The position numbers and the translations under genes were made by a program. From Minisyncoccia bacterium (GTDB lineage Bacteria; Patescibacteriota; Minisyncoccia; Phycocordibacterales; Phycocordibacteraceae): 59,432 bases of DNA. Numbering within the stretch: the first letter of the stretch is position 1; each line of letters starts with the position of its first letter. The notes below the pieces were generated by a model. The model was not told the DNA's origin. It saw nothing but the letters and a program-made list of their open reading frames with translations, and did no database searches. Shown in pieces: positions 1 through 59,432 of this stretch. Location of the stretch: NCBI GenBank assembly GCA_038207395.1, contig JBBQZW010000001.1, positions 208,862-268,293 on the forward strand, in the 5' to 3' direction.

Positions 1-287
1 GATAGGAACACCGACAACGCCGCATCGCTATATACCCTTCGCGACAGACGTAGGCGTTCGATGAAGAGAGACGCTATCGCTGATGTACAGAATGCCGTAA
101 GGAGCGGATTAATCTTGAGGAAGAGACCTAGAGCAACTCCGGCAAGAGATACATGGGCGAGCGTATCCGATATAAGAGAGTATCGACGAAGAACGAGGAA
201 GATGCCGATCAAAGGTGCGATCACGGCGATGAGCGCCCCTGCCTCGAATGCTCGCACTATAAAGCTGTACTGGAAGAGAGAAAGCAT
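1..287 (-). CDS. znuB: Metal (Zn/Mn) ABC permease, 5' part (runs off the window)
   Basis: Manual translation from ATG 287: MLSLFQYSFIVRAFEAGALIAVIAPLIGIFLVLRRYSLISDTLAHVSLAGVALG (ABC-3 permease motif); directly follows znuC. Confidence 0.9.
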   Translation of the reverse strand, partial: MLSLFQYSFIVRAFEAGALIAVIAPLIGIFLVLRRYSLISDTLAHVSLAGVALGLFLKINPLLTAFCTSAIASLFIERLRLSRRVYSDAALSVFL

Positions 288-288
288 A

Positions 289-1023
289 TTAGTGGTGGTG
301 CGCGTACTTTGGCTTTTCATGCGCGACAGCATCTCGCGGATTGCCGTAATACCGGAGAGTGCGGTCTATAACCGCTACGCAGCTTGCTTCCTCAGCAATG
401 CGCTCGAGGTCGTGCGATATGAGAATAAGTGTCATACCCTGCTCCTTATTCAGCTTCACAAGAAGCTTGTAGAACTGCGCCTGAGTTTCCTCATCGACTC
501 CCGTAGTCGGTTCGTCGAGCACAATCAGATCAGGGTCGCTCGCAAGCGCTCGCGCGAGGAACACGCGCTGCTTTTGCCCTCCGGACAGATCGCTGACGCG
601 CCGGTCCTTGTAATCCTCCATACCTACTCGCACGAGCGCCTCGTGTGCTTTTTCGCGGTCTTCATTCTTGACACTGCGTAATAGACCGCGGCGCGCATAT
701 CTTCCCATAAGGACGACTTCCCCAACGGTCACAGGAAAGAGTGAATCGAAATCTATCGCCCGCTGCGAGACATAGCCAATACGCTCCCACTGCTTGAATC
801 GACAAATATCCTTCAAGAAGAGTTGGATCGTCCCACGTTCTGGTCGAAGAATTCGGAGAATCAATTTAAGAAGCGTGGTCTTTCCGCCGCCGTTGGGACC
901 GATGAGGCCGAGATAGTCCCCCTTACGTACGGAAATACTGACATCCGTAATGGCGTCAGTTTTTCCGTCGTACGAGAACGAGAGGTTCTCTACGCTTACG
1001 ATTATTTCTCTGTCTGGATTCAC
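289..1023 (-). CDS. znuC: Metal ABC transporter ATP-binding protein
   Basis: GPNGGGKT, LSGGQ, LDEPT, SHD; His-rich tail. Confidence 0.92.
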   Translation of the reverse strand: MNPDREIIVSVENLSFSYDGKTDAITDVSISVRKGDYLGLIGPNGGGKTTLLKLILRILRPERGTIQLFLKDICRFKQWERIGYVSQRAIDFDSLFPVTVGEVVLMGRYARRGLLRSVKNEDREKAHEALVRVGMEDYKDRRVSDLSGGQKQRVFLARALASDPDLIVLDEPTTGVDEETQAQFYKLLVKLNKEQGMTLILISHDLERIAEEASCVAVIDRTLRYYGNPRDAVAHEKPKYAHHH

Positions 1024-1943
1024 GCTTTGCAGTTTAACGCAGTCTGGAGGCTTTGGAGGTTGCTACGCATTACCGAGAAGTAATCGCCGCCCTTTGCCAG
1101 ATCCTCGTCGCTGATGCCTTCAATCGGGTCGAGCACGAGCGTCTTCGCGCCGATCTCGTTTGCAATGGTTTCTGACAGCTTTGGCGATACGAGGCTCTCG
1201 AAGAGTATGTACTTCACATTATGTAACTTTGCGAAGTCCGCCACTTTAGTGAGTTCTGATGGGGATGGCTCTACATCAGGGGAGAGGCCTGAGATGGCTA
1301 CTTGATTCAGTCCGTACCGCTCAGACATGTAAGCGAATGCTGCATGTGAGGTCACGATGTCTTTGCTCTGACAGCTCGCAAGACCTGATTTATATTCAGC
1401 GTCGAGCTGATCGAACTTCGCGTCGAGTGCCTGCTCATTCTTCGCGTAGTAGTCGGCATTCGCTGGGTCAGCCTGCGCAAATCCTTGCGCAATAGCATGC
1501 GCTTCCTGTCTTGCGATAGTCGGATCGAGCCAAATATGCGGATCACTCACCGTCTCGCCTTCCTCAGTAAGCTGTCTCGTGAGAAGCCCTTGGCCTGCAG
1601 TGATGACTGTCGTCTTGGTACCAGCAAGCTGGCTTTTTACTTTATCTCCCCAAGCTTCGACGCTGCCGTTTAGCACGAGTACATCCGCGCTTTCGATGCG
1701 CGCAACATCCTGAGTAGAAGGCTCGTAATCATGCGGCTCGGCACCCGATGGTGTTATGTTGCTGACAACTACCTTGTCGCCTCCGATCTCACTTGCAAGG
1801 AAGTACATCGGATAGAAGGATGCTACCACTTGAACTTTTCCGTTAGTAACAGTTTGTGGCGTCTTTGCCTTATAGACATACGTTCCAATCGCCAGTGCGG
1901 CGAGAACGACTAGAACTACCCCGATCGCTTGTTTGCTATTCAT
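1020..1943 (-). CDS. znuA: Zinc ABC substrate-binding protein
   Basis: EPHDYEP, DPHIWLDP, SHAAFAY motifs of the ZnuA/AdcA family; N-terminal TM anchor. Confidence 0.92.
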   Translation of the reverse strand: MNSKQAIGVVLVVLAALAIGTYVYKAKTPQTVTNGKVQVVASFYPMYFLASEIGGDKVVVSNITPSGAEPHDYEPSTQDVARIESADVLVLNGSVEAWGDKVKSQLAGTKTTVITAGQGLLTRQLTEEGETVSDPHIWLDPTIARQEAHAIAQGFAQADPANADYYAKNEQALDAKFDQLDAEYKSGLASCQSKDIVTSHAAFAYMSERYGLNQVAISGLSPDVEPSPSELTKVADFAKLHNVKYILFESLVSPKLSETIANEIGAKTLVLDPIEGISDEDLAKGGDYFSVMRSNLQSLQTALNCKA

Positions 1944-1984
1944 GAATATTAGTAATTAGGCTATTACGTGTAGATTAGTATAGA

Positions 1985-2003
1985 TGCAATTATATTGCAA
2001 TAA
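1985..2003 (-). promoter_or_regulatory. Putative Zur operator 1 (TTATTGCAATATAATTGCA)
   Basis: TGCAAT-N3-ATTGCA palindrome upstream of znuA; near-identical sites at 2049 and 5105. Confidence 0.7.
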
Positions 2004-2048
2004 CAGATGAATGAGTACGCCTAGCTTTTATAGCTGGGTACAAATTCT

Positions 2049-2067
2049 TTATTGCAAATCAATTGCA
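2049..2067 (+). promoter_or_regulatory. Putative Zur operator 2 (TTATTGCAAATCAATTGCA)
   Basis: Same motif, just upstream of the zur -10-like TACAGT. Confidence 0.65.
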
Positions 2068-2088
2068 CTTATAGTACAGTAACCATCA

Positions 2089-2517
2089 ATGAAAGCCTCT
2101 GGCACTAGTATCGAGTACACAGATCTTTTACGTGACGCGGGTCTCCGGGCCACTCCTGGCCGAATACTCTTACTTCAAGTTCTAGAAAGAGAACCTAAAC
2201 CGCTTACCGTGTATCAGATAGAGAAAAAGTTAGACGGTAAGGTAAATCAGGTAACTATCTATCGCTCCCTAGACGCTCTCTATAAAGCACAGATCGTAAA
2301 GCGTGTGAATCTGGAGCATGATCACGCTCATTTTGAGCTAGCAGCAGGTCGCGAGCACCATCATCATGCCGTGTGCCGCAATTGCGGATACATAGAGAAT
2401 ATAGAAATACCTCATGCAGTTAAACCGGAACGGGAAGCAATGAAACAGACGGAAAGATTCTCATTCCTTGATACGTATTCTTTAGAATTTTTCGGTCTCT
2501 GCAAAAAATGTGATTAA
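2089..2517 (+). CDS. zur: Fur-family regulator, likely Zur
   Basis: TIYRSL helix, HHHHAVCRNCG and C-terminal CKKC; divergent from znuACB. Confidence 0.85.
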   Translation: MKASGTSIEYTDLLRDAGLRATPGRILLLQVLEREPKPLTVYQIEKKLDGKVNQVTIYRSLDALYKAQIVKRVNLEHDHAHFELAAGREHHHHAVCRNCGYIENIEIPHAVKPEREAMKQTERFSFLDTYSLEFFGLCKKCD

Positions 2518-2521
2518 GAAA

Positions 2522-2546
2522 AGACCCTGCCGGAATGACAGGGTCT
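2522..2546. terminator. Hairpin between convergent genes
   Basis: AGACCCTG...CAGGGTCT. Confidence 0.5.
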
Positions 2547-2551
2547 GAGTT

Positions 2552-4054
2552 TTAGGACTCGGCACACGTTGAGTCGCACTCCGAAGGGCGAATGCGAGGA
2601 AGGTTCCGTCGACTCCATTCCATCGTTCCGCCTTGGAGACTGAACGTGTTCAGAAGTCCGAGGCTCCGTGCCTTAACAGCCAAGGACGTGCTTTGTACCC
2701 CGATACTACAAACCAGTACTACCTTTTCCGCACTCTTGAGCCTCGGCACGAATATCGAAGCCAAATGTTCGCTGAATATCTGGTGTTCGACACGTAACGC
2801 GCCTGGTAAATGGTGGTCAGCGAACTCGCGAGGAGTACGGAGGTCGATAATCCGAACTTCCTTCCGAAGCAATGCCTCTTCAGGAATACCCACACGCACT
2901 TGTTCACGTAATGTCTCAGCGGATTGGCCGTAAGCATACGAGAGACAGGTATCAACATCCAGCTCCGCGCTTCTGATATCAGCTAGGTCAGGAAGGGTTG
3001 TCTCCTTCTCAGGCTGGGCTTGATACCTAAGCAAGTGAGCGTTCCGCAACGGCGGAAACGCATCATCCTCAAGGTACCGTTCGTATTCCTCAAGGTACGG
3101 GAGTGGACTGTCCGGCGCGATAAACACCGCGACCACTTCCCCGTCGCTATTCCTATGAAGGTCTAGCGTTCCTTCCTGTACTTTAGCTTCTAGAAACTCA
3201 AGCAGTCCAGCATAAGCAAATCCAGAACTCGGACCCGCCATGAGACCTTCGCGACACAGTCGCATACTAGCTTTGTACGCCGCACCCGTTCCAATCTGAT
3301 GTAGGTGATCGACATACTTACGCCACGGGAATGCTATTTCCTTGAGCAAGCTTTCTGTGCGAACACCAGGAACAGGATTATTCGGAACACGAACAACACC
3401 TATGGACGAGAGAGTTGGAGACTGTTCCTTCAGATACTGGCTTGTACCGACCAGCGTACCAGTCGTACCAAGTCCGGCACACAACAAGGTTACTTTCCCT
3501 TCGGTCTGTTCCCAGATTTGCGGACCCGTCCAGCGCATGTGCGCGTTTGGGTTAGCATCGTTATCGTACTGGCCGGGGTTGTAGAACCCAGGAGTAGCTC
3601 CACGACGTTTCGCCTGGTTGATGCCACTTTCCGGATCTTCCGGATCGGGACAAATATCCTCTTCGATAACTTCGATTTCGGTTCCGAAAAGCCTAAGAAG
3701 CCTGAGTTTGCCTGGTTCGACCTCGTTCGAGGCGAGAGCGACAGTGCTGTTGATGCCGTAGACCGCTCGCGCGACCACGCCAGCCGAGAAGACCGTGTTA
3801 CCGGACGAGCTTTCAACAAGCGTATGAACCCCTTCAAGCCTTCCAGTTTGATGTGCGTTTTCGAGCATGCTGTACGCCGGAAGCGACTTAACGTTCCCGA
3901 GCGGCAAGAATGCCATGAGCTTTACGAAGATTCGTACGCGTTGGTCATGATACGGATTTAACACCGGAGGTAACTCAACCAGCGGTGTAACGTGGTTATC
4001 AGGATTCAGGAACGCTGCAAGAGCGTCTGGACCCCGGAATGTTGTTGGGGACAT
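2552..4054 (-). CDS. PLP-dependent cysteine synthase-family protein fused to a C-terminal rhodanese domain
   Basis: GNVKSLPA (PLP Lys), ESSSGNT, GLGTTGT, GPSSG; IDLRTPREFADHHLPGA, VCSIG, LQGG rhodanese motifs. Confidence 0.85.
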   Translation of the reverse strand: MSPTTFRGPDALAAFLNPDNHVTPLVELPPVLNPYHDQRVRIFVKLMAFLPLGNVKSLPAYSMLENAHQTGRLEGVHTLVESSSGNTVFSAGVVARAVYGINSTVALASNEVEPGKLRLLRLFGTEIEVIEEDICPDPEDPESGINQAKRRGATPGFYNPGQYDNDANPNAHMRWTGPQIWEQTEGKVTLLCAGLGTTGTLVGTSQYLKEQSPTLSSIGVVRVPNNPVPGVRTESLLKEIAFPWRKYVDHLHQIGTGAAYKASMRLCREGLMAGPSSGFAYAGLLEFLEAKVQEGTLDLHRNSDGEVVAVFIAPDSPLPYLEEYERYLEDDAFPPLRNAHLLRYQAQPEKETTLPDLADIRSAELDVDTCLSYAYGQSAETLREQVRVGIPEEALLRKEVRIIDLRTPREFADHHLPGALRVEHQIFSEHLASIFVPRLKSAEKVVLVCSIGVQSTSLAVKARSLGLLNTFSLQGGTMEWSRRNLPRIRPSECDSTCAES

Positions 4055-4110
4055 AACGCCCTCCTTCTACTTTGTTGTTGGAAAGAACTTCGTTGTCTCA
4101 CCGGTTCTTC

Positions 4111-5076
4111 TTACGAAGAGGTGCGGTGGTATGAAAAGTTAGGGTCTATTTGTTCGGATAGGTCACCAAAGCGCTCTGTAATATATGCCTGTGCTACATA
4201 ACGACGATGGAGGTCATGGAGCATCTTGAGACGAATATCCGGGTCAACACGAGAAGCAATCAATCGTTCCTCAATTGTCTTTAAGAGCTCTTGGTTCTCT
4301 GACTCGAGTCTAGTTATATCGAATGCTCCACCTTCGCGTTCGATTTCAAGGAGGTATGCAGAGCGTCTGAGAAATCCGAGAAGCTTCTCCGCAGGAATAT
4401 GCTTACTTAGGTACGCTTCTTCCTCCTCACTTGATACCTTGTTCCCTATTACGACGAGCGAGTCGGAGATGCCAGCTTCCTCAGCAAGTGCCTGATACTG
4501 TTTGAATACTTCGACGCTTCGATGCGTCGGTTCAACAACAAGTACAAGCAGATCAAACTGTGCATGGAGCGTTCCAGCGAATGCATCGATGCCTGCGACC
4601 ATATCAGCTACGACCACACTTTCACTGTCATCCGTATGAGAGAGCACGTTCTCTAGTATTGAGAGGTTGTTGTGATAGCAACTTGTTCCGATACCGTCTT
4701 CGCTGTAGGTACCCACTGTCATGAAGCGGAGCGTCCCTTTTTGCACAGCGAAGCTTTGGAGAACCAGGTCTCCTTCATCATGAATACGGATAAGATTTGA
4801 TCCTTCTCCTGGAGGTGTACTCTTCTTAAAGTGAGATGGTTCCTTGATACGCGTATTGGTTCCGCGTAGGTGGTCCTGGATTGTACGCCCAGCTTTAGGG
4901 TGCGAAATATGCGAGGTTTCAGGGAGTGTTTCGAACCCAAGGAGTTCCCCAAGATGCATATTAAGGTCTGCGTCTATAGCAAGGACTGAACTTCCCTTAT
5001 GAGCAAGATGCGCTGTGAATAGGCCACTGGTAGTGGTTTTACCTGCTCCTCCCTTTCCTACGAATGCAATTTTCAT
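4111..5076 (-). CDS. CooC/MinD-like ATPase
   Basis: MKIAFVGKGGAGKTT, IDAD, DMVAG, GNKV. Confidence 0.8.
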   Translation of the reverse strand: MKIAFVGKGGAGKTTTSGLFTAHLAHKGSSVLAIDADLNMHLGELLGFETLPETSHISHPKAGRTIQDHLRGTNTRIKEPSHFKKSTPPGEGSNLIRIHDEGDLVLQSFAVQKGTLRFMTVGTYSEDGIGTSCYHNNLSILENVLSHTDDSESVVVADMVAGIDAFAGTLHAQFDLLVLVVEPTHRSVEVFKQYQALAEEAGISDSLVVIGNKVSSEEEEAYLSKHIPAEKLLGFLRRSAYLLEIEREGGAFDITRLESENQELLKTIEERLIASRVDPDIRLKMLHDLHRRYVAQAYITERFGDLSEQIDPNFSYHRTSS

Positions 5077-5104
5077 GTCCTGACACTATAATCCAGAACC
5101 TTTC

Positions 5105-5123
5105 TTATTGCAATATTATTGCA
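5105..5123 (+). promoter_or_regulatory. Putative Zur operator 3 (TTATTGCAATATTATTGCA)
   Basis: Matches operators 1 and 2; lies between the divergent CooC-like and membrane-protein genes. Confidence 0.7.
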
Positions 5124-5166
5124 TTTATATAGTATGACCTCAGGACTCATTCAAAGGGTAGATCTC

Positions 5167-5685
5167 ATGAATATACGTTCTTTGATGCTTAGGGGGTTCC
5201 TCGGCATATACATCGTTCTGTTGCTCTACCACCTCTTTACGGAGGCGCATGAGATAACAGTGCTGGCGGCAGGAGCTCTACTTTTAGGAGTAGGGGTGGC
5301 TGTCTATGCACATTCTCGGAGCGGCTGGGTGCTCTATTCCCTGCTCGTTCTGCACATGGCTGTGGAGTGGGTTGGGTATGGTATACGTAGTTGGGTATTC
5401 TTATGGCCTGACAGCGCGTTTGAACTCACACACCTGGCATTCGATATCTGTTTCCTCTTCATCGTAGCGAAGATGCAGTGGAAGCAGAGTTATCTTCTTG
5501 TGTTCCCTGGAACATTAGTCATCTTGGGAGCGATCTCAGTCCTGGTGCCGATACTCCTTCCTACTTCCCATGCTCCGCATGGTCTGGAAATCGGGACTCT
5601 CGAATTCCTAATATTGGGAGGAATTCTAGGGTGTACTGGATTTCATCTAGTACGTCCTTTCAAAACTAGTCAACAAAATTGTTAA
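5167..5685 (+). CDS. His-containing polytopic membrane protein
   Basis: About 6 TM segments with scattered His; ATG 5167 preferred because the track's TTG start lies inside the operator. Confidence 0.65.
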   Translation: MNIRSLMLRGFLGIYIVLLLYHLFTEAHEITVLAAGALLLGVGVAVYAHSRSGWVLYSLLVLHMAVEWVGYGIRSWVFLWPDSAFELTHLAFDICFLFIVAKMQWKQSYLLVFPGTLVILGAISVLVPILLPTSHAPHGLEIGTLEFLILGGILGCTGFHLVRPFKTSQQNC

Positions 5686-5724
5686 CCAGATTCGCCGGGA
5701 ACCGAAAGGTGCCCGGCGATGTCT

Positions 5725-5805
5725 CTAGGATTCGAACCGGGATCTAACACGCATTTAAAGGGGTTCTAACTTTTCTTAATCTGCACCTGTCTAGGACTCG
5801 AACCT
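5725..5805 (-). repeat. Two degenerate copies of the tRNA-Gln T-arm
   Basis: CTAGGATTCGAACC (5725-5738) and CTAGGACTCGAACCT (5791-5805); the latter is identical to 5877-5891 in the tRNA. Confidence 0.7.
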
Positions 5806-5865
5806 GAGTCTCCAAAATACCTTTTGTTTATCGACGCGTCTCGAGCGCGATAACCTAGCACGAGT

Positions 5866-5939
5866 TGGCTGCGGGACTAGGACTCGAACCTAGATAAACG
5901 GTACCAGAAACCGTTGTCCTACCATTAGACGATCCCGCA
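5866..5939 (-). tRNA. tRNA-Gln(CTG)
   Basis: TGCGGGA/TCCCGCA acceptor stem, ACGGT-TTCTGGT-ACCGT anticodon arm, TTCGAGT T-loop, encoded CCA. Confidence 0.95.
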
Positions 5940-6038
5940 ATTACTACAACCGTAGTGTCGGAATTGTAGCAAATTGGGTGATTTTTGCATCTCTTCCGCA
6001 CATTCTCATGCACTCTCTCAGCCCTTAGTTCATTGTGC

Positions 6039-6722
6039 TTATTTCGACTTAGGCCAACGGTATGCTGCAGGCGGCCATAGTTTAGTAAGCGCATGGTCAC
6101 TGCAGTTGTGAGGAATTGCCTTGCATATGTAGCGCCCGTACAGAACGAGTCCGTTATTTACGTATTTCCAGTCCCTTTTTGGTATTAGAGCTTCAAGGTC
6201 TTTGGAGATCTTGGTAAGTTCAGTCTGTTCCGTTAGATCAAAGCGGAGTGCAAACCTACGCACGTGAGTGTCAGTGGGAATGCCTTCCCAGGTATTAAAA
6301 AGTTCACCCATAATTACGTGAGCAGACTTATACGCAACACCGGGAAGCTGAATGAGTTCAGCTTCAGTACGCGGCACCTCCCCACCAAATACTTCTTCTA
6401 CTACCTTGCCCGAACCAATGAGGTAGCGTGCCTTCGCACGGTTATACGTGATTCCGGGAAGCTCCTCCGTTAAGGTCTGCCAGTCTGCTGCAGCAAAGTC
6501 AGCAGGAGTTTTATATTTCTGGTAGAGGGTTTCGGTTACTCTGTTCACCATCTTATCCGTGCACTGCGCCGACATCATCACCGCAGCAACGAGCTGGAAG
6601 GGTGTTTCGTAGTTTAGCTCTGTCTTTGCTTCCGGATATGCTTTCTTTAGGTACGCAATAATCTTTTTCGCACGTAGTTTTCGTTCCTCAAGAGTACTTA
6701 GTACCGGGAGCGCACTGGTCAT
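6039..6722 (-). CDS. nth: Endonuclease III (HhH-GPD glycosylase)
   Basis: SAQCTD, LPGVAYKSA, TDTHV; Fe-S motif degenerate. Confidence 0.88.
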   Translation of the reverse strand: MTSALPVLSTLEERKLRAKKIIAYLKKAYPEAKTELNYETPFQLVAAVMMSAQCTDKMVNRVTETLYQKYKTPADFAAADWQTLTEELPGITYNRAKARYLIGSGKVVEEVFGGEVPRTEAELIQLPGVAYKSAHVIMGELFNTWEGIPTDTHVRRFALRFDLTEQTELTKISKDLEALIPKRDWKYVNNGLVLYGRYICKAIPHNCSDHALTKLWPPAAYRWPKSK

Positions 6723-7195
6723 ACCTTAAGCGCCGCGTAGTCCGCAAGAACTTCTGCAGCATGCGCTTCAGGCTTCACGGTCTCATACACTTTCGCAATC
6801 GCTCCGTCAGGCGAAACAAGGAATGACACCCGGTTAATACCTTCATACTCACGGCCCATAAATTTCTTTGGTCCCCAAACACCATATTGGCGAGCAACCA
6901 CCGCACCTTCGTCCGCAAGAAGAGTAAACGGGAGCTGATATTTTTCTTCAAACTTCTTATGACTTTTGACGGAATCAGGAGAGATTCCGAGAACGGTCAT
7001 GCTACTCGTGTTGAAATCAGGAAAGGCATCACGAATGGCACAGGCTTCTTTGGTGCATCCTGGAGTATCGTCCTTTGGATAGAAATAGATAAGTACCCAC
7101 TGTCCAAGGTAAGAAGCGAGTGAACGCTCAACTCCATTCTGATCTGGAAGCGTAAAGGTAGGTGCAGGCGAACCGGTAGTTGGAAGGTTGGTCAT
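6719..7195 (-). CDS. bcp: Peroxiredoxin BCP
   Basis: YFYPKDDTPGCTKEAC. Confidence 0.93.
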   Translation of the reverse strand: MTNLPTTGSPAPTFTLPDQNGVERSLASYLGQWVLIYFYPKDDTPGCTKEACAIRDAFPDFNTSSMTVLGISPDSVKSHKKFEEKYQLPFTLLADEGAVVARQYGVWGPKKFMGREYEGINRVSFLVSPDGAIAKVYETVKPEAHAAEVLADYAALKV

Positions 7196-7226
7196 ATCTT
7201 TCTAAGATACCGTTAATCCCATTCTG

Positions 7227-8354
7227 CTACCACTCCACTCCAAATGACTTTTTGAGTGAATACAGAACCAGAGCGCCAGCACACACTATAGTGAGAAGTA
7301 TGATTAAGAGACCTCCAATCGTTGGGATAAGACCTATGACATGAAGAAGTATGGTTCCAAGAACGGCATCCTGCCATGAGAATTCATGCACGCCATGTAG
7401 TCTGAATAAAAGAGTACGGCGAAGTACAGCTCCGAGTATGATTCCTGAAAAGGCGTACGCAAGGAGTGCAAGGAGTGCGTACAGAACGATAAGCAGGAAC
7501 GAAAGACCTGCTCCCACAAATGAAATTAGGAAAAAGAGACAGAGCACCGGGGAGAGCACCGCAATAGAAAGACCTACGATAAAAAGTTTAGCTAGGCGAT
7601 ACCACTCTCTCGTATATATCATCCCCACGATATGTTGTGAGAATACAGGAAACAATCCAGCGATAAGACCGGCTACGATACTGCCTGCAAAGACACGTAC
7701 GGCAAAGAATAGAAAAGTACCAATTACCACATACTGGTGAGCCTGTTCATTTGTGGGGACGTACGCGTAGGCGCCCGTATACCGAGCTCCCTGCTCAAGA
7801 ACAATACCCTTTGGAAGTATGAGCGCCTCTGGTGCGTTATACGTGAGCGTTCCTCGAATATGAGTACCTTCTCCAAGCGTGAAGCGGTTACTTGCAACCA
7901 CGGACACATTACCTTCGTACTCTCCACTCAGGAAGACATTTACTCCGTATATAGTTACGTTCCCTGAGGAGCCACCTTCAACACTAACTGAACCGCCCGC
8001 AGCATAGATGGTGCGGGCAGGACTGTAGAGACGAACCGTTCCTCCTGCAACAGCAAGATCCTTCCCTACCGGTCCGCTCACGGTTACTTTCCCGCCAAGC
8101 ATGCGCACATTTCCTCCAGCTCCTTGGTTTACCGAAAGCGTTCCTCCTGCAGCAAGAATGTCACCACTAACGGGTGCGTCCACGATCACGGAACCGCCCG
8201 CAGTAATCAAGTCTGCAGCAAGTGGTTGGGTTATATCAACCCGTGACTGCGTAACGTAGGCGTTTGCAGGAAAGGTACTGGACGCCGGTACGTATGGTGC
8301 TGCTCCCGCAGAAAGTGGCACTAAGAGGAGCGGAATAAGGAGCAGACGATACAT
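7227..8354 (-). CDS. Membrane protein with beta-helix (bactofilin-like) Gly-rich repeats
   Basis: Signal peptide, repeated D-L/I-x-x-A-G-G-x-V units, then about 5 TM helices. Confidence 0.65.
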   Translation of the reverse strand: MYRLLLIPLLLVPLSAGAAPYVPASSTFPANAYVTQSRVDITQPLAADLITAGGSVIVDAPVSGDILAAGGTLSVNQGAGGNVRMLGGKVTVSGPVGKDLAVAGGTVRLYSPARTIYAAGGSVSVEGGSSGNVTIYGVNVFLSGEYEGNVSVVASNRFTLGEGTHIRGTLTYNAPEALILPKGIVLEQGARYTGAYAYVPTNEQAHQYVVIGTFLFFAVRVFAGSIVAGLIAGLFPVFSQHIVGMIYTREWYRLAKLFIVGLSIAVLSPVLCLFFLISFVGAGLSFLLIVLYALLALLAYAFSGIILGAVLRRTLLFRLHGVHEFSWQDAVLGTILLHVIGLIPTIGGLLIILLTIVCAGALVLYSLKKSFGVEW

Positions 8355-8363
8355 ATAGGTAGT

Positions 8364-8810
8364 CTACACCACCACGTTAGGTGGTTCGTGTCGAGTGCGT
8401 AAAAGAAGGGATGTGCTCACAAAAATACCCAGAGCCAAGACGAATGAGCCCATGCAGTAAATACAGATGGCGTTAATCACAAAGAGCTGAAGCCAGACAG
8501 AATATAGGGAGAAGAGCATGCCGATAACACCGAGTCCAAAGAGCGCTTGTATAATTCGTTTTGTCGAACTTCTTCGAGCAATAATCGCGCCAAAGAATAC
8601 CAAGGTGTAAAAGATAACTCCGTACACCCCAAGGGGTATGCCAAAGAACTGAGAGTACTGACTCTGAGCTACCGTGTTACAGCCGGAAATAGCTTCAATA
8701 CCGCATGAGAGTGCCGTATTAGTAAGTGCGTGCTGCGCTAGATACAAGGAATCCGCAATGCCAGCAAGCGAAAAAACAATAACAAGCCCTAAGAGTCGAG
8801 ACGTACGCAT
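8364..8810 (-). CDS. Vitamin K epoxide reductase (VKOR) family protein
   Basis: C...SGC..V..S.YS...GIP loop and CIYC active site. Confidence 0.9.
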   Translation of the reverse strand: MRTSRLLGLVIVFSLAGIADSLYLAQHALTNTALSCGIEAISGCNTVAQSQYSQFFGIPLGVYGVIFYTLVFFGAIIARRSSTKRIIQALFGLGVIGMLFSLYSVWLQLFVINAICIYCMGSFVLALGIFVSTSLLLRTRHEPPNVVV

Positions 8811-8833
8811 AGTAGATATAGTATACTATCCTC

Positions 8834-9241
8834 ATGGACGACGCACACTTCAAAGAAACACTTACCCCCGAGGAATATGCCGTATTGCGCGAAGGCGCTA
8901 CGGAAGCCCCATTTAAAGGCGCCTATGTCGATAACCACGAATCAGGCATGTATAAATGTAAGGCGTGCAGTGTTGATCTCTTTGCTTCAGATACCAAATT
9001 TGATTCAGGGAGCGGCTGGCCTTCATTCACTGACCCTGCAGTCGCGGCGAATGTAGGAACCCGTTCTGATGATTCGCTTGGCATGCATCGGACTGAAGTA
9101 TTTTGTAAGAACTGTGGCAGCCACCTTGGTCACGTCTTTGATGATGGACCTAAGGACAAAGGCGGCAAACGATACTGCATTAATTCTATCTCTCTCGACT
9201 TTACTGCGGGAGATAGTACTGACGCAGCGAAAGCAGCATAG
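8834..9241 (+). CDS. msrB: Methionine-R-sulfoxide reductase
   Basis: GWPSF, HLGHVFDDGP, RYCINS, two CxxC. Confidence 0.95.
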   Translation: MDDAHFKETLTPEEYAVLREGATEAPFKGAYVDNHESGMYKCKACSVDLFASDTKFDSGSGWPSFTDPAVAANVGTRSDDSLGMHRTEVFCKNCGSHLGHVFDDGPKDKGGKRYCINSISLDFTAGDSTDAAKAA

Positions 9242-9273
9242 TTGTTTAGCCATAAAGGTAAGAACTACTCAGA

Positions 9274-9304
9274 AAACACCCTCGGACTTCGTCCGAGGGT
9301 GTTT
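9274..9304. terminator. Bidirectional intrinsic terminator
   Basis: AAACACCCTCGGAC-TTC-GTCCGAGGGTGTTT between convergent genes. Confidence 0.75.
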
Positions 9305-9319
9305 GTTTTTCTGTAGAAA

Positions 9320-9550
9320 TTAGTCGCGATGTTTGACGCAGTACGCAACATTTCCCGATACCACAGCTCCACATCTAGAGCCAGTACCATAAATATACCG
9401 ACAGCCCATTAGATTGAGCTCTTCGTTTGGAGTACCGGCCCTTCGATGCTCAGCCATTCGTGCGGGTGAATGTACCGTACCAACGGGTCGTCCTCGAGTT
9501 TCTTTTTTATCTGCCGATGCAGCGCTTGATGAAATTCTGGAAGATCCCAT
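9320..9550 (-). CDS. Small basic protein with GcrA-like C-terminal Cys/His motif
   Basis: ELNLMGCRYIYG..CGAVVSGNVAYCVKH; GGAG SD before ATG 9550; RGRP motif. Confidence 0.5.
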   Translation of the reverse strand: MGSSRISSSAASADKKETRGRPVGTVHSPARMAEHRRAGTPNEELNLMGCRYIYGTGSRCGAVVSGNVAYCVKHRD

Positions 9551-9660
9551 AGGACTTCTCCATTTCTGTTTCCCATCGTCACCATACTTCATTTTACAGA
9601 AAAAGCTAGTATTCAAATACGCACCTCTAAGCTTCCCTCTTCGCGTGCTAGCATACAGAC

Positions 9661-10278
9661 ATGGAAAAATACCCTCTTACCGTTCTTGTATTAAATGCCT
9701 CACTAAAGCATGGTGATTCACCCTCAAATACTGAGGAAGTAACAAATATGGTACTGGCTCAAATGGCAACACATGCAGAGATTACGAGCGAAACAATTCG
9801 TCTTTCAGACAAACGTATCCCCGTCGGGCTTTCATATCGCGAAAGCGAGGATGATGAGTGGCCAGAAATCGTGGAAAAGATTGTTGCCGCAGATGTACTT
9901 ATATTTGCAACTCCCATTTGGTGGGGCGGGCGTTCAAGCCTTATGCAGAGAGTCATTGAACGAATGGATGCTTTTGATGAAGGAACGGTTCCTGAGGGAC
10001 GAGGTGCTCTGTTAAATAAGGTGGCAGGGATTGTTATTACAGGAAGCGAAGATGGTGCACAGGCCGTGCTCGCCGGAATGATGGAAGTACTTACCTTTAT
10101 GAACATCACGCTACCTCCACAGTGCTGTACGTACTGGGTTGGTGAGACGGGACTTGATCCAAAGACTGACGCGGAGCGAAGACGGAAGAATCCTGTGGTT
10201 GAACATATGGCGAAAGAGACGGGAAAGAATCTTGTGTATTACGCGCAACTTTTGAAAAACAACCCTCAACCGAAGTAA
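9661..10278 (+). CDS. Flavodoxin-like / NADPH-dependent FMN reductase family
   Basis: LNASLK, SNT, ATPIWWG, GSEDG. Confidence 0.85.
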   Translation: MEKYPLTVLVLNASLKHGDSPSNTEEVTNMVLAQMATHAEITSETIRLSDKRIPVGLSYRESEDDEWPEIVEKIVAADVLIFATPIWWGGRSSLMQRVIERMDAFDEGTVPEGRGALLNKVAGIVITGSEDGAQAVLAGMMEVLTFMNITLPPQCCTYWVGETGLDPKTDAERRRKNPVVEHMAKETGKNLVYYAQLLKNNPQPK

Positions 10279-10412
10279 TTACGCTGTTTGCAACCTTTCC
10301 CCTCTATACTTAGTTATATCAATCGGAGGGCATGAGGACATGAAAGATTGAGACTGGTTCGCCATTCTCGTCGCTCGGATTACCGTACGACTTACCAAAT
10401 CACTTCATCACC

Positions 10413-10658
10413 ATGCCTATTTTTCGAGCCATCGGGTTTGGGATCCTTGTCATAACGCTCCGTCTTCTTATTCCGGATGTGTTTGACGCGAGTAAGGAAA
10501 CAGCGATTTCGTTTCTGCATGGCGCGCGTATTTCAGCTGACACTGCCTCTAGTATCACTGCCTCCGCCGCCACTTCTCTTCACCCTATTTCTTCTGCAGA
10601 CTCATCTCAATCGCTTCCTTCCCTTACGCTTCCCCAAACCCCTTCCATCTCATTCTGA
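10413..10658 (+). CDS. Small hypothetical membrane-anchored protein
   Basis: N-terminal hydrophobic helix; TATACT about 100 nt upstream; hairpin downstream. Confidence 0.55.
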   Translation: MPIFRAIGFGILVITLRLLIPDVFDASKETAISFLHGARISADTASSITASAATSLHPISSADSSQSLPSLTLPQTPSISF

Positions 10659-10768
10659 CCTTTATTCACCAACCTCACGCTTGCGTGAGGTTTTTTATAT
10701 AGGGGTTAGTACTGATATACAAAAAGAGCGCAGCCTTTGGCTGCGCTCTTTTTGTATAGAACAATCTC

Positions 10769-11146
10769 CTATGCCGTCATTGAAGACGAGTTGCTGGACA
10801 TGAATCCGGCAGCAAGAAGCACAATACCAAGAACGAGGTGGAGGAAGTGGTCAGCCGTATTCATCGTAACGAGGCCGAGAAGCGCACCACCACTTGGAAT
10901 AAGAAGGAATCCGAGTACTACCAAGAGGAGGTAGACAACACCGAAGATCTTAAGCCAAAGTGCTGATTTTGCTGGTGCGGAAATCGCAACCACGAGCAAG
11001 ATGATACCAATACCGAGGTGAACAAGATCGTGAAGAGTGTTGGTCATGAAAAGACCTGACGCTCCAACGATTGGGTTAGGAACGAATCCTAGAACACCCA
11101 CGAGAACGAAGATAACACCGAATACTACTGCAAGCTTTTTAGCCAT
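10769..11146 (-). CDS. DUF4383-like membrane protein
   Basis: 4 TM; N.LHDLVHL and NTADHFLHL. Confidence 0.75.
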   Translation of the reverse strand: MAKKLAVVFGVIFVLVGVLGFVPNPIVGASGLFMTNTLHDLVHLGIGIILLVVAISAPAKSALWLKIFGVVYLLLVVLGFLLIPSGGALLGLVTMNTADHFLHLVLGIVLLAAGFMSSNSSSMTA

Positions 11147-11324
11147 AGGGATGGAAATGCTGATAGATGAATAAATAGGCTGATACCGGCATATACCGTA
11201 TCACTCCTAAAGTATAGACCCTGTTTCATGAAGGAATGCTTAAGCGTGCTAAGCGAGTGGATAAGTGCATCGGTGGCAATATCCCCTTTTAAACAGTATA
11301 GGTAAGCTAGCCTACGGCCGTCAG

Positions 11325-11849
11325 TTAAGACGATGCAAGTAACTCAAGCGCTTTTGAAAGATGCTGCTTCGTTCCTTCATCCGTAAGCTCCCCTTCTGTA
11401 GTGAATTTCTCATACACAGAAGAAAGATATATTTCTGGCTGGCCCATAACCCGAGCATCAAGATACAAAAGTATCTTACGAAGTTCTGCCTGCGCAAGCA
11501 CTGTTCCGGTGGGTGCAGGAGTAGCTCCCATTACTAACACTTTTTTTCCAATCCACGCACCTTGTCCATACGGACGACTCGTCCAGTCAAGGAGATTAGA
11601 GAGTGATGCAGGAATTGAACGATTATATTCAGGCGTTGCAATGATAATCGCATCAGCCGCTTTAATCTGATCTTTGAGTGAGGTGGCTGACTCTGGGAAT
11701 GGATTTTCAAGATCCTGACTAAAGAGTGGTAGCGCTGAATAATCCATATGCGTGAAGGTGTGCGCTGGAGCTAAGGCCGGAAGCGCCCCGAGAAGCATCG
11801 TATTAAATGAACCTGTACGACTGCTTCCTGAAATAGTAAGAATATTCAT
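11325..11849 (-). CDS. NADPH-dependent FMN reductase (ChrR/SsuE-like)
   Basis: GSSRTGSFN, TPEYNRSIP. Confidence 0.9.
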   Translation of the reverse strand: MNILTISGSSRTGSFNTMLLGALPALAPAHTFTHMDYSALPLFSQDLENPFPESATSLKDQIKAADAIIIATPEYNRSIPASLSNLLDWTSRPYGQGAWIGKKVLVMGATPAPTGTVLAQAELRKILLYLDARVMGQPEIYLSSVYEKFTTEGELTDEGTKQHLSKALELLASS

Positions 11850-11930
11850 ATAAAAATAAATGCTAAGGGTATGTATTTCTTATACCAGTCAGTATAGGGC
11901 GTACTAGTTGTGGATAGTGTCAGAACCTTT

Positions 11931-12575
11931 TTATAGGCGGTGCTTTGGTATCATGAACACAACGGCGAGCCAAAAAAGTCCAAGAAACAGCCCTGCGATC
12001 ACGTCGGTAAGGTAGTGATAATTAAGCACAAGCCTGCTCATACATACGAGAAAAATAATCAGTGCACATCCTAAGATACTCAAGAAACGCCAGAAAGGAT
12101 TTTCTACACGACGAAAAAGACATACGGCAAGAAATCCATATAAAGCGGTTGTAAGAGTGGCGTGACCACTAGGGAACGAAAAAGAGCTTGAGGGAGTGAG
12201 CCACTGAAGCACGTCTGGGCGGGCACGCTCCACAAAGGCCTTTGCAATACCCATTGAAAGAGACGCAAAGAAAAGAACGAGGAAAAGTTGGAGTATGGTA
12301 AAACGATTGCGTCTTAAAAGGTACATGGCTCCAAGCGCAATACTCGTAATACCAAACGTACTTCCAAGAACCGTAATAATGAGAAAAGGTTGATAGTACT
12401 GAAGAGTTTGCAGTGGCGCTATGATGTGTTCTGCCGCGTCATCGACCGTATCAAGAAGCAGAGGGTACTGACGTGCAAGCATCAGCATGGACACAAAAAG
12501 AAGTCCGAATGAAAGCCCAAAAATATGCCACCATGGGTCACGCGCCATGCGGGAACGCGTATACGCTGAAGTCAT
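11931..12575 (-). CDS. PAP2-family phosphatase
   Basis: K..V.R.RP, FPSGHA, SRL.L..HY..DV; start chosen from TACAAT-N6-ATG. Confidence 0.88.
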   Translation of the reverse strand: MTSAYTRSRMARDPWWHIFGLSFGLLFVSMLMLARQYPLLLDTVDDAAEHIIAPLQTLQYYQPFLIITVLGSTFGITSIALGAMYLLRRNRFTILQLFLVLFFASLSMGIAKAFVERARPDVLQWLTPSSSFSFPSGHATLTTALYGFLAVCLFRRVENPFWRFLSILGCALIIFLVCMSRLVLNYHYLTDVIAGLFLGLFWLAVVFMIPKHRL

Positions 12576-12599
12576 TGGAATATTGTAACGCATACGAAC

Positions 12600-12628
12600 A
12601 AAGACCGAAGCCTGCGGCTTCGGTCTTT
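12600..12628 (-). terminator. Intrinsic terminator
   Basis: AAAGACCGAAGCC-TGC-GGCTTCGGTCTTT. Confidence 0.65.
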
Positions 12629-12655
12629 GTTTTCTCGCACTTCCCTCAAATTGTT

Positions 12656-13357
12656 CTACTTCCCGTCAATCTCTGCTGCGATAGCGGCAAAGTATTGGTC
12701 AGTTGAAAGTCCCGTGAGTAGTTTCTTACCTACGACCGTACTTGGTGTCCCATTAATACCGATAGCGGCACCTTCAGAACGATCAGCCGCTATAGCTTTT
12801 TCATACTCGGCACGCTTACTCTTTACGAGCGCGTCTGCCTTTGCTACATCAATACCGCTAATGGTTCCTGCAAGTTTTTCTATCGAGGCTAGGTCACCGA
12901 AGCCCTGGTCACCTTCATCGTCCTGTGACTCAAACGTGGCAACGTACCACTCATAGAATTTGTCTGGCTGTGACTCCCAGAGTGCACGTCCGAAGACTGC
13001 AGCATCGAGTGAGTCTGTTCCAAGGAACTGGAAGTCCTTAAAGACAATACGAAGCTTACCTGTCTTTACATACGCATCCACAAGCTTTGGCGTAACCGTT
13101 AGTTCAAACTGCTTGCAGAAAGGACACTGATAATCGTAAAAGAGTACCATCGTGTTTGGAGCATTCGCGTCTCCGATGTATGGCACACCCTCAGTCTTAA
13201 TATTTTTAACATCCACTGCTGCAGCTGCCTTTTCAGGCTGATCTCCCGTTTTACTTCCTCCGCTTCCATAGAAGAGCGCAAAGGCGATAATAATTGCCGC
13301 TAAAAGAATAGCGATGGGAGTAAGATACTTCTCCATGAATGTTTGTCCGTGTTCCAT
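12656..13357 (-). CDS. DsbA/thioredoxin-fold oxidoreductase
   Basis: DYQCPFC, GINGTPS, N-terminal TM. Confidence 0.9.
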   Translation of the reverse strand: MEHGQTFMEKYLTPIAILLAAIIIAFALFYGSGGSKTGDQPEKAAAAVDVKNIKTEGVPYIGDANAPNTMVLFYDYQCPFCKQFELTVTPKLVDAYVKTGKLRIVFKDFQFLGTDSLDAAVFGRALWESQPDKFYEWYVATFESQDDEGDQGFGDLASIEKLAGTISGIDVAKADALVKSKRAEYEKAIAADRSEGAAIGINGTPSTVVGKKLLTGLSTDQYFAAIAAEIDGK

Positions 13358-13392
13358 ATTCGTACGTTATAACTATATAGGTATTCTAGCAC

Positions 13393-13839
13393 TTATGCCT
13401 TTTTTGAGCTTTTCTTAGGAGCAGCCTTCTTTGGTGCTGCTTTCTTAGCTACTTTTTTCACAGTCTTCTTTGCAGGCGCTGCTGATTTTGTCATGCCTGA
13501 GATTTCAGCCTGAACTGCCTTCCAGTTTTTCTTAAGCTCACGCGCTGCTGCCGTAAGATCCTTCTTGTCTACCGAACGAACTGAAGTGTAGGCAGCAGAA
13601 ACAGAATCAACAATCTGACCCATGACTTTCTGATCAAACTTCTTCACTTTCTTTGCTTCGGCTATAACGTCTGCTTTCATTCCCTTTGCCCACTTCGTAG
13701 CGGCAGCACGGTGCTTCTTAGCGTTCTTGTCACCATAGAAGTAATATCCTGCGCCGGCAGCTGCGGCAGCGAGCGCTGCAGCACCTACTCCAATCTCTAC
13801 TTTCGTCTCGGTACTCATTCCCTTTTTAGCTGGTGCCAT
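13393..13839 (-). CDS. Hypothetical protein with Lys/Ala-rich (histone H1-like) tail
   Basis: TM GAAALAAAAAGAGYYFYG; KKAAPKK repeats. Confidence 0.75.
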   Translation of the reverse strand: MAPAKKGMSTETKVEIGVGAAALAAAAAGAGYYFYGDKNAKKHRAAATKWAKGMKADVIAEAKKVKKFDQKVMGQIVDSVSAAYTSVRSVDKKDLTAAARELKKNWKAVQAEISGMTKSAAPAKKTVKKVAKKAAPKKAAPKKSSKKA

Positions 13840-13863
13840 GATGTAACAGTTTTATATAAATAA

Positions 13864-14154
13864 TTATTTTTGCGCGGTCTTTCGCGCGGACTTCTTTCGC
13901 GTACCGCGTTTTGCAGTTTTGCTAAAGAAGTTAAAGAAAGGTACAAACCGGAACCCTGCTTTGACGTCATTCCGCAGTTCATCGAGATCTGCGCGAATCT
14001 CTTCAGCTTCTTCATGCACGTTCTGTGCGATACGATTAAGCGTGATGAAGAGACGGAAAACCGCCACAAGCACCCCACCAAAAAGAGCCGCGAGTATAAT
14101 CACGGCGCCGGTCGTAACGGCAAAAAAAGCATGCATCTGAGTGAAGTCGTCCAT
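13864..14154 (-). CDS. Small membrane/coiled-coil hypothetical protein
   Basis: TM, coiled coil, basic tail. Confidence 0.65.
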   Translation of the reverse strand: MDDFTQMHAFFAVTTGAVIILAALFGGVLVAVFRLFITLNRIAQNVHEEAEEIRADLDELRNDVKAGFRFVPFFNFFSKTAKRGTRKKSARKTAQK

Positions 14155-14210
14155 ATGTTCCGGGAACGCTTATAAGTATACCGTGCCGAACATGAGGAAA
14201 TGGCTAATCC

Positions 14211-14249
14211 ACAACAAAAGCCCGGACCTTTAGTCCGGGCTTTTGTTGT
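14211..14249 (-). terminator. Intrinsic terminator of the helicase gene
   Basis: ACAACAAAAGCCCGGAC...GTCCGGGCTTTTGTTGT. Confidence 0.75.
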
Positions 14250-14265
14250 ACTCAAGTCTTGGATA

Positions 14266-15576
14266 TTACCCCGCAACAAACGTAAGTGCCTTGCCGGTCT
14301 TACCAGCGCGGCCCGTGCGTCCAATACGGTGAGTGTAATCTTCATACGTACCAGGAAGGTCGTAGTTAATTACGTGTGAGACCCCAGAGATGTCGAGTCC
14401 GCGCGCAGCAACGTCAGTTGCGACGAGAACACGCACATGACTTTGTTTAAAGAGACCAAGTGCCTTCTGACGACGTCCGTGGGTTTTGTCACCATGGATA
14501 CTGTCAGATTTAATACCTTCGCGACTAAGGTCGTTCGCAAGGCGTTCAACGCCGTGCTTCGTGCGTCCAAAGACAAGTACTTTGTCCATAGACTCATCCT
14601 TAAGAATCTCAACAAGTTTCTCGAACTTCTGCCCTGACGGGAAGTACACTACGTCCTGATCAATAGTTGATGCAGTGTCGCGGGTCTTAACAGAGATGCG
14701 AACCGGCTCGTTAAGGAATTCACCGATAAGCTTCTCAATGTCGCGTGAAAGCGTTGCTGAGAAGAAGAGGGTGTGACGATTATCTGACATCTGTGAAAGG
14801 ATTTCTTTCATGTCACCAATGAATCCCATGTCGAGCATGCGGTCTGCCTCGTCGAGAACCACTGACTGGAAACCAGACAGTGAAAGCTCTCCTCGTTCGA
14901 TAAGGTCCTTTAGGCGTCCCGGAGTTCCGATAACGAAACTAGGAGAACGGCGGAGAACACGAATCTGTGGCTCAATGTTAGCGCCTCCCACACACGTAAC
15001 GGCGTGAATGTTTAGACGCTTGGTGAAGCCGTAGAATTCTTCCTCAATCTGAATAGCGAGCTCGCGGGTTGGAACCATGATAAGTGCGCGCTGACTACGG
15101 TCTTTCATCACCTTATCAATCAAAGGAATGAGGAAAGACGCAGTCTTTCCGGTACCCGTGTTAGCGAGCCCCACAATGTCATGTCCTTCAAGGACAACAG
15201 GAATTGATTTGTCCTGAATTGGCGTTGGAAGAAGATATCCCTTTCCAATAATGTTTGCTTTGAGTGCTTCATCGATTGGGAAATCAGCGAAGGTGTTATC
15301 TGGAACGTACGCGTCTTCCTTTACTCCTACTTTTGCTTTGTTAACGAGCTGTGAAAGGTTAACTTCCATTTCCTGGTAGTTACGCTTTCCCCGTGAGCTC
15401 CCTCCTCCGTTACCTCGTGATGAAGAACCTCCTCCACGGTATGAAGAAGATGAGGAAGAACCACCTCCGGAATTTGTACGGCGGCGGGGTGAAAAATTAC
15501 TGTCTGAACCACCTCCCCAGGACGCACCACGCGGAGGTTTACGGCCGTCGAGACGGCGAATGAATGTTGTTGCCAT
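14266..15576 (-). CDS. DEAD-box RNA helicase (RhlE-like)
   Basis: GTGKT, PTRELA, DEAD, SAT, HRIGRTGR; RG/S-rich N-terminus. Confidence 0.95.
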   Translation of the reverse strand: MATTFIRRLDGRKPPRGASWGGGSDSNFSPRRRTNSGGGSSSSSSYRGGGSSSRGNGGGSSRGKRNYQEMEVNLSQLVNKAKVGVKEDAYVPDNTFADFPIDEALKANIIGKGYLLPTPIQDKSIPVVLEGHDIVGLANTGTGKTASFLIPLIDKVMKDRSQRALIMVPTRELAIQIEEEFYGFTKRLNIHAVTCVGGANIEPQIRVLRRSPSFVIGTPGRLKDLIERGELSLSGFQSVVLDEADRMLDMGFIGDMKEILSQMSDNRHTLFFSATLSRDIEKLIGEFLNEPVRISVKTRDTASTIDQDVVYFPSGQKFEKLVEILKDESMDKVLVFGRTKHGVERLANDLSREGIKSDSIHGDKTHGRRQKALGLFKQSHVRVLVATDVAARGLDISGVSHVINYDLPGTYEDYTHRIGRTGRAGKTGKALTFVAG

Positions 15577-15827
15577 TTGTTGTTGAAGTGAGTCCGGAAC
15601 GAATGCGCGTCATGTGCGCGTACCGGAAAATAAATCTGGCGAAAAAGAATGACGCTGCCAGCCCAAGCGGTCTCAAGAGTTTCTTTGAAGCTCGCGCTTC
15701 GGCTGGTGAGGTCTTCTCACCCCAGAACCTGGAGAACGGTTGTTAGGGATAGTATGACAGATTTATGAGAAAAACACAAGAACAGCCCCCGCAGTAACGC
15801 GGGGGCTTTCTAACTAATGATGGCTAC

Positions 15828-16004
15828 TTATGCCGGCGAAACAGTCGAGTTCACACTCGTAGTTTTGGTCACCGGAGCAACCATCTTCTTAATCGTACCG
15901 TTCTGCCATAGGAGCACAACGACCGTGATCAAGATGATGCTGACGATGATAGCGGCAAGCTTTTTTGAGTTACCGCCATCATAGTTGTTCTGACTATAGG
16001 ACAT
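15828..16004 (-). CDS. 58-aa single-TM protein (not in the ORF track)
   Basis: AAGGAGG SD; MSYSQNNYDGGNSKKLAAIIVSIILITVVVLLWQNGTIKKMVAPVTKTTSVNSTVSPA; hairpin downstream. Confidence 0.6.
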   Translation of the reverse strand: MSYSQNNYDGGNSKKLAAIIVSIILITVVVLLWQNGTIKKMVAPVTKTTSVNSTVSPA

Positions 16005-16086
16005 AGGAAGCCTCCTTCCGTCGCCTCCATTGACGACACCTTCAGCCTACTCTCAAATTAATCTTCGTCAATGGACGAAAGAGCCC

Positions 16087-16383
16087 TTATGTTCCCACCT
16101 CTACTCCTTTCCAGAACGCCACGTAATTCGCGAAATCTTTTCCCACTCGTTCCACTGAACCTTCTTTCGGAGCCGGGTAATACCATCCAGCATCTTCGTT
16201 ACGCTCTCCATTAACTACAACGGTATAGTAATGCGCAAGACCTTTCCACGGGCAGGTTGAGGTGTATGCGCTGTCCTCTAGGAATTCTTTATGCACTGAA
16301 GCGGGAGGAAAATACTGATTCCCTTCTATTTCAATAGTGTCATTACTTTCAGCGATGACTTCGCCATTCCATGTTGCTTTCAT
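16087..16383 (-). CDS. DUF427 family protein
   Basis: MKATWNGEVIAES..EGNQYFP..CPWKGLAHYY..W.Y. Confidence 0.88.
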   Translation of the reverse strand: MKATWNGEVIAESNDTIEIEGNQYFPPASVHKEFLEDSAYTSTCPWKGLAHYYTVVVNGERNEDAGWYYPAPKEGSVERVGKDFANYVAFWKGVEVGT

Positions 16384-16405
16384 ATGTCTTAAGTATATAC
16401 CACTC

Positions 16406-16558
16406 TTATGAAATGGGGTTACGTCCTTGAATGACACGGATAAGGAAGAGAATGATGGCAACGACCAGCAGAACATGTATAAATCCGCCAATAGTATACG
16501 AAGAAACAAGACCCAGGGCCCAAAGAACGAGAAGAATAACCGCGATAGTCGTAAGCAT
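16406..16558 (-). CDS. lmo0937/DUF5670-family 50-aa membrane protein (not in the ORF track)
   Basis: MLTTIAVILLVLWALGLVSSYTIGGFIHVLLVVAIILFLIRVIQGRNPIS. Confidence 0.85.
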   Translation of the reverse strand: MLTTIAVILLVLWALGLVSSYTIGGFIHVLLVVAIILFLIRVIQGRNPIS

Positions 16559-16617
16559 ATAAATACCGTTACAAAGTAATACCGTAACTATAAATACTCA
16601 TACCTGAAGCAATCATG

Positions 16618-16698
16618 AAGAAAACAAAAACCCACCAAACGGAGTAAGACTCGGCCTAGCGGCCCGGAGCGCTCCGTTTGGTGGGTTTTTGTTTTCTT
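16618..16698. terminator. 27-bp perfect inverted repeat after typA
   Basis: AAGAAAACAAAAACCCACCAAACGGAG / 27-nt loop / exact reverse complement. Confidence 0.7.
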
Positions 16699-16701
16699 TT
16701 G

Positions 16702-18462
16702 TTACCGCTTCAAAATCTGCTTTCGCAAACGAACTGACTTAGGCGTGATCTCGAGGTATTCGTCTTCAGACATAACCTCAAGACCGCGTTCAATGGTGAG
16801 GGTGTACGCCGGCACGAGGTTAATGGCTTCGTCCATACCTGATGAGCGCACGTTACTCTGGTTCTTTCCCTTTGTAGGATTCGCCATCATCTCTTCACCC
16901 TTACTTGTGTTTCCAATAACCATACCTTCATACACTTCCGTAGCAGGGACGATGTAGAGAACGCCACGTTCCTGAAGTCCCCAAAGCGCATACCCGAGTG
17001 ACTTACCGGTTGCCATAGATACCATCGAGCCAACCTGACGCTTCTTGATTTCACCCGCAAAGGGCTTGAAGCCGATAACCCGTGATGAAAGAATTCCTTC
17101 ACCCTTTGTATCAACAACGAACTGGTTACGGTAGCCGAGGAGTCCACGGGTTGGACCTTCGAACGTAAGACGAACCTGATTCTCATGCTGCACAAGATTC
17201 TGCATCTGGAATGCACGAGTGCCGAGGCGCTCGATGATTGAACCCTGGAACTCTGAAGGAGTATCGATAATAACCTCTTCGTACGGCTCTACCTTTACGC
17301 CCTCTTCCTCACGGATAATTACCTGTGGCTGGGAAACCTGCATTTCATATCCGGCACGACGCATATTCTCAAGAAGGATGGCGATGTGAAGTTCTCCGCG
17401 TCCTGAAACCTTAAATGCGTCCGGTGAAACAAAGTCCACTTTAAGACCGACGTTAACTTCAAGTTCTTTTTCAAGGTAGTCACGGAGCTGACGGCTCGTA
17501 ACGTACTTACCTTCGCGTCCTGCGAATGGTGAGTTGTTCACAAGGAAGTTAACCGTAATGGTTGGCTCATCGATAGCGATAGCTGCAAGCGGTTCAGCTT
17601 CGGGATCTTTGGTGATGGTTTCTCCGATGTAGATGTCTGGAAGACCTGCAATGATACAAATATCACCTGCAAATACTTCAGGAACGTCCGTACGCTCAAT
17701 ACCCTTGAAGGTGAAGATCTTAGTGATCTTTCCGGTACGAGGAGTACCATCTGGCTTCTTTACGGTAACCGTGTCCCCTGCCTTTAGGGAACCTTCGTAC
17801 ACGCGGCAAATAGCAAGACGTCCGAGGAAGTTGTCATAGGCGAGGTTAAAGGCCTGAAGTTTAGCGGGCTTGGTGAGTGCTTCTGGTGTTGATGCGGGAG
17901 GAACAAGTTCAAGAACCGTGTCGAGGAGTGGCGTAAGGTCAACGCGCTCATCATCAAGTTTCTTCATCGCAACACCTTCGCGTCCGATAGCGTACACGGT
18001 AGTGAAGTTTGACTGATCATCATTAGCACCAAGCTCAAGGAAAAGTTCAAGTACTGCTTCTTCAGCGGCACCAGGATCAGCAGCTGGCTTATCAATCTTA
18101 TTAAGAACGACGATAGGCTTAATACCGAGCTCAAGAGACTTCTTAAGTACGAAACGAGTCTGCGGCATAGGACCTTCCTGGGCGTCCACAATGAGAAGCA
18201 CGGAGTCAATGGAGCGAAGCACACGCTCCACCTCTGAACCGAAATCGGAGTGGCCTGGAGTATCCACGATATTAATCTTTGTTCCCTTGTACTCAATAGA
18301 GGTGTTCTTTGAGTAAATGGTAATACCGCGCTCATGCTCGAGTGCGTTGCTGTCCATAGACGCTCCCTCAGCAGAGGCTCCGGTCTGCTTCATGATGGCA
18401 TCGGTAAGAGTAGTCTTGCCGTGGTCCACGTGGGCGATGATGGCGATGTTGCGAATTTCCAT
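16702..18462 (-). CDS. typA: Translational GTPase TypA/BipA
   Basis: RNIAIIAHVDHGKTTL, DTPGH, NKID, GRGELH, EITPKSVRLRK. Confidence 0.97.
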   Translation of the reverse strand: MEIRNIAIIAHVDHGKTTLTDAIMKQTGASAEGASMDSNALEHERGITIYSKNTSIEYKGTKINIVDTPGHSDFGSEVERVLRSIDSVLLIVDAQEGPMPQTRFVLKKSLELGIKPIVVLNKIDKPAADPGAAEEAVLELFLELGANDDQSNFTTVYAIGREGVAMKKLDDERVDLTPLLDTVLELVPPASTPEALTKPAKLQAFNLAYDNFLGRLAICRVYEGSLKAGDTVTVKKPDGTPRTGKITKIFTFKGIERTDVPEVFAGDICIIAGLPDIYIGETITKDPEAEPLAAIAIDEPTITVNFLVNNSPFAGREGKYVTSRQLRDYLEKELEVNVGLKVDFVSPDAFKVSGRGELHIAILLENMRRAGYEMQVSQPQVIIREEEGVKVEPYEEVIIDTPSEFQGSIIERLGTRAFQMQNLVQHENQVRLTFEGPTRGLLGYRNQFVVDTKGEGILSSRVIGFKPFAGEIKKRQVGSMVSMATGKSLGYALWGLQERGVLYIVPATEVYEGMVIGNTSKGEEMMANPTKGKNQSNVRSSGMDEAINLVPAYTLTIERGLEVMSEDEYLEITPKSVRLRKQILKR

Positions 18463-18637
18463 AGTAAGTATGCTGGTTTCAATTAAAAAATGCCCGAGGG
18501 CGTAGTCCTTGTATCATACTAATTCTAACCAATTCGGTCAATCCCATCTATTGACATTTATGTCTAATTGTTATATACTTCTAAGTAAGGCTCAAGAGAG
18601 CTAAGGGAGAAATCAACTTTTACTAAAGGGGTTTCGA

Positions 18638-19774
18638 ATGAGTACCTTGACCAACATACAAAGTCTATGCGCCTCAACGTTAATCGCATTGAGTGTTCCA
18701 GCTCACGCCGGAAATACCGCAACGTCGCAGGTAGTGCCAAAAGCTCAAAAGGCTAAGGCATCACATGCATACCAAACGCGAACTATCCAGATTCTCAAGT
18801 GGCTACCCACCAAAGAACATCAGGGTGTCTACGCAACGGGAAAACTCGCCGGTTCAAAGGTGAGCGACCTCTATGCGTGGTATCTCGGACGTTCCGGGAC
18901 GCTGCCTAAAAATATCCGGGTTGACTGGAATCGTCAGCTTGCGCGTCTCTGGACGCATAAGTTTACGCTCACTCAGAACAAGCCGGTGCTGGATACGGGC
19001 ACTATGCTGGTGCTCGAATATAGTCGTCTTGATCCAGAACGCATGTCGCTCGGTGAATACCAGGCGATTGCGGAAAAACAGTCACGTATCGTCTATACCT
19101 CCCTTCGTTGGGAGAAAGTTGGCATTATGTATTTTGCCAACCCAAAGACGAAGACGGTCAATATCCGTAAGGTCGCGCTCTTGAAGCGCGTTGCGCGCAA
19201 CATTCGCGGCCGTACGCTTATTGCCTACGCCATGACCGAACTGTTTCCCACCTCGGGAAACTATAGTCAGGCGTATCTGGATTTCCTTCTGCGAAATGCA
19301 GGGCGGCGATATGTGGAAAGCCTTCCAGCGCTCCACGATCCACTCACTTCGTTTGGTCCTTTCCAGTTCACGTCGAAAGCCGTGTTCGCAACAGGATCAG
19401 ATGCCGTGGGTGGTGCTTCCCGCATGAACACTGCCCTGCCCGCTCATCTGCGCATTCCGTCGAGCGTTTCGCTTCTTCGGGGAAATGCGCATTTGCGCGC
19501 TGCGGAATTGTTTGCCATCTCAAATCTTGCATCGTTTATTCGCAAGTTGAATGACAAGCAGATCGCTCAGTTCGAACGAATCGTGGAAACGAAGTCGCTC
19601 GATCTGGCGCAGTTTGTGGCAACGGCACACAACAAACCAACCGTTGCCTATGCTGCCGGTATTCGGTGGCTAAACGCAAAGGCGCTTTCAAGCTACGGGC
19701 ATCGTTGCCCAAAAGCGAGTAAGCAGTATGCACATAAGACTTCCGAAAATTATCAGGCGCTAGCATCGCTCTGA
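18638..19774 (+). CDS. Secreted basic protein, possible lysozyme-fold/lytic transglycosylase
   Basis: Signal peptide ending PAHA; AMTE...SFGPFQFT...TAHN resembles LT motifs I-III. Confidence 0.5.
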   Translation: MSTLTNIQSLCASTLIALSVPAHAGNTATSQVVPKAQKAKASHAYQTRTIQILKWLPTKEHQGVYATGKLAGSKVSDLYAWYLGRSGTLPKNIRVDWNRQLARLWTHKFTLTQNKPVLDTGTMLVLEYSRLDPERMSLGEYQAIAEKQSRIVYTSLRWEKVGIMYFANPKTKTVNIRKVALLKRVARNIRGRTLIAYAMTELFPTSGNYSQAYLDFLLRNAGRRYVESLPALHDPLTSFGPFQFTSKAVFATGSDAVGGASRMNTALPAHLRIPSSVSLLRGNAHLRAAELFAISNLASFIRKLNDKQIAQFERIVETKSLDLAQFVATAHNKPTVAYAAGIRWLNAKALSSYGHRCPKASKQYAHKTSENYQALASL

Positions 19775-19780
19775 ATACTC

Positions 19781-19809
19781 ATCGCCCCGACACTTCGTGT
19801 CGGGGCGAT
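19781..19809 (+). terminator. Intrinsic terminator
   Basis: ATCGCCCCGACAC-TTC-GTGTCGGGGCGAT followed by a T-rich tail. Confidence 0.75.
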
Positions 19810-19891
19810 TTCTTTTGACGTACCTATAAAAAGGAGTATTACATAGAGAGGAACCCTGGGTGTATGCGCCACCCTAACCCATGAGGCGTCT

Positions 19892-20251
19892 ATGTTCTTT
19901 ATATGTTTGAGAGTCATCGCACTCACCTTGCTGAGTACGGCGTGTAGTGTGCCGCAGTATCCTCACGAAGTCCGGCTTACTAGCACGAACCCTGTAGGAA
20001 GTATTGTCGGTCAGGATGATACCGGCGACGGACAATGGGATGTTATCTTCTTCTCCGGATCAGAGAAGCTGTATACCTTTGGTGAGGGGCAATGCGATAA
20101 TGCACGCTATATTCCGGAAACGAGGCAGTGGAAATACATACCCACAAATGCTGACCGGTCAGCACAAATGTATAACGTGCAGATTGTGCCGAACGCGGTG
20201 ATTATGCCGATTATTAAGAAATTAAATCACGCACGTGACCATCAGACATGA
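19892..20251 (+). CDS. Putative lipoprotein
   Basis: Lipobox-like STAC after a hydrophobic stretch. Confidence 0.55.
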   Translation: MFFICLRVIALTLLSTACSVPQYPHEVRLTSTNPVGSIVGQDDTGDGQWDVIFFSGSEKLYTFGEGQCDNARYIPETRQWKYIPTNADRSAQMYNVQIVPNAVIMPIIKKLNHARDHQT

Positions 20252-20311
20252 TGCCAGTGCAGGTAGTCTATTCTTTACGCGCCGACCTCTGGTCGGCGCG
20301 CCTTTATATTC

Positions 20312-21319
20312 CTATCGCAAATACCTATCGACATTCCTTACCTGGCCAGCATACGTAAGTGAGCAGTGAATTTGATGATCGTTGTCGTGGAGATAAAAAA
20401 TACAATCCGTAGTCACGGGATGAAGCACGGCATTAATGGAAGAGAGACTCGGATTATTGATTGGGTGCGGCGGCAGCCCTGCATGTTTATACGTATTAAA
20501 TGGAGAGTTTACATATTTATCCGCACTCGTTGGTTGTGGCCACCAATTCCCCTCAGTGCCTTTTGCATACTGAAGCGTCGCATCTGCTTGTAGACGCATT
20601 CCATTCTCAAGACGGTTCCATAAAATTCCAGCAACAAGCGCCTTGTCGTCTTTTGATGCTTCGCGATCAACAATACTTGCAAGCGTCAGTACTTTTACCC
20701 AGGGAATATTCTGACGCTGGGCTTCCTTCGCATACGGCGCAAACACATCAGTAAACCGTCCCCGCATACGTGCCGCTATCTGCGTGGGTGACTGGTCGCT
20801 CGGAATAAGATAGGTATCAGGATAGTACACTCCCTCAACAAAGTTCGGGTCTGGATTTGTCGCAACGGTAATCCATTCTTTCTCTTGCGCAGCACTCCAA
20901 TTCAATTCATCGGCAAGGATAGCTCCTATCTGTTCTTTTCGAATACCTGGAGGAAATGTCACAAAGGCAATAGCGGGAGGATCCGTGAGCACTTTTGCAA
21001 GGGTCCATACGTCCATATTTTTTCCAATGGAGTATCCCCCGCCGCGAATATCTGCACGTTCAGAATCTTTTAAAAGTGCCACTCGAAGTGCCCATGAACT
21101 GCGGGTTACCCCACTAGCCGCGACCAGCTGAGCAGCTTCCTGAATACTCGTACCCGGCTGAATAACAAATTCAGCAGGTACGGCCTGAGTGTCTACGGCG
21201 CCAAAGAAACGCGAGTACGAAACAAGTCCAGTAAGCAAAAGAAAAATAACTACTGCTCCTGAGGTAAGGAATGTACGCTTCCACGTTCTAACGTATGAAC
21301 GGGGAGAAAAGTACGACAT
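20312..21319 (-). CDS. mltG: Endolytic transglycosylase MltG
   Basis: EGVYYPDTY, ASIVDRE, LQADAT, SPFNTY..GLPP.PI.NP. Confidence 0.92.
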   Translation of the reverse strand: MSYFSPRSYVRTWKRTFLTSGAVVIFLLLTGLVSYSRFFGAVDTQAVPAEFVIQPGTSIQEAAQLVAASGVTRSSWALRVALLKDSERADIRGGGYSIGKNMDVWTLAKVLTDPPAIAFVTFPPGIRKEQIGAILADELNWSAAQEKEWITVATNPDPNFVEGVYYPDTYLIPSDQSPTQIAARMRGRFTDVFAPYAKEAQRQNIPWVKVLTLASIVDREASKDDKALVAGILWNRLENGMRLQADATLQYAKGTEGNWWPQPTSADKYVNSPFNTYKHAGLPPHPINNPSLSSINAVLHPVTTDCIFYLHDNDHQIHCSLTYAGQVRNVDRYLR

Positions 21320-21368
21320 GCACTCATTCTATCATCTGCTTTTTATCCCCATTTTTCCTTCCGCACAG

Positions 21369-22265
21369 TTACCCACCCTGCGCACCATCGGTGAATCGGA
21401 AACTCTCCACGATTCCGTTTAATACATCCATAACTGCTGTCTGATCAAATTCAGTAATACCTTGCTTTGGATCATAGTTACCAATTGCTGTTGAGTGGAT
21501 AGTGTACTCAATCGCATAGCACTGATTATTTCGCACGGTTCGATAACTCGTTGTGTCGTAGCGATTTCCTGCAGCTGCATCATTTGAATGAAGAACGCTA
21601 AACTTCGTACCATTATTGGTTTGAACGGTACTAGGGGTTACAGGTCCTCCCGTTGGGTTATAGGTGAGACAGGTGGCAACGGCTGAAGGATCAGCACTCG
21701 TTCCAACAGTGAATGTTCCTTCACTAAAATTTGTATCTGGTTGGAATGACTTTCCGAGCGTCGCTTTGGCAAGTATGAGCCCAGAACTTGAAGCGTTTAC
21801 CATCCAACTTTGCGTATAGCCGGCGCTAGAACCAGAAACGGTAACCATGCTTGGGTAGGTAAAGGTAAACACGCCTGCACTATCGGCAAATTGTTTCTCG
21901 CCACCAGCTGATGATCCTGAGGATTGAGCGCCTGCAGCGACACAATCTACATAGGTCTGAATTCCGTCCTCTTCAAGAAAGGCATTTGATCCTTTTCCAA
22001 CAAATACCTGAGTGCCGTTCTCATACCGAATACCTGAGGCAGATTGAGCGATAGGAAGTATGAGGGCACGCGTATCTGAGAGCGTAAGTGTTACTGCCGT
22101 ATCAGTGAATGATGCGTCCATCGATTTTCCATCACGACACAGGTATGAGGCTACCGACGTCACTCGCGGCGCCGGGATTTTTTGTGTGTGGAAATACAGG
22201 TACACTCCAGCACCAAGCGCGATGATCAGGAGGATACCTCCAATGATTGATGAGGGACGATTCAT
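21369..22265 (-). CDS. Membrane-anchored MliC (lysozyme inhibitor) domain protein
   Basis: YLC...SASGIRY..F.GKG..A motif plus a C-terminal domain. Confidence 0.75.
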   Translation of the reverse strand: MNRPSSIIGGILLIIALGAGVYLYFHTQKIPAPRVTSVASYLCRDGKSMDASFTDTAVTLTLSDTRALILPIAQSASGIRYENGTQVFVGKGSNAFLEEDGIQTYVDCVAAGAQSSGSSAGGEKQFADSAGVFTFTYPSMVTVSGSSAGYTQSWMVNASSSGLILAKATLGKSFQPDTNFSEGTFTVGTSADPSAVATCLTYNPTGGPVTPSTVQTNNGTKFSVLHSNDAAAGNRYDTTSYRTVRNNQCYAIEYTIHSTAIGNYDPKQGITEFDQTAVMDVLNGIVESFRFTDGAQGG

Positions 22266-22364
22266 ATAGTACTTGAGTATACCTAATCATACGCCAAATA
22301 TCTGATGAAGATTGACCTTCGGTACACCGTGCGCTATAACAAAATTATGTTACGTAATAAAAGT

Positions 22365-22565
22365 ATGAAATGTATCCGGCACATGTACGGCACGGGCACC
22401 GTAAACGAAAAGGGTCAGATAGTGATTCCTGCCGAAGCACGGCGTGATCTGGGCATCGAGCCTGATATGAAATTCATGTTCGTTGGGGACCCTAAGCGTC
22501 GTATCTTAGGTCTCGTTCCAATGGACTTAGTAGAAGAAAAACTCAAAGGTGTTGTTGATCTGTAA
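22365..22565 (+). CDS. AbrB/MazE-family DNA-binding protein
   Basis: EKGQIVIPAEARRDLGI. Confidence 0.85.
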   Translation: MKCIRHMYGTGTVNEKGQIVIPAEARRDLGIEPDMKFMFVGDPKRRILGLVPMDLVEEKLKGVVDL

Positions 22566-22604
22566 GTTTGACATATCTCATATTTAGTTTATAAATTATA
22601 TATT

Positions 22605-24221
22605 ATGAAATCATTACTCTCTACCCTAAAGCGAATCCTTACGAGTGCACGCACTCGTACAACATCTTCTTGGACATGGTTCCGTGCGCGTCCACGCTGG
22701 CAGCAAGCGTCTATAGGCGCCCTAGCGCTCGCGCTTGTAGTGGGTGCCGTTGTATTTGCACGGGGTGGAGCAGCGACTACAGATACCGCACAGGTTCGAA
22801 CCGTAACGCTCGCAAGCGTTGGTTCCCTTTCGGGCACTAGTTCTGGAGCTTCCATTGTTGGAACCATCCGCTCAGTAAGCCAGGCTGATCTTCTGGCACA
22901 GACAGGAGGTACTGTACGCAGCGTTCACACAACGCTTGGCGCGCGCGTACCCGCAGGGTTTGTTATTGCTGACCTCGCAAACGCAGGCGAAGCGGCGGCG
23001 GTACTTCAGGCTGAAGGCGCCTATGACGCAGCGATAGCGGGTCGAAATATTACGACCGTTCAGTCAGGAAACTCTCAGATCTCATTTACCGAGGCACAGA
23101 CTTCTGCACGAACAACGTACCGTAGTGTATTCACCGCACTCGAAACTACGCTTAACGGCCAGATTGATTCGAATTTCGCAAACATTAACGGTAAAGGAAG
23201 TCAGGTTCTTATAAATCAAGGGCCGTATATCGATCTTCAGCGTACGCGAGAAAATATTCGTACGAGCATGGACGCATGGCGGGCAAATCTCTCACGTGCT
23301 GATGGAACAGACCCAGCTACACTGCTTGCCCAAGCAACAAAAGACACGCAGGACATTTCTACCTTCCTTGCAGGTATTTCAAACATCATAAGTGCACCTA
23401 ATATTATTGCTGACTCTGGCCAGCTCGCCGCACTTGCAAGCGCGCGCGCAACCACTGACGCGCAGCTCGCCGCACTCTCTGGCGCGCGCGACGTTCTTAA
23501 TGCAAAAAAGACAGCAGCTCAGATTGGCTCCTCTTCAAATACGGGAGGTACTCAGCTTGCTAGTGCTGACGCATCTATTAAGCAGGCCCTTGGCGTTCTT
23601 CGCGGTGCTCAGGCAAACTACGAAAAGACCCGTATTCGCGCAACGATAGGAGGCACGGTTAACTTCCTTTCAATTAAGAAGGGTGAGTATGTTGGTGCCT
23701 TCCAAAAGGTCGCAACCATTGCTCAAAATGGAGCGCTTGAGATTGTGGCGTATATTCCAGAAGAACAGCGTACAGCAATAAGTGTTGGTATGAAGGTGTC
23801 AGTCGAAGGAAATCATCCAGGCACTATCACTGCCATTGCGCCCGCTCTCGACGCACTAACAAAGCAGATTGAGGTACGTATTGCCGTTGATGCCTTTCCT
23901 GATCTTGTAAACGGCCAGTCCGTGCGTATTACCCTTCCTTCTGAGGCAGTAGCAACTCCTACAGTCACCGCATCCTCAACGGCACCGCTCTCCCGATTCT
24001 TACTCCCTCTTAGCGCGGTAAAACTTCTTCCTGAGTCACGTGCTGTCTTCAGTGTAGACAGTGATGGGCGTATTGTTGCTCACACCGTTACGATCGGTGA
24101 AGTTATTGGAGACCGTATTGAGATACTTTCTGGCATCACTCCTGACATGCGCATTGTTACTGACGTGCGCGGACTATCAGAAGGGCAGAAAGTACAGATT
24201 GGTGAAGCGGTCACTATCTAG
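22605..24221 (+). CDS. RND efflux adaptor (membrane fusion protein)
   Basis: TM, lipoyl-like halves, long alpha-helical hairpin, GDRIEILSGI; upstream of AcrB-like gene. Confidence 0.82.
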   Translation: MKSLLSTLKRILTSARTRTTSSWTWFRARPRWQQASIGALALALVVGAVVFARGGAATTDTAQVRTVTLASVGSLSGTSSGASIVGTIRSVSQADLLAQTGGTVRSVHTTLGARVPAGFVIADLANAGEAAAVLQAEGAYDAAIAGRNITTVQSGNSQISFTEAQTSARTTYRSVFTALETTLNGQIDSNFANINGKGSQVLINQGPYIDLQRTRENIRTSMDAWRANLSRADGTDPATLLAQATKDTQDISTFLAGISNIISAPNIIADSGQLAALASARATTDAQLAALSGARDVLNAKKTAAQIGSSSNTGGTQLASADASIKQALGVLRGAQANYEKTRIRATIGGTVNFLSIKKGEYVGAFQKVATIAQNGALEIVAYIPEEQRTAISVGMKVSVEGNHPGTITAIAPALDALTKQIEVRIAVDAFPDLVNGQSVRITLPSEAVATPTVTASSTAPLSRFLLPLSAVKLLPESRAVFSVDSDGRIVAHTVTIGEVIGDRIEILSGITPDMRIVTDVRGLSEGQKVQIGEAVTI

Positions 24222-24238
24222 ACTGAACGCATACTACT

Positions 24239-27200
24239 ATGACTACTTTTTGGAGCTTCTTCATCCACAAACGCAGTTTTACTGTTTTCTTGATGATCAT
24301 ACTTACCCTCGCGGGTGCGTATGCCATAACGGAGATTCCAAAAGAATCAACGCCCGATATTTCTATTCCTCTGGGCATTGTAGTGACCGCACTCCCTGGT
24401 GCTTCAAGCGCTGACGTAGAACGTTTGGTCACGAATAAGATTGAGAGCGGCGTTCTTGGTGTTGAGAATGTCTCAAAAGTTACGTCCACTTCTGCGGATG
24501 GTATTTCATCCGTATCCGTTGAATTTAATTCTTCAGCAAATATTGATAAATCAATTCAGTCGCTTAAGGATGCAGTAGATAAAATTAAGCAGGATCTTCC
24601 TACGGAAGCCACCACGCCAAGCGTCTCTGACGTGAACTTCGCTGACTCCCCTATTCTTGTTATTTCTGTTTCAGGAAATCTTGCACCTGGTGAACTAACG
24701 GCACTTGGTGAAAGCGTAAGTGATGAAGTGAAGCGTGTTCCCGGTGTTTCAAAAGTTTCCGTCTCTGGTGTCCGTGCACGTCAGGTACAGGTTATTGCAC
24801 GCGAAGAAAGTCTTCGCCAGTACGGCATTTCATTGTCTGATGTCACAAATGCAATTCGTGCAGCGGGAGTAGCGTCACCTGCAGGTGCCATAACCGTAGA
24901 CGGGGTGAACTACTCTGTTCGTTTTGAATCAGGGGTTGCGACAACCGACAAGGTAGCCGAAGTGGTCATCACAACGCCAACAGGTTCAACCGTGCGCGTT
25001 GGCGATATTGCAAACGTGGTTGATGGTTTGCAGAACCCTTCAACGTATTCACGCGTATCTGTTGCTGGAAGTCCTTCTCAGCCGTCTCTAACCCTTACGG
25101 TATATAAGAGTCGTGGAGGAAACATTGTGCAAACAGGACATGCTGTTGAGAAGCGTCTGGAAGAACTAAAGGCAACCACCTTAACGAACACCAGTACGGT
25201 TATTTCATACAACGGTGCAGAAGAAGTGAATAAGAGTCTTACCGAACTAACGCGTGCAGGTATTGAGACCGTTATCCTGGTCGTTATTGTTCTCTATCTC
25301 ACCCTAGGTCTTCGTGAATCTCTCGTCGCCGCTGCCTCCATCCCCCTTTCATTCCTTATTGCCTTCATCGGTCTTCTTGCTTCCGGCAACACACTTAATA
25401 ACGTGTCCTTGTTCTCACTCATCCTTGCGATAGGTATCTTAGTAGATTCTGGCGTTGTTATGGTTGAAGCATTTCATACCCGTCTTCGTGAGTATGGAAA
25501 TAAAGAACAGGCAGCAATAGCATCTATCCGTGAGTATGCCTGGCCACTTATTGCAGGTACGTTTACCACCATTGCCGTCTTTATTCCCCTCTTATTCCTT
25601 ACCGGCATTATTGGTAAATTCCTCGCCAGTATTCCCTTTACGATTATCTTCGTACTTCTTGCCAGTATCTTCGTTGCGCTTGGATTCGTTCCCCTTCTCG
25701 CTATAGCATTCATTCGTGAAGGCCACAGTACGTCGGAGGATCGCCAGGAGCGTTATAACGCCGCAGCTAAGAAATGGTACGAAGGATTCCTGCATCGATT
25801 CCTCCACGACAAAAAGAATCAAAACCGATTCCTTGCTGCAATGATTCTTCTCTTTGTTATCTCACTCTCCCTTCCCGCTGTTGGTCTCCTTAAATCAATC
25901 TTCTTCCCTGCAGATAATGCTGATTACGTATACGTTCAGATTGAAAAACCTCAAGGTACTAGTTTGGACAATACTGACCTCGCTACCCGCGAAGTTGAAG
26001 AAGCACTCTACGCAGATCCCTATGTTGCTTCATTTGTGAGTCAGACCGGTAGTGCAAGTTCGTTTGCGGGGGGCTCTAATGCCGGACCTTCTTCAGGCAG
26101 TAACATCGCAAACCTTACCGTTAACCTTCCAAAGAACCACAAAATAACGAGCGCTGATTTTGTTACCCATCTTCGAAAAGAACTTTCTGGTATCACGTCA
26201 GCAACAATCACCGTAGGTGAACCTGCAGGAGGACCTCCAGCAGCATCTCCAGTTACCCTTACCTTTACCGGTGACGACCTTGGCGAGTTAACCGCCACGG
26301 CTGAACGGGCCGCCCATGTCCTTTCTGATATTCCAGGCGTAGTGAACGTAAACGCAGACAGTAAGAACGCTAGTGCTGAATTCGTAGTCTCACTCGATAG
26401 CGCAAAAGCTGCACAAGCTGGCGTGTCTCCCGTTATCGTTGCTGACACCCTTCGTACCGCACTCTTTGGAACTAAGGCCACTTCTATTCGCACGGGTAAG
26501 AATGATATCGAAGTATATACAAAGCTTGATCTCAATCCGAACTACACTGACCCAAGCAAGACCACTGATACGACTATTGATTCGGTGCGGTCTCTTACCT
26601 TCCCCACTAAGAGCGGTCCAATTCCACTCTCAAGTATCGCGACTATTCGATACGCTTCAGCACAGAGTTCTATCTCCCATGAAGCAGGTAATCGTATCGT
26701 AACCGTTACCGCCGACGTATCAGCTGGCGTAAATGCTATCGAAGTAAGTAACACCTTCAGCAAGAAGTTCGGAGACGCAGACCTTGGTAAGGGAGTGATA
26801 CTTAAGGTTGGTGGCGCATCAGAAGATGTTGCGAACTCGTTCACTCAACTCTTTGTGGCACTCATTGCAGGTGCGGCACTGATGCTTTGTATTCTTGTGC
26901 TTGAGTTCAATTCGTTCCGCCTTTCCTTCTATCTTCTCTCAATCGTTCCCTTCTCACTTGTGGGAGTGTTCGCAGGACTTGCACTTGTGGGACAACCTCT
27001 TTCGCTCACCTCCATACTTGGTGTGATTGCGCTTGCTGGCGTCATCATTAACCACGCCATTATTCTCATGGACTCAATAGCCCGTATTCATCGTGAAAAC
27101 CATGATCTTTCACTTGAAGAAGTTGTGGTGAGTGCGGCTTCAACGCGCCTACGTCCTATTCTTCTCACGACCATTGTGACCGTTATTGGTATGGTACCGC

Positions 27201-27358
27201 TTACGCTTGTCTCGCCATTCTGGGCACCGCTTGCCTTCGCTATTATGTTCGGACTCGCCTTCTCCCTTCTTCTTACCTTGCTTCTTATTCCTATGCTCTA
27301 CTTCCGCTGGCCGGGAAAGCAGGTACGCGCGCAGTTCTCCGAAGAAGTCTCTGGTTAG
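24239..27358 (+). CDS. AcrB/AcrD/AcrF-family RND permease
   Basis: 1039 aa, PGAS..VE..VT, GILVD, RLRPILLT. Confidence 0.93.
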   Translation: MTTFWSFFIHKRSFTVFLMIILTLAGAYAITEIPKESTPDISIPLGIVVTALPGASSADVERLVTNKIESGVLGVENVSKVTSTSADGISSVSVEFNSSANIDKSIQSLKDAVDKIKQDLPTEATTPSVSDVNFADSPILVISVSGNLAPGELTALGESVSDEVKRVPGVSKVSVSGVRARQVQVIAREESLRQYGISLSDVTNAIRAAGVASPAGAITVDGVNYSVRFESGVATTDKVAEVVITTPTGSTVRVGDIANVVDGLQNPSTYSRVSVAGSPSQPSLTLTVYKSRGGNIVQTGHAVEKRLEELKATTLTNTSTVISYNGAEEVNKSLTELTRAGIETVILVVIVLYLTLGLRESLVAAASIPLSFLIAFIGLLASGNTLNNVSLFSLILAIGILVDSGVVMVEAFHTRLREYGNKEQAAIASIREYAWPLIAGTFTTIAVFIPLLFLTGIIGKFLASIPFTIIFVLLASIFVALGFVPLLAIAFIREGHSTSEDRQERYNAAAKKWYEGFLHRFLHDKKNQNRFLAAMILLFVISLSLPAVGLLKSIFFPADNADYVYVQIEKPQGTSLDNTDLATREVEEALYADPYVASFVSQTGSASSFAGGSNAGPSSGSNIANLTVNLPKNHKITSADFVTHLRKELSGITSATITVGEPAGGPPAASPVTLTFTGDDLGELTATAERAAHVLSDIPGVVNVNADSKNASAEFVVSLDSAKAAQAGVSPVIVADTLRTALFGTKATSIRTGKNDIEVYTKLDLNPNYTDPSKTTDTTIDSVRSLTFPTKSGPIPLSSIATIRYASAQSSISHEAGNRIVTVTADVSAGVNAIEVSNTFSKKFGDADLGKGVILKVGGASEDVANSFTQLFVALIAGAALMLCILVLEFNSFRLSFYLLSIVPFSLVGVFAGLALVGQPLSLTSILGVIALAGVIINHAIILMDSIARIHRENHDLSLEEVVVSAASTRLRPILLTTIVTVIGMVPLTLVSPFWAPLAFAIMFGLAFSLLLTLLLIPMLYFRWPGKQVRAQFSEEVSG

Positions 27359-28660
27359 CTAGCGAGCAATCCCAACGTGCGGAATGTTGAGTGTCTTTTT
27401 CCGATAATTAATATCGAGAAGTAACTTAGGGCGTTTATAGATCTTACGTTTCTTTTGCGTCTCAGCTTCGCGTGCTATCGCTCGAGTACTCGCCGCTAAG
27501 TAGAGCGTGTTCCGGCCATACTTTTTGTTGAGCTGATCCATGACACTGAGGAGTGGTGCTTCAGAAGCCACCCGCGCGCTTTCACCGAACAAATCCGGCA
27601 TTATGGCACGGTCAGGGGTAATACCATACATGCCAAAACCACTTGCGCGATACAGCGTGCCTGCCACATGTACCGAATTAAAATGTTCTTCAACAAGTCG
27701 AAGAAACTCACGCGGGTCGGAAAGAGGAATTGACATGGTGAGGTTCTTTCCTGCATACCGGAACTCTTGAGTTTTAAGATAAAACCGACACATACGAGCC
27801 CGCACGCCGTGCCGGCGTGCCTTTGTACAGGCGCCTTCAATATTCTTTGCGAGTGCTGAAAGGATAAGTTGTTTGTCGGTAGTGGGAGTAAACGTACGAG
27901 ATTGAAGAATAGAACCCATGAGATCATCTTCGCTGGTGGTAAGTCTACGAATAAAATGCCCCTGCATTTCAAGCCAGATATCTCGGTATGGTTTGCTGAT
28001 TGAGTGATCCTTCAGCCAGCCTTCGTCTTTCTTTGCAAAGTCGAGCGCAGTCTTCACACCAAGCTTTTCTAAATAGAGTCCGGTAGAAAATCCCACACCC
28101 CAGATACTGCCAATAGGGAGCGTTTCTAAATAAGTATGCATTTCTTTTGCAGGAATTGAGGTAAATCCTGCCGGCTTTCGATACTTACTCGCAATCTTCG
28201 CTATCGTCTTATTCGGACCAAGTCCAAGTCCAAACGTAATACCTAAGTCCGTCTCAAGACGCTCTTTTATAAGAAGCGCAATCTTCTCATATGACATACG
28301 GTACTTTGATCGAAGACCCGTAATATCCGCAAAACATTCATCAATACTGTATTCCTCTACTTCAGGAGTGAATTCGCGTGCAATGTGGTACATGCGTTTG
28401 GCGTAAATGGAATACGCCGTATAGTCTCCGGGAACGATAATGACCCCCGGACAGATGCGTTTCATTTCCTGAAGGGTCATCCCGCGCGAAAGCCCAAGCT
28501 TTTTACCTTCAACAGAAACTGACGTTGCGGCACCGCGTTCACCTCCCGTCACAACCACCTTTCCGCGTAAGGTATGATCTAACGCCTGTTCAACAGAGGC
28601 AAAAAATGAATCCGCATCAAAGTGGAGAATGGCACGGGGAAATGAGCGGGTCGAAAGCAT
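27359..28660 (-). CDS. Y-family DNA polymerase (DinB/UmuC-like)
   Basis: HFDADSFFASVE, YSIDE, AKIASK..KP. Confidence 0.92.
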   Translation of the reverse strand: MLSTRSFPRAILHFDADSFFASVEQALDHTLRGKVVVTGGERGAATSVSVEGKKLGLSRGMTLQEMKRICPGVIIVPGDYTAYSIYAKRMYHIAREFTPEVEEYSIDECFADITGLRSKYRMSYEKIALLIKERLETDLGITFGLGLGPNKTIAKIASKYRKPAGFTSIPAKEMHTYLETLPIGSIWGVGFSTGLYLEKLGVKTALDFAKKDEGWLKDHSISKPYRDIWLEMQGHFIRRLTTSEDDLMGSILQSRTFTPTTDKQLILSALAKNIEGACTKARRHGVRARMCRFYLKTQEFRYAGKNLTMSIPLSDPREFLRLVEEHFNSVHVAGTLYRASGFGMYGITPDRAIMPDLFGESARVASEAPLLSVMDQLNKKYGRNTLYLAASTRAIAREAETQKKRKIYKRPKLLLDINYRKKTLNIPHVGIAR

Positions 28661-28681
28661 GGGTCATACATAAATACTCAC

Positions 28682-29245
28682 TTAGTACGTACGGAATGTT
28701 GAGACTACCTTCCCAATAATTTCCCCTTCGCGTGGGTGAATATCGGGATACGCTTCATTCGCCGCTTCTAAACAAAGCTGACCATTCTTTCGACGAAGAT
28801 ATTTAAGCGTATATCCGTCCTCCGTAAGAGCAACAACAATCTGATTTACCTGCACGTCTTTCGTGCGCTCAAATACCACCAGATCTCCGCTTTGAATACC
28901 TGCATCAATCATGGAGTCTCCTTCAACCGTAAGGAGATAACTCGCGTCGGGGTGTGGGAGAAGGTATTCGCCTACAGTAATAGTGTCAGCAAGTTCCTCC
29001 TCGGCGGGTGCAGCAAAACCTGCACGAATGTGTCCCAAAAGAGGAGCGCTGTAGAGTCCTGCTGCAGGGATAAGCTTCCCGGTTTTATCTTTCTCTACGA
29101 TACCGGCTTTTATAAGCTGTTCTGCTACGTAGAAGGCAGAACTACGGCTAGAGAGCCCTAAGACAGCCATAAGCTCCGTAATAGAGGGCATGCGCTTGTT
29201 CGTGCGGTAGAACGAACGGACCTTGTCAGTAACGCCGGGTTTCAT
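28682..29245 (-). CDS. lexA: LexA-like repressor (HTH + S24 peptidase)
   Basis: N-terminal wHTH, AG cleavage site (IRAGF), GDSM Ser, TLK Lys. Confidence 0.85.
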   Translation of the reverse strand: MKPGVTDKVRSFYRTNKRMPSITELMAVLGLSSRSSAFYVAEQLIKAGIVEKDKTGKLIPAAGLYSAPLLGHIRAGFAAPAEEELADTITVGEYLLPHPDASYLLTVEGDSMIDAGIQSGDLVVFERTKDVQVNQIVVALTEDGYTLKYLRRKNGQLCLEAANEAYPDIHPREGEIIGKVVSTFRTY

Positions 29246-29260
29246 AACCCTAGTATACTA

Positions 29261-29272
29261 GAACAATTGTTC
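29261..29272. promoter_or_regulatory. SOS box GAAC-N4-GTTC
   Basis: GAACAATTGTTC immediately upstream of the lexA -10 (TATACT on the minus strand). Confidence 0.75.
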
Positions 29273-29400
29273 GAATAGCAATAGGTGTGGATACTCTTTC
29301 AAAAACCAAAGCTCCTATATGAAATTTTTATAAACTCGTTGTGTGGTTATCCCACCTCCCTTTTCCCTTATTCACCTACGCCCGTTGCTACGATAGTGGT

Positions 29401-30078
29401 ATGCGAGCACTTATCATAGATGATGAACAAGGGGTGCGTGAATTGCTTGCGGAAAATCTTCGTTCTCAATGCTTTGCCGTAGACACAGCATCAGATGGTA
29501 CCGAAGGTTCATACTTAGCGCGCACAAATACCTACGACATTATTATTCTGGATAACATGCTCCCTGAAAAATCAGGGGTTACCGTTTGCCAGGAAATACG
29601 TAAGACCGGTCACATGACGCCGATACTTGTTCTCTCAGCGCTTTCGGATACCTGGCGGAAAGTTGATCTGCTCAACAGTGGCGCAGATGACTACATGAGT
29701 AAGCCTTTTTCCTTTGAGGAACTTATGGCACGTATTCGAGCGCTCATGCGAAGACCAAATGAAATTGAAGGAGACATCTTAACTCTTGATGACTTAGTAC
29801 TCGACACTAAGCAGCAAAGTGTAAAACGGGACGGCAAAGGTATATACCTGACCCGAAAAGAATTTATGTTACTTGAATACCTCATGCGCAATCTAGGAAA
29901 CGTCTTAACTCGAGGAATGATCATGGAACATGTATGGGACATGACCAGTGACCCATTCTCAAACACTATTGAGTCACATATTCTTTCGCTTCGTAAGAAA
30001 ATTGATACCAATCCTGAAAGGAAACTTATTTATACGGTTCCGGGGCGAGGATATAAGATTGATATACATCAGTGCTAA
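29401..30078 (+). CDS. OmpR/PhoB-family response regulator (no adjacent kinase)
   Basis: IIDDE, LDNMLP, GADDY.SKPF, TVPGRGY. Confidence 0.92.
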   Translation: MRALIIDDEQGVRELLAENLRSQCFAVDTASDGTEGSYLARTNTYDIIILDNMLPEKSGVTVCQEIRKTGHMTPILVLSALSDTWRKVDLLNSGADDYMSKPFSFEELMARIRALMRRPNEIEGDILTLDDLVLDTKQQSVKRDGKGIYLTRKEFMLLEYLMRNLGNVLTRGMIMEHVWDMTSDPFSNTIESHILSLRKKIDTNPERKLIYTVPGRGYKIDIHQC

Positions 30079-30087
30079 CACTACAAA

Positions 30088-30120
30088 GAACCAGCTCCTG
30101 GCAGAGCCAGGAGCTGGTTC
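30088..30120. terminator. Bidirectional hairpin
   Basis: GAACCAGCTCCTGGC-AGA-GCCAGGAGCTGGTTC. Confidence 0.65.
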
Positions 30121-30145
30121 AAGTCTTCTGCTAAGAAAGTATTCT

Positions 30146-31054
30146 TTAGCGTGAAGTTGAAGAAGCGTGGACTTCATCAGAATGCTCAATCTTTAACGCC
30201 TTAAAGATATCATTCATATCCTTACGAGCCGTCTTAAGATCAGCGCGTGCAGCATCAAGTTTTACCTTTGCCGCTTTAAGCGCTGCCGTATTTGACGCAA
30301 AGATAGTCTTGTCTCCGTTATCGGGCGTAAGATTTGCCACAAGGTTTGCTGCGGCTTGTGCCTGAACCTTAGCGTCTGCAAGCTTGGCAACGTAGTCAGC
30401 GTACGAAGTACGTGCAGCTGCTACGTTTGCTGAACTTGTCGCTGCATCGATACGTGCGTTTAGTTTAGTACCTACGGTTTCCATCTGCGAAACTACGCTA
30501 AGGATACGGTCGCTTGCCGCTACTATAGACGTACGAGGTAGTACGAGGGCATAGGTACGGAACTCAGGACGGATCTTTCCGACATCGTCACGCATGCTCG
30601 AAGTACTCGTGTCGTTACCGATCTGTACCTTGAGTGCGGTAAGCGCCGTGATTTGTGCCTGAAGCATAGCTGTAAAGCTAGCCTTTTCATCAGCGCTCAA
30701 GGTAGCTGATGCAGTAATGCGGCTTGAAAGTGTCTGGAGCGCGGTTACGCGGCCATCAATACTCGCGTCAGCCCGTGCCTGAAGATTTAGGCCCTTCTCC
30801 ATATGTTCAGGCTTCTTATCTTTCATAGCATGCATCTTTTCGGACGAAGACGCTTCATCTGAAGAGCGTTCTTCACGATCCATTCTTTCAGCTTTTCGTT
30901 CATCGTTTCGATTAAGGAATCCTGAGAGGAATCCCTTACGTTCCACCCTAAGATCGTTCTGATCCTGAGTATTTGTTTGTGCAAAGGCGAGCATTGGGGT
31001 TAATGCAATACTTGCTCCGAGAGCGACGGTGGTTATACGGTGTAGTGTTTTCAT
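30146..31054 (-). CDS. Secreted alpha-helical hypothetical protein
   Basis: Signal peptide (AFA); Ala-rich coiled coils. Confidence 0.75.
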   Translation of the reverse strand: MKTLHRITTVALGASIALTPMLAFAQTNTQDQNDLRVERKGFLSGFLNRNDERKAERMDREERSSDEASSSEKMHAMKDKKPEHMEKGLNLQARADASIDGRVTALQTLSSRITASATLSADEKASFTAMLQAQITALTALKVQIGNDTSTSSMRDDVGKIRPEFRTYALVLPRTSIVAASDRILSVVSQMETVGTKLNARIDAATSSANVAAARTSYADYVAKLADAKVQAQAAANLVANLTPDNGDKTIFASNTAALKAAKVKLDAARADLKTARKDMNDIFKALKIEHSDEVHASSTSR

Positions 31055-31075
31055 ACGAAGAGTGGTTCTACCAAA

Positions 31076-31336
31076 TTATTGCGCTTGAGTATGTGCCTGA
31101 ATGCCCTGATCAACAGCAGCTGAATCTTGATCTACTGAAGTGAGTTGTGCATCGAGCGCTGCAGAATCGTTTGTAAGTGCAGCATCAGAAGTATCAGATG
31201 GACTTGTTTGAAGTCCTGAATCTGAATATCCTGGTGTTGTTTCGCTTGGGGAATACGCGCGCATTGCGTACGCTCCTATAAGTAAAACAACAACAGCAAG
31301 CACAATTCCAAGCACAGTTTTATTGGTGGTAGTCAT
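31076..31336 (-). CDS. Small membrane-anchored hypothetical protein
   Basis: MTTTNKTVLGIVLAVVVLLIGAYA plus an acidic Ser/Thr region. Confidence 0.65.
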   Translation of the reverse strand: MTTTNKTVLGIVLAVVVLLIGAYAMRAYSPSETTPGYSDSGLQTSPSDTSDAALTNDSAALDAQLTSVDQDSAAVDQGIQAHTQAQ

Positions 31337-31408
31337 GATAGTTAGGTATGGATAAATCCGAATAAGTAGACGGCCCGGACACACTGCTCTTACTACAGTG
31401 TACCGTGC

Positions 31409-33052
31409 TTACGCATCCTTCTTAGAAGATGCTCGCAAAAACTCAGTGAAAAGCGGATGAGGAGAAAGAGGCCGTGCCTTAAGTTCAGGGTGTGCCTGGG
31501 TGCCAAGCATAAACGGGTGTACGTCACGGGGTAATTCAGCAACTTCCATCAGCACACCGTCGGGGCTTGTAGCAGAGAAGACCATACCTGCAGCCTGCAT
31601 CTGTGCCACATAGCTCGGATTAATTTCGTAGCGGTGACGGTGACGCTCTTCTACCGTATCTGTGCCGTACGCTTCATAGGCAATAGTTCCTTTCTGTACG
31701 AGTTCGACGTACGAGCCAAGGCGCATAGTCCCCCCAAAGTTCTTATCGGCCATATGTTGTTTTTGTGCATCCATGATTGCAACAATCGGATGTGCTGTAT
31801 CAGGATTAATCTCTGTGGTGTGTGCGTCCGTGAGCCCAAGAACATTTCGCGCATACTCAACCACCATAAGCTGCATACCATAACAAATACCAAAGTATGG
31901 AATCTTGTGTTCTCGCGCATACTGAATTGCCTTTAACTTTCCTTCGATGCCTGTTTCTCCGAATCCTCCTGGAACAAGGATGCCATCATAGTCTGAGAGA
32001 CTTTCGATGGAGGCACCCCGTTCAAAGTCTTTCGCATTAAGCCAGGTAATCTGAGGCTTCACCCCAAGCGTAGCGCCTGAGAACTTAAGCGCCTCAATGA
32101 TTGAAAGATAAGCATCAGACAAGACATAGTCACCGGTATCAAAATACTTCCCCACAATTCCGATTCTAACGGTAGGCCGCTCCGAAGTTATTTTTTCAAC
32201 AAACGCTTTCCACTCCCCCATCTGTGGTGCTGTTTCTTTTGAAAGGCGAAGTTTGTCGAGCAGGAGATCTCCCAAATTATCACGTTCAAAATTAAGGGGC
32301 ACGTCATAAATACTTTCAACGTCTGGCGCAGAAATAATGCGGTCAGGGCGAACGTTACACCAGATAGCAAGTTTTTCTTTTCGCTTTTCATCAAGCGCGC
32401 CGGTGCTGCGCGCAATAATGAAGTCTGGCTGTACCCCGTATGAGTTAAGTTCGCGAACCGCGCTTTGCGTTGGTTTCGTCTTCATCTCTCCAAGCGCTCC
32501 AGGCACCGGAAGATACGAGACCATAACGAAGGCAACGTCGTCTGGATTCTTGAGCTTAAGCACGCGCGCGGCTTCTATGAAGAGTGCATTTTGAAAATCT
32601 CCCACCGTTCCTCCAATTTCAATTACGGAAATTTGACTGTCTGACGCTTCTGCTGCAGCTTCCATGCGATTAATAATCTCATCGCGCACATGAGGGATGG
32701 TTTCCACCGTTCCGCCTCCATACTGAAGTGCTCGTTCTCGTTCAATAACCGCTCGGTACACCATCCCACTTGTCATATAGTTCTCAGGTCCGAGATCACG
32801 GTTAAGGAACCGTTCATAATTTCCCATATCCTGATCCGTCTCCAGTCCGCTATTTAGCACAAACACTTCTCCATGTTCTGTCGGGTTCATCGTACCTGCG
32901 TCCACGTTCAGGTACGGGTCCACCTTAACAAGATTCACTACATAGCCACGGTTCTGAAGCAGGAGCCCCATCGAAGAGCTTGCTACTCCTTTGCCAACGC
33001 CCGACATTACCCCGCCGAGTACGAAGATATATTTATGGCCGGGACGCGCCAT
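31409..33052 (-). CDS. pyrG: CTP synthase
   Basis: GGVMSGVGKG, DPYLNVDAGTM, GICYGMQ, HPE. Confidence 0.97.
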   Translation of the reverse strand: MARPGHKYIFVLGGVMSGVGKGVASSSMGLLLQNRGYVVNLVKVDPYLNVDAGTMNPTEHGEVFVLNSGLETDQDMGNYERFLNRDLGPENYMTSGMVYRAVIERERALQYGGGTVETIPHVRDEIINRMEAAAEASDSQISVIEIGGTVGDFQNALFIEAARVLKLKNPDDVAFVMVSYLPVPGALGEMKTKPTQSAVRELNSYGVQPDFIIARSTGALDEKRKEKLAIWCNVRPDRIISAPDVESIYDVPLNFERDNLGDLLLDKLRLSKETAPQMGEWKAFVEKITSERPTVRIGIVGKYFDTGDYVLSDAYLSIIEALKFSGATLGVKPQITWLNAKDFERGASIESLSDYDGILVPGGFGETGIEGKLKAIQYAREHKIPYFGICYGMQLMVVEYARNVLGLTDAHTTEINPDTAHPIVAIMDAQKQHMADKNFGGTMRLGSYVELVQKGTIAYEAYGTDTVEERHRHRYEINPSYVAQMQAAGMVFSATSPDGVLMEVAELPRDVHPFMLGTQAHPELKARPLSPHPLFTEFLRASSKKDA

Positions 33053-33055
33053 ACC

Positions 33056-33976
33056 TTAGATACGCAAATATCGACGCACTGCAACAAATGATGCAAGACC
33101 TCCAAGAAGAACACCGCTTCCGATAAGTACGATGAGGATGAAAAGGAAATTACTGGTGTAGTAGGCGAAGAGATTGAATCCACCGAGCCATGAGGCAAGT
33201 TTAGTTCCGGCGTACCATGTAACAGGATAGAAAAGAATGATGGTGATGATTGCGGCAACCACGCCACTTATGATGCCTGCTACAATAAATGGACCTCGAA
33301 TGAAGGTATTTGACGCACCCACCAGACGCATGACTGCAATCTCATCGCGTGCACTGTAAATAGCCAGGCGCACCGTAGCAAAGGCAATGATGATACTCGC
33401 GATTGCAAAAAGAAGGACCACCGCCAGGCCAGCCTTTTGCGTTGTACCTATTGCTTGGGTAAGACGATCAATAACCGTTTTATTTTGGTAATAGTTAACG
33501 CGCTCTACAATGCTTGAACTGCCGGGGATATTTGAATCATTTGAAAGGTAATTAACAATACCCGCATACTTTGAAGGGTCAGTCGCCTTAACAGCAAGGG
33601 AGGCTCCAAGAGGGTTTTCTCCTAACTGATCAAGGGCCTGAAGCGTGAGCTGATCGTCAGCATGTCGTGCACGAAAATCAGAGAGTGCTTGATCCCGTGA
33701 AGTATATTCAACGCGCGAAACTTCAGGGAGTTTCTCAAGATGCGATTTTACCGAAAGAATGTCCCCTTCCTGCGCTGCAGTGGTGAAGTAGACATTTACG
33801 TCCACTTTATCCTGAATAGCGAGGAGCGTATTAGAAAGAGTCGCTGAAAGAAGTATGAGCGTTGTTATGATGGTGAGCGTTGCCGTCATAATGAGCACCG
33901 TCGCAAAGGAAACTAATCCGTTACGTGAGAACGTCGTAGCACCCGCTGAGAAGATTCGTTTAAAGGTCGGACTCAT
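33056..33976 (-). CDS. ftsX: Cell division permease FtsX
   Basis: [19 protein letters not shown]; follows ftsE. Confidence 0.92.
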
Positions 33977-33981
33977 AGTAG

Positions 33982-34662
33982 TTATAGAATATATTGGCCA
34001 TGCGCGTCGTCGCGTGCCACGCGACCGCGATCCATGGTAATCACGCGCTTACCCATTGCGTCCACCACCCCTTTATTATGCGTAGTGATGAGAACCGTCG
34101 TACCGAGCTCATTAATCTTTTTTAAAATTTCAACAATCTCATACGTGTTCACAGGGTCAAGATTACCGGTGGGTTCGTCCGCAATAATAAGATCCGGCTG
34201 GTTCACAATGGCGCGGCCGATAGCAACACGCTGCTGTTCACCCCCAGAAAGCTGATGCGGGAAGTGTCCTCCTTTGTTTCCAATATCAACGAGGTCAAGA
34301 ATGTATGGCACGTCGAGGGAGATCTCTTCGTCAGTACGTCCTGCAGCCTCCATTGCAAAGGCAATGTTTTCATATGCCGTCTTATTGGGTATGAGACGGA
34401 AGTCCTGAAAGACCATCCCTATTTTCCTACGGTAATGATGGAGTGCATGCTTTGGTACGGCATGTACATCAAGCTCTTCAAAAAACACCGTTCCGGTTGT
34501 TGGTTTTTCCTCAGCAAGAAGCATCTTTAGGAGGGTTGTTTTCCCGGCACCAGAATGCCCGACGATGGAGACAAATTCTTTCGGCTGGATGGAGATAGTA
34601 ACGTCGTCCAGCGCTGGAGTGCCGTCGCGGTACGTTTTCGTCACCTTGTCGAAATAAATCAT
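33982..34662 (-). CDS. ftsE: Cell division ATPase FtsE
   Basis: [36 protein letters not shown]. Confidence 0.92.
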
Positions 34663-34698
34663 GACTGGACTAGTATACCCCATGCGAGAGAGCCTGGT

Positions 34699-35571
34699 CT
34701 ACGCGTTAGTGTGCGAATCGATAAAATCATCAATATCGCCTGCAAATACAGCATCAGGGTTGTGCGACTCGTAATTCGTCATATGGTCTTTCACCATTTT
34801 GTACGGGTGCATGACATACGAACGCATCTGGCTTCCCCATTCGTTAGCAGTTGTAGTGGCAATGGAACGTCCTTTCGCCTCTGCTTCACGTTTTGTTTCC
34901 TGAAGTGCAAATAGTTTTGAGCGCACGAGCGCCATCGCTTTTTCACGATTCGCGAGCTGACTGCGTTCACTTGAGACGTGTGCAGATATGCCGCTTGGCG
35001 TGTGCGTGATACGCACTGCCGTTTCGCGCTTGTTTACGTTCTGACCGCCCGCTCCTCCGGAACGGGCAAACTGAATATCCAAGTCATCTGGACGAAGTTC
35101 AACTTCATCATTGTTTGAAAGAATTGGTAGAACTTCAACAAGCGCAAATGATGTTTGGCGCTTATCATTCGCATTAAACGGGGAGATACGCACTAAGCGA
35201 TGAACGCCTGCTTCATGCTTAAGTCTTCCATACGCGCCCGGCCCGTCGAGTTCTAAAAGTACGTTACGAAAGCCACCATGGTTATTTTGATTTTCATGGA
35301 GCTCACGTACGCGCCATCCCTTTTTACTTCCATATCCCTCATACATGCCGCGAAGCATACGTACAAAATCTTCCGCGTCGTCGCCCCCAGCTCCTGCAAG
35401 TATCGCAAGCGTTGCAGGACCTGCGTCATGTGGGTCATTCCCCACTTCCCCTCCCTCCTTGAGCATTTGATATTCACGCACCACGCGTTGTGCTTCATCT
35501 TTATCCGCCCAGAAAGACGGTGATGCCATTAGTACTTCTATTTCAGCAAGACGCTGCTCAGTTTCGTTCAT
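34699..35571 (-). CDS. prfB: Peptide chain release factor 2 (short form)
   Basis: SPF tripeptide (RISPF), GGQ, WGSQMRSYV; prfB-ftsE-ftsX gene order. Confidence 0.9.
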   Translation of the reverse strand: MNETEQRLAEIEVLMASPSFWADKDEAQRVVREYQMLKEGGEVGNDPHDAGPATLAILAGAGGDDAEDFVRMLRGMYEGYGSKKGWRVRELHENQNNHGGFRNVLLELDGPGAYGRLKHEAGVHRLVRISPFNANDKRQTSFALVEVLPILSNNDEVELRPDDLDIQFARSGGAGGQNVNKRETAVRITHTPSGISAHVSSERSQLANREKAMALVRSKLFALQETKREAEAKGRSIATTTANEWGSQMRSYVMHPYKMVKDHMTNYESHNPDAVFAGDIDDFIDSHTNA

Positions 35572-35583
35572 GAGAAGAGTATA

Positions 35584-35610
35584 GCAAAACCCGCCAGAGG
35601 CGGGTTTTGC
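35584..35610 (-). terminator. Terminator after tRNA-Thr(CGT)
   Basis: GCAAAACCCGCC-AGA-GGCGGGTTTTGC. Confidence 0.7.
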
Positions 35611-35614
35611 GTTT

Positions 35615-35690
35615 TGGAGCCATCTCGGAGGTTCGAACTCCGGACCTTTTCGCTACGAGTGAAATGCTCTACCAACTGAGCTAAGATGGC
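35615..35690 (-). tRNA. tRNA-Thr(CGT)
   Basis: GCCATCT/AGATGGC stem, CT-CGT-AG loop, TTCGAAC T-loop, CCA. Confidence 0.92.
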
Positions 35691-35705
35691 GACTACCGTA
35701 CGATA

Positions 35706-36167
35706 TCATATTCGCTTTTCTCGAGCGAGTCGAGCAAGTTCTTTCGCTTCTTGGGCGCGCTTACTTGGGGCACGAAATGGCCGACCATTTCCCTTGTTAC
35801 TTCCGGCGAATGTCGGATTCAAAGCATCGCAATTTGGACATATGAGCCGTAAATTCGCTTCTGTGTTATTTCTCCAATTGCCATCTATGTGATCCGCGAC
35901 AAGTGGTACAACTTTTGTCTTTAGATTTACTTCTGACCAATCACACAAATGACACTTATTATTAAATTTTTCTCTAAGAAAACGTTTAATTTGATTTGTG
36001 ACAATACCCATACTACTTAATCCACTTACTTTTTTATCTTTCCAGGCGTCAATATATTTTTTATATTCATACTCACGTTGGCAAGCATTGCTGCAATATT
36101 TATAAAAAGAACGATATGGATCTTTGCCGCACATCAAACAAGGAGTCCGAGGCTTCTTCGCATTCAT
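35706..36167 (-). CDS. Free-standing HNH endonuclease with N-terminal zinc finger
   Basis: CLMC..YCSNAC; CHLC...DHIDGNWRNN..NLRLICPNC; AT-rich; lies between two tRNA-Thr genes. Confidence 0.85.
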   Translation of the reverse strand: MNAKKPRTPCLMCGKDPYRSFYKYCSNACQREYEYKKYIDAWKDKKVSGLSSMGIVTNQIKRFLREKFNNKCHLCDWSEVNLKTKVVPLVADHIDGNWRNNTEANLRLICPNCDALNPTFAGSNKGNGRPFRAPSKRAQEAKELARLAREKRI

Positions 36168-36265
36168 ATATACAGCATACGAGCCGGATCCTTTGGACCC
36201 GGCTCGTATTGATGTTCACAGCACTTATGCACGATATCTTTTCTTTATCTCGGCACCAAAGATAT

Positions 36266-36299
36266 TTGAGCCGATGGGATCACTTGAAGCCCGATCTAC
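36266..36299 (-). repeat. Degenerate duplicate of the tRNA-Thr(GGT) 3' half
   Basis: TTGAGCCGATGGG at 36266-36278 equals 36305-36317; continues as ..TTGAA..CCGA.CTAC. Confidence 0.7.
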
Positions 36300-36307
36300 A
36301 AACATTG

Positions 36308-36568
36308 AGCCGATGGGCAGAATTGAACTGCCGACCTACTCCTTCGCTTACACCTCCCCTCTAAACCACGCGGAGAAGGGCTAGACTGTATCTTCATCTC
36401 TAAGAGATGCCCTTGTCAGTCGTTCGGGCGTACACCAGTGAGATATACGCCACGGTCTTGGCCTGTGGGGCTATTAACCGTAATTCGGGATTCACCTGGG
36501 AATCACTTCCCAGGTGGGCGGAGTCTGCGACCCACCATGGAGTTGCTCTACCCCTGAGCTACATCGGC
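36308..36568 (-). tRNA. tRNA-Thr(GGT), intron-containing (exons 36534-36568 and 36308-36344)
   Basis: Spliced sequence GCCGATGTAGCTCAGGGGTAGAGCAACTCCATGGT|AAGGAGTAGGTCGGCAGTTCAATTCTGCCCATCGGCT folds into a full cloverleaf; CCA not encoded. Confidence 0.92.
36345..36533 (-). ncRNA. 189-nt group I intron at tRNA position 36/37
   Basis: 5' exon ends in U, intron ends in G; P2 CACCTGGGAA-GTGA-TTCCCAGGTG; P7 GACTG/CAGTC; P8 CATCTC/GAGATG; J8/7-P7' AAGATACAGTC. Confidence 0.88.
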
Positions 36569-36587
36569 TTGATCGAACCTTTCTAGC

Positions 36588-37337
36588 CTACGGCATTTCT
36601 ACGACTTTTTCAATGCTTGATTCCTTCGGCTTTTGAAAGTATCCCAGCCAGTAGCTTCGTTTGTACTTTCGTCCGGCGACCATGTTGTAGTGCTCAACGC
36701 GTTCAAGAGAAAGTGGCGTGACATACGGACTATAGGTATCAGTAAGGGTCTGCTTCGTAAACGTTTTCTCAGTAATACCAAGGTCCGGATGAACATAGGT
36801 ATCCGGATCACTTCCCGGGAATCGCTTTACGAGTTCTTTTGCATTAGCATCAGACTCAAGAGAAAGTGCTCGGAGGAATAGGTATCCGCCCGGTTTCAGC
36901 ACCCGCGCAATTTCAGAAAGATAGATTGCTCGCTCATCATCATTTAATGAGTTAGATGACGTAACATCAAGGACAATATCTACAGAAGCAGTTGGGAGCT
37001 GAAAAGCTGCACCGATATTTTGTGAACGGTAGTCGATCGTTTGGTCTCCGTGCGCGGCTATCTTACGCGCCATCGTAAGCGCTGTTTCAGAGAATTCGAA
37101 TCCAATAACATGGGCACCGTGGTTGGCGAAATAAAAGCTGTTACGTCCCGTACCGGAACCCAAATCCAACACGTTCAAGGCTTCCATATCAATCGGTTCC
37201 CCTATCTTTTTATGTTCCTTTTTTAACCAACGCATAAAGCGCACCACATCAGCCTGTGGAACATTGCTTGGTGAAAGCATCTTAGAAGAGCGATATTCTC
37301 GCTCCCAGCCTTCTTTTTGGTTCTGTGAAGCACCCAT
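36588..37337 (-). CDS. Class I SAM-dependent methyltransferase
   Basis: VLDLGSGTGRN, LKPGG. Confidence 0.88.
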   Translation of the reverse strand: MGASQNQKEGWEREYRSSKMLSPSNVPQADVVRFMRWLKKEHKKIGEPIDMEALNVLDLGSGTGRNSFYFANHGAHVIGFEFSETALTMARKIAAHGDQTIDYRSQNIGAAFQLPTASVDIVLDVTSSNSLNDDERAIYLSEIARVLKPGGYLFLRALSLESDANAKELVKRFPGSDPDTYVHPDLGITEKTFTKQTLTDTYSPYVTPLSLERVEHYNMVAGRKYKRSYWLGYFQKPKESSIEKVVEMP

Positions 37338-37374
37338 TCCCCTACCGTACCACGTATGGCACTAGTATGTAGTG

Positions 37375-37773
37375 TTACGAAAGAGGACGAACACTTTTAC
37401 GAAATATCCGAAGAACGACGAGTGCTACGACGACATGCATGAGCATAAGAAGGATAACGGCTCCCCAGGTAGCACCTGCAAAAGGTCCTGACGTAGAACC
37501 TTTTATCAAAACATCAGGGATAAACGAAAGGATCAGTACAATCCAAGCCGTAGTTGCGAAGGTATTCTTTGGCGTACGTGCGTACTTACGGATGATGGCA
37601 AATACGATACCTGCACCCACAGCACCAATGACTGACCATCCAATTACGGGACCGAGGGTGAGCGGCGTAAAAGGACCGGTAAGTCCAACAAGCGGCTTTC
37701 CAACGAAAAGAAGCATGAGGTTTAAAATCGTACTAATAAAGGCTGCAAGAAGAGTTCCAAGAAATAGGGACAT
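37375..37773 (-). CDS. DUF6069-like membrane protein
   Basis: 4 TM, LSFIPD, LMLMHVV. Confidence 0.7.
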   Translation of the reverse strand: MSLFLGTLLAAFISTILNLMLLFVGKPLVGLTGPFTPLTLGPVIGWSVIGAVGAGIVFAIIRKYARTPKNTFATTAWIVLILSFIPDVLIKGSTSGPFAGATWGAVILLMLMHVVVALVVLRIFRKSVRPLS

Positions 37774-37808
37774 AGGCAAAATATGGTGAGTTAGTACTAA
37801 AAGTATAG

Positions 37809-37844
37809 CAAAGAGAAAAGCCCCTTTTGGGGCTTTTCTCTTTG
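37809..37844 (-). terminator. Terminator after tRNA-Asp
   Basis: CAAAGAGAAAAGCCCC-TTTT-GGGGCTTTTCTCTTTG. Confidence 0.7.
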
Positions 37845-37919
37845 GCGCGGCTGACCGGACTCGAACCGGCGACCTATCGCGTGACAGGCGATTGCTCTAA
37901 CCAGCTGAGCTACAGCCGC
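37843..37919 (-). tRNA. tRNA-Asp(GTC)
   Basis: GCGGCTG/CAGCCGC stem, CT-GTC-AC loop, TTCGAGT T-loop, CCA. Confidence 0.95.
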
Positions 37920-37983
37920 ATGTGCCACTCATCGAATATAGCCTTTAAATGCCATTAAAACAAGACTACTTTCAATATTCTTT

Positions 37984-38058
37984 TGGTGCCGGCGGGTGGA
38001 GTCGCGCCACCGTCTAGGGTTTATGAGTCCCTCGTTCTAACTCTTGAACTACGCCGGC
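37984..38058 (-). tRNA. tRNA with CAT anticodon (elongator Met or Ile2), non-canonical loops
   Basis: GCCGGCG/CGCCGGC stem, CT-CAT-AA loop, T-arm GGTGG-CGCGACT-CCACC, ACCA end. Confidence 0.85.
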
Positions 38059-38507
38059 GTGAGTGACTAACTGCCCAATTCGTTCAATATACGCAAGTAT
38101 TTTGTATCGAATGGATGTACCTTTTGCAACGTATAGTGCCATAACACCATAATACATATCATGGTTCTCGTACAGCTTCCGACCCTTCGGAAGAAAGATT
38201 GTTTTCCTAAATTGAACTTGTGGAATTGATAGTACATTCGACCAATATTCCAACAACAACTTTTCTCTATCAAGGTGGATATTACTAATAAAGATTCGAG
38301 GGTAGAAAAAGGAATAAGGTACCTCAAAGCATTCAACAAACCAACGAATCATTAGCTGTATAACTACCGGATCTGAGTTAGTCATTATTAGAGACATATT
38401 TCTTGAAGACTTGGATCCTTCACCCCAAGTACTTTCGCAATCTCTTTAATACTTTTGCCTTCTCTGCGCAGTTGAAAGGCCCGTAGCTTTTCTTCAGATT
38501 TCGCCAT
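38014..38507 (-). pseudogene. HTH plus LAGLIDADG-like protein disrupted by an internal deletion/frameshift; 3' end overlaps tRNA(CAT)
   Basis: Frame 1 (38507-38388) MAKSEEKLRAFQLRREGKSIKEIAKVLGV; frame 2 WGEGSK..MTNSDP..IRWF..YWS..GV; frames meet at TACTTGGGGTG (38421-38431). Confidence 0.6.
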
Positions 38508-38600
38508 ACTACAAGCATACCGAGTAGTGCTCTATAGAAAGACAATGTAGCCTGGGACTATCCTCAAATTACTTTATCTTTACTTCATTTCTCATCTGCA

Positions 38601-38825
38601 TTACAGCCGAACAAAGTGAACTAGGAACTCAAGCACAATTAACGGCGTGAAAATAACCATATATAGGAGCGCAATACGCTGAAAGATGTTATTCACCAAA
38701 AGGAACATAATTCTCTCAAAAAATGCCTCGGATTTCTGCCCAAACGGCATAACGATACCTCCCATATGCTTTGCAAGCCACTCCATACCTCCACCGCCCG
38801 AATGCGATTCGTGTTGCTGCGACAT
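38601..38825 (-). CDS. Small hypothetical membrane protein
   Basis: 74 aa, C-terminal TM; follows the coiled-coil gene. Confidence 0.5.
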   Translation of the reverse strand: MSQQHESHSGGGGMEWLAKHMGGIVMPFGQKSEAFFERIMFLLVNNIFQRIALLYMVIFTPLIVLEFLVHFVRL

Positions 38826-38832
38826 GCGGTAC

Positions 38833-39186
38833 CTAAACGTTCACGTGCTCTAACACTCCAATTCTGCGCTCATGGTCAATCACCGTCACCGCATCCCTAT
38901 CAATTGCTTTTCCAAATCCATAGATCGTCTCATGAATATCTTCAACTTTCACCTCAAGACTCCCCACTCGTACCGTTAACTCATGAACCTTTGTATTCAA
39001 TTCAAAGATTCCTATTTTTATGTCCTTAAGTTCAACCTCTACCAGAGCAAACCGCATATCAATCTGCTCGAACTTCTTTTTCATCCATACAAATCCCTGT
39101 TCTATTGCATCAGTAAGTTTATCTACCTTTTCAGCAACGGTATCTATCCGTGTTTCCATTCTCTCAAGTCGCATATCCGTCGTCAT
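38833..39186 (-). CDS. Heptad-repeat coiled-coil protein
   Basis: Continuous heptads; start chosen from an upstream TATACT. Confidence 0.7.
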   Translation of the reverse strand: MTTDMRLERMETRIDTVAEKVDKLTDAIEQGFVWMKKKFEQIDMRFALVEVELKDIKIGIFELNTKVHELTVRVGSLEVKVEDIHETIYGFGKAIDRDAVTVIDHERRIGVLEHVNV

Positions 39187-39294
39187 TATAGCGAGTATAC
39201 CATCGGGCCTATTTCGAAGGCCGGCGTTTCTTATCCACACCCCACCTTTTTACTTCATTTTTTCTTTATCTCACAGAAGTAAGTAGCAAATGAG

Positions 39295-40965
39295 CTATAC
39301 CGGCAACTCAACCACAAACCGTGCACCCTTCCCTGCACCCTCTGATTCAGCCCATACCTTGCCGCCGTGGCCTTCGATAATGTTCTTCACGATGTAGAGA
39401 CCGAAGCCTGTTGAGTCGACGTTCACCTTCATACTTTCCGCGCCGTGACCGCCTTCGGTAAAGAGATGCGCCATATCTTCTTTTGAAATACCTACGCCCG
39501 TGTCCTCCGTCATAAAGCGAATGACCTTTTCATCCTTAGTGAGCGAAACTTTAATACTTCCCTGCGGCGTGTACTTTATCGTATTGTCTATCAAGTTCTT
39601 AAGCGCATTCTCAAGCTGCGTTTGGTCACCCGTAAACATAACCGGACTTTCGGGCGCAGTGAACGTAAGCGCTACTCCCTTTTCATCGGCGCTTGATTTG
39701 TGAGTTGCAACGATAGATGCCACCAGTGCTGAGAGATCAAACGGCAGCATAGTATACGCAACTTTTCCGTTCTTAATGTTAGCCGCATTCAAAATCTCCT
39801 GAATAGTTTGTGCTCCTTTTGTAGAAGACGCGAAACCTTCATCAATCATTGGCTTCATGGTGTCGGGGACTACTCCGTAGTCCCCCTCTGAAATCATCGC
39901 AAAGATATTACGCGACTTAGAAACAAAGCCCTTGAGCTGGTGCGTGATGAAGTGGATAAGCGCGACTTGCTGTTTGTTTGAGAGTTCAAGATCTTTGGCG
40001 AGGAGTTCAATGTGTTCGCGTTGGTCAATTTCCCGGCGAACACTCCTGATAAGCATGATTCCAAGAATTCCCGTCAAAACTAACGTAATTGATACAAGTA
40101 TTTGATTTGTTTTAGTTCGAACGAAAGCAAACTCAAGTCCAAGAATTGCAACCAGTCCTAAAATCAAAGCTTGAGCGGCGAGTAAACCTATATTGAATGT
40201 TTTAAAACGAACAATAATATACGCAAGAAGTGCCACAAAAACAGGCACTCCGAACAGACCGTATTGACCTATTGTCCAGCTGTAATCTCCTAGAACGGTA
40301 GCTGTACTAAACAAACTTCCAATTACGTTACCGAAAGCAAAAGATAGCAAGAAGAATACAGTTCCAAGAGTAACTATTAATACTTGTGTACGCTCTTCCC
40401 ATGTTTTCTTTTTAAGATAAGAAATTGTGCCGAGACCTAGAATTATCAACATGTATATGAGCTCAAGTACGTATGCGTAATAGGCAAGAGGGCCTTCAAC
40501 AGCATCTCTGTCACAATTCGAAAGATCATATCCAAGGAGGGCAAACTTGGTTGGTGTTAAGACTACTGTTATTAGCAGTGGGAAAAATACAGCAACTTTA
40601 TACTTAAATGGAAGGTCTTTCCCTGAAATAAAAACATATACAAAATATAAACTGAATGCGTAGACAAATGGTTCAATTAAATTTGTGAGCGACCAGAAAA
40701 ACATAGTTTCTTTGCTGAATTCAGTAGCCCATACTACCAAATCGGAAAAAAGCCATATCGAAAGTAGAACAGTTACCACAAATAACAACCTTGTTGTTAA
40801 AATCTTTCGATTACGAATAAATACGAGAGTACCCAATCCTAAAGATAGGACGAACGCAGTAAAATGAGAGTAATAGATTAAAGGATCAAAAACGTTACTT
40901 GATAGAATTAGGAATTTTGAACTTCCCCATTCGCACGCTTGAATTGCTGTTGCGATCGAGTCCAT
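39295..40965 (-). CDS. Sensor histidine kinase with N-terminal 7TM (HisKA_7TM-like) domain
   Basis: Multiple TMs; FITHQLKG H-box, NLIDNTIKY, DTGVGI, GFGL. Confidence 0.9.
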   Translation of the reverse strand: MDSIATAIQACEWGSSKFLILSSNVFDPLIYYSHFTAFVLSLGLGTLVFIRNRKILTTRLLFVVTVLLSIWLFSDLVVWATEFSKETMFFWSLTNLIEPFVYAFSLYFVYVFISGKDLPFKYKVAVFFPLLITVVLTPTKFALLGYDLSNCDRDAVEGPLAYYAYVLELIYMLIILGLGTISYLKKKTWEERTQVLIVTLGTVFFLLSFAFGNVIGSLFSTATVLGDYSWTIGQYGLFGVPVFVALLAYIIVRFKTFNIGLLAAQALILGLVAILGLEFAFVRTKTNQILVSITLVLTGILGIMLIRSVRREIDQREHIELLAKDLELSNKQQVALIHFITHQLKGFVSKSRNIFAMISEGDYGVVPDTMKPMIDEGFASSTKGAQTIQEILNAANIKNGKVAYTMLPFDLSALVASIVATHKSSADEKGVALTFTAPESPVMFTGDQTQLENALKNLIDNTIKYTPQGSIKVSLTKDEKVIRFMTEDTGVGISKEDMAHLFTEGGHGAESMKVNVDSTGFGLYIVKNIIEGHGGKVWAESEGAGKGARFVVELPV

Positions 40966-40969
40966 AATC

Positions 40970-41125
40970 TTAAATCTTAAACAAAGTGAGAGGAGAAGGA
41001 ATATCTTCCTCCTTTTGGAAAATTACGTAATTTTCCTTTATCTGGTACTTATAGTAAGAAGAAATAACTGAAATTAACGTTGCAGTAAAAAGAAATAGAA
41101 ACAAAATTTTTGATTTATTATCCAT
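40970..41125 (-). CDS. 51-aa single-TM protein (not in the ORF track)
   Basis: MDNKSKILFLFLFTATLISVISSYYKYQIKENYVIFQKEEDIPSPLTLFKI; start overlaps the SET gene end, stop 4 nt before the kinase ATG. Confidence 0.65.
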   Translation of the reverse strand: MDNKSKILFLFLFTATLISVISSYYKYQIKENYVIFQKEEDIPSPLTLFKI

Positions 41126-41594
41126 TTTTTAGACTCAAGTATCGTCTCTTGAAGTAGGTTGAGACGTACGGTAGATATTTATTAAATTGAGATTCGGGTA
41201 GGAAATCAATTGAACGTATTATTTTTCGACAGTTCTCCTCACCACAAGCACAAGCCATTTCCCAAAGTGAATCACCTTCTATGGTGGAGTAGTCGATAGT
41301 TACCTCTTCACCTTCTTGCAAATCACGTAGTGCAACCAAAGATACACTTCCTTTAATGCCTGCGCTTGGATTACAGGAATGATTGAGAAATTTATACGGT
41401 TTTGCGGGATCAATCCAATGATCCTTTTTTATACCAATCCAGTTTGGGTGCGCTTGAGCATCACGTTTTCCTTTATTTACTTTAAATTTTATTTCTCCTG
41501 TTATACGTGAAATTACGTCACCTCGCTTAGCGTTTTCACCAATATTGATACCAAGACCTTCAATTTCACTTGAACAGACGTATATATGCTTCAT
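41118..41594 (-). CDS. SET-domain protein-lysine methyltransferase with post-SET motif
   Basis: GLG, FLNHSCNP, GEEVTIDY, CACGEENCR. Confidence 0.9.
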   Translation of the reverse strand: MKHIYVCSSEIEGLGINIGENAKRGDVISRITGEIKFKVNKGKRDAQAHPNWIGIKKDHWIDPAKPYKFLNHSCNPSAGIKGSVSLVALRDLQEGEEVTIDYSTIEGDSLWEMACACGEENCRKIIRSIDFLPESQFNKYLPYVSTYFKRRYLSLKNG

Positions 41595-41667
41595 AATAGT
41601 GTGATTTGATTATACTATTCTTTTATCTTTACGTAATTGAATCCCCAGTTTCTTCATAAAAAAGTCC

Positions 41668-42255
41668 CTACGCTTTCACGTAGGGACTTCGCATCTGCAG
41701 CGCCACGAAGGCAACAATTAGATGCGTAATAACGTGACTTACCGGATATACAAGATCTTCCCATCGTTCAAGCCGAAGCAAGACCGAAAAGGTCAATAAT
41801 GTATACGCAGAAGCCCAGATGAGCCATGGTTCGGGTTGTTCCTGATCAGTTTTCTGTATCAGACCATGAATCATTGGTACGAATGAAATAACGGTACTCA
41901 CCTGAAATAACAGGTTAGCGACCACTACGTTCGTAAAGAACCACGTTACCGTGATACCTGCGTCGGCGGACAAGAATAGATAGTCGAGACGTTCAAGCGG
42001 ACTAAACCGCTTTTTTACGACTGCATATCCAAACGTTGCCACGGCAGCGAAGGCACATACTGCGGGAAGAATGTTTACCACCCAGTCATGAGTTAGTGCA
42101 AAGTACGACACAAGGTCGACTACACCACCCAAGCCCCAGATGGCCCATGATCCCGTGTTGATTTTCTGCTTGGAACGAGTGTTATACCACCAGTACCCAA
42201 ACAGCTGCATCACCCCGGCTGAAATGCCAAAGATGACTGAGAGTTCATTAACCAA
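41668..42255 (-). CDS. Polytopic membrane protein with internal duplication
   Basis: About 7 TM; AAGGAGG SD before TTG start; SW.IW / PWLIW repeat. Confidence 0.7.
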   Translation of the reverse strand: MVNELSVIFGISAGVMQLFGYWWYNTRSKQKINTGSWAIWGLGGVVDLVSYFALTHDWVVNILPAVCAFAAVATFGYAVVKKRFSPLERLDYLFLSADAGITVTWFFTNVVVANLLFQVSTVISFVPMIHGLIQKTDQEQPEPWLIWASAYTLLTFSVLLRLERWEDLVYPVSHVITHLIVAFVALQMRSPYVKA

Positions 42256-42437
42256 TACAGCCTCCTTTGGCTAGAATGTAAAGAACTGAGCAGTGAGCCT
42301 ATAAAAGGCTTATTTCCTGCTTGTATTGATTATAGCACGTTAGTTATATTTTGCAAGTTATTAAACTAACCCTTATAAGAAAAAAGCCCGCTGGTTACCC
42401 AGCAGGCTTTTGAAGTTATAGGTCGTAAAACCCTTCC

Positions 42438-43085
42438 TCAGAACGCATACGTCAGCGTTGCAGCTCCGTATGGGGTGCGGCGGCGCGTTATGTCGTCTTG
42501 TGGAAGAACGAACTTCCCCCCGATTGAGACTCGTTTGGAAATCCGGTAGTCTACCGCAACGCCTGGGTTCAGCTTCTTTTGCGCCGTGAAGTACGCAATG
42601 CTTGGGGTAACCGTGAGCCGCTTCGTGATCGGAAGCCGATACGATGAATTAATCAGTACGGTGTTTGTTACACCCCGCAGCACGGACGCTGAAACGTTTG
42701 CACGTCCGTACGTCAGACCTGCTTTCGCATACCAGTCCCCAACGTCAAAGCCTTTGCCTTGATAGTTCGCGTAGCGGCCAGTGGCCAGAGTTACGGTCGC
42801 TTTCTTCGAAAGCGACCACTTCCCTCCCACCTCAAACCCGTACTCTGACGAATCATCAGCGAAAGGTTTCTCAAAACCAGTGTACGCATATGCCGAGACA
42901 TATACGTGCTTGGACAGGTCATACGAAATATCAGTCTGCAATGACGGCTTCTTGCTTAATGCGTCATTGAAGGTGTTGTCCACATACCGTGAGGTAAGTG
43001 ACACATTCACCGTCTGAGGGATAGCAGCCGAGGGCACTAATGCGCCGGCGACCACTGCAGGGAGCAGAAACAAGATCGGGCGCAT
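42438..43085 (-). CDS. Secreted beta-strand protein resembling an outer-membrane beta-barrel
   Basis: Signal peptide; amphipathic aromatic strands; C-terminal TLTYAF. Confidence 0.6.
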   Translation of the reverse strand: MRPILFLLPAVVAGALVPSAAIPQTVNVSLTSRYVDNTFNDALSKKPSLQTDISYDLSKHVYVSAYAYTGFEKPFADDSSEYGFEVGGKWSLSKKATVTLATGRYANYQGKGFDVGDWYAKAGLTYGRANVSASVLRGVTNTVLINSSYRLPITKRLTVTPSIAYFTAQKKLNPGVAVDYRISKRVSIGGKFVLPQDDITRRRTPYGAATLTYAF

Positions 43086-43189
43086 GAGCGCTTCCTTTCA
43101 AAGGTGAGTTGAAATAACAGTAAGATTCTGGCTAAAAGCCGTGTCTTTGCTGTGTGTACTATGGCACAATATTAGGTTTTTTGCAAGTT

Positions 43190-44068
43190 TTATGACTCAC
43201 TTTTTACACCGGTGTAAAACCACTCCTGCCCTGCTTTTGCAGAGTGTTTCGGGAGTAACAAAACCAATTCCTTTTCAGCGACTAACGTATCTCCATTTTC
43301 TCGAATGGCAATATTTGTTCCTGCTTCAACTTCCTCTAAATGCTTCCACTCTTTAGTAAGTACATCGTTTTCGTGCTCTTTGTATATAATGCGTTCCATC
43401 GCAACAGTCTTCTGACGTATTACTGATATTGGCGTAATTAAGGTAGGGTCAATCATTTCAAAATGAGCAAGGGCGCGCACTATCGAACGTTCAGCAATTA
43501 AAACGGCGTTTGATTCTTCGTGCTGACCGCATTCAATAATAATTCCTATCTTGCCATGCTCATACGCATACCGCGTAGTGTCATATGAGTCTAATCCGTT
43601 TGGATTATGAGCATATACACTTGGCCATCCCGTTATGGCGTATTCCATGCCCATTGCTTCCGCAAATGCTGTATTTTCTAACGTTGGAAAATCTATGAAC
43701 ACACACGTTGGACCAGGTGCACTGGTCGTATGTATATCAAGAAATGCATCGGACTCTTTAATGTATCTTCCGAGTTCATTTGCTAACGTTTGCTCATACG
43801 ACTGAGGATCTTCAGTATCTTTAAAGACACGATTAAGATCTTCTTCTATAAAGCGTGTGTTCTCCGAATACGCTTTCGGGTTTGCAACTGGTATAAACGT
43901 TACTTGTCCTTTCGTAAGTTTCAACTCTCCTGAATCAAACTTTTGGCATATGTTTCGAATGGCGGCAGTGCCTGCCGGCTCGTTGCCGTGGATTGCTCCG
44001 AATATTACTAGCGAAGTGCCAGAAGTTTCACTTTTAAAAGTTAGGTTCTCTAGAGAAGTCATTTGCAT
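43190..44068 (-). CDS. Succinylglutamate desuccinylase/aspartoacylase (M14-like)
   Basis: HGNE, ANP, DLNR.F, DIHT, ECGQH. Confidence 0.9.
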   Translation of the reverse strand: MQMTSLENLTFKSETSGTSLVIFGAIHGNEPAGTAAIRNICQKFDSGELKLTKGQVTFIPVANPKAYSENTRFIEEDLNRVFKDTEDPQSYEQTLANELGRYIKESDAFLDIHTTSAPGPTCVFIDFPTLENTAFAEAMGMEYAITGWPSVYAHNPNGLDSYDTTRYAYEHGKIGIIIECGQHEESNAVLIAERSIVRALAHFEMIDPTLITPISVIRQKTVAMERIIYKEHENDVLTKEWKHLEEVEAGTNIAIRENGDTLVAEKELVLLLPKHSAKAGQEWFYTGVKSES

Positions 44069-44096
44069 AAAATTGTTTAGACTTATTACTTACCTA

Positions 44097-44984
44097 CTAG
44101 AGATACTTTGCGATAATCGAATCGAAGCGGAATTCCTGTAGTTTAGGTACATGCGGAATTCCGGCTGCAAGCCACACCGCTCTAGAAAACTCGAAGTCTT
44201 CTTTAAATTCTGACAATGCTGGTAAGCCTGCCTCAACTGAAATTTGATCCAGTCTCTCGAAATACAAATTCTTTTGCCCAGGAGTAAAACGATATCTAGC
44301 AGAATGTTCGTATTGATCCCCATCAGGAAAAGAATCTATATGTGCAATTGCGCTAACCAGATCATATCCGTAAGGACCATGGAATGAATCTTCAAGATCA
44401 ATTACTCCCGTCGAGTACAGATTGTTTGGGTTAAAATCTCCATGAGTAATTATAAAGGGGAGATTTTTAGTATGTTCTTGAATTTGTTGAAACCGTTCTA
44501 AAAGTTTACCAGCATGTTCAGGCATTTCTTCACATAGATGTTGTAGCCAAATTCCACGACTAAATTCAGAATAGTCTTTATGATCACTTTGAGTTGCTAT
44601 CTGTGCCTGGGCAAACTTTTCAGCAATGAGTATAAAATTTTCAAATGTTTCAGCACTAATACTGCCATGTAACTTATATTCTTCTGCAAAGACGTTTCCA
44701 AGATGAGAATTCCCTAGCGACGATTCTATGAAATATAGCTCTTCTCCTAACGCACCTTCTTCAAGCAATTTCGCTACGGGGAAACCCTGAGCTTCCATCT
44801 GTTTATGGAGTTCCAGATTAGGATTAATTTTCTCAGGCTTTCCGATTCGCAAATAGGAATCATTTGATTTATAAATTGCAGACTCAAATCCACGCTGATT
44901 AACCAAAAATTCAAATACACGATCATTAAGAACGATCTTTTCTGGCCGTTTGCCTGCCTTAGTTCTTGGGTTTTCGTATGTCAT
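44097..44984 (-). CDS. APH/choline kinase-like phosphotransferase
   Basis: HGDFNPNN, IDLED, YDL. Confidence 0.8.
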   Translation of the reverse strand: MTYENPRTKAGKRPEKIVLNDRVFEFLVNQRGFESAIYKSNDSYLRIGKPEKINPNLELHKQMEAQGFPVAKLLEEGALGEELYFIESSLGNSHLGNVFAEEYKLHGSISAETFENFILIAEKFAQAQIATQSDHKDYSEFSRGIWLQHLCEEMPEHAGKLLERFQQIQEHTKNLPFIITHGDFNPNNLYSTGVIDLEDSFHGPYGYDLVSAIAHIDSFPDGDQYEHSARYRFTPGQKNLYFERLDQISVEAGLPALSEFKEDFEFSRAVWLAAGIPHVPKLQEFRFDSIIAKYL

Positions 44985-45006
44985 ATGAGAGCTTTACGTA
45001 CCAAGT

Positions 45007-46008
45007 TTAGCTTGGAAAAGCAGGAATAGTAAGAATATTTTCTACCAACTGAGCACTAGAAAAATCCCTCAACAAACGCGTCTCATTCGCAATAAACTTA
45101 TTAGCTCGAGTATCTCCCTGCGTATAGTACTGATTTTCAAGCCAGACACTGTGCGCGAGCTTTCGCAGTCGAAGCGCAAATCCGTTCGTCAATTCTTCCT
45201 TTGAAATTGGATAGGTAAAATTGTATCCTTCCAAAAAACTCCGGCTCTGTTCGACAGCTTTAACTTCTTCATAGAGACCTGAATCTGGTTCGAAGCAAAT
45301 GTACTGAATAGAGCGTGCAACCTCATATGCACGGGGAGCCATTTCTGCTTTTTCCCAATCGCAGATACCAATGATTTCCTTCGACTCATTAAAAAGTAAA
45401 TTGCGGGCGTGGTAGTCACCATGCACGAGCGTATCGTTAGTAAACTCAACTGGTTTTAAGATTGGAATTAATTTCAATTTTTGATCGATATATGTGAGGA
45501 ATACTACATCTGTTTCATCCGCAGTGTTCTTCTCAAGAATCATCTTCTTAAACGTATTCGCGCTAGCGAGTATAGTATCTGGATCATTCTCAGAAAATTC
45601 GTTTGCTTTAAGTGTTTTAGAAATATTTGCACTACCAGCCAGATGTATCTTTCCAAGAAGCGCGCCCATTTCATACATATCAGCTAGAGAATACTGATGC
45701 GTTCTACTACTTTGAAGAAACGGGTATACGGTATATACCTCTGAATCGTATTCAGAATACGTGCTACCGCTAGTATTCGTACGCATGGTAATTGCCGGTA
45801 TTCCCCTATTTACCATTAGACTCTCTACTTCAGCAATGTGGGGTATGGTGCCCTTTTTCTTCTCTCGAACTGATTTTATAAAAAAGTTCCCTTTATCAGT
45901 CTTTACGACATAATTCTTATTCAAAACACCTTCGTGATTCTCTTCAATCTCATGTACCTTTCCGAGATTGAAATCTACACAAAGCCTTTCAAGGTGTTCG
46001 GGGTTCAT
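45007..46008 (-). CDS. APH / homoserine kinase II-like phosphotransferase
   Basis: GVLNKNY, LGKIH, HGDYHARN, DWE. Confidence 0.85.
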   Translation of the reverse strand: MNPEHLERLCVDFNLGKVHEIEENHEGVLNKNYVVKTDKGNFFIKSVREKKKGTIPHIAEVESLMVNRGIPAITMRTNTSGSTYSEYDSEVYTVYPFLQSSRTHQYSLADMYEMGALLGKIHLAGSANISKTLKANEFSENDPDTILASANTFKKMILEKNTADETDVVFLTYIDQKLKLIPILKPVEFTNDTLVHGDYHARNLLFNESKEIIGICDWEKAEMAPRAYEVARSIQYICFEPDSGLYEEVKAVEQSRSFLEGYNFTYPISKEELTNGFALRLRKLAHSVWLENQYYTQGDTRANKFIANETRLLRDFSSAQLVENILTIPAFPS

Positions 46009-46030
46009 ACGGTTTAAGAAAGATACAGAT

Positions 46031-46396
46031 TTACTCCTTAGGTTTAGATGACTTCCCTACAATAAGGTGCAGGTGGAAATGTCCAGGAATAGACTTATTC
46101 TTTGAAGTTGGCTCAATGATGTAGTCGTATACTTCTGCTAAGGTATTCATCTTTAGCGCAAGAAACTCTCCTTTCTCTTCATGAGTGAGATCCATCTCGG
46201 TGACATGCCGTATAGGCATAATCATAGTATGTGTTTCTGCAATGAGATCATACGGAAATCTATTCTCCGTAATTTTCCAATATTTATATTCCTGTATTGC
46301 TGGCTTTTTACATAACGTACACTCCTCGTTCATGGGAGCACTCTGCATATACTCTTGATATCGTTTCTTTCCTTCTGGTGTTCGGAGTGAGGGCAT
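46031..46396 (-). CDS. HIT-family nucleotide hydrolase
   Basis: CTLC, N.FPY, HFHLH triad. Confidence 0.8.
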   Translation of the reverse strand: MPSLRTPEGKKRYQEYMQSAPMNEECTLCKKPAIQEYKYWKITENRFPYDLIAETHTMIMPIRHVTEMDLTHEEKGEFLALKMNTLAEVYDYIIEPTSKNKSIPGHFHLHLIVGKSSKPKE

Positions 46397-46452
46397 TAGA
46401 TATGAGTATATCCCACTATCTATATCGAGTATCGGAGCTCAAAACCTTTTCT

Positions 46453-46935
46453 TTATTCTGATACGAAACCTAACACCATTTCTACTACTTCTTTTATACT
46501 CTTATTATTGGTATCGATAATTCGTCCAAAATCTGGGGACGGAATTCCTATTGAGTAATGATACGTAATGCGTTCTCGCTCCAGGTCGGTTAACGTACGG
46601 GAACCACGATCAGCGAGTGCGGATTCAATCTTGAGACTTAGGGTATATACCTGTATGCAATCTTTATATTCAGGGAGATTTACACAGAAATAATCATAAT
46701 TCTTTCTTGAAAGTGGGTACGGCACGATCACAGACATACCTTCCTTTGCAAAGTTTCTTATAACTGAAACTGCGTTTTCTAGATTTAGTGGTATCGCTTT
46801 TTCTAGAGGCATCCATGGAATGAATTCACGTAGTGCATCGATCTCAACTACGGCAGCATTACCTAGCTTCTCAGCCAATTCTTTGGCCACTGTACTTTTC
46901 CCTGAATTAATTGAACCATTTATGAATATGATCAT
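46453..46935 (-). CDS. Small P-loop kinase (AAA_33/CPT/TmrB-like)
   Basis: IIFINGSINSGKST. Confidence 0.75.
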   Translation of the reverse strand: MIIFINGSINSGKSTVAKELAEKLGNAAVVEIDALREFIPWMPLEKAIPLNLENAVSVIRNFAKEGMSVIVPYPLSRKNYDYFCVNLPEYKDCIQVYTLSLKIESALADRGSRTLTDLERERITYHYSIGIPSPDFGRIIDTNNKSIKEVVEMVLGFVSE

Positions 46936-46947
46936 GTTTATTTAACG

Positions 46948-48750
46948 TTACTCACTCATCCCTACATGTAACTCATACAACTTCCGGTAGCCCCCGTCAG
47001 GTAGCGCCATAAGCTCCTCATGACTTCCCCTCTCAGCAACTTTTCCGTCGGCAAGTAAAAGAATAGTATCTGCTTTTCGAACGGTAGAAAGACGGTGCGC
47101 AATGATAAAGGTAATACGTCCGCGCATGAGTTTTTCAAGTGACTCAGTGATGAGTTTTTCTGTTTGAGAATCAAGTGCACTGGTCGGTTCGTCCAGGATA
47201 AGAATGGTTGGATCACGAAGAATAGCGCGCGCTATAGCTACGCGCTGCTTTTGACCTACGGAGAGCTTCACACCGCGCTCGCCCACTAATGTGTCGTATC
47301 CTTTAGGTAGCGTCATGATGTAGTCATGGATATGCGCCTCCCGCGCTGCGTTTTCTACTGCCTCTGCACTCGCCTCAAATGTCCCGTATCTAATATTCGC
47401 AAGAATAGAATCATTAAAGAGCGCGACTTCCTGCGGTACGATAGCAATTTTTTTCCGCAGTTCAACTAAGTCCCATTCGCGAGTATCTACAGCATCAATA
47501 CACACCTTTCCACTTCGCGGAAAGTAATAACCAGAAATCAACGATATCGCGGTGGATTTTCCCGCCCCTGACTCGCCTACGAGCGCTACAACTTCTCCAG
47601 GACGCGTTGTAAAATCTAAATCTTTGAGTGCACCTCCTTTCCCTTTTTCATAACTAAAGGCAACGTGCTCAAATGAAACTTCTCCTGTACCCATCTTAGA
47701 TTTCTGGTTACTAGGCGGGTGATATTGCTCTTCAGGGATTTTAAAGGTTTGTTCTAGTTGAGCAGCTGAAGTAAGTCCGTTTTGAACAATCTGCCAGCTA
47801 GAACCTAATGCTACGAATGGCCCAAAGAACATGAGCGCATAGCCGTTAAGTGCCACTAACTCCCCCACGGTAATAGTCCCATTTGCCACGTACTGAACGG
47901 AGACAAAGAATACAGCGAGCTGTGTTAAGAACACAATGATACGTTGGTAGAAACTAATATTGCTCCACGTGCGTTCAAGCTTCATCCAAAGCGAATACGT
48001 TTTTCCCATAAATGCGTCATAGGTCTTTTTGACTTCATGACTTTCAGCTGCTGCTTGTTTCACTGAGGAGACTTGATGTACCGCTTCTGCAGCATCGCTC
48101 CAGCTATCATTCCATGTCTTTCGTGCAATGTGGTCAGCTGCTGCGATAGGTATGAGTAGAGGAATAAGAGTCAGTACATAAATGAATACTCCCAATGCCA
48201 AAATTGAAGCCAGCGGCACACTTATGGTAAGTGCAAGGGTAATACCAATAATGACGCTTAGAAATTGTGGCGCAATGTCCATGACTGTCCGCACGATAGA
48301 AGAGATCTGCCACGAAGCATTACTTATTTTCGTCAGTTCACCATTAATATGCACATTTGTATGATATGAAAGCGGGAGACGTAACAAATGAGCGAAGCTA
48401 CTTGTTTCAACATTAAAATTCACCTTAGTATCCAAAGCACGTCGCATGCGGTCACGTATCCAGTCCGTACCATTTGCAATGACCTGTACAAAAGTCCAGA
48501 TAGCTAAAAATAGTTGCCAGGGAGGTACGGCGCTTGATATCACGTTCCCATTCACGAGCTGAATGAGTGAATCAAAGAAGCGTCCGGTAACATACGGAAC
48601 AACACCATTAGCAACAGCGGAGATAAGACCTAATATAATAAGACCTGTCATCAGACCGCGATGCGGACTAACATGACGCATCACTCCAGCCACACCATCA
48701 CGAAAAGGTGCTTTGGGTATTTCTTGTTTTTCAGTGGCAGTTGTTTCCAT
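46948..48750 (-). CDS. ABC exporter, fused TMD-NBD
   Basis: GESGAGKST, LSVGQ, LDEPTSALD, AHRLST. Confidence 0.93.
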   Translation of the reverse strand: METTATEKQEIPKAPFRDGVAGVMRHVSPHRGLMTGLIILGLISAVANGVVPYVTGRFFDSLIQLVNGNVISSAVPPWQLFLAIWTFVQVIANGTDWIRDRMRRALDTKVNFNVETSSFAHLLRLPLSYHTNVHINGELTKISNASWQISSIVRTVMDIAPQFLSVIIGITLALTISVPLASILALGVFIYVLTLIPLLIPIAAADHIARKTWNDSWSDAAEAVHQVSSVKQAAAESHEVKKTYDAFMGKTYSLWMKLERTWSNISFYQRIIVFLTQLAVFFVSVQYVANGTITVGELVALNGYALMFFGPFVALGSSWQIVQNGLTSAAQLEQTFKIPEEQYHPPSNQKSKMGTGEVSFEHVAFSYEKGKGGALKDLDFTTRPGEVVALVGESGAGKSTAISLISGYYFPRSGKVCIDAVDTREWDLVELRKKIAIVPQEVALFNDSILANIRYGTFEASAEAVENAAREAHIHDYIMTLPKGYDTLVGERGVKLSVGQKQRVAIARAILRDPTILILDEPTSALDSQTEKLITESLEKLMRGRITFIIAHRLSTVRKADTILLLADGKVAERGSHEELMALPDGGYRKLYELHVGMSE

Positions 48751-48785
48751 GTCTATTTATTTTACCTCTCTACACTGATATAAAA

Positions 48786-50576
48786 CTAACCCTCATCCGC
48801 CACAAAACTCCCCGCCTGAATACTCCAGAGCTTATGGTACAAGCCTCCTTCCTGATCGAGGAGTTCGCTATGGGTGCCTTGTGCGGCGATGGCGCCACCT
48901 TCTATAACCACAATACGGTCCATGGTCATGATGGTTGAGAGTCGGTGTGCAATGACAATAACCGTCTTCCCTTCCATGAGAATCTTGAGGGCGTCCTGGA
49001 TGAGATGTTCGCTTTCAGAGTCGAGCGCACTCGTGGCCTCATCGAGAATAAGTATCGGTGCGTCTTTCAGAATGGCGCGCGCAATAGCCACACGCTGACG
49101 CTCTCCCCCAGAGAGCTTAACGCCACGCTCTCCTACATGCGTTTCATATCCTTCAGGAAGTGCGGTGATGAAGTCATGACAGCGCGCTTTCTTTGCCGCT
49201 TCCATAACCTCTTCGTCCGAAGCATCCTGCTTTCCATACCGAATGTTGTCCATGAGTGAGCGATGAAACAGCACAGGCTCCTGCGGAACAAAAGCAATAC
49301 TTGCACGCAATGATTCCTGCGTTACCTCCGAAATATTCTGACCATCAATGTACGCCCCGCCACTCGTTACGTCATAGAAACGAAGCAGGAGTTTGGTGAT
49401 GGTGGACTTACCTGCGCCTGAAGGACCCACCAACGCAACTTTCTCCCGCGCTATGATCTTTAGATTCATGTCATTAATAACGGCAGCGGATTCGCCGAAC
49501 TGGAAGGACAAATCTTTGAATTCAATCTCTCCCTTGGAAACCTGAAGGGGTTTAGCGTTTGGAATATCTTTCACCCCATATGGCGTCTCAAGTATGGCAA
49601 CCATTTCCCCGGCATCAGCGTACGCGTCATATAAACGGCGCAGGCTGTTCCCTAAGTTCCAGATACGATCCATGAGCCCAATCACATATATCTGAATAAG
49701 AACAAAATCTCCGACCGTCATGAGCCCGCGCTGATACAAAAATACTCCGCCTGCCAAAAGACCCACTTCAATCACCAAGGCAAACAATCCCTGCACCGCA
49801 AAGATAAAGGCATCAGCGTACCAGGACTTGAGCATTGCAGCCTTCCAGCTCTGCACCGCGACTCCAAATACTCCTTGCTCCTGAGAAACCGAAGCGAAGG
49901 TACTAATGGTGGATTGGTTTGATACGGCATCCGACAAAATACCCGTCACCTTACTGTCCTCCTCTGTTCGCTTCTTACGTAGCGGCTGACGAATGCGCAC
50001 CATCGCTGCCTGGATACTGATAAACAAAACCACCCATATAAGGAGTGCGAGGCCTAAGTATAAGTTTCGCTGGATGAGCACGATAATAACTCCCGTACCA
50101 AAGACGGCCGTTGAGAAGAAACTAAAAATAAAAATGTCGAGGATATCTTCGAAGGCGCGCGAGTAGCGGTTCACGCGGCGCGTAAGTGTTCCGGCAAAGT
50201 TTGAGATAAAGAAGTCGTGACTGTGGCGCAAAAGACTCCCGAATGCCTGATTCGCGAGATCAACCATCACATTCGCTTCTAATCGCATTATCGAAAGCAT
50301 TTGGATGCGCTGACCAATCCACCCGCAGAAGTTAATGAAGGCAAATATTCCAAGCAAGGTAAGGAGCGAACCCACCACAATCTGCTCAGGTGGCGTCGAG
50401 GCAATACTATTAATAAACCTCTGAAGATAAAGCGGTCCGATGATTCCGGCGCCCTGAATCATAAGGTTCCCCACGAATACAAGGCCAAGAACCAGCGGAT
50501 ATTTCTTAGCCGCGGTGAAGTAGTAGCGAAGGACCGGTTGAGAATCCGTCTTCTTTTTAGGTGCGGTGTCTTCCAT
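48786..50576 (-). CDS. ABC exporter, fused TMD-NBD
   Basis: GPSGAGKST, LSGGE, LDEATSALD, AHRLST. Confidence 0.93.
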   Translation of the reverse strand: MEDTAPKKKTDSQPVLRYYFTAAKKYPLVLGLVFVGNLMIQGAGIIGPLYLQRFINSIASTPPEQIVVGSLLTLLGIFAFINFCGWIGQRIQMLSIMRLEANVMVDLANQAFGSLLRHSHDFFISNFAGTLTRRVNRYSRAFEDILDIFIFSFFSTAVFGTGVIIVLIQRNLYLGLALLIWVVLFISIQAAMVRIRQPLRKKRTEEDSKVTGILSDAVSNQSTISTFASVSQEQGVFGVAVQSWKAAMLKSWYADAFIFAVQGLFALVIEVGLLAGGVFLYQRGLMTVGDFVLIQIYVIGLMDRIWNLGNSLRRLYDAYADAGEMVAILETPYGVKDIPNAKPLQVSKGEIEFKDLSFQFGESAAVINDMNLKIIAREKVALVGPSGAGKSTITKLLLRFYDVTSGGAYIDGQNISEVTQESLRASIAFVPQEPVLFHRSLMDNIRYGKQDASDEEVMEAAKKARCHDFITALPEGYETHVGERGVKLSGGERQRVAIARAILKDAPILILDEATSALDSESEHLIQDALKILMEGKTVIVIAHRLSTIMTMDRIVVIEGGAIAAQGTHSELLDQEGGLYHKLWSIQAGSFVADEG

Positions 50577-50669
50577 AGATAGTAAGTGTATCAGCGAACG
50601 CTCCGTTCATGAAGATACGCGTTCAGAGCTCGCTTTAGCGGCAGTGCTTAGATCTGATACAGTGCAAGG

Positions 50670-51185
50670 ATGGAACTCACTCCCGAACAGGAAGAATTAC
50701 AGACTGAACACACGGTATACGAACTCTTTAAGTGGAGCGTCATCCTTAAAGGGGTTATATCTATTGCTGAGGTGATTGTCGGTATTGGGATTCTCCTTAC
50801 ACCTCGAGATATCGTGATCACGCTCGTCCAAGGCGCAGGTGCATTCCTTTCTACCCATGCAGATTCAGGCGTCGCAATGAAAGTGGTCGAAGAACTTGCA
50901 AAGTTCGGCTCAGGAACCGCAGTCTTCGTTGCACTCTACCTCCTCTCCCGAGGTCTCATTAAATGTTTCCTTATTTGGGGACTCCTTCGTAACTTACTTT
51001 GGGCATACCCCGCTTCGCTCACCGTGCTCGGACTTTTTCTTATCTATCAGCTCTATGACATCGTCACCACCGGTTCGGTCTTTGTTATTGGTATTACGCT
51101 CTTTGATCTCGTTGTCATGTACTTCATCTGGCGTGAGTGGCGCATCGTGCTTGCACGAACGAGCGCCTCTACTTCTGATTCGTAA
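50670..51185 (+). CDS. DUF2127-like membrane protein
   Basis: LKG...E...G, YLLSRG.IK, WAYP, D...YFIWREW. Confidence 0.75.
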   Translation: MELTPEQEELQTEHTVYELFKWSVILKGVISIAEVIVGIGILLTPRDIVITLVQGAGAFLSTHADSGVAMKVVEELAKFGSGTAVFVALYLLSRGLIKCFLIWGLLRNLLWAYPASLTVLGLFLIYQLYDIVTTGSVFVIGITLFDLVVMYFIWREWRIVLARTSASTSDS

Positions 51186-51222
51186 GTACTCGAGAAAGAA
51201 CGTGTTCCAAGTCTTTCTTACT

Positions 51223-51792
51223 CTATTCCTGATGACGCGTTCGGTACGTATATATTCCGTATATGCCGTATCCTAAAGCAACAATAAGAATACCGGCAAC
51301 GTATGCCCAGGTTGGTACACCATCAGCGTCCGTTGTTGTTGAAGAAGCGGTGAGTGTAGCTGCAATGACCACACCTTTAGCGTCCAGTATCTGAAACCCT
51401 GGAAGAATACTTGCTCCGGGCGGACCTACCGTCTCAGGGGATAAAAGTATGGTATAGGTATTTGATTTTGCGGTATCAGTCTCTGCTATCAGTACAAACG
51501 TGTACCCGCGTGAAGGATTAAGGTCGGTAAGGGTGAAAAGATGATTTGCTTCAGCAGCAGAGTCGGTAAGGGTTACGTCAGTACCATCTGAATCGGTATA
51601 GCGAACGATGCCAATTGCTGGCTTATTTGTTTTAAATGAAAGCGTTATGCTTGAGTCTGAAATGCGTACGGCACGAATAATACTCAGCGATACTTCGTCT
51701 TGGGTCGGCGTTGCAGCAAATACCCCTGTAGCGCCGCCAAGAAGAAATAGCATACCGGCGACAAATGCCACCACGTGTTTCGAACCATTCAT
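51223..51792 (-). CDS. Secreted FN3-like protein with C-terminal TM
   Basis: Signal peptide; H...LTDL.P...Y.F. Confidence 0.65.
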   Translation of the reverse strand: MNGSKHVVAFVAGMLFLLGGATGVFAATPTQDEVSLSIIRAVRISDSSITLSFKTNKPAIGIVRYTDSDGTDVTLTDSAAEANHLFTLTDLNPSRGYTFVLIAETDTAKSNTYTILLSPETVGPPGASILPGFQILDAKGVVIAATLTASSTTTDADGVPTWAYVAGILIVALGYGIYGIYTYRTRHQE

Positions 51793-51859
51793 CTGTGTAG
51801 TGTACCGCGAAGTGCGGTATGAGTCATAGCTCTAGGAATTACCTCTGTTCAAAAGAATC

Positions 51860-52939
51860 TTAGAGTGCTTGTACCACTGAAGCTGACTGTGTGTCTACCG
51901 GGACTTGAACCTGAGAAATCGTGATATTTATAATTAGCAAGGCCAATGCTACGGCAAAGATAAGTGCTCCACCTCCAAGAACCTCAACATATTTGATACG
52001 AACGTGAATATAGAGGGCAATAAGGAGGAGGAACAAGAAGACTGTGGAGAGCGTTCCTAAGACATACACACTGGTGTGCGATGGTGACGCTGCAATCTGC
52101 TCAAGTACATTTGGTGCTTTCACAACGGTGTTTTGTGCACCCAGGACTTCGGTAGGGGTATTTATCGCTACCCTATTCTCTGTTTCAAGGGGTACAGTTG
52201 CAGGGACAGCGGCTTCAGCCTCTGTTGAGGTTACTTTTTCTTCTATTGGCGCAAGGTTCGTTACTGGGGCTTTCACCGCTGGATTTGTAGGCGTGCTTTT
52301 TGCTAGTACCGCAGGAACTGAGGCAGGTGCCGCAGTATCACCTTCAGGTGGGGTCGCTAGTAACTGGACAACAAACGTAGTTTGTTTACCTTCATATATA
52401 CCTGAAGCAATTCCATACCCTACACGAGTGTACTGAGGCTTCACAATGTTTGCGTGGTGTGTAGGAGAAGCCATCCACGCGTCTTCAACTGCCTTTGAGT
52501 CATCAAAGTTAACGGCCAAGTTCTCTCCGGCATACGTATACTGGTATCCGACTTTTCCTAGCCAATACCACGGGGTTTTCCCTGTTGGACTTACGTGTGC
52601 AAAATAACCATTCGCGGCCATATCATTTGCCTTTAACTGTGCTGCTGCCGCAAGGTCAGAATCGAGGGTAAGGGTTGTAAGGCCATTTGCCGTGCGGTCG
52701 TTATTAGTAAGTCCCGCCAGAACTGCAGGCAAAACAGATGCGGTGAATTCTCCATTACGCTGGATTACCTTCGTATCAAAAATCACCGCACCCTCTACGA
52801 GCGCAAGGAAGAGAAGAACAATTGCAACCCCTTTCGTGCTGAAGATATGGGGCTTGTAGTCATTTCCTTTATGTGGAAACACATAACTATGCAGTGAATC
52901 TTTCTTTGGAGTGGAGGTACGTACGCGACGTTTAGCCAT
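51860..52939 (-). CDS. CAP (SCP) domain membrane protein
   Basis: YFAH.SP, AGENLA, WMASPTHHANI. Confidence 0.9.
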   Translation of the reverse strand: MAKRRVRTSTPKKDSLHSYVFPHKGNDYKPHIFSTKGVAIVLLFLALVEGAVIFDTKVIQRNGEFTASVLPAVLAGLTNNDRTANGLTTLTLDSDLAAAAQLKANDMAANGYFAHVSPTGKTPWYWLGKVGYQYTYAGENLAVNFDDSKAVEDAWMASPTHHANIVKPQYTRVGYGIASGIYEGKQTTFVVQLLATPPEGDTAAPASVPAVLAKSTPTNPAVKAPVTNLAPIEEKVTSTEAEAAVPATVPLETENRVAINTPTEVLGAQNTVVKAPNVLEQIAASPSHTSVYVLGTLSTVFLFLLLIALYIHVRIKYVEVLGGGALIFAVALALLIINITISQVQVPVDTQSASVVQAL

Positions 52940-52963
52940 AGGAATATAATACAATACCTTTAT

Positions 52964-53000
52964 AAAACAACAAGCCCGCCAAAGGCGGGCTTGTTGTTTT
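52964..53000 (-). terminator. Intrinsic terminator
   Basis: AAAACAACAAGCCCGCC-AAA-GGCGGGCTTGTTGTTTT. Confidence 0.75.
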
Positions 53001-53014
53001 CCATACACTTCTGA

Positions 53015-55018
53015 CTATTGAGTAGTAACTGAAGTGGTAGTCGTTGTTGACGTCGGTGTGGCTGGGAGGCCAAAACCACCGTCAGCAAGATACTTAGCAC
53101 GGCTGATAGGTCCGAAGTACCCTACCGCTGGTGAAATACCCTTATCTTTCTGCCATGCGGCTATCGCAGCGCGTGTCTGAGTTAGGTAGTTACCGGTAGG
53201 ACCTGCGGGGATAGAGTACCCTGCAGCAATAAGTTCAGTCTGGAGCTCAACAACGTCAGCACCCTTTAATCCGAAGAAGAAGTTACGCGTGACGTTAAAG
53301 GTTGATGCACCGAGAACCTGTCCTGCTGGTGAATTCACTGTACCGGTGGTTCCGGTTCCTGTAGTAGCTGCGGTTGTTGAGGTAGTACCCCCTGTTGAGC
53401 CACCTCCACCACCTCCCGTGTTTCGGCTACCTGACGTACGGTTTCCCGTAGTTGTTTCTTCTTCTACCACAGGAACTGCTGGAAGGATTGTTGAGGTCGT
53501 AATAACGACGTTATCAAAGAGATATCCAGCACCCTGAGTTGTAGGACTTGCTGTTCCCCCTGCACGGAAGATGAGCGAGTCAATAGCGTGTGTTGGGTTT
53601 CCTTCAACAAAGTTAAAGTAGTTTTCCCAGGTTGTGCCCGTGTGGACGAGAGTTCCGTCGATGAAGATTTTTACAACATCATTGTTTATGCCATCAACCA
53701 GGTCAACCACAAATTTAATGGTGTGTGGCGCAGTGCGACTAAGTGCAGGCGTTGCTGCAGTTCCTCCTGCTACCTGCGTACTCACGAAACTTGCCGTGCT
53801 AGTGCTTGCACCTTGCACATCAAAGAAGATCACATCAATACCTGAGACATTGTCTTCGAAGCGAAGGAAACTCATGCGCGCGCCATCTCCACGGTCAGGA
53901 GAAACAGAAAGGATGAGGCCTGCCTGCTGCGTGCTTGTTGCCGATGCAAGGTCAAACTGTGCTTCATAGTGATTCTGACGAGTACCTCCTGAAAGAGTAC
54001 TTGTTGCAGCAGCGGTTTCTCCTGCCTCATTAGGCGTTGAGTATGAGAACGTCTGATCCCCAAACGCACCACTGGTGACTGCGTTTGAGATGCGAAGTGC
54101 CTTACAGCCAAACGTTGGGAATCCATATACGTTTGGTGCAATAGCCTGATCATAGGGACCAGTTACCGTCCATCCATTCTGAGCGTTCACGCTTCCAATA
54201 GTGAATGTGTCGAAACTGTTTGTATCAGTTGAACACGCAGGAGTGAGGTAATATGCCTGCGCTACTCCGAACGTTCCTACCTGATACTGACTCGTTTCGC
54301 CAAGTACATGCACGTCTTTGGTAGTGTTATCCACGTAAATCGCTGGCTTAGTACCCTCAGAGTGAGTACTAACTCCTACGATGGTAAGGTTCGCCGCATG
54401 CGTAACTCCGCCTCCAAGGTCAACGTTAATGCCGTAGTATCCGTTACCCGATGTTGAAATAGTATCGGCAGTTACGTTTGAGCCGTTAACGATAAGACCT
54501 CCCTTTCGGTTGTTCTTAAAGGTATCGTGTGAGAGCGAAACATTTTCCGCTACATACACATTCAAACCATTAATGTTGAGATTTGAACCATCAAGGGTGA
54601 GGTTGTTTATCGTTACGTTATTCGCAAGAACATTGAATACTTGTCCGGTAACCGTTGGGCCTGCAGTAATAGTGTGACCATCTCCTTCAATAGTAACTGC
54701 GCGGCTAATGGTTATTGTTTGTGCGTCAGTAAAGTCAGCTCCAATATAAATGGTAGTTATGTTGGAGTTTGAAAGTGCTGCATTGAACTCTGTCTCGGAC
54801 ATGACTGTTGATGAGAAGGTATCAATTACCGCTGGTGCCAGACTTGGTGCTGGATCTGACAAAGGAATAAACGAGTCGTTACTTACAAGAGGTGTTGATG
54901 ACGCAGTCTCTGTCGCGGGCACAAGACCTTCCTCAGCAAAAGCGGCGGTTGGAATGAGAGTGGCAACGAAGGCGAAAGCCACTGTTGCACTCATTACTTT
55001 AGTAAAAATTTTATACAT
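53015..55018 (-). CDS. Secreted surface protein: beta-helix, lectin-like domain and peptidoglycan-binding domain
   Basis: Signal peptide; parallel beta-helix repeats; Thr/Gly linker; GADVVELQ..TRAAIAAWQ..GYFGPISR. Confidence 0.8.
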   Translation of the reverse strand: MYKIFTKVMSATVAFAFVATLIPTAAFAEEGLVPATETASSTPLVSNDSFIPLSDPAPSLAPAVIDTFSSTVMSETEFNAALSNSNITTIYIGADFTDAQTITISRAVTIEGDGHTITAGPTVTGQVFNVLANNVTINNLTLDGSNLNINGLNVYVAENVSLSHDTFKNNRKGGLIVNGSNVTADTISTSGNGYYGINVDLGGGVTHAANLTIVGVSTHSEGTKPAIYVDNTTKDVHVLGETSQYQVGTFGVAQAYYLTPACSTDTNSFDTFTIGSVNAQNGWTVTGPYDQAIAPNVYGFPTFGCKALRISNAVTSGAFGDQTFSYSTPNEAGETAAATSTLSGGTRQNHYEAQFDLASATSTQQAGLILSVSPDRGDGARMSFLRFEDNVSGIDVIFFDVQGASTSTASFVSTQVAGGTAATPALSRTAPHTIKFVVDLVDGINNDVVKIFIDGTLVHTGTTWENYFNFVEGNPTHAIDSLIFRAGGTASPTTQGAGYLFDNVVITTSTILPAVPVVEEETTTGNRTSGSRNTGGGGGGSTGGTTSTTAATTGTGTTGTVNSPAGQVLGASTFNVTRNFFFGLKGADVVELQTELIAAGYSIPAGPTGNYLTQTRAAIAAWQKDKGISPAVGYFGPISRAKYLADGGFGLPATPTSTTTTTSVTTQ

Positions 55019-55078
55019 GAATGTAATTAATTACGCACACAGATCAGCACATTTAATAAGAATAGTTTTGCCCTGCCC

Positions 55079-55097
55079 TACTTAACTTTCTTAAGTA
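55079..55097. promoter_or_regulatory. Palindrome TACTTA-N7-TAAGTA overlapping a -10
   Basis: TACTTAACTTTCTTAAGTA; 17/19 identical to 59149-59167. Confidence 0.55.
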
Positions 55098-55182
55098 TGA
55101 GCTTTAGGGATGAATAGTCAATGAAGTATGAAAAATAGATAAAATATACCTGATATTCTATCTATTTGACCTACATCAATAC

Positions 55183-56010
55183 CTATAGTCCGAGGAATCC
55201 AAACGTGACGTCGAAGACTCGCTCTACTGCCCAGATGATGCCGTATATACCAATGACGGTACCAAGAATCTTGATGCCAATATCGTTATACCGAGACTTA
55301 CGAAGAAGAATAAGAAACGGAAGTGCAATAGCGATAATAATAAGCTGACCAATTTCAATACCAACGTTAAACGAGACGAGTGAGAGTACAAACTTTGACT
55401 GCCCCACCCCAAGTTCCGTGAGGAGTCCTGCAAATCCAAGACCATGGAAGAGTCCGAAGAAAAATACCACTCCTATTTTCTTCCACCCACTCAATTCGAA
55501 ATTAGTTTTCTTCAGATACACCGTCCCTAATGCCATTACTGCAATTGAGAGTGCGATTATTGGCTCAACCACTCTGGGTGAAAGGGTGATCGCACCGAGA
55601 GTCGCAAGGATAAGGGTAAGACTGTGTGCAACCGTAAAACTACCCGTTAGTTTAAGTATTTCTCGGAACGAAAGGAAGGTGAGAAGAAGCGAAATAACGA
55701 ACAAAATATGGTCTATCCCACTAAGAATGTGTTCAACTCCGAGCTTAAAAAAATCTAAGAGCGTGTCGTAGGTATTGGTTGTATTCTGGTTTTTAATAAC
55801 CTCAAATATCTTCTGTCCATCGGGGAAACGCTCTGCATACGCTGGAACATTTTCTTCAGCATAGGCTTGTATTTCTTCAGGGGTTGCATCTGGATGCGCC
55901 TCTACGTATTTCACTAGGATTTGTGGAACAAGGTCATGGGCGAATGCCACATGAGTACCGGCAAAAAGAAGAACTGTAGCGAATAAGAAAGGGGTAAGGA
56001 ATTTTTTCAT
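55183..56010 (-). CDS. HupE/UreJ-family membrane protein
   Basis: GVEHILSGIDHILF, FTVAHSLTL, FGLFHGLGFA, FNVGIEIGQ. Confidence 0.9.
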   Translation of the reverse strand: MKKFLTPFLFATVLLFAGTHVAFAHDLVPQILVKYVEAHPDATPEEIQAYAEENVPAYAERFPDGQKIFEVIKNQNTTNTYDTLLDFFKLGVEHILSGIDHILFVISLLLTFLSFREILKLTGSFTVAHSLTLILATLGAITLSPRVVEPIIALSIAVMALGTVYLKKTNFELSGWKKIGVVFFFGLFHGLGFAGLLTELGVGQSKFVLSLVSFNVGIEIGQLIIIAIALPFLILLRKSRYNDIGIKILGTVIGIYGIIWAVERVFDVTFGFLGL

Positions 56011-56016
56011 GAATAG

Positions 56017-57324
56017 TTATTTAAGAGATGCAAGCTCACTTTTCAACACGTTCGCGTATTGAACTGAAAAATTAGGGTTAAGCGCACGGGCTTTTGTAAG
56101 GTACTCTTTTGCGTGAATCATATCTCCTGCTGCCTTTGCAATCAGTCCCTGATGGAAAAGAATGAGCGAGTCATGCTGTCCGAGACGAAGCGCTTCTGCA
56201 GTGTATGTTCTTGCCTCCTCTATTTTCCCATTCTTAAAGAGCGCCCAGGAAAGGTAGTCAGCTCCATAGATATTTGGGCGAGCTTCGTATGCGCGCTGTG
56301 CCTTCGCGAGCGCATCCGCAGGACGCATATCATGATCACTTAAGAAGAGTGACTCTTCCAGATCAGTATTCACGCCACTTTTTGCTGAGGTGTTTAGGGC
56401 TGCTTGTGCAAATGCATAGTACTGACCGGCTTTAGTGGTGTTCCCTTCTACGCCGTATAGATCTCCGAGATCGGTTGCATACTGCGCAAGCGGAAGTCCT
56501 TCATACGCCTTTAAGAACTGCGCCTCGGCTTCTTTTGTATCCCCTTCTGCAAAGGCTACCTTTCCAAGTCCTTCCATTGCTTGAGTGTATGTTGGAAGAA
56601 CTCGTAGAGCTTGGCCGAAGGATTCTTTTGCAGCGGCAGGATTAGAACGAAGTAAGAGTTTTCCTTTTTCTACATATGCCCAGGCAATATTCTCTGGATA
56701 ACTACTGCCTGATGAAATAGCGGTATCAAGTGCGAGTATTGCCCCTGGCACATCACCGTACAGTTCACGGATATAGGCAATACGACTCCATGATGCAAAG
56801 TCAGGTCGCAAATCAACCATCTTCTGAAAAGCGGTTACAGCATCCGTATACTGGCCGAGTTCAATAGCAACATCTCCATCAAGTCCGTAGTACGCAGGAC
56901 GGGTGGGGTTTAAAGTAAGTGCTTTAGCAGTTTGTAGCTTAGCTTCCTTAAATAAATGCCGTCCGATAAGCGTGCTCGCTCGTATGGCAGGAATATCTCC
57001 GTCGTTTGGATCAAGTTTTTCCGCTTTATCCATAAGTGCATCAATCTTTGCGTAGTACGCTGCGTCAGACGTCTCACGTACTTTTTGTAGATACAGTGAT
57101 GAAAGAGTTATGTAGGGTTTCGTCGTGGTAGGTTTCTCACGAATCTGTGCCTCTCCAAGCGCAATATCTTTATCTAGTTTTGTTGCACCTTCTGCTACTG
57201 ATGCTTGATTTGGGAAAAAGGTAGGGAGATTTGTTGCAACGATGATACCTGCGCCAACAATGATTAATCCTCCAATGATAAGTACTGGAGCTACTTTCTT
57301 CGTTGAGTCAGAAATGATCGACAT
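56017..57324 (-). CDS. Membrane-anchored TPR protein
   Basis: N-terminal TM, multiple TPR repeats. Confidence 0.85.
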   Translation of the reverse strand: MSIISDSTKKVAPVLIIGGLIIVGAGIIVATNLPTFFPNQASVAEGATKLDKDIALGEAQIREKPTTTKPYITLSSLYLQKVRETSDAAYYAKIDALMDKAEKLDPNDGDIPAIRASTLIGRHLFKEAKLQTAKALTLNPTRPAYYGLDGDVAIELGQYTDAVTAFQKMVDLRPDFASWSRIAYIRELYGDVPGAILALDTAISSGSSYPENIAWAYVEKGKLLLRSNPAAAKESFGQALRVLPTYTQAMEGLGKVAFAEGDTKEAEAQFLKAYEGLPLAQYATDLGDLYGVEGNTTKAGQYYAFAQAALNTSAKSGVNTDLEESLFLSDHDMRPADALAKAQRAYEARPNIYGADYLSWALFKNGKIEEARTYTAEALRLGQHDSLILFHQGLIAKAAGDMIHAKEYLTKARALNPNFSVQYANVLKSELASLK

Positions 57325-57344
57325 GATTGATAAACGAGTCTAGT

Positions 57345-57377
57345 AATGCTATCGAGCAGATACTGCTCGATAGCATT
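57345..57377. other. Intercistronic 15-bp stem without a U-tract
   Basis: AATGCTATCGAGCAG-ATA-CTGCTCGATAGCATT. Confidence 0.55.
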
Positions 57378-57387
57378 CTAGGCTTAC

Positions 57388-59082
57388 CTAGCGAGCGCTG
57401 TACGCTGCGCGAGAAAGAGCCCCAAAGTAACCGGTCATGCTGATTCCAGCTTCGGCCTGCCACTTTTTGACACCTGCTTGAGTAAGAGATCCAAAGTATC
57501 CTGTAGGAGAAACACTGAGGAATCCTTTTGAAACCAAGTACTCCTGGAGACAGGTTACGTCTTCTCCTGAAACACCGAGAGTAAGATCACGCTGTACCAT
57601 ACAGCCACCCATTGAGGCCTGAGGTGCCGCAGGAGCAGGAGTTGTTACACTCGCGCTCATGTGAGGAACACTCTCGTATCCCTGGTTTGGAAGTGATGTG
57701 TACGGGAAGGTTGAACGGAACGCATGATCGTTTCCGTCTACACCATCACCGAGCATCGCACCTGTTGCATCAACCACAAATCCAGGGTGGAAGAGTGGGT
57801 ATGCAGCACCAGCTACTGCCTGGAGTGAGATGTCGAGGACATCATCTCCGAGACGGCGGCCGTTAGGATATCCTGCGTTGTCGCCTCCAAGAACACCCAT
57901 CTTATTTGGATTGGTGGTTGGAGGAACGGCAACGTTCAAACGAAGCTGCTCTGAAGGAACTGCCTTCGTAGACTTCGTAAGTCCAGGAATACCGGTCAAG
58001 AAGATAGCGATGAGGTCATCACGCTGAGATGCTGAACCAAAGGCTCCCTGAGGAGGAACTTTGATTCCGTAGAGTCCGTTAAGAAGCTTTCCGAGTTCTG
58101 GGTCGGTAGCTCCGTTAGCAAACTGAGCATCATCCTGTGGCTTAGACGCGTTGAAGCGATCTTTGAAACCAACAGGAACAACTACTTCGTTTACGAGTGG
58201 TGCGCCAAGGCGAGAAACCTGGACCCAATCACCGGTGTGTGAAGCAGTACCATCTGCCATAAGAACCTTGGTTGTGTGACGTGACGCAGTTGTCCATACG
58301 CCAATAACAGCTCCAGGATCCTTTACGTCAGTTGGCTTGTTCTTCTTAAGCGTAAGCTGGCTGATTGGAATCTGAAGTGCGAGAGAGTGAACGTTGTATC
58401 CCTTTACGGTATCAACACCACCTCCTGCATTTCCTGGAAGCTTGCGGATCGTAAGAAGATCGAAAAGACTACCGAGGTCAACGAAGAAAGGATCGTCAAC
58501 TGAACCGGCAAATACCTTCGTTCCATCAGAAAGACCGTTAACGGCCTGGCTCTGAAGTGCTGCGTAGTTAGGCGTTGACTTTGGTCCAACGTTAACTGGA
58601 GGCATTACGAGGTCGGTTCCAAGAACGGTACGAGTTGCTCCTTCAACTTTTGTAAGGGTATACGTCTGCTTCACGTTCCAGTTTGGATCGGTAAGAGAGT
58701 TGATAGGCCCTGTGTTGTAGAGGAACGTTCCCGGATTCGCAACGGTGGTCTTGAACTGGAACTCATATGAGATATCTGCCTTTGCATCACCATCGTTATC
58801 AACGTTGATTGTGTAAAGTGCGTTATCGTCGAATGAGCTGAAGTTAGGGCCGCCCGCTGGTTCTTCAAACGGGTTGTAGTTCGCAATAAGCGTAACCGTA
58901 TTTGAATTGTCTGGACTGACGAATGCGTAGAGGTCGGTCGCATCAACCTTAGGGTCACCACTGGTGAGTGGTGCCTCGCGGTGACTTGAAGCGAACACAG
59001 GCATACCGACAGCAAGGAACGTGACCATCATAACTACAGCACCGAAGCTGTAGAGTTGGGCACGTGTTGGTACGAGTTGCAT
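57388..59082 (-). CDS. DUF4331 protein with C-terminal peptidoglycan-binding domain
   Basis: ASSHREAP..D.TDLYAF, DDPFFVDL, QVSRLG.PLVNE, GYPNGRR..DDV.D; GEDVTCLQ..TGYFG. Confidence 0.88.
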   Translation of the reverse strand: MQLVPTRAQLYSFGAVVMMVTFLAVGMPVFASSHREAPLTSGDPKVDATDLYAFVSPDNSNTVTLIANYNPFEEPAGGPNFSSFDDNALYTINVDNDGDAKADISYEFQFKTTVANPGTFLYNTGPINSLTDPNWNVKQTYTLTKVEGATRTVLGTDLVMPPVNVGPKSTPNYAALQSQAVNGLSDGTKVFAGSVDDPFFVDLGSLFDLLTIRKLPGNAGGGVDTVKGYNVHSLALQIPISQLTLKKNKPTDVKDPGAVIGVWTTASRHTTKVLMADGTASHTGDWVQVSRLGAPLVNEVVVPVGFKDRFNASKPQDDAQFANGATDPELGKLLNGLYGIKVPPQGAFGSASQRDDLIAIFLTGIPGLTKSTKAVPSEQLRLNVAVPPTTNPNKMGVLGGDNAGYPNGRRLGDDVLDISLQAVAGAAYPLFHPGFVVDATGAMLGDGVDGNDHAFRSTFPYTSLPNQGYESVPHMSASVTTPAPAAPQASMGGCMVQRDLTLGVSGEDVTCLQEYLVSKGFLSVSPTGYFGSLTQAGVKKWQAEAGISMTGYFGALSRAAYSAR

Positions 59083-59148
59083 ATAATCTAAAAACGAATT
59101 AGTACTAATCAGCTAATAAATAAGCCATGCTTACACATGTACTCTATT

Positions 59149-59167
59149 TACTTAACTTTTGTAAGTA
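59149..59167. promoter_or_regulatory. Palindrome TACTTA-N7-TAAGTA overlapping a -10
   Basis: TACTTAACTTTTGTAAGTA upstream of the DUF4331 gene. Confidence 0.55.
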
Positions 59168-59295
59168 TACCCCATTCACATGAGTGGCAAATGAATTGTG
59201 GGGATTCTGGGGATCTTTTATGCTTCTACACCCATATAGGTATACAAAGATACCCGCCACCAGTGGTAGCGGGTCTCTTCTTTCCCCCCCTCCCC

Positions 59296-59432
59296 CTAAC
59301 TCACATTAAACAACCCCCTCGACAACCCTCCGAAGTAGCCGGTGTCAGGGAGTCCATTCCAGGACTGCCACTTAATCACGGCTTTCTTGGTAGCAGGGCC
59401 GAAGTAGCCGGAGGGTTCGGTGGTGAGATAGC
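59296..59432 (-). CDS. 3' end of a peptidoglycan-binding domain protein (partial)
   Basis: YLTTEPSGYFGPATKKAVIKWQSWNGLPDTGYFGGLSRGLFNVS*. Confidence 0.8.
   Translation of the reverse strand, partial: YLTTEPSGYFGPATKKAVIKWQSWNGLPDTGYFGGLSRGLFNVS

Follow-up and report, generated by a model that had tools for sequence, protein, structure and literature searches.

An HNH endonuclease gene tied to tRNA-Thr(CGT) in Patescibacteria as a candidate self-repressing homing endonuclease

The free-standing HNH gene that lies between two tRNA-Thr genes in the window (the whole stretch of 59,432 nt that was analysed) is probably a selfish gene that is tied to the tRNA-Thr(CGT) gene directly downstream of it, while the neighbouring intron is not its partner. 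We lean towards the view that its product is an anticodon-cutting, self-repressing, free-standing homing endonuclease of tRNA-Thr(CGT) genes. The genes of this clade have a fixed tie to tRNA-Thr(CGT), a patchy and host-independent distribution and a conserved leaderless promoter, and they are under purifying selection. A repeat in their promoters mirrors the tRNA gene, the tRNA alleles beside them are altered, and orphan tRNA 5' halves found at some of the loci end at the anticodon. The resemblance of the promoter palindrome to the tRNA gene suggests where the HNH protein cuts and how it switches itself off.

The window belongs to the 723-kb genome G000 of an ultra-small Minisyncoccia bacterium (completeness 95.6%). 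Judged by the HNH protein, the nearest named relatives are Patescibacteria records, e.g. Kaiserbacteria. The order of genes on the minus strand is a methyltransferase gene (36588-37337), the intron-split tRNA-Thr(GGT), a 143-nt spacer, the HNH ORF (36167-35706), tRNA-Thr(CGT) (35690-35615) and prfB, a release-factor-2-like gene that was named from its sequence. The following features are of importance for the analysis:

35706..36167, minus strand: free-standing HNH (His-Me) endonuclease gene, 153 aa, recognized by its ORF, family searches and residue conservation
HNH protein, cysteine sites: N-terminal 4-Cys zinc finger (C10, C13, C25, C29) and second 4-Cys site (C72, C75, C110, C113)
HNH protein, predicted active site: D92-H93...N101...D114, with residues 110-114 forming the motif CPNCD
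35615..35690, minus strand: tRNA-Thr(CGT), the gene to which the HNH family is tied, with a rare A38G at 35653
35636..35670, minus strand: putative target dyad in tRNA-Thr(CGT), consisting of AGAGCA, 17 nt with the anticodon arm, and RGGTC-N5-TT
36177..36209, minus strand: promoter palindrome of the HNH gene, probably a divergent copy of the operator-like inverted repeat of the family
36174..36179, minus strand: -10 element TATGCT of a leaderless promoter, 6 nt before the ATG
35705..35733, minus strand: promoter-like site at the HNH 3' end by consensus match, with a -10 element TATGAT that overlaps the stop codon
36266..36297, minus strand: degenerate copy of the tRNA-Thr(GGT) 3' end, with a 13-bp exact core at 36266-36278
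36307..36344, minus strand: tRNA-Thr(GGT) 3' exon, called by ARAGORN on the spliced form
36345..36533, minus strand: ORF-less group I intron of 189 nt after U36 of tRNA-Thr(GGT)
36534..36568, minus strand: tRNA-Thr(GGT) 5' exon, called by ARAGORN on the spliced form

These features confirmed what the original prediction had described at this locus, namely an AT-rich zinc-finger HNH gene with its own promoter between the two tRNA-Thr genes, a degenerate tRNA 3' copy with a 13-bp core, a hairpin over the HNH -10 element and an intron that splits tRNA-Thr(GGT). The GC content of the HNH ORF is 39%, as compared to 46.8% for the genome, which places it in the lowest 2.4% of equal windows. The promoter-like site at the 3' end of the gene is placed to transcribe tRNA-Thr(CGT), and similar elements are visible in homologs. 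ARAGORN found 38 tRNA genes in G000, with single Ala and Pro isoacceptors; others may be unassembled or intron-split. At 27359-29245 on the minus strand, inspection of the translations by eye revealed a lexA-like gene and, after it, one that resembles a Y-family polymerase gene. Another AT-rich ORF of 127 aa (38014-38397, minus strand) overlaps with its 3' end the 5' end of a tRNA-Met gene, and a weak homolog of it is located directly before Thr(CGT) in locus L122. Pfam and PHROG searches with this ORF gave no match, and its Atlas matches were all under 0.9. It presumably resembles a single-motif LAGLIDADG-type gene and could represent a second selfish gene with a link to a tRNA.

The homolog search with the HNH protein returned 1249 proteins, and an Asp follows the last CxxC in 119 of the top 120 homologs. 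In the CPNCD clade, which is represented by 91 distinct genomic copies, D92, N101 and D114 are present in all copies and H93 in 90, and the eight Cys are near-invariant. Internal stops were found in 2 of the 91 copies, and the median dN/dS of 0.08 (for the unsaturated ones among 36 close pairs) indicated purifying selection. Asp-His at the first strand, the structural Asn and the zinc-bound CxxC pairs are present, as in HNH (His-Me) endonucleases. A His or Asn that would follow the last CxxC as a metal ligand is absent from the clade; a sister clade has His at this position (CPNCH), and Asp recurs there in scattered viral relatives. According to the available text of PMC6083498, T4 endonuclease VII loses its activity but still binds when the residue after the last CxxC is exchanged for Asp (N62D). 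The caution that the final D of CPNCD makes activity uncertain was, therefore, fair, but the residue is a trait of the whole clade and not a decay of this copy.

Six PHROG HNH families match the protein (best E 2e-17). The Atlas also names an HNH endonuclease, with one match carrying the automatic name F-TflIV. Pfam found HNH_3 alone, below its cut-off, and the HNH homing endonuclease chain 1u3e aligned weakly over the active-site motif (E 0.3). The predicted model of the protein (pLDDT 83) had no Foldseek match at E 0.001 or better, and the search of solved structures likewise gave no significant match. The best fold match was weak (Z 4.8, rmsd 4.1, 73 aligned), and nearly all top fold matches were HNH domains, though weak. 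The protein is predicted to form a homodimer, with a score of 0.57 versus 0.09 for the best control, a contact agreement of at least 46% and a pLDDT of at least 76; a score at the mark used for dimers was obtained for 20 of 30 solved homodimers as compared to 1 of 23 monomers, and the presence of a similar complex among solved structures could raise the score. The predicted interface is formed by residues 77-88 and 110-120. Since it includes D114, the model would put two active sites near the dyad.

With one exception, the CPNCD-type HNH genes are located within 200 nt of tRNA-Thr(CGT) (90 of 91). The HNH gene was upstream of the tRNA gene in 76 cases and downstream in 2, nearly always on the same strand and directly upstream. 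Its own upstream neighbour is variable and can be Thr(GGT), Gly(CCC), Asp or no tRNA. The sole gene away from Thr(CGT) (L360 1919-2326) follows Thr(TGT). It sits in a dense tRNA cluster, in which all Thr genes are atypical. The CPNCH sister clade adjoins Thr(TGT), cyanobacteria included, and farther clades of the family (L019-L030) adjoin Leu(TAA), Ser(TGA) and His(GTG). A conserved gene for a partner protein was not seen near the HNH gene; the tRNA genes are its only constant neighbours, and the upstream genes vary. The original prediction of an integrase-free, tRNA-Thr-directed endonuclease that probably cuts at the anticodon loop, thus, holds in spirit, while the partner and the target that it assigned, the intron and tRNA-Thr(GGT), do not agree with the almost exclusive neighbourhood to Thr(CGT).

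The CPNCD clade is distributed in a patchy manner: 24 of 401 genomes of the order contain it, as do 8 of the 36 further genomes compared within the genus. Thr(CGT) sites with and without the gene occur within one genus and within the order, and genome G018 has an empty site. Distances between HNH genes were unrelated to the distances between the corresponding prfB genes (rho 0.04, n=66). Host independence rests on these distances, while the HNH tree is a quick tree with 32 of 63 forks open. The HNH gene, thus, occupies a fixed intergenic site without being present in all relatives and has a history independent of the host, as expected of free-standing homing endonucleases. A travelling cassette of the HNH gene and the whole tRNA gene was not supported, since the distance of the whole tRNA tracks prfB and not the HNH gene. 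The anticodon arm alone follows the HNH gene weakly (r = 0.15, p = 0.002, one of four tests). Relatives of the HNH protein were present in 156 phage records. A tRNA gene was found at a distance of up to 1.5 kb in 62 of 65 distinct viral cases and of up to 300 nt in 50 of 65, and in phages iF6 and HdH2 the annotated HNH relative ends directly before tRNA-Thr. The best viral matches are at most 62% identical, and the closest viral one of the CPNCD type is not beside Thr(CGT). The plasmid search revealed one distant record of HNH relatives.

The TATGCT element of the window was not listed by the consensus promoter scan. A TANNNT element 5-8 nt before the start was present in 51 of 78 homologs, as compared to 1.8 per offset further upstream, and 6 of the 78 have a Shine-Dalgarno word before the start. 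The common TANNNT near the start together with the rare Shine-Dalgarno words argues for a leaderless promoter. An inverted repeat is located upstream of TANNNT at 43 of 76 loci (3.1 in shuffles), and it was found at the fixed position in 10 of 13 held-out loci, which had not been used for the matrix. The exact form ACCA-N16/17-TGGT is present in 36 of 88 CPNCD-type promoters (shuffle mean 0.2) and in 15 of 25 non-cyanobacterial CPNCH-type promoters (shuffle mean 0.03), and in none of the 6 promoters of cyanobacterial relatives. The repeat usually flanks the -35 region in the CPNCD clade and overlaps the -10 element in the CPNCH clade, and its outer bases are clade-specific. Genome-wide, ACCA-N16/17-TGGT showed no excess in G000, which favours a self-operator over a host regulon, and the latter was rejected. 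The strongest genome-wide match of the operator matrix in G000 (C4:22090-22130) lies on a contig without an HNH homolog.

The hairpin in the window has 15-nt arms, a z-score of -5.9 as DNA, and overlaps the -10 element. It fits a looser pattern of the repeat and is unique in the genome under the strict form; a genome-wide repeat was rejected due to the single copy. Its spacer is one base below the shortest class of the family, and it is absent from the high-scoring matrix matches. Strong hairpins are not conserved upstream of the 78 homologs, among which that of the window is the strongest. Judged from these sequence features, the hairpin is probably an atypical, divergent copy of the family repeat.

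Within tRNA-Thr(CGT), the half-site matrix matches best from the variable loop to the T-loop (GGTC-N5-TT). Read in antisense, the tRNA gene presents this variable/T-loop half, then 17 nt with the anticodon arm and then the D-stem half. The two halves of the operator differ in the same way as the two sides of the tRNA gene, T-arm and D-arm: T at position 5 was found in 20 right versus 6 left halves (p = 0.003) and C at position 7 in 18 versus 4 (p = 0.002), and 50 of 58 left halves have TT. The sequence TCGTA did not occur within any of the 58 operator spacers. The tRNA genes of G000 contain 14 matrix matches, while 2.1 were expected. By sequence comparison, the fixed inverted repeat over the leaderless promoter, thus, mirrors the tRNA gene from the D-stem to the T-loop, minus the anticodon.

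Within the order, the GGTC motif of Thr(CGT) is intact in 13 of 32 HNH-linked genes versus 64 of 77 HNH-free genes (p = 2e-5). For the genus alone, the values are 5 of 9 and 19 of 22, and the difference is not significant (p = 0.15). In Thr(TGT), GGTC is intact in 3 of 11 genomes with a sister-clade gene versus 102 of 112 without it; these counts were made by eye, and for 2 of the 11 genomes with the gene, the tRNA lies on a different contig end from it. The whole proposed site is kept by 12 of the 32 HNH-linked alleles. Weaker deviations of HNH-linked alleles were also seen in other conserved blocks of the tRNA (p = 0.005 to 0.03), and the allele change is, therefore, not strictly site-specific. 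Since, in addition, the allele tests are uncorrected for relatedness, they give support and not proof. Altered alleles were expected to mark HNH sites, which held for one of the two seen among 30 class-level loci: L353 has a relic HNH C-terminus, and L379 is without an HNH trace.

The Thr(CGT) allele of the window keeps both half-sites and has a G at position 38 (35653). A38G was equally rare in HNH-linked and HNH-free Thr(CGT) genes (1 of 76 each), and a family-wide role in self-protection was rejected for this reason. The exchange is real in this lineage, as it is found in zero-mismatch contigs from runs X1, X3 and X4 (two studies; one possibly the same sample). G38 mismatches the last pair of the anticodon stem. 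A38 is needed for t6A37. The tRNA-Thr(CGT) of the window may, thus, be hypomodified, and Thr(TGT), which is encoded on contig C3, could decode ACG.

Of 91 HNH loci, 6 have an orphan tRNA-Thr 5' half upstream, as compared to none of 105 HNH-free loci. As judged by eye, 5 of these 6 halves stop at positions 33-36, and the left half of the repeat starts there. Orphan halves that end at the anticodon would result from an anticodon break that was repaired by homology on the tRNA side only.

Taken together, we propose the following mechanism. A homodimer of the HNH protein would straddle the anticodon arm of the tRNA gene by binding AGAGCA and, 17 nt apart, RGGTC-N5-TT. It would cut at the centre of the dyad, where the anticodon would confer specificity for the isoacceptor. 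Repair from an HNH-bearing donor would then copy the operator, promoter and gene in front of the restored tRNA gene. Binding of the same dimer to the anticodon-less mimic over its own promoter would lead to self-repression. The linked tRNA alleles would drift to resistant forms, by A38G in the window and by changes in the variable loop elsewhere. The intron and the 3' duplication would be independent neighbours, and the intron would at most hitchhike or incidentally shield Thr(GGT).

Splicing out 36533-36345 resulted in a tRNA that ARAGORN called Thr(GGT), while the unspliced form was miscalled as Arg(GCG). In many relatives, intron-split Thr(GGT) of this class is miscalled by ARAGORN as Arg(GCG), His or Pro. 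Rfam did not detect an intron family for the 189-nt insert. An alignment of 32 of the 35 distinct introns (three long ones were omitted) revealed an invariant U at -1 and an invariant terminal G in all 32 and an invariant P7 (GACUG/CAGUC), with double changes at 27 of 45 predicted pairs. The insert, thus, has the U at -1, the terminal G, a P4-P6-P7 core and covarying peripheral stems, as is typical of group I introns. The intron-less form, joined at exactly these ends, was present in DNA runs X1 and X2. By its sequence, the intron appears to be an ordinary representative of a known class (bioRxiv 2020.01.27.920355). The available text of this preprint reports 21 classes of compact ORF-less tRNA introns; like these, the window intron is compact and ORF-less, has U at -1 and a terminal G, and lies in the anticodon loop. 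Genome G058 has more intron-split tRNAs upstream of the Thr pair (L112 177-492 and 1591-1885), for which the ARAGORN calls were Leu(CAA) and Asp(GTC).

The 13-bp core of the 3' duplication is present in two copies in the genome, both at this locus (36317-36305 and 36278-36266), with a chance estimate of 5.5e-5. The relative G018, which is the top prfB match, has identical Thr(GGT) exons with neither the intron nor the HNH gene at the locus, and it carries the same degenerate 3' copy with 34 of 35 bases identical. The duplication is, therefore, independent of both; an insertion scar of the HNH gene was rejected. An integrase-made tRNA island was also rejected, as the cores are 39 bp apart and the HNH gene lies outside of them. 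The identity of the 3' copy (window 36266-36297, L131 6821-6855) is to be compared with 78% for the prfB protein, and the copy is more conserved than expected of a dead scar.

The locus had originally been read as a possible collaborative homing unit: the HNH protein would cut Thr(GGT) genes without the intron, donors would be protected by theirs, and the two elements would spread jointly. In line with this reading, the intron is mildly enriched at HNH loci. The first sample comprised 100 regions upstream of prfB (32 of the genus, 68 of the order), chosen independently of HNH as best prfB matches with enough contig. Both Thr genes were resolved in 72 regions, of which 7 had both elements, 3 the HNH gene only, 15 the intron only and 47 neither (7/10 versus 15/62, p = 0.007). 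In a larger sample that also included HNH-anchored order loci, the intron was present beside 12 of 25 HNH genes and at 16 of 64 HNH-free loci with the gene order of the window; this was significant when pooled (p = 0.045) but not in the stratified test (p = 0.087). The two flanking half-sites are also present in Thr(GGT), where the intron would move them apart, and the flanks of intact Thr(GGT) are slightly changed beside HNH (10/13 versus 47/48 intact). However, Thr(GGT) near the 91 CPNCD-type loci was intron-bearing at 20, intact at 23, and not found in the DNA compared at 48 (13 of them short). The proposed check of co-occurrence across related genomes revealed that the intron is common without the HNH gene and follows the host, which is the outcome that the original prediction had itself named as speaking against it. 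The partial correlation of intron distance was significant with prfB (r = +0.33, p = 0.002), in contrast to that with the HNH gene (r = -0.18, p = 0.89), although n=15 gives low power to both tests. Intron and HNH gene, thus, do not co-vary, and the duplication is unrelated. The co-occurrence data largely refute collaborative homing, and we give it hardly any credence. Hitchhiking, shared ancestry or incidental protection could each account for the remaining weak excess of the intron.

Three further explanations do not involve the intron. The exchange of His to Asp may have ended cutting, leaving a catalytically silent or weak, self-regulated binder of tRNA genes that is kept by the host or moved passively. 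The inactive but still binding N62D variant of endonuclease VII, the fixation of D114, an operator-like repeat that requires binding only and the retention of the full site in many linked alleles are all compatible with such a protein. The near-invariance of the general base H93 and of D92, the patchy, host-independent distribution, the orphan halves that end at the anticodon and the recurrence of Asp in scattered viral relatives speak against it, and we regard this explanation as rather unlikely. It is improbable that tRNA-cluster phages deliver the gene as a passenger, with recombination between phage and host tRNA genes and no homing between cells: most of the phage relatives do lie in tRNA clusters and HNH relatedness ignores the host, but the low identity of the viral matches, the different location of the closest CPNCD-type one, the almost complete lack of stops and the purifying selection in chromosomal copies, and the promoter and repeat that these copies keep argue against it. 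Even less probable is an action on the tRNA itself, e.g. as an anticodon nuclease in abortive defence with the adjacent tRNA gene as target or antidote. The clades match single isoacceptors despite widely varying tRNA bodies, and His-Me defence effectors (PtuA/PtuB, Cap5, retron) are among the weak fold matches, as would suit such an enzyme, but what the repeat mirrors is a double-stranded gene, and its two half-sites keep a constant distance from each other and are placed over a promoter. The predicted symmetric dimer and the lack of a conserved partner protein gene nearby also argue against an RNA-directed enzyme.

A homing endonuclease of tRNA-Thr(CGT) genes, as we favour it, has parallels in known systems. 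As far as described in the available text of PMC2330249, T4 SegB is likewise a free-standing gene among tRNA genes and recognizes a conserved tRNA-gene sequence. It spreads with the flanking tRNA genes, and its own genome keeps cleavable sites under tight expression control (PMC2330249). SegB is a phage gene of the GIY-YIG type, which reads a T-loop motif of many tRNAs and cuts at 3' ends (PMC2330249), whereas the protein described here belongs to another nuclease family, is chromosomal, is tied to one isoacceptor and would cut at the anticodon. The F-TflI/II/IV proteins of T5 are, as mentioned in the same source (PMC2330249), also HNH endonucleases in tRNA clusters; they are phage-borne and distant, and the likeness is one of family and location. 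HNH genes in phage tRNA clusters are also mentioned for mycobacteriophages (PMC6409571, in passing) and T5 (PMC10644984), in the available parts of these papers. In the T5-like phage HdH2, the homolog HdH2_00062 (PHROG 1271; 31.5% identity) ends at the first base of tRNA-Thr. With regard to self-repression, the closest parallel is I-TevI, which is a monomer. According to the available text of PMC2988022, I-TevI binds an operator that resembles its homing site without a properly placed cleavage sequence, thereby blocking its own promoter, and cuts this operator about 100-fold less than the homing site. I-TevI is an intron-encoded GIY-YIG enzyme, while a palindromic putative operator for a predicted dimer is present here. 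F-CphI of cyanophage S-PM2 is also a free-standing His-Me endonuclease beside an ORF-less group I intron, that of psbA; this intron interrupts the target of F-CphI, as far as covered by the text available (PMC6083498), whereas here the putative target is another, uninterrupted tRNA gene, and intron and HNH gene do not co-vary. A literature search, with most subscription papers outside its scope, found no description of this HNH family in Patescibacteria. The operator-like repeat that appears to mirror the tRNA gene, the altered linked alleles in two sister clades, the orphan halves fused to the repeat and the predicted homodimer are new here.

The tempting story of co-homing of intron and nuclease is, thus, removed and replaced by one that can be tested, with concrete predictions for a widespread, uncharacterised nuclease family: a 35-bp target, a cut position and an operator. 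Tentatively, this may extend to the whole family in Patescibacteria, as small dimeric His-Me homing endonucleases with one clade per tRNA isoacceptor, which would read the pseudo-palindrome of the tRNA gene, cut at the anticodon with an H-N-D active site, repress themselves via an anticodon-less mimic and drive change in essential single-copy tRNA genes; we see this generalization as possible but doubtful. If our interpretation is true, the last metal ligand of a His-Me nuclease can be an Asp, and anticodon-specific DNA nucleases of about 150 aa would become a set of enzymes open to study. It would also mean that free-standing homing is active on the chromosomes of ultra-small bacteria and reshapes their essential tRNA genes.

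Follow-up and report, generated by a model that had tools for sequence, protein, structure and literature searches.

A minimal Azoarcus-like group I intron in the only tRNA-Thr(GGU) gene of a Minisyncoccia genome

Which tRNA serves the ACC and ACU codons of a small patescibacterial genome in which the usual tools find no tRNA-Thr(GGU)? In the window, by which we mean the whole 59,432-nucleotide stretch of DNA analysed here, default ARAGORN reports four tRNAs, with no split tRNA-Thr(GGU) among them, and Rfam at its gathering thresholds returns the same four and no intron. The source genome (722,734 bp in 6 contigs, rated 95.6% complete) has 37 tRNA genes by default ARAGORN and 38 when introns are permitted, including Thr(cgt), Thr(tgt) and a separate Arg(gcg). 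ACC and ACU make up about half of its Thr codons (6546 of 12991, by a rough count over stop-free frames 200 codons long or more). We conclude with considerable confidence that the segment 36308-36568, on the reverse strand, is the only tRNA-Thr(GGU) gene of this genome, and that it is split between nucleotides 36 and 37 by a minimal, Azoarcus-like group I intron that presumably splices. ARAGORN finds no second Thr(ggt) gene anywhere in the assembly; the split gene is presumably needed, even if tRNA-Thr(UGU) might also read ACY codons.

With introns permitted, ARAGORN places at 36308-36568 one 73-base cloverleaf with a 189-nt intron. The 5′ exon (36534-36568, minus strand; tRNA nucleotides 1-36) runs from 36568 to 36534 through the acceptor strand GCCGAUG, the D arm and the anticodon-stem strand ACUCC to AU-GGU, its last bases being the anticodon GGU. 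The 3′ exon (36308-36344, minus strand; nucleotides 37-73) runs from 36344 to 36308 and comprises AA, GGAGU, the variable loop AGGUC, the T arm, CAUCGGC and the discriminator U at 36308; CCA is not encoded. The intervening group I intron (36345-36533, minus strand, 189 nt), in which intron nucleotide i lies at position 36534 − i, begins with GGGTCG, ends with GTAAGCG, and contains neither open reading frames nor terminal repeats. Its boundaries are exact, because a relative from the same genus (G018) has both exon halves, 100% identical to those of the window, directly abutted; in the DNA search of relatives the joint falls at query positions 47|237, equivalent to window positions 36534|36344. 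ARAGORN calls this intronless gene (locus L019) Thr(ggt), as it does all 12 intronless orthologues (9 + 3 loci), and in relatives the split gene usually adjoins tRNA-Thr(cgt). The earlier note had read from the letters alone both this split at 36/37, with the same boundaries, and an insert that follows U36 and ends in G. The former is borne out by the intronless allele and by the intron-permitting ARAGORN run, which the note had suggested as a check; the latter agrees with the U at position −1 and the G as final intron nucleotide (ωG, 36345, minus strand), each found in 83 of 83 homologues. These 83 sequences comprise the window, 19 relatives and 63 sequences from a 17-mer scan of a larger collection, described below.

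What kind of element is the insert? Folded alone, the intron reaches −76 kcal/mol, compared with an average of −58.5 for 200 dinucleotide shuffles (z −3.7), none of which folds as well, and its helices, all on the minus strand, follow the group I order. The P1 hairpin (36517-36536) pairs exon nucleotides G34, G35 and U36 and intron nucleotides 1-3 with intron nucleotides 12-17, so that the guide is GCC and the wobble U36.G15 sits at the 5′ splice site; the exon pairs G:C, G:C and U.G are each present in 83 of 83 sequences and the three inner pairs covary. P2 (36493-36516) has 10 bp capped by a GUGA tetraloop, L2 (36503-36506), and all nine of its counted pairs show compensatory changes. P3 is formed by CCC (intron 45-47, 36487-36489) and GGG (intron 122-124, 36410-36412), a pseudoknot with P7, and although only 3 bp long it is paired in 100% of the 83 sequences, with covariation at all three pairs. 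The P4-P5-P6 domain (36427-36481), defined by RNAalifold and pair counts, comprises the near-invariant P4 (36476-36481/36452-36457), P5 (36469-36471/36461-36463), which covaries at 3/3 pairs and closes the loop L5 CCACA (36464-36468), and P6 (36442-36451/36427-36436), which rests on the same two methods. P7, the probable guanosine-binding helix, spans 36383-36423 and encloses the P3 3′ strand, P8 and J8/7; it consists of A111:U151, a bulged C112, and GACUG 113-117 paired with CAGUC 146-150, and all 6 pairs are invariant in the 83 sequences. We take the bulged C112 beside G113:C150 to be the usual shape of a guanosine site, the roles of the individual residues being assigned by analogy. P8 (36395-36409), the putative receptor of L2, is the hairpin CAUCUC-UUA-GAGAUG and covaries at 6/6 pairs, and the near-invariant J8/7 (36389-36394) reads AAGAUA, the same as the RF00028 consensus. 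Finally, P9.0 (intron 153-154/187-188) surrounds P9 (155-160/176-181), the two together occupying 36346-36381; five of the six P9 pairs covary, and the P9.0 pairs are GC in 61 sequences, AU in 18, GU in 3 and otherwise in 1 (first pair), and CG in 50, UA in 24, UG in 7 and otherwise in 2 (second pair). The insert thus displays the U.G pair in P1, ωG, the P3-P9 order with the P3/P7 pseudoknot, and J8/7 with a bulged P7, all part of the general definition of a group I intron.

This architecture emerges from comparison of homologues. Unguided RNAalifold on 20 whole genes returned the four tRNA stems together with P1, P2, P4, P5, P6, P7, P8 and P9, the anticodon stem spanning the intron and 33 of 65 pairs being compensatory. 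With the P3 pseudoknot added, 97.4% of cells in this alignment are paired, against 37-47% for slid partners, and none of 500 shuffles does as well on any measure. For the 83 sequences, the 50 pairs in nine helices, with the P3/P7 pseudoknot, are 93.2% paired, against 31-46% in slid controls; 31 of the 50 show double changes, and again no measure is attained by any of 500 shuffles. The shuffle and permutation controls ignore relatedness, of which the count of distinct pair types per position is independent. P4 and P7 are backed by conservation, not covariation, since neither varies, and 57 alignment columns are invariant across records titled as many different CPR lineages. One candidate was discarded: the P9 register that the MFE fold of the single sequence suggested is 51.6% paired, and it gave way to the covarying 155-160/176-181. 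Inspection by eye gave no convincing conserved P10 pairing between the 3′ exon and L1. The compact, ORF-less group I core that the earlier note had drawn by eye therefore holds, as do its P1, 10-bp P2 with GUGA loop, P4 to P8, J8/7 and P9; P3, which completes the pseudoknot, and P9.0 were absent from it.

The loops suggest how so compact an RNA might be held together. L2 is a GNRA loop in 82 of the 83 sequences, and its type goes with that of P8. Where L2 is GAAA (31 sequences) or AAAA (1), P8 starts RCU.. and has an asymmetric, receptor-like interior (32/32), and where it is GUAA, GCAA, GCGA, GUGA or GGAA, P8 is a plain helix (51/51). At the level of sequence, this pattern matches the L2-P8 contact of the Azoarcus intron, for which the accessible part of PMC2813881 gives the loops of P2 and P9 as tetraloops with receptors in P8 and P5; the GAAA/11-nt receptor is treated in PMC2275092, of which likewise a part is accessible. 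The division between the two types falls on the deepest branch of the intron tree, which has weak support, so the association may record one or a few events. A second contact appears to link L5 and L9. In the window, CCAC of L5 is complementary to GUGG at 36366-36369 in L9; within its clade CCAC/GUGG, CCAU/AUGG and CCGC/GCGG interchange as L5/L9 pairs, and other clades have quite different complementary pairs of 5-7 nt. Among the 73 of 83 sequences with a short L5 and a long enough L9, the summed longest Watson-Crick run between the two loops is 259; exchanging the L9 loops at random between sequences gives 190.2 ± 6.9, and none of 1000 such permutations attains the observed value. The L9 of the window is not GNRA, and some relatives have GUAA or GCAA there. 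It is thus indicated that a predicted 4-bp L5-L9 kissing pair stands in for the Azoarcus-type contact between the L9 tetraloop and its receptor. P2, the lack of a P5abc extension and the site in a tRNA anticodon loop are IC3 features, and we call the intron IC3-like without filing it as IC3, since its L9 is not GNRA and L5-L9 pairing is found instead.

The chemistry that we infer from this fold is that of a conventional group I intron. In the precursor, the guide GCC (intron 15-17) would pair with the anticodon GGU to form P1, in which the U36.G wobble marks the splice site. P7 would bind a free guanosine at G113:C150, beside the bulged C112, and this guanosine would attack after U36. ωG189, placed by the 2-bp P9.0, would then take the guanosine site, and the freed 3′-OH of U36 would attack after ωG189, joining the exons into a tRNA with the anticodon loop AUGGUAA. 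The three domains P1-P2, P4-P6 and P3-P7-P8-P9 would be tied together by the 3-bp P3 pseudoknot and stabilised by contacts of L2 (GUGA) with the P8 helix and of L5 (CCAC) with L9 (GUGG). The fold departs in two respects from what is usual in the Azoarcus type, P3 being limited to 3 bp and L9 of the window having no GNRA tetraloop.

Could the gene be read in some other way? By default, ARAGORN -i presents it as a tRNA-Arg(GCG) with the intron between nucleotides 34 and 35, Arg(gcg) i(34,189), and labels the 19 split genes of relatives Arg(gcg) in 12 cases, Thr(ggt) in 5 and His(gtg) in 2; in fixed-position mode it gives Thr(ggt). The arginine assignment is hardly credible. The three candidate registers can be told apart because each yields a different mature anticodon loop, and the 36/37 register alone puts a U ahead of the 5′ splice site and lets the intron end in G. 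All 19 split genes read ..TGGT | intron ..G | AA.., whereas in the Arg register a G precedes the 5′ splice site and the product differs from the intronless alleles, which read GGT. Moreover, 5 of the 19 relatives allow the Thr register only, the genome already has its separate tRNA-Arg(gcg), and position 20 in the D-loop of the split tRNA is U, not the A20 that is an identity element of Arg tRNAs. An intervening sequence of a different nature, either a bulge-helix-bulge intron spliced by proteins or an insertion element, is less credible still. Its position in the anticodon loop does recall that of protein-spliced tRNA introns, but the site is 36/37 and not 37/38, and excision only at 36/37 reproduces the intronless alleles. 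The junctions, besides, lie in P1 and after P9.0, the full set of group I helices covaries, the insert carries nothing in the way of an ORF or terminal repeats, and the core aligns to RF00028 in J8/7-P7.

Two further possibilities accept the group I intron itself. If the insert were decaying, the split gene would be a pseudogene without a functional tRNA, as appears to have happened to one relative's copy (L033), and as might be tolerated in Niastella, which keeps a second, intronless tRNA-Thr(ggt). For the window this is very improbable: its gene is the sole Thr(ggt) gene of a nearly complete genome, and the tRNA stems as well as the intron helices have been kept by compensatory changes across 83 species, with U-1 and ωG invariant. 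More serious, although we still think it unlikely, is that the intron, though genuinely group I, depends on a protein cofactor or chaperone for splicing in the cell. Its P3 is limited to 3 bp, an L9 tetraloop is missing in the window, and the 158-nt intron of one relative (L074) has no P9; most group I introns, according to the accessible part of PMC2813881, have recruited protein cofactors, with direct RNA contacts used by a few minimal ones. Against this, the L2-P8 and L5-L9 contacts are kept by covariation, as expected for a self-folding RNA, and the intron has no linked gene that could supply a cofactor, the neighbouring HNH ORF occurring beside intronless alleles also. We therefore retain the view that the gene is probably a working tRNA-Thr(GGU) whose intron would be removed in vivo by RNA catalysis, presumably with no protein required.

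How widely is the intron distributed? A DNA search of 60 relatives and the source genome gave a match in 40 of 61. Among 29 loci inspected in relatives, as the earlier note had advised, 19 are split, with introns of 176-235 nt, 9 are intronless tRNA-Thr(ggt) genes and 1 is cut by a contig end, making 20 carriers among the 60 sampled relatives when the cut copy is counted. The 36 genomes of the window's own genus divide into 14 carriers (one cut), 7 that are confirmed intronless, 6 with exon-only matches and 9 with no match. Carriers and intronless alleles being scattered in this way within one genus, precise loss and/or gain of the intron must have occurred repeatedly. The intron tree nevertheless keeps the genus together as a clade of 24 rows (SH-aLRT 97), so that inheritance within it looks mostly vertical, with losses.

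Beyond these relatives, an invariant 17-mer of J6/7-P7 was scanned exactly against one genome per species. At least 120 stretches matched, with about 70 chance matches expected in the whole collection by our own arithmetic. In the 80 of these loci that were examined, we found 68 split tRNAs, 67 of which pass a strict Thr(GGT)/U-1/ωG rule, 4 cut copies, 7 apparent chance matches and the apparently decayed L033, in which the 5′ half is defective and an intact, intronless tRNA-Thr(ggt) lies alongside. The records are mostly titled Patescibacteria (Kaiser-, Taylor-, Wolfe-, Moran-, Jorgensen-, Lipton- and Vogelbacteria, as well as Yanofsky-, Azam-, Nomura-, Ryan-, Uhr- and Buchananbacteria and 'Saccharibacteria'), and four genomes titled Gammaproteobacteria or Bdellovibrionales measure only 0.9-1.2 Mb. 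The 83 introns range from 158 to 235 nt, with a median of 192, and 67 of them are under 205 nt; the shortest is that of L074, without a P9 hairpin. A covariance model (R1) derived from the 83 sequences still carried the discarded P9 register, which makes its scores somewhat conservative. Its single match in the source genome is the window intron (189.4 bits), and of 150 genomes sampled evenly across the phylum 8 have strong copies (139-176 bits), all in split tRNAs, four called Thr(ggt) and four in the slid Arg(gcg) register. Six weaker matches (19-29 bits) lie in other split tRNAs, such as Tyr(gta), with 192 nt, and Asn(gtt). Six RNA runs contained small shares of the query words. Of three RNA runs that were assembled, two gave one contig each, which matches the 5′ exon only, goes on into dissimilar sequence and belongs to a tRNA gene of another organism, and the third gave no contig; with no exon joint among them, the runs speak neither for splicing nor against it.

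Why, then, is the gene overlooked? The earlier note had foreseen that standard annotation would miss it, and both default ARAGORN and Rfam do. RF00028, the family model that it had proposed for a search, gives the window intron 12.3 bits (E 1.6 for a 501-base search). Its gathering score is 50, a value that is a detection threshold and not a defining property, and among 20 relatives one reaches E ≤ 1 (L104, 23.1 bits). The sequence GAAGAUACAGUCUAG, which comprises J8/7 and the 3′ strand of P7, aligns with the RF00028 consensus. The alignment is good in J8/7-P7, but P4 of the window is set against the enclosing helix of the model, a helix that we take to be P3 from where it lies. None of the 12 RF00028 seeds is bacterial (Williams 2020, bioRxiv 10.1101/2020.01.27.920355), and the tRNAscan-SE 2.0 paper describes that program as not designed for group I intron detection. 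Many bacteria with small genomes will therefore seem to lack tRNA-Thr(GGU) when they are annotated with Rfam and tRNA finders at default settings, carriers amounting to 20 of 60 relatives and 8 of 150 genomes in the even phylum sample, and the 17-mer occurring in at least 120 stretches of species genomes.

Does a neighbouring gene move the intron? Between the split tRNA-Thr(GGU) and tRNA-Thr(CGU) (35615-35690) lies an ORF of 153 aa (35706-36167, minus strand) for an HNH endonuclease, which matches phrog_1271 (E 2e-17) and, below the cut-off, Pfam HNH_3 (15.9 bits). In a search of all loci by tblastn and profile, an HNH match stands beside 5 of the 19 intron-bearing relatives. A whole-genome search found 10 close orthologues, all ending 14-40 nt before, or near, tRNA-Thr(CGU). 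Five of these in relatives, six with the window, are beside an intron-bearing Thr(GGU), four are beside an intronless one (one of the four with an internal TAA), and in one case Thr(GGU) is 2.8 kb away. More distant paralogues adjoin tRNA-Thr(tgt), Leu(taa), Ser(tga) and His, and of 30 loci 28 have a tRNA gene no farther than 150 nt from the HNH match. The orthologues thus abut tRNA-Thr(CGU) with or without an intron nearby, and we reject the HNH protein as the intron's homing partner; since its placement is independent of the intron, it is better seen as a tRNA-associated selfish gene, which possibly hitch-hikes by co-conversion. The other ORFs that follow split tRNAs in the spacers are of unrelated kinds (NUDIX, GDSL lipase, DNA methylase, integrase).

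Relatives of the intron also occur outside the Patescibacteria. Niastella populi, a cultured member of the Bacteroidota with an 8.6 Mb genome, has a 181-nt copy (179.7 bits) in addition to its intronless gene; in strain CCTCC AB 208238 the split gene is on the 300-kb contig. The exons of the split gene are 79-90% identical to 9 CPR tRNA-Thr genes and 75% identical to the organism's own intronless copy, and an integrase gene adjoins it, which together hint at import of the whole gene. The J6/7-P7 17-mer also matches 14 viral contigs, 6 of which match the covariance model (46-102 bits); ARAGORN finds no tRNA genes in any of the 14 loci, and blastn 'distant' searches of phage and plasmid collections with the whole gene gave no match in either. 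At two viral loci the intron lies inside the template repeat of a phage diversity-generating retroelement. A reverse-transcriptase ORF follows in both (RVT_1, E about 5e-15 to 8e-15), the repeat recurs upstream in a copy free of the intron, and the 5′ exon likewise ends in GGU. In one of them, L219, both exon ends map to adjacent bases of the intron-free copy, and all 16 differences within the repeat fall at template adenines. In L220 a GIY-YIG ORF separates the intron's two halves, and in L221 a similar ORF is beside the main match. The main texts of two large retroelement surveys make no mention of group I introns.

What might connect these occurrences? Reverse splicing into RNAs that present 5′-GGU-3′ for pairing with the GCC guide would explain those in tRNA-Thr(GGU), in Bacteroidota, in phage genes and in retroelement template repeats. 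We offer tentatively, and with more doubt than conviction, the wider proposal that these introns form an undescribed minimal group I subclass, self-splicing without protein and including the smallest natural group I ribozymes, that spreads by reverse splicing into GGU-bearing RNAs. Judged from the alignments, the traits of such a subclass would be a length of 158-235 nt, a 3-bp P3 and an L5-L9 kissing pair in place of the L9-P5 receptor contact. Whatever its rank, the family provides a natural experiment on the minimal ribozyme across that size range, in which one core is combined with interchangeable contacts: L2 is either GAAA facing a receptor-like P8 or another GNRA loop facing a plain helix, and there is either a GNRA L9 or L5-L9 kissing. 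It also bears on mobility, the intron coming and going within one genus and having relatives in phage genes, some with a GIY-YIG ORF, and the copy in cultured Niastella populi makes splicing directly testable.

How, finally, does the intron compare with those already known? The Azoarcus intron, its nearest counterpart, is about 205 nt long, against 189 nt here. That intron, in the pre-tRNA-Ile(CAU) of Azoarcus sp. BH72 (IC3, 'Ile2.5Ug' in Williams 2020), is inserted at the same site, after a third anticodon base U, and it too is very compact and lacks an ORF, its core extending from P2 to P9 without P5abc. Docking of the L2 tetraloop on P8, described for Azoarcus in the accessible part of PMC2813881, is predicted here as well. 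The window intron differs in its host, tRNA-Thr(GGU), in its guide GCC and in its 3-bp P3. Its L2, moreover, is GUGA facing a plain P8 helix, where Azoarcus has GAAA on an 11-nt receptor, and its L9 is no GAAA tetraloop, L5 and L9 being Watson-Crick complementary instead. The introns of Arg(CCU) ('Arg.5Ug'), Leu(UAA) ('Leu.3Ug') and fMet ('fMet.2Ug'), all IC3 (Williams 2020), share the anticodon-loop location, U-1 and ωG; compared by description, all three differ in host, and those of Leu and fMet also in their position within the loop. Together with Ile2.5Ug, these are the four classical settings of bacterial tRNA introns, which Williams 2020 extended to 21 by adding 17 new ones; Thr is not among the four, in keeping with the uncommon host that the earlier note had remarked upon. 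That survey, which reports 0.49 interrupted tRNA genes per genome for 'metagenomic assemblies from unnamed phyla', took an approach like ours, detecting split tRNAs with ARAGORN and a covariance model (gpI_bact_tRNA), but its first pass required at least 18-20 bits with RF00028, and the window's 12.3 bits falls below this. Its Table 1 may list a tRNA-Thr(GGU) intron, of which the searchable text on bacteria or CPR holds no description. Group I introns in CPR tRNAs are already known in kind, since Lui 2021 (PMC8172020), in the part accessible, mentions that some tRNAs of circularised CPR genomes have them and that they are hard to detect. The CPR rRNA genes are reported to contain introns of the same RNA class in the same phylum (Tsurumaki 2024, PMC11270868, cited in PMC11809585); compared with these, the window intron is a 189-nt, ORF-less intron in a tRNA. 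What is new is thus the structural detail, namely the 3-bp P3, the L5-L9 pairing and the size range.

Close relatives of the intron are found in diversity-generating retroelements (DGRs) of viral contigs. In contigs L219 (1220-1791) and L218, the template repeat of the DGR is interrupted by an intron relative that scores 87-89 bits with R1, the covariance model built from 83 intron sequences, and is closely followed by a downstream reverse-transcriptase ORF; related loci are in the viral contigs L205, L212 and L215. The upstream variable repeat in L219 and L218 has no intron and matches, in colinear order, the template as it would read after splicing, and all 16 of the 16 repeat differences in L219 fall at template adenines. 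This pattern implies that splicing of the template RNA would have to precede cDNA synthesis. Group I introns are not mentioned in the main texts of two large DGR surveys.

Within tRNA genes, the smallest member of the family (L074:294-467 (+) / L201:1474-1705) is an intron of only 158 nt, from a genome of 1.2 Mb with a record title of Gammaproteobacteria. It has no P9 hairpin, its 3' end reads ..CAGUCUAGCCAAAAGCG followed by AA, and its P3 helix, UCU/GGA, is a compensatory variant. A defective copy at L033:195-560 retains a normal 3' exon, with a 5' half that has neither a proper acceptor strand nor a D arm; an intact, intronless tRNA-Thr(GGU) lies just upstream, and the defective copy is apparently a decaying duplicate. 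Other Patescibacteria (CPR) tRNA genes match R1 weakly, at 19-29 bits, and are candidate hosts with putative intron boundaries (L154:1754-2028 (-), L162, L164, L161, L163 and L166). They include a tRNA-Tyr(GUA) with a putative 192-nt intron, right beside the split tRNA-Thr, and tRNA-Asn(GUU) with inserts of 305 and 502 nt.

An intron-split tRNA-Thr(GGU) is also carried by the cultured Niastella populi (8.6 Mb; tRNA-Thr(GGU) loci L094 / L198:1471-1725 (-) and L202:1883-1955). Its exons are 79-90% like the CPR genes, compared with 75% like its own intronless copy, and a tyrosine-recombinase (phage integrase) gene follows immediately downstream; the split gene may be an import that borders an integrative element. 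One CPR genome (L156:522-1436 (-)) has an integrase gene of the phage type directly downstream of its split tRNA-Thr(GGU), which looks as though it serves for integration.

Small HNH endonuclease genes of one family directly adjoin tRNA genes in the window's genome (window 35706-36167 (-)) and its relatives (L168-L196), with a tRNA gene no more than 150 nt away in 28 of 30 loci. The orthologues end 14-40 nt ahead of tRNA-Thr(CGU); paralogues adjoin tRNA-Thr(UGU), Leu(UAA), Ser(UGA) and His. They look like free-standing homing endonucleases with tRNA genes as their targets. As a separate observation on tRNA content, the window's genome has, outside the window, tRNA-Ile(UAU) and tRNA-Arg(GCG) (G000:C2:169967-170041 and G000:C2:53095-53169) where Ile2(CAU) and Arg(ACG) would be usual, and only two CAU tRNAs were found in it.

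Endonuclease ORFs of the GIY-YIG type accompany phage relatives of the intron in two viral contigs. In L221 (1501-2444) the ORF sits between the main intron match and a second, weaker one. A similar ORF in L220 (732-1695) is flanked by the 5' and 3' halves of the intron relative, which is how mobile group I introns are classically organised.
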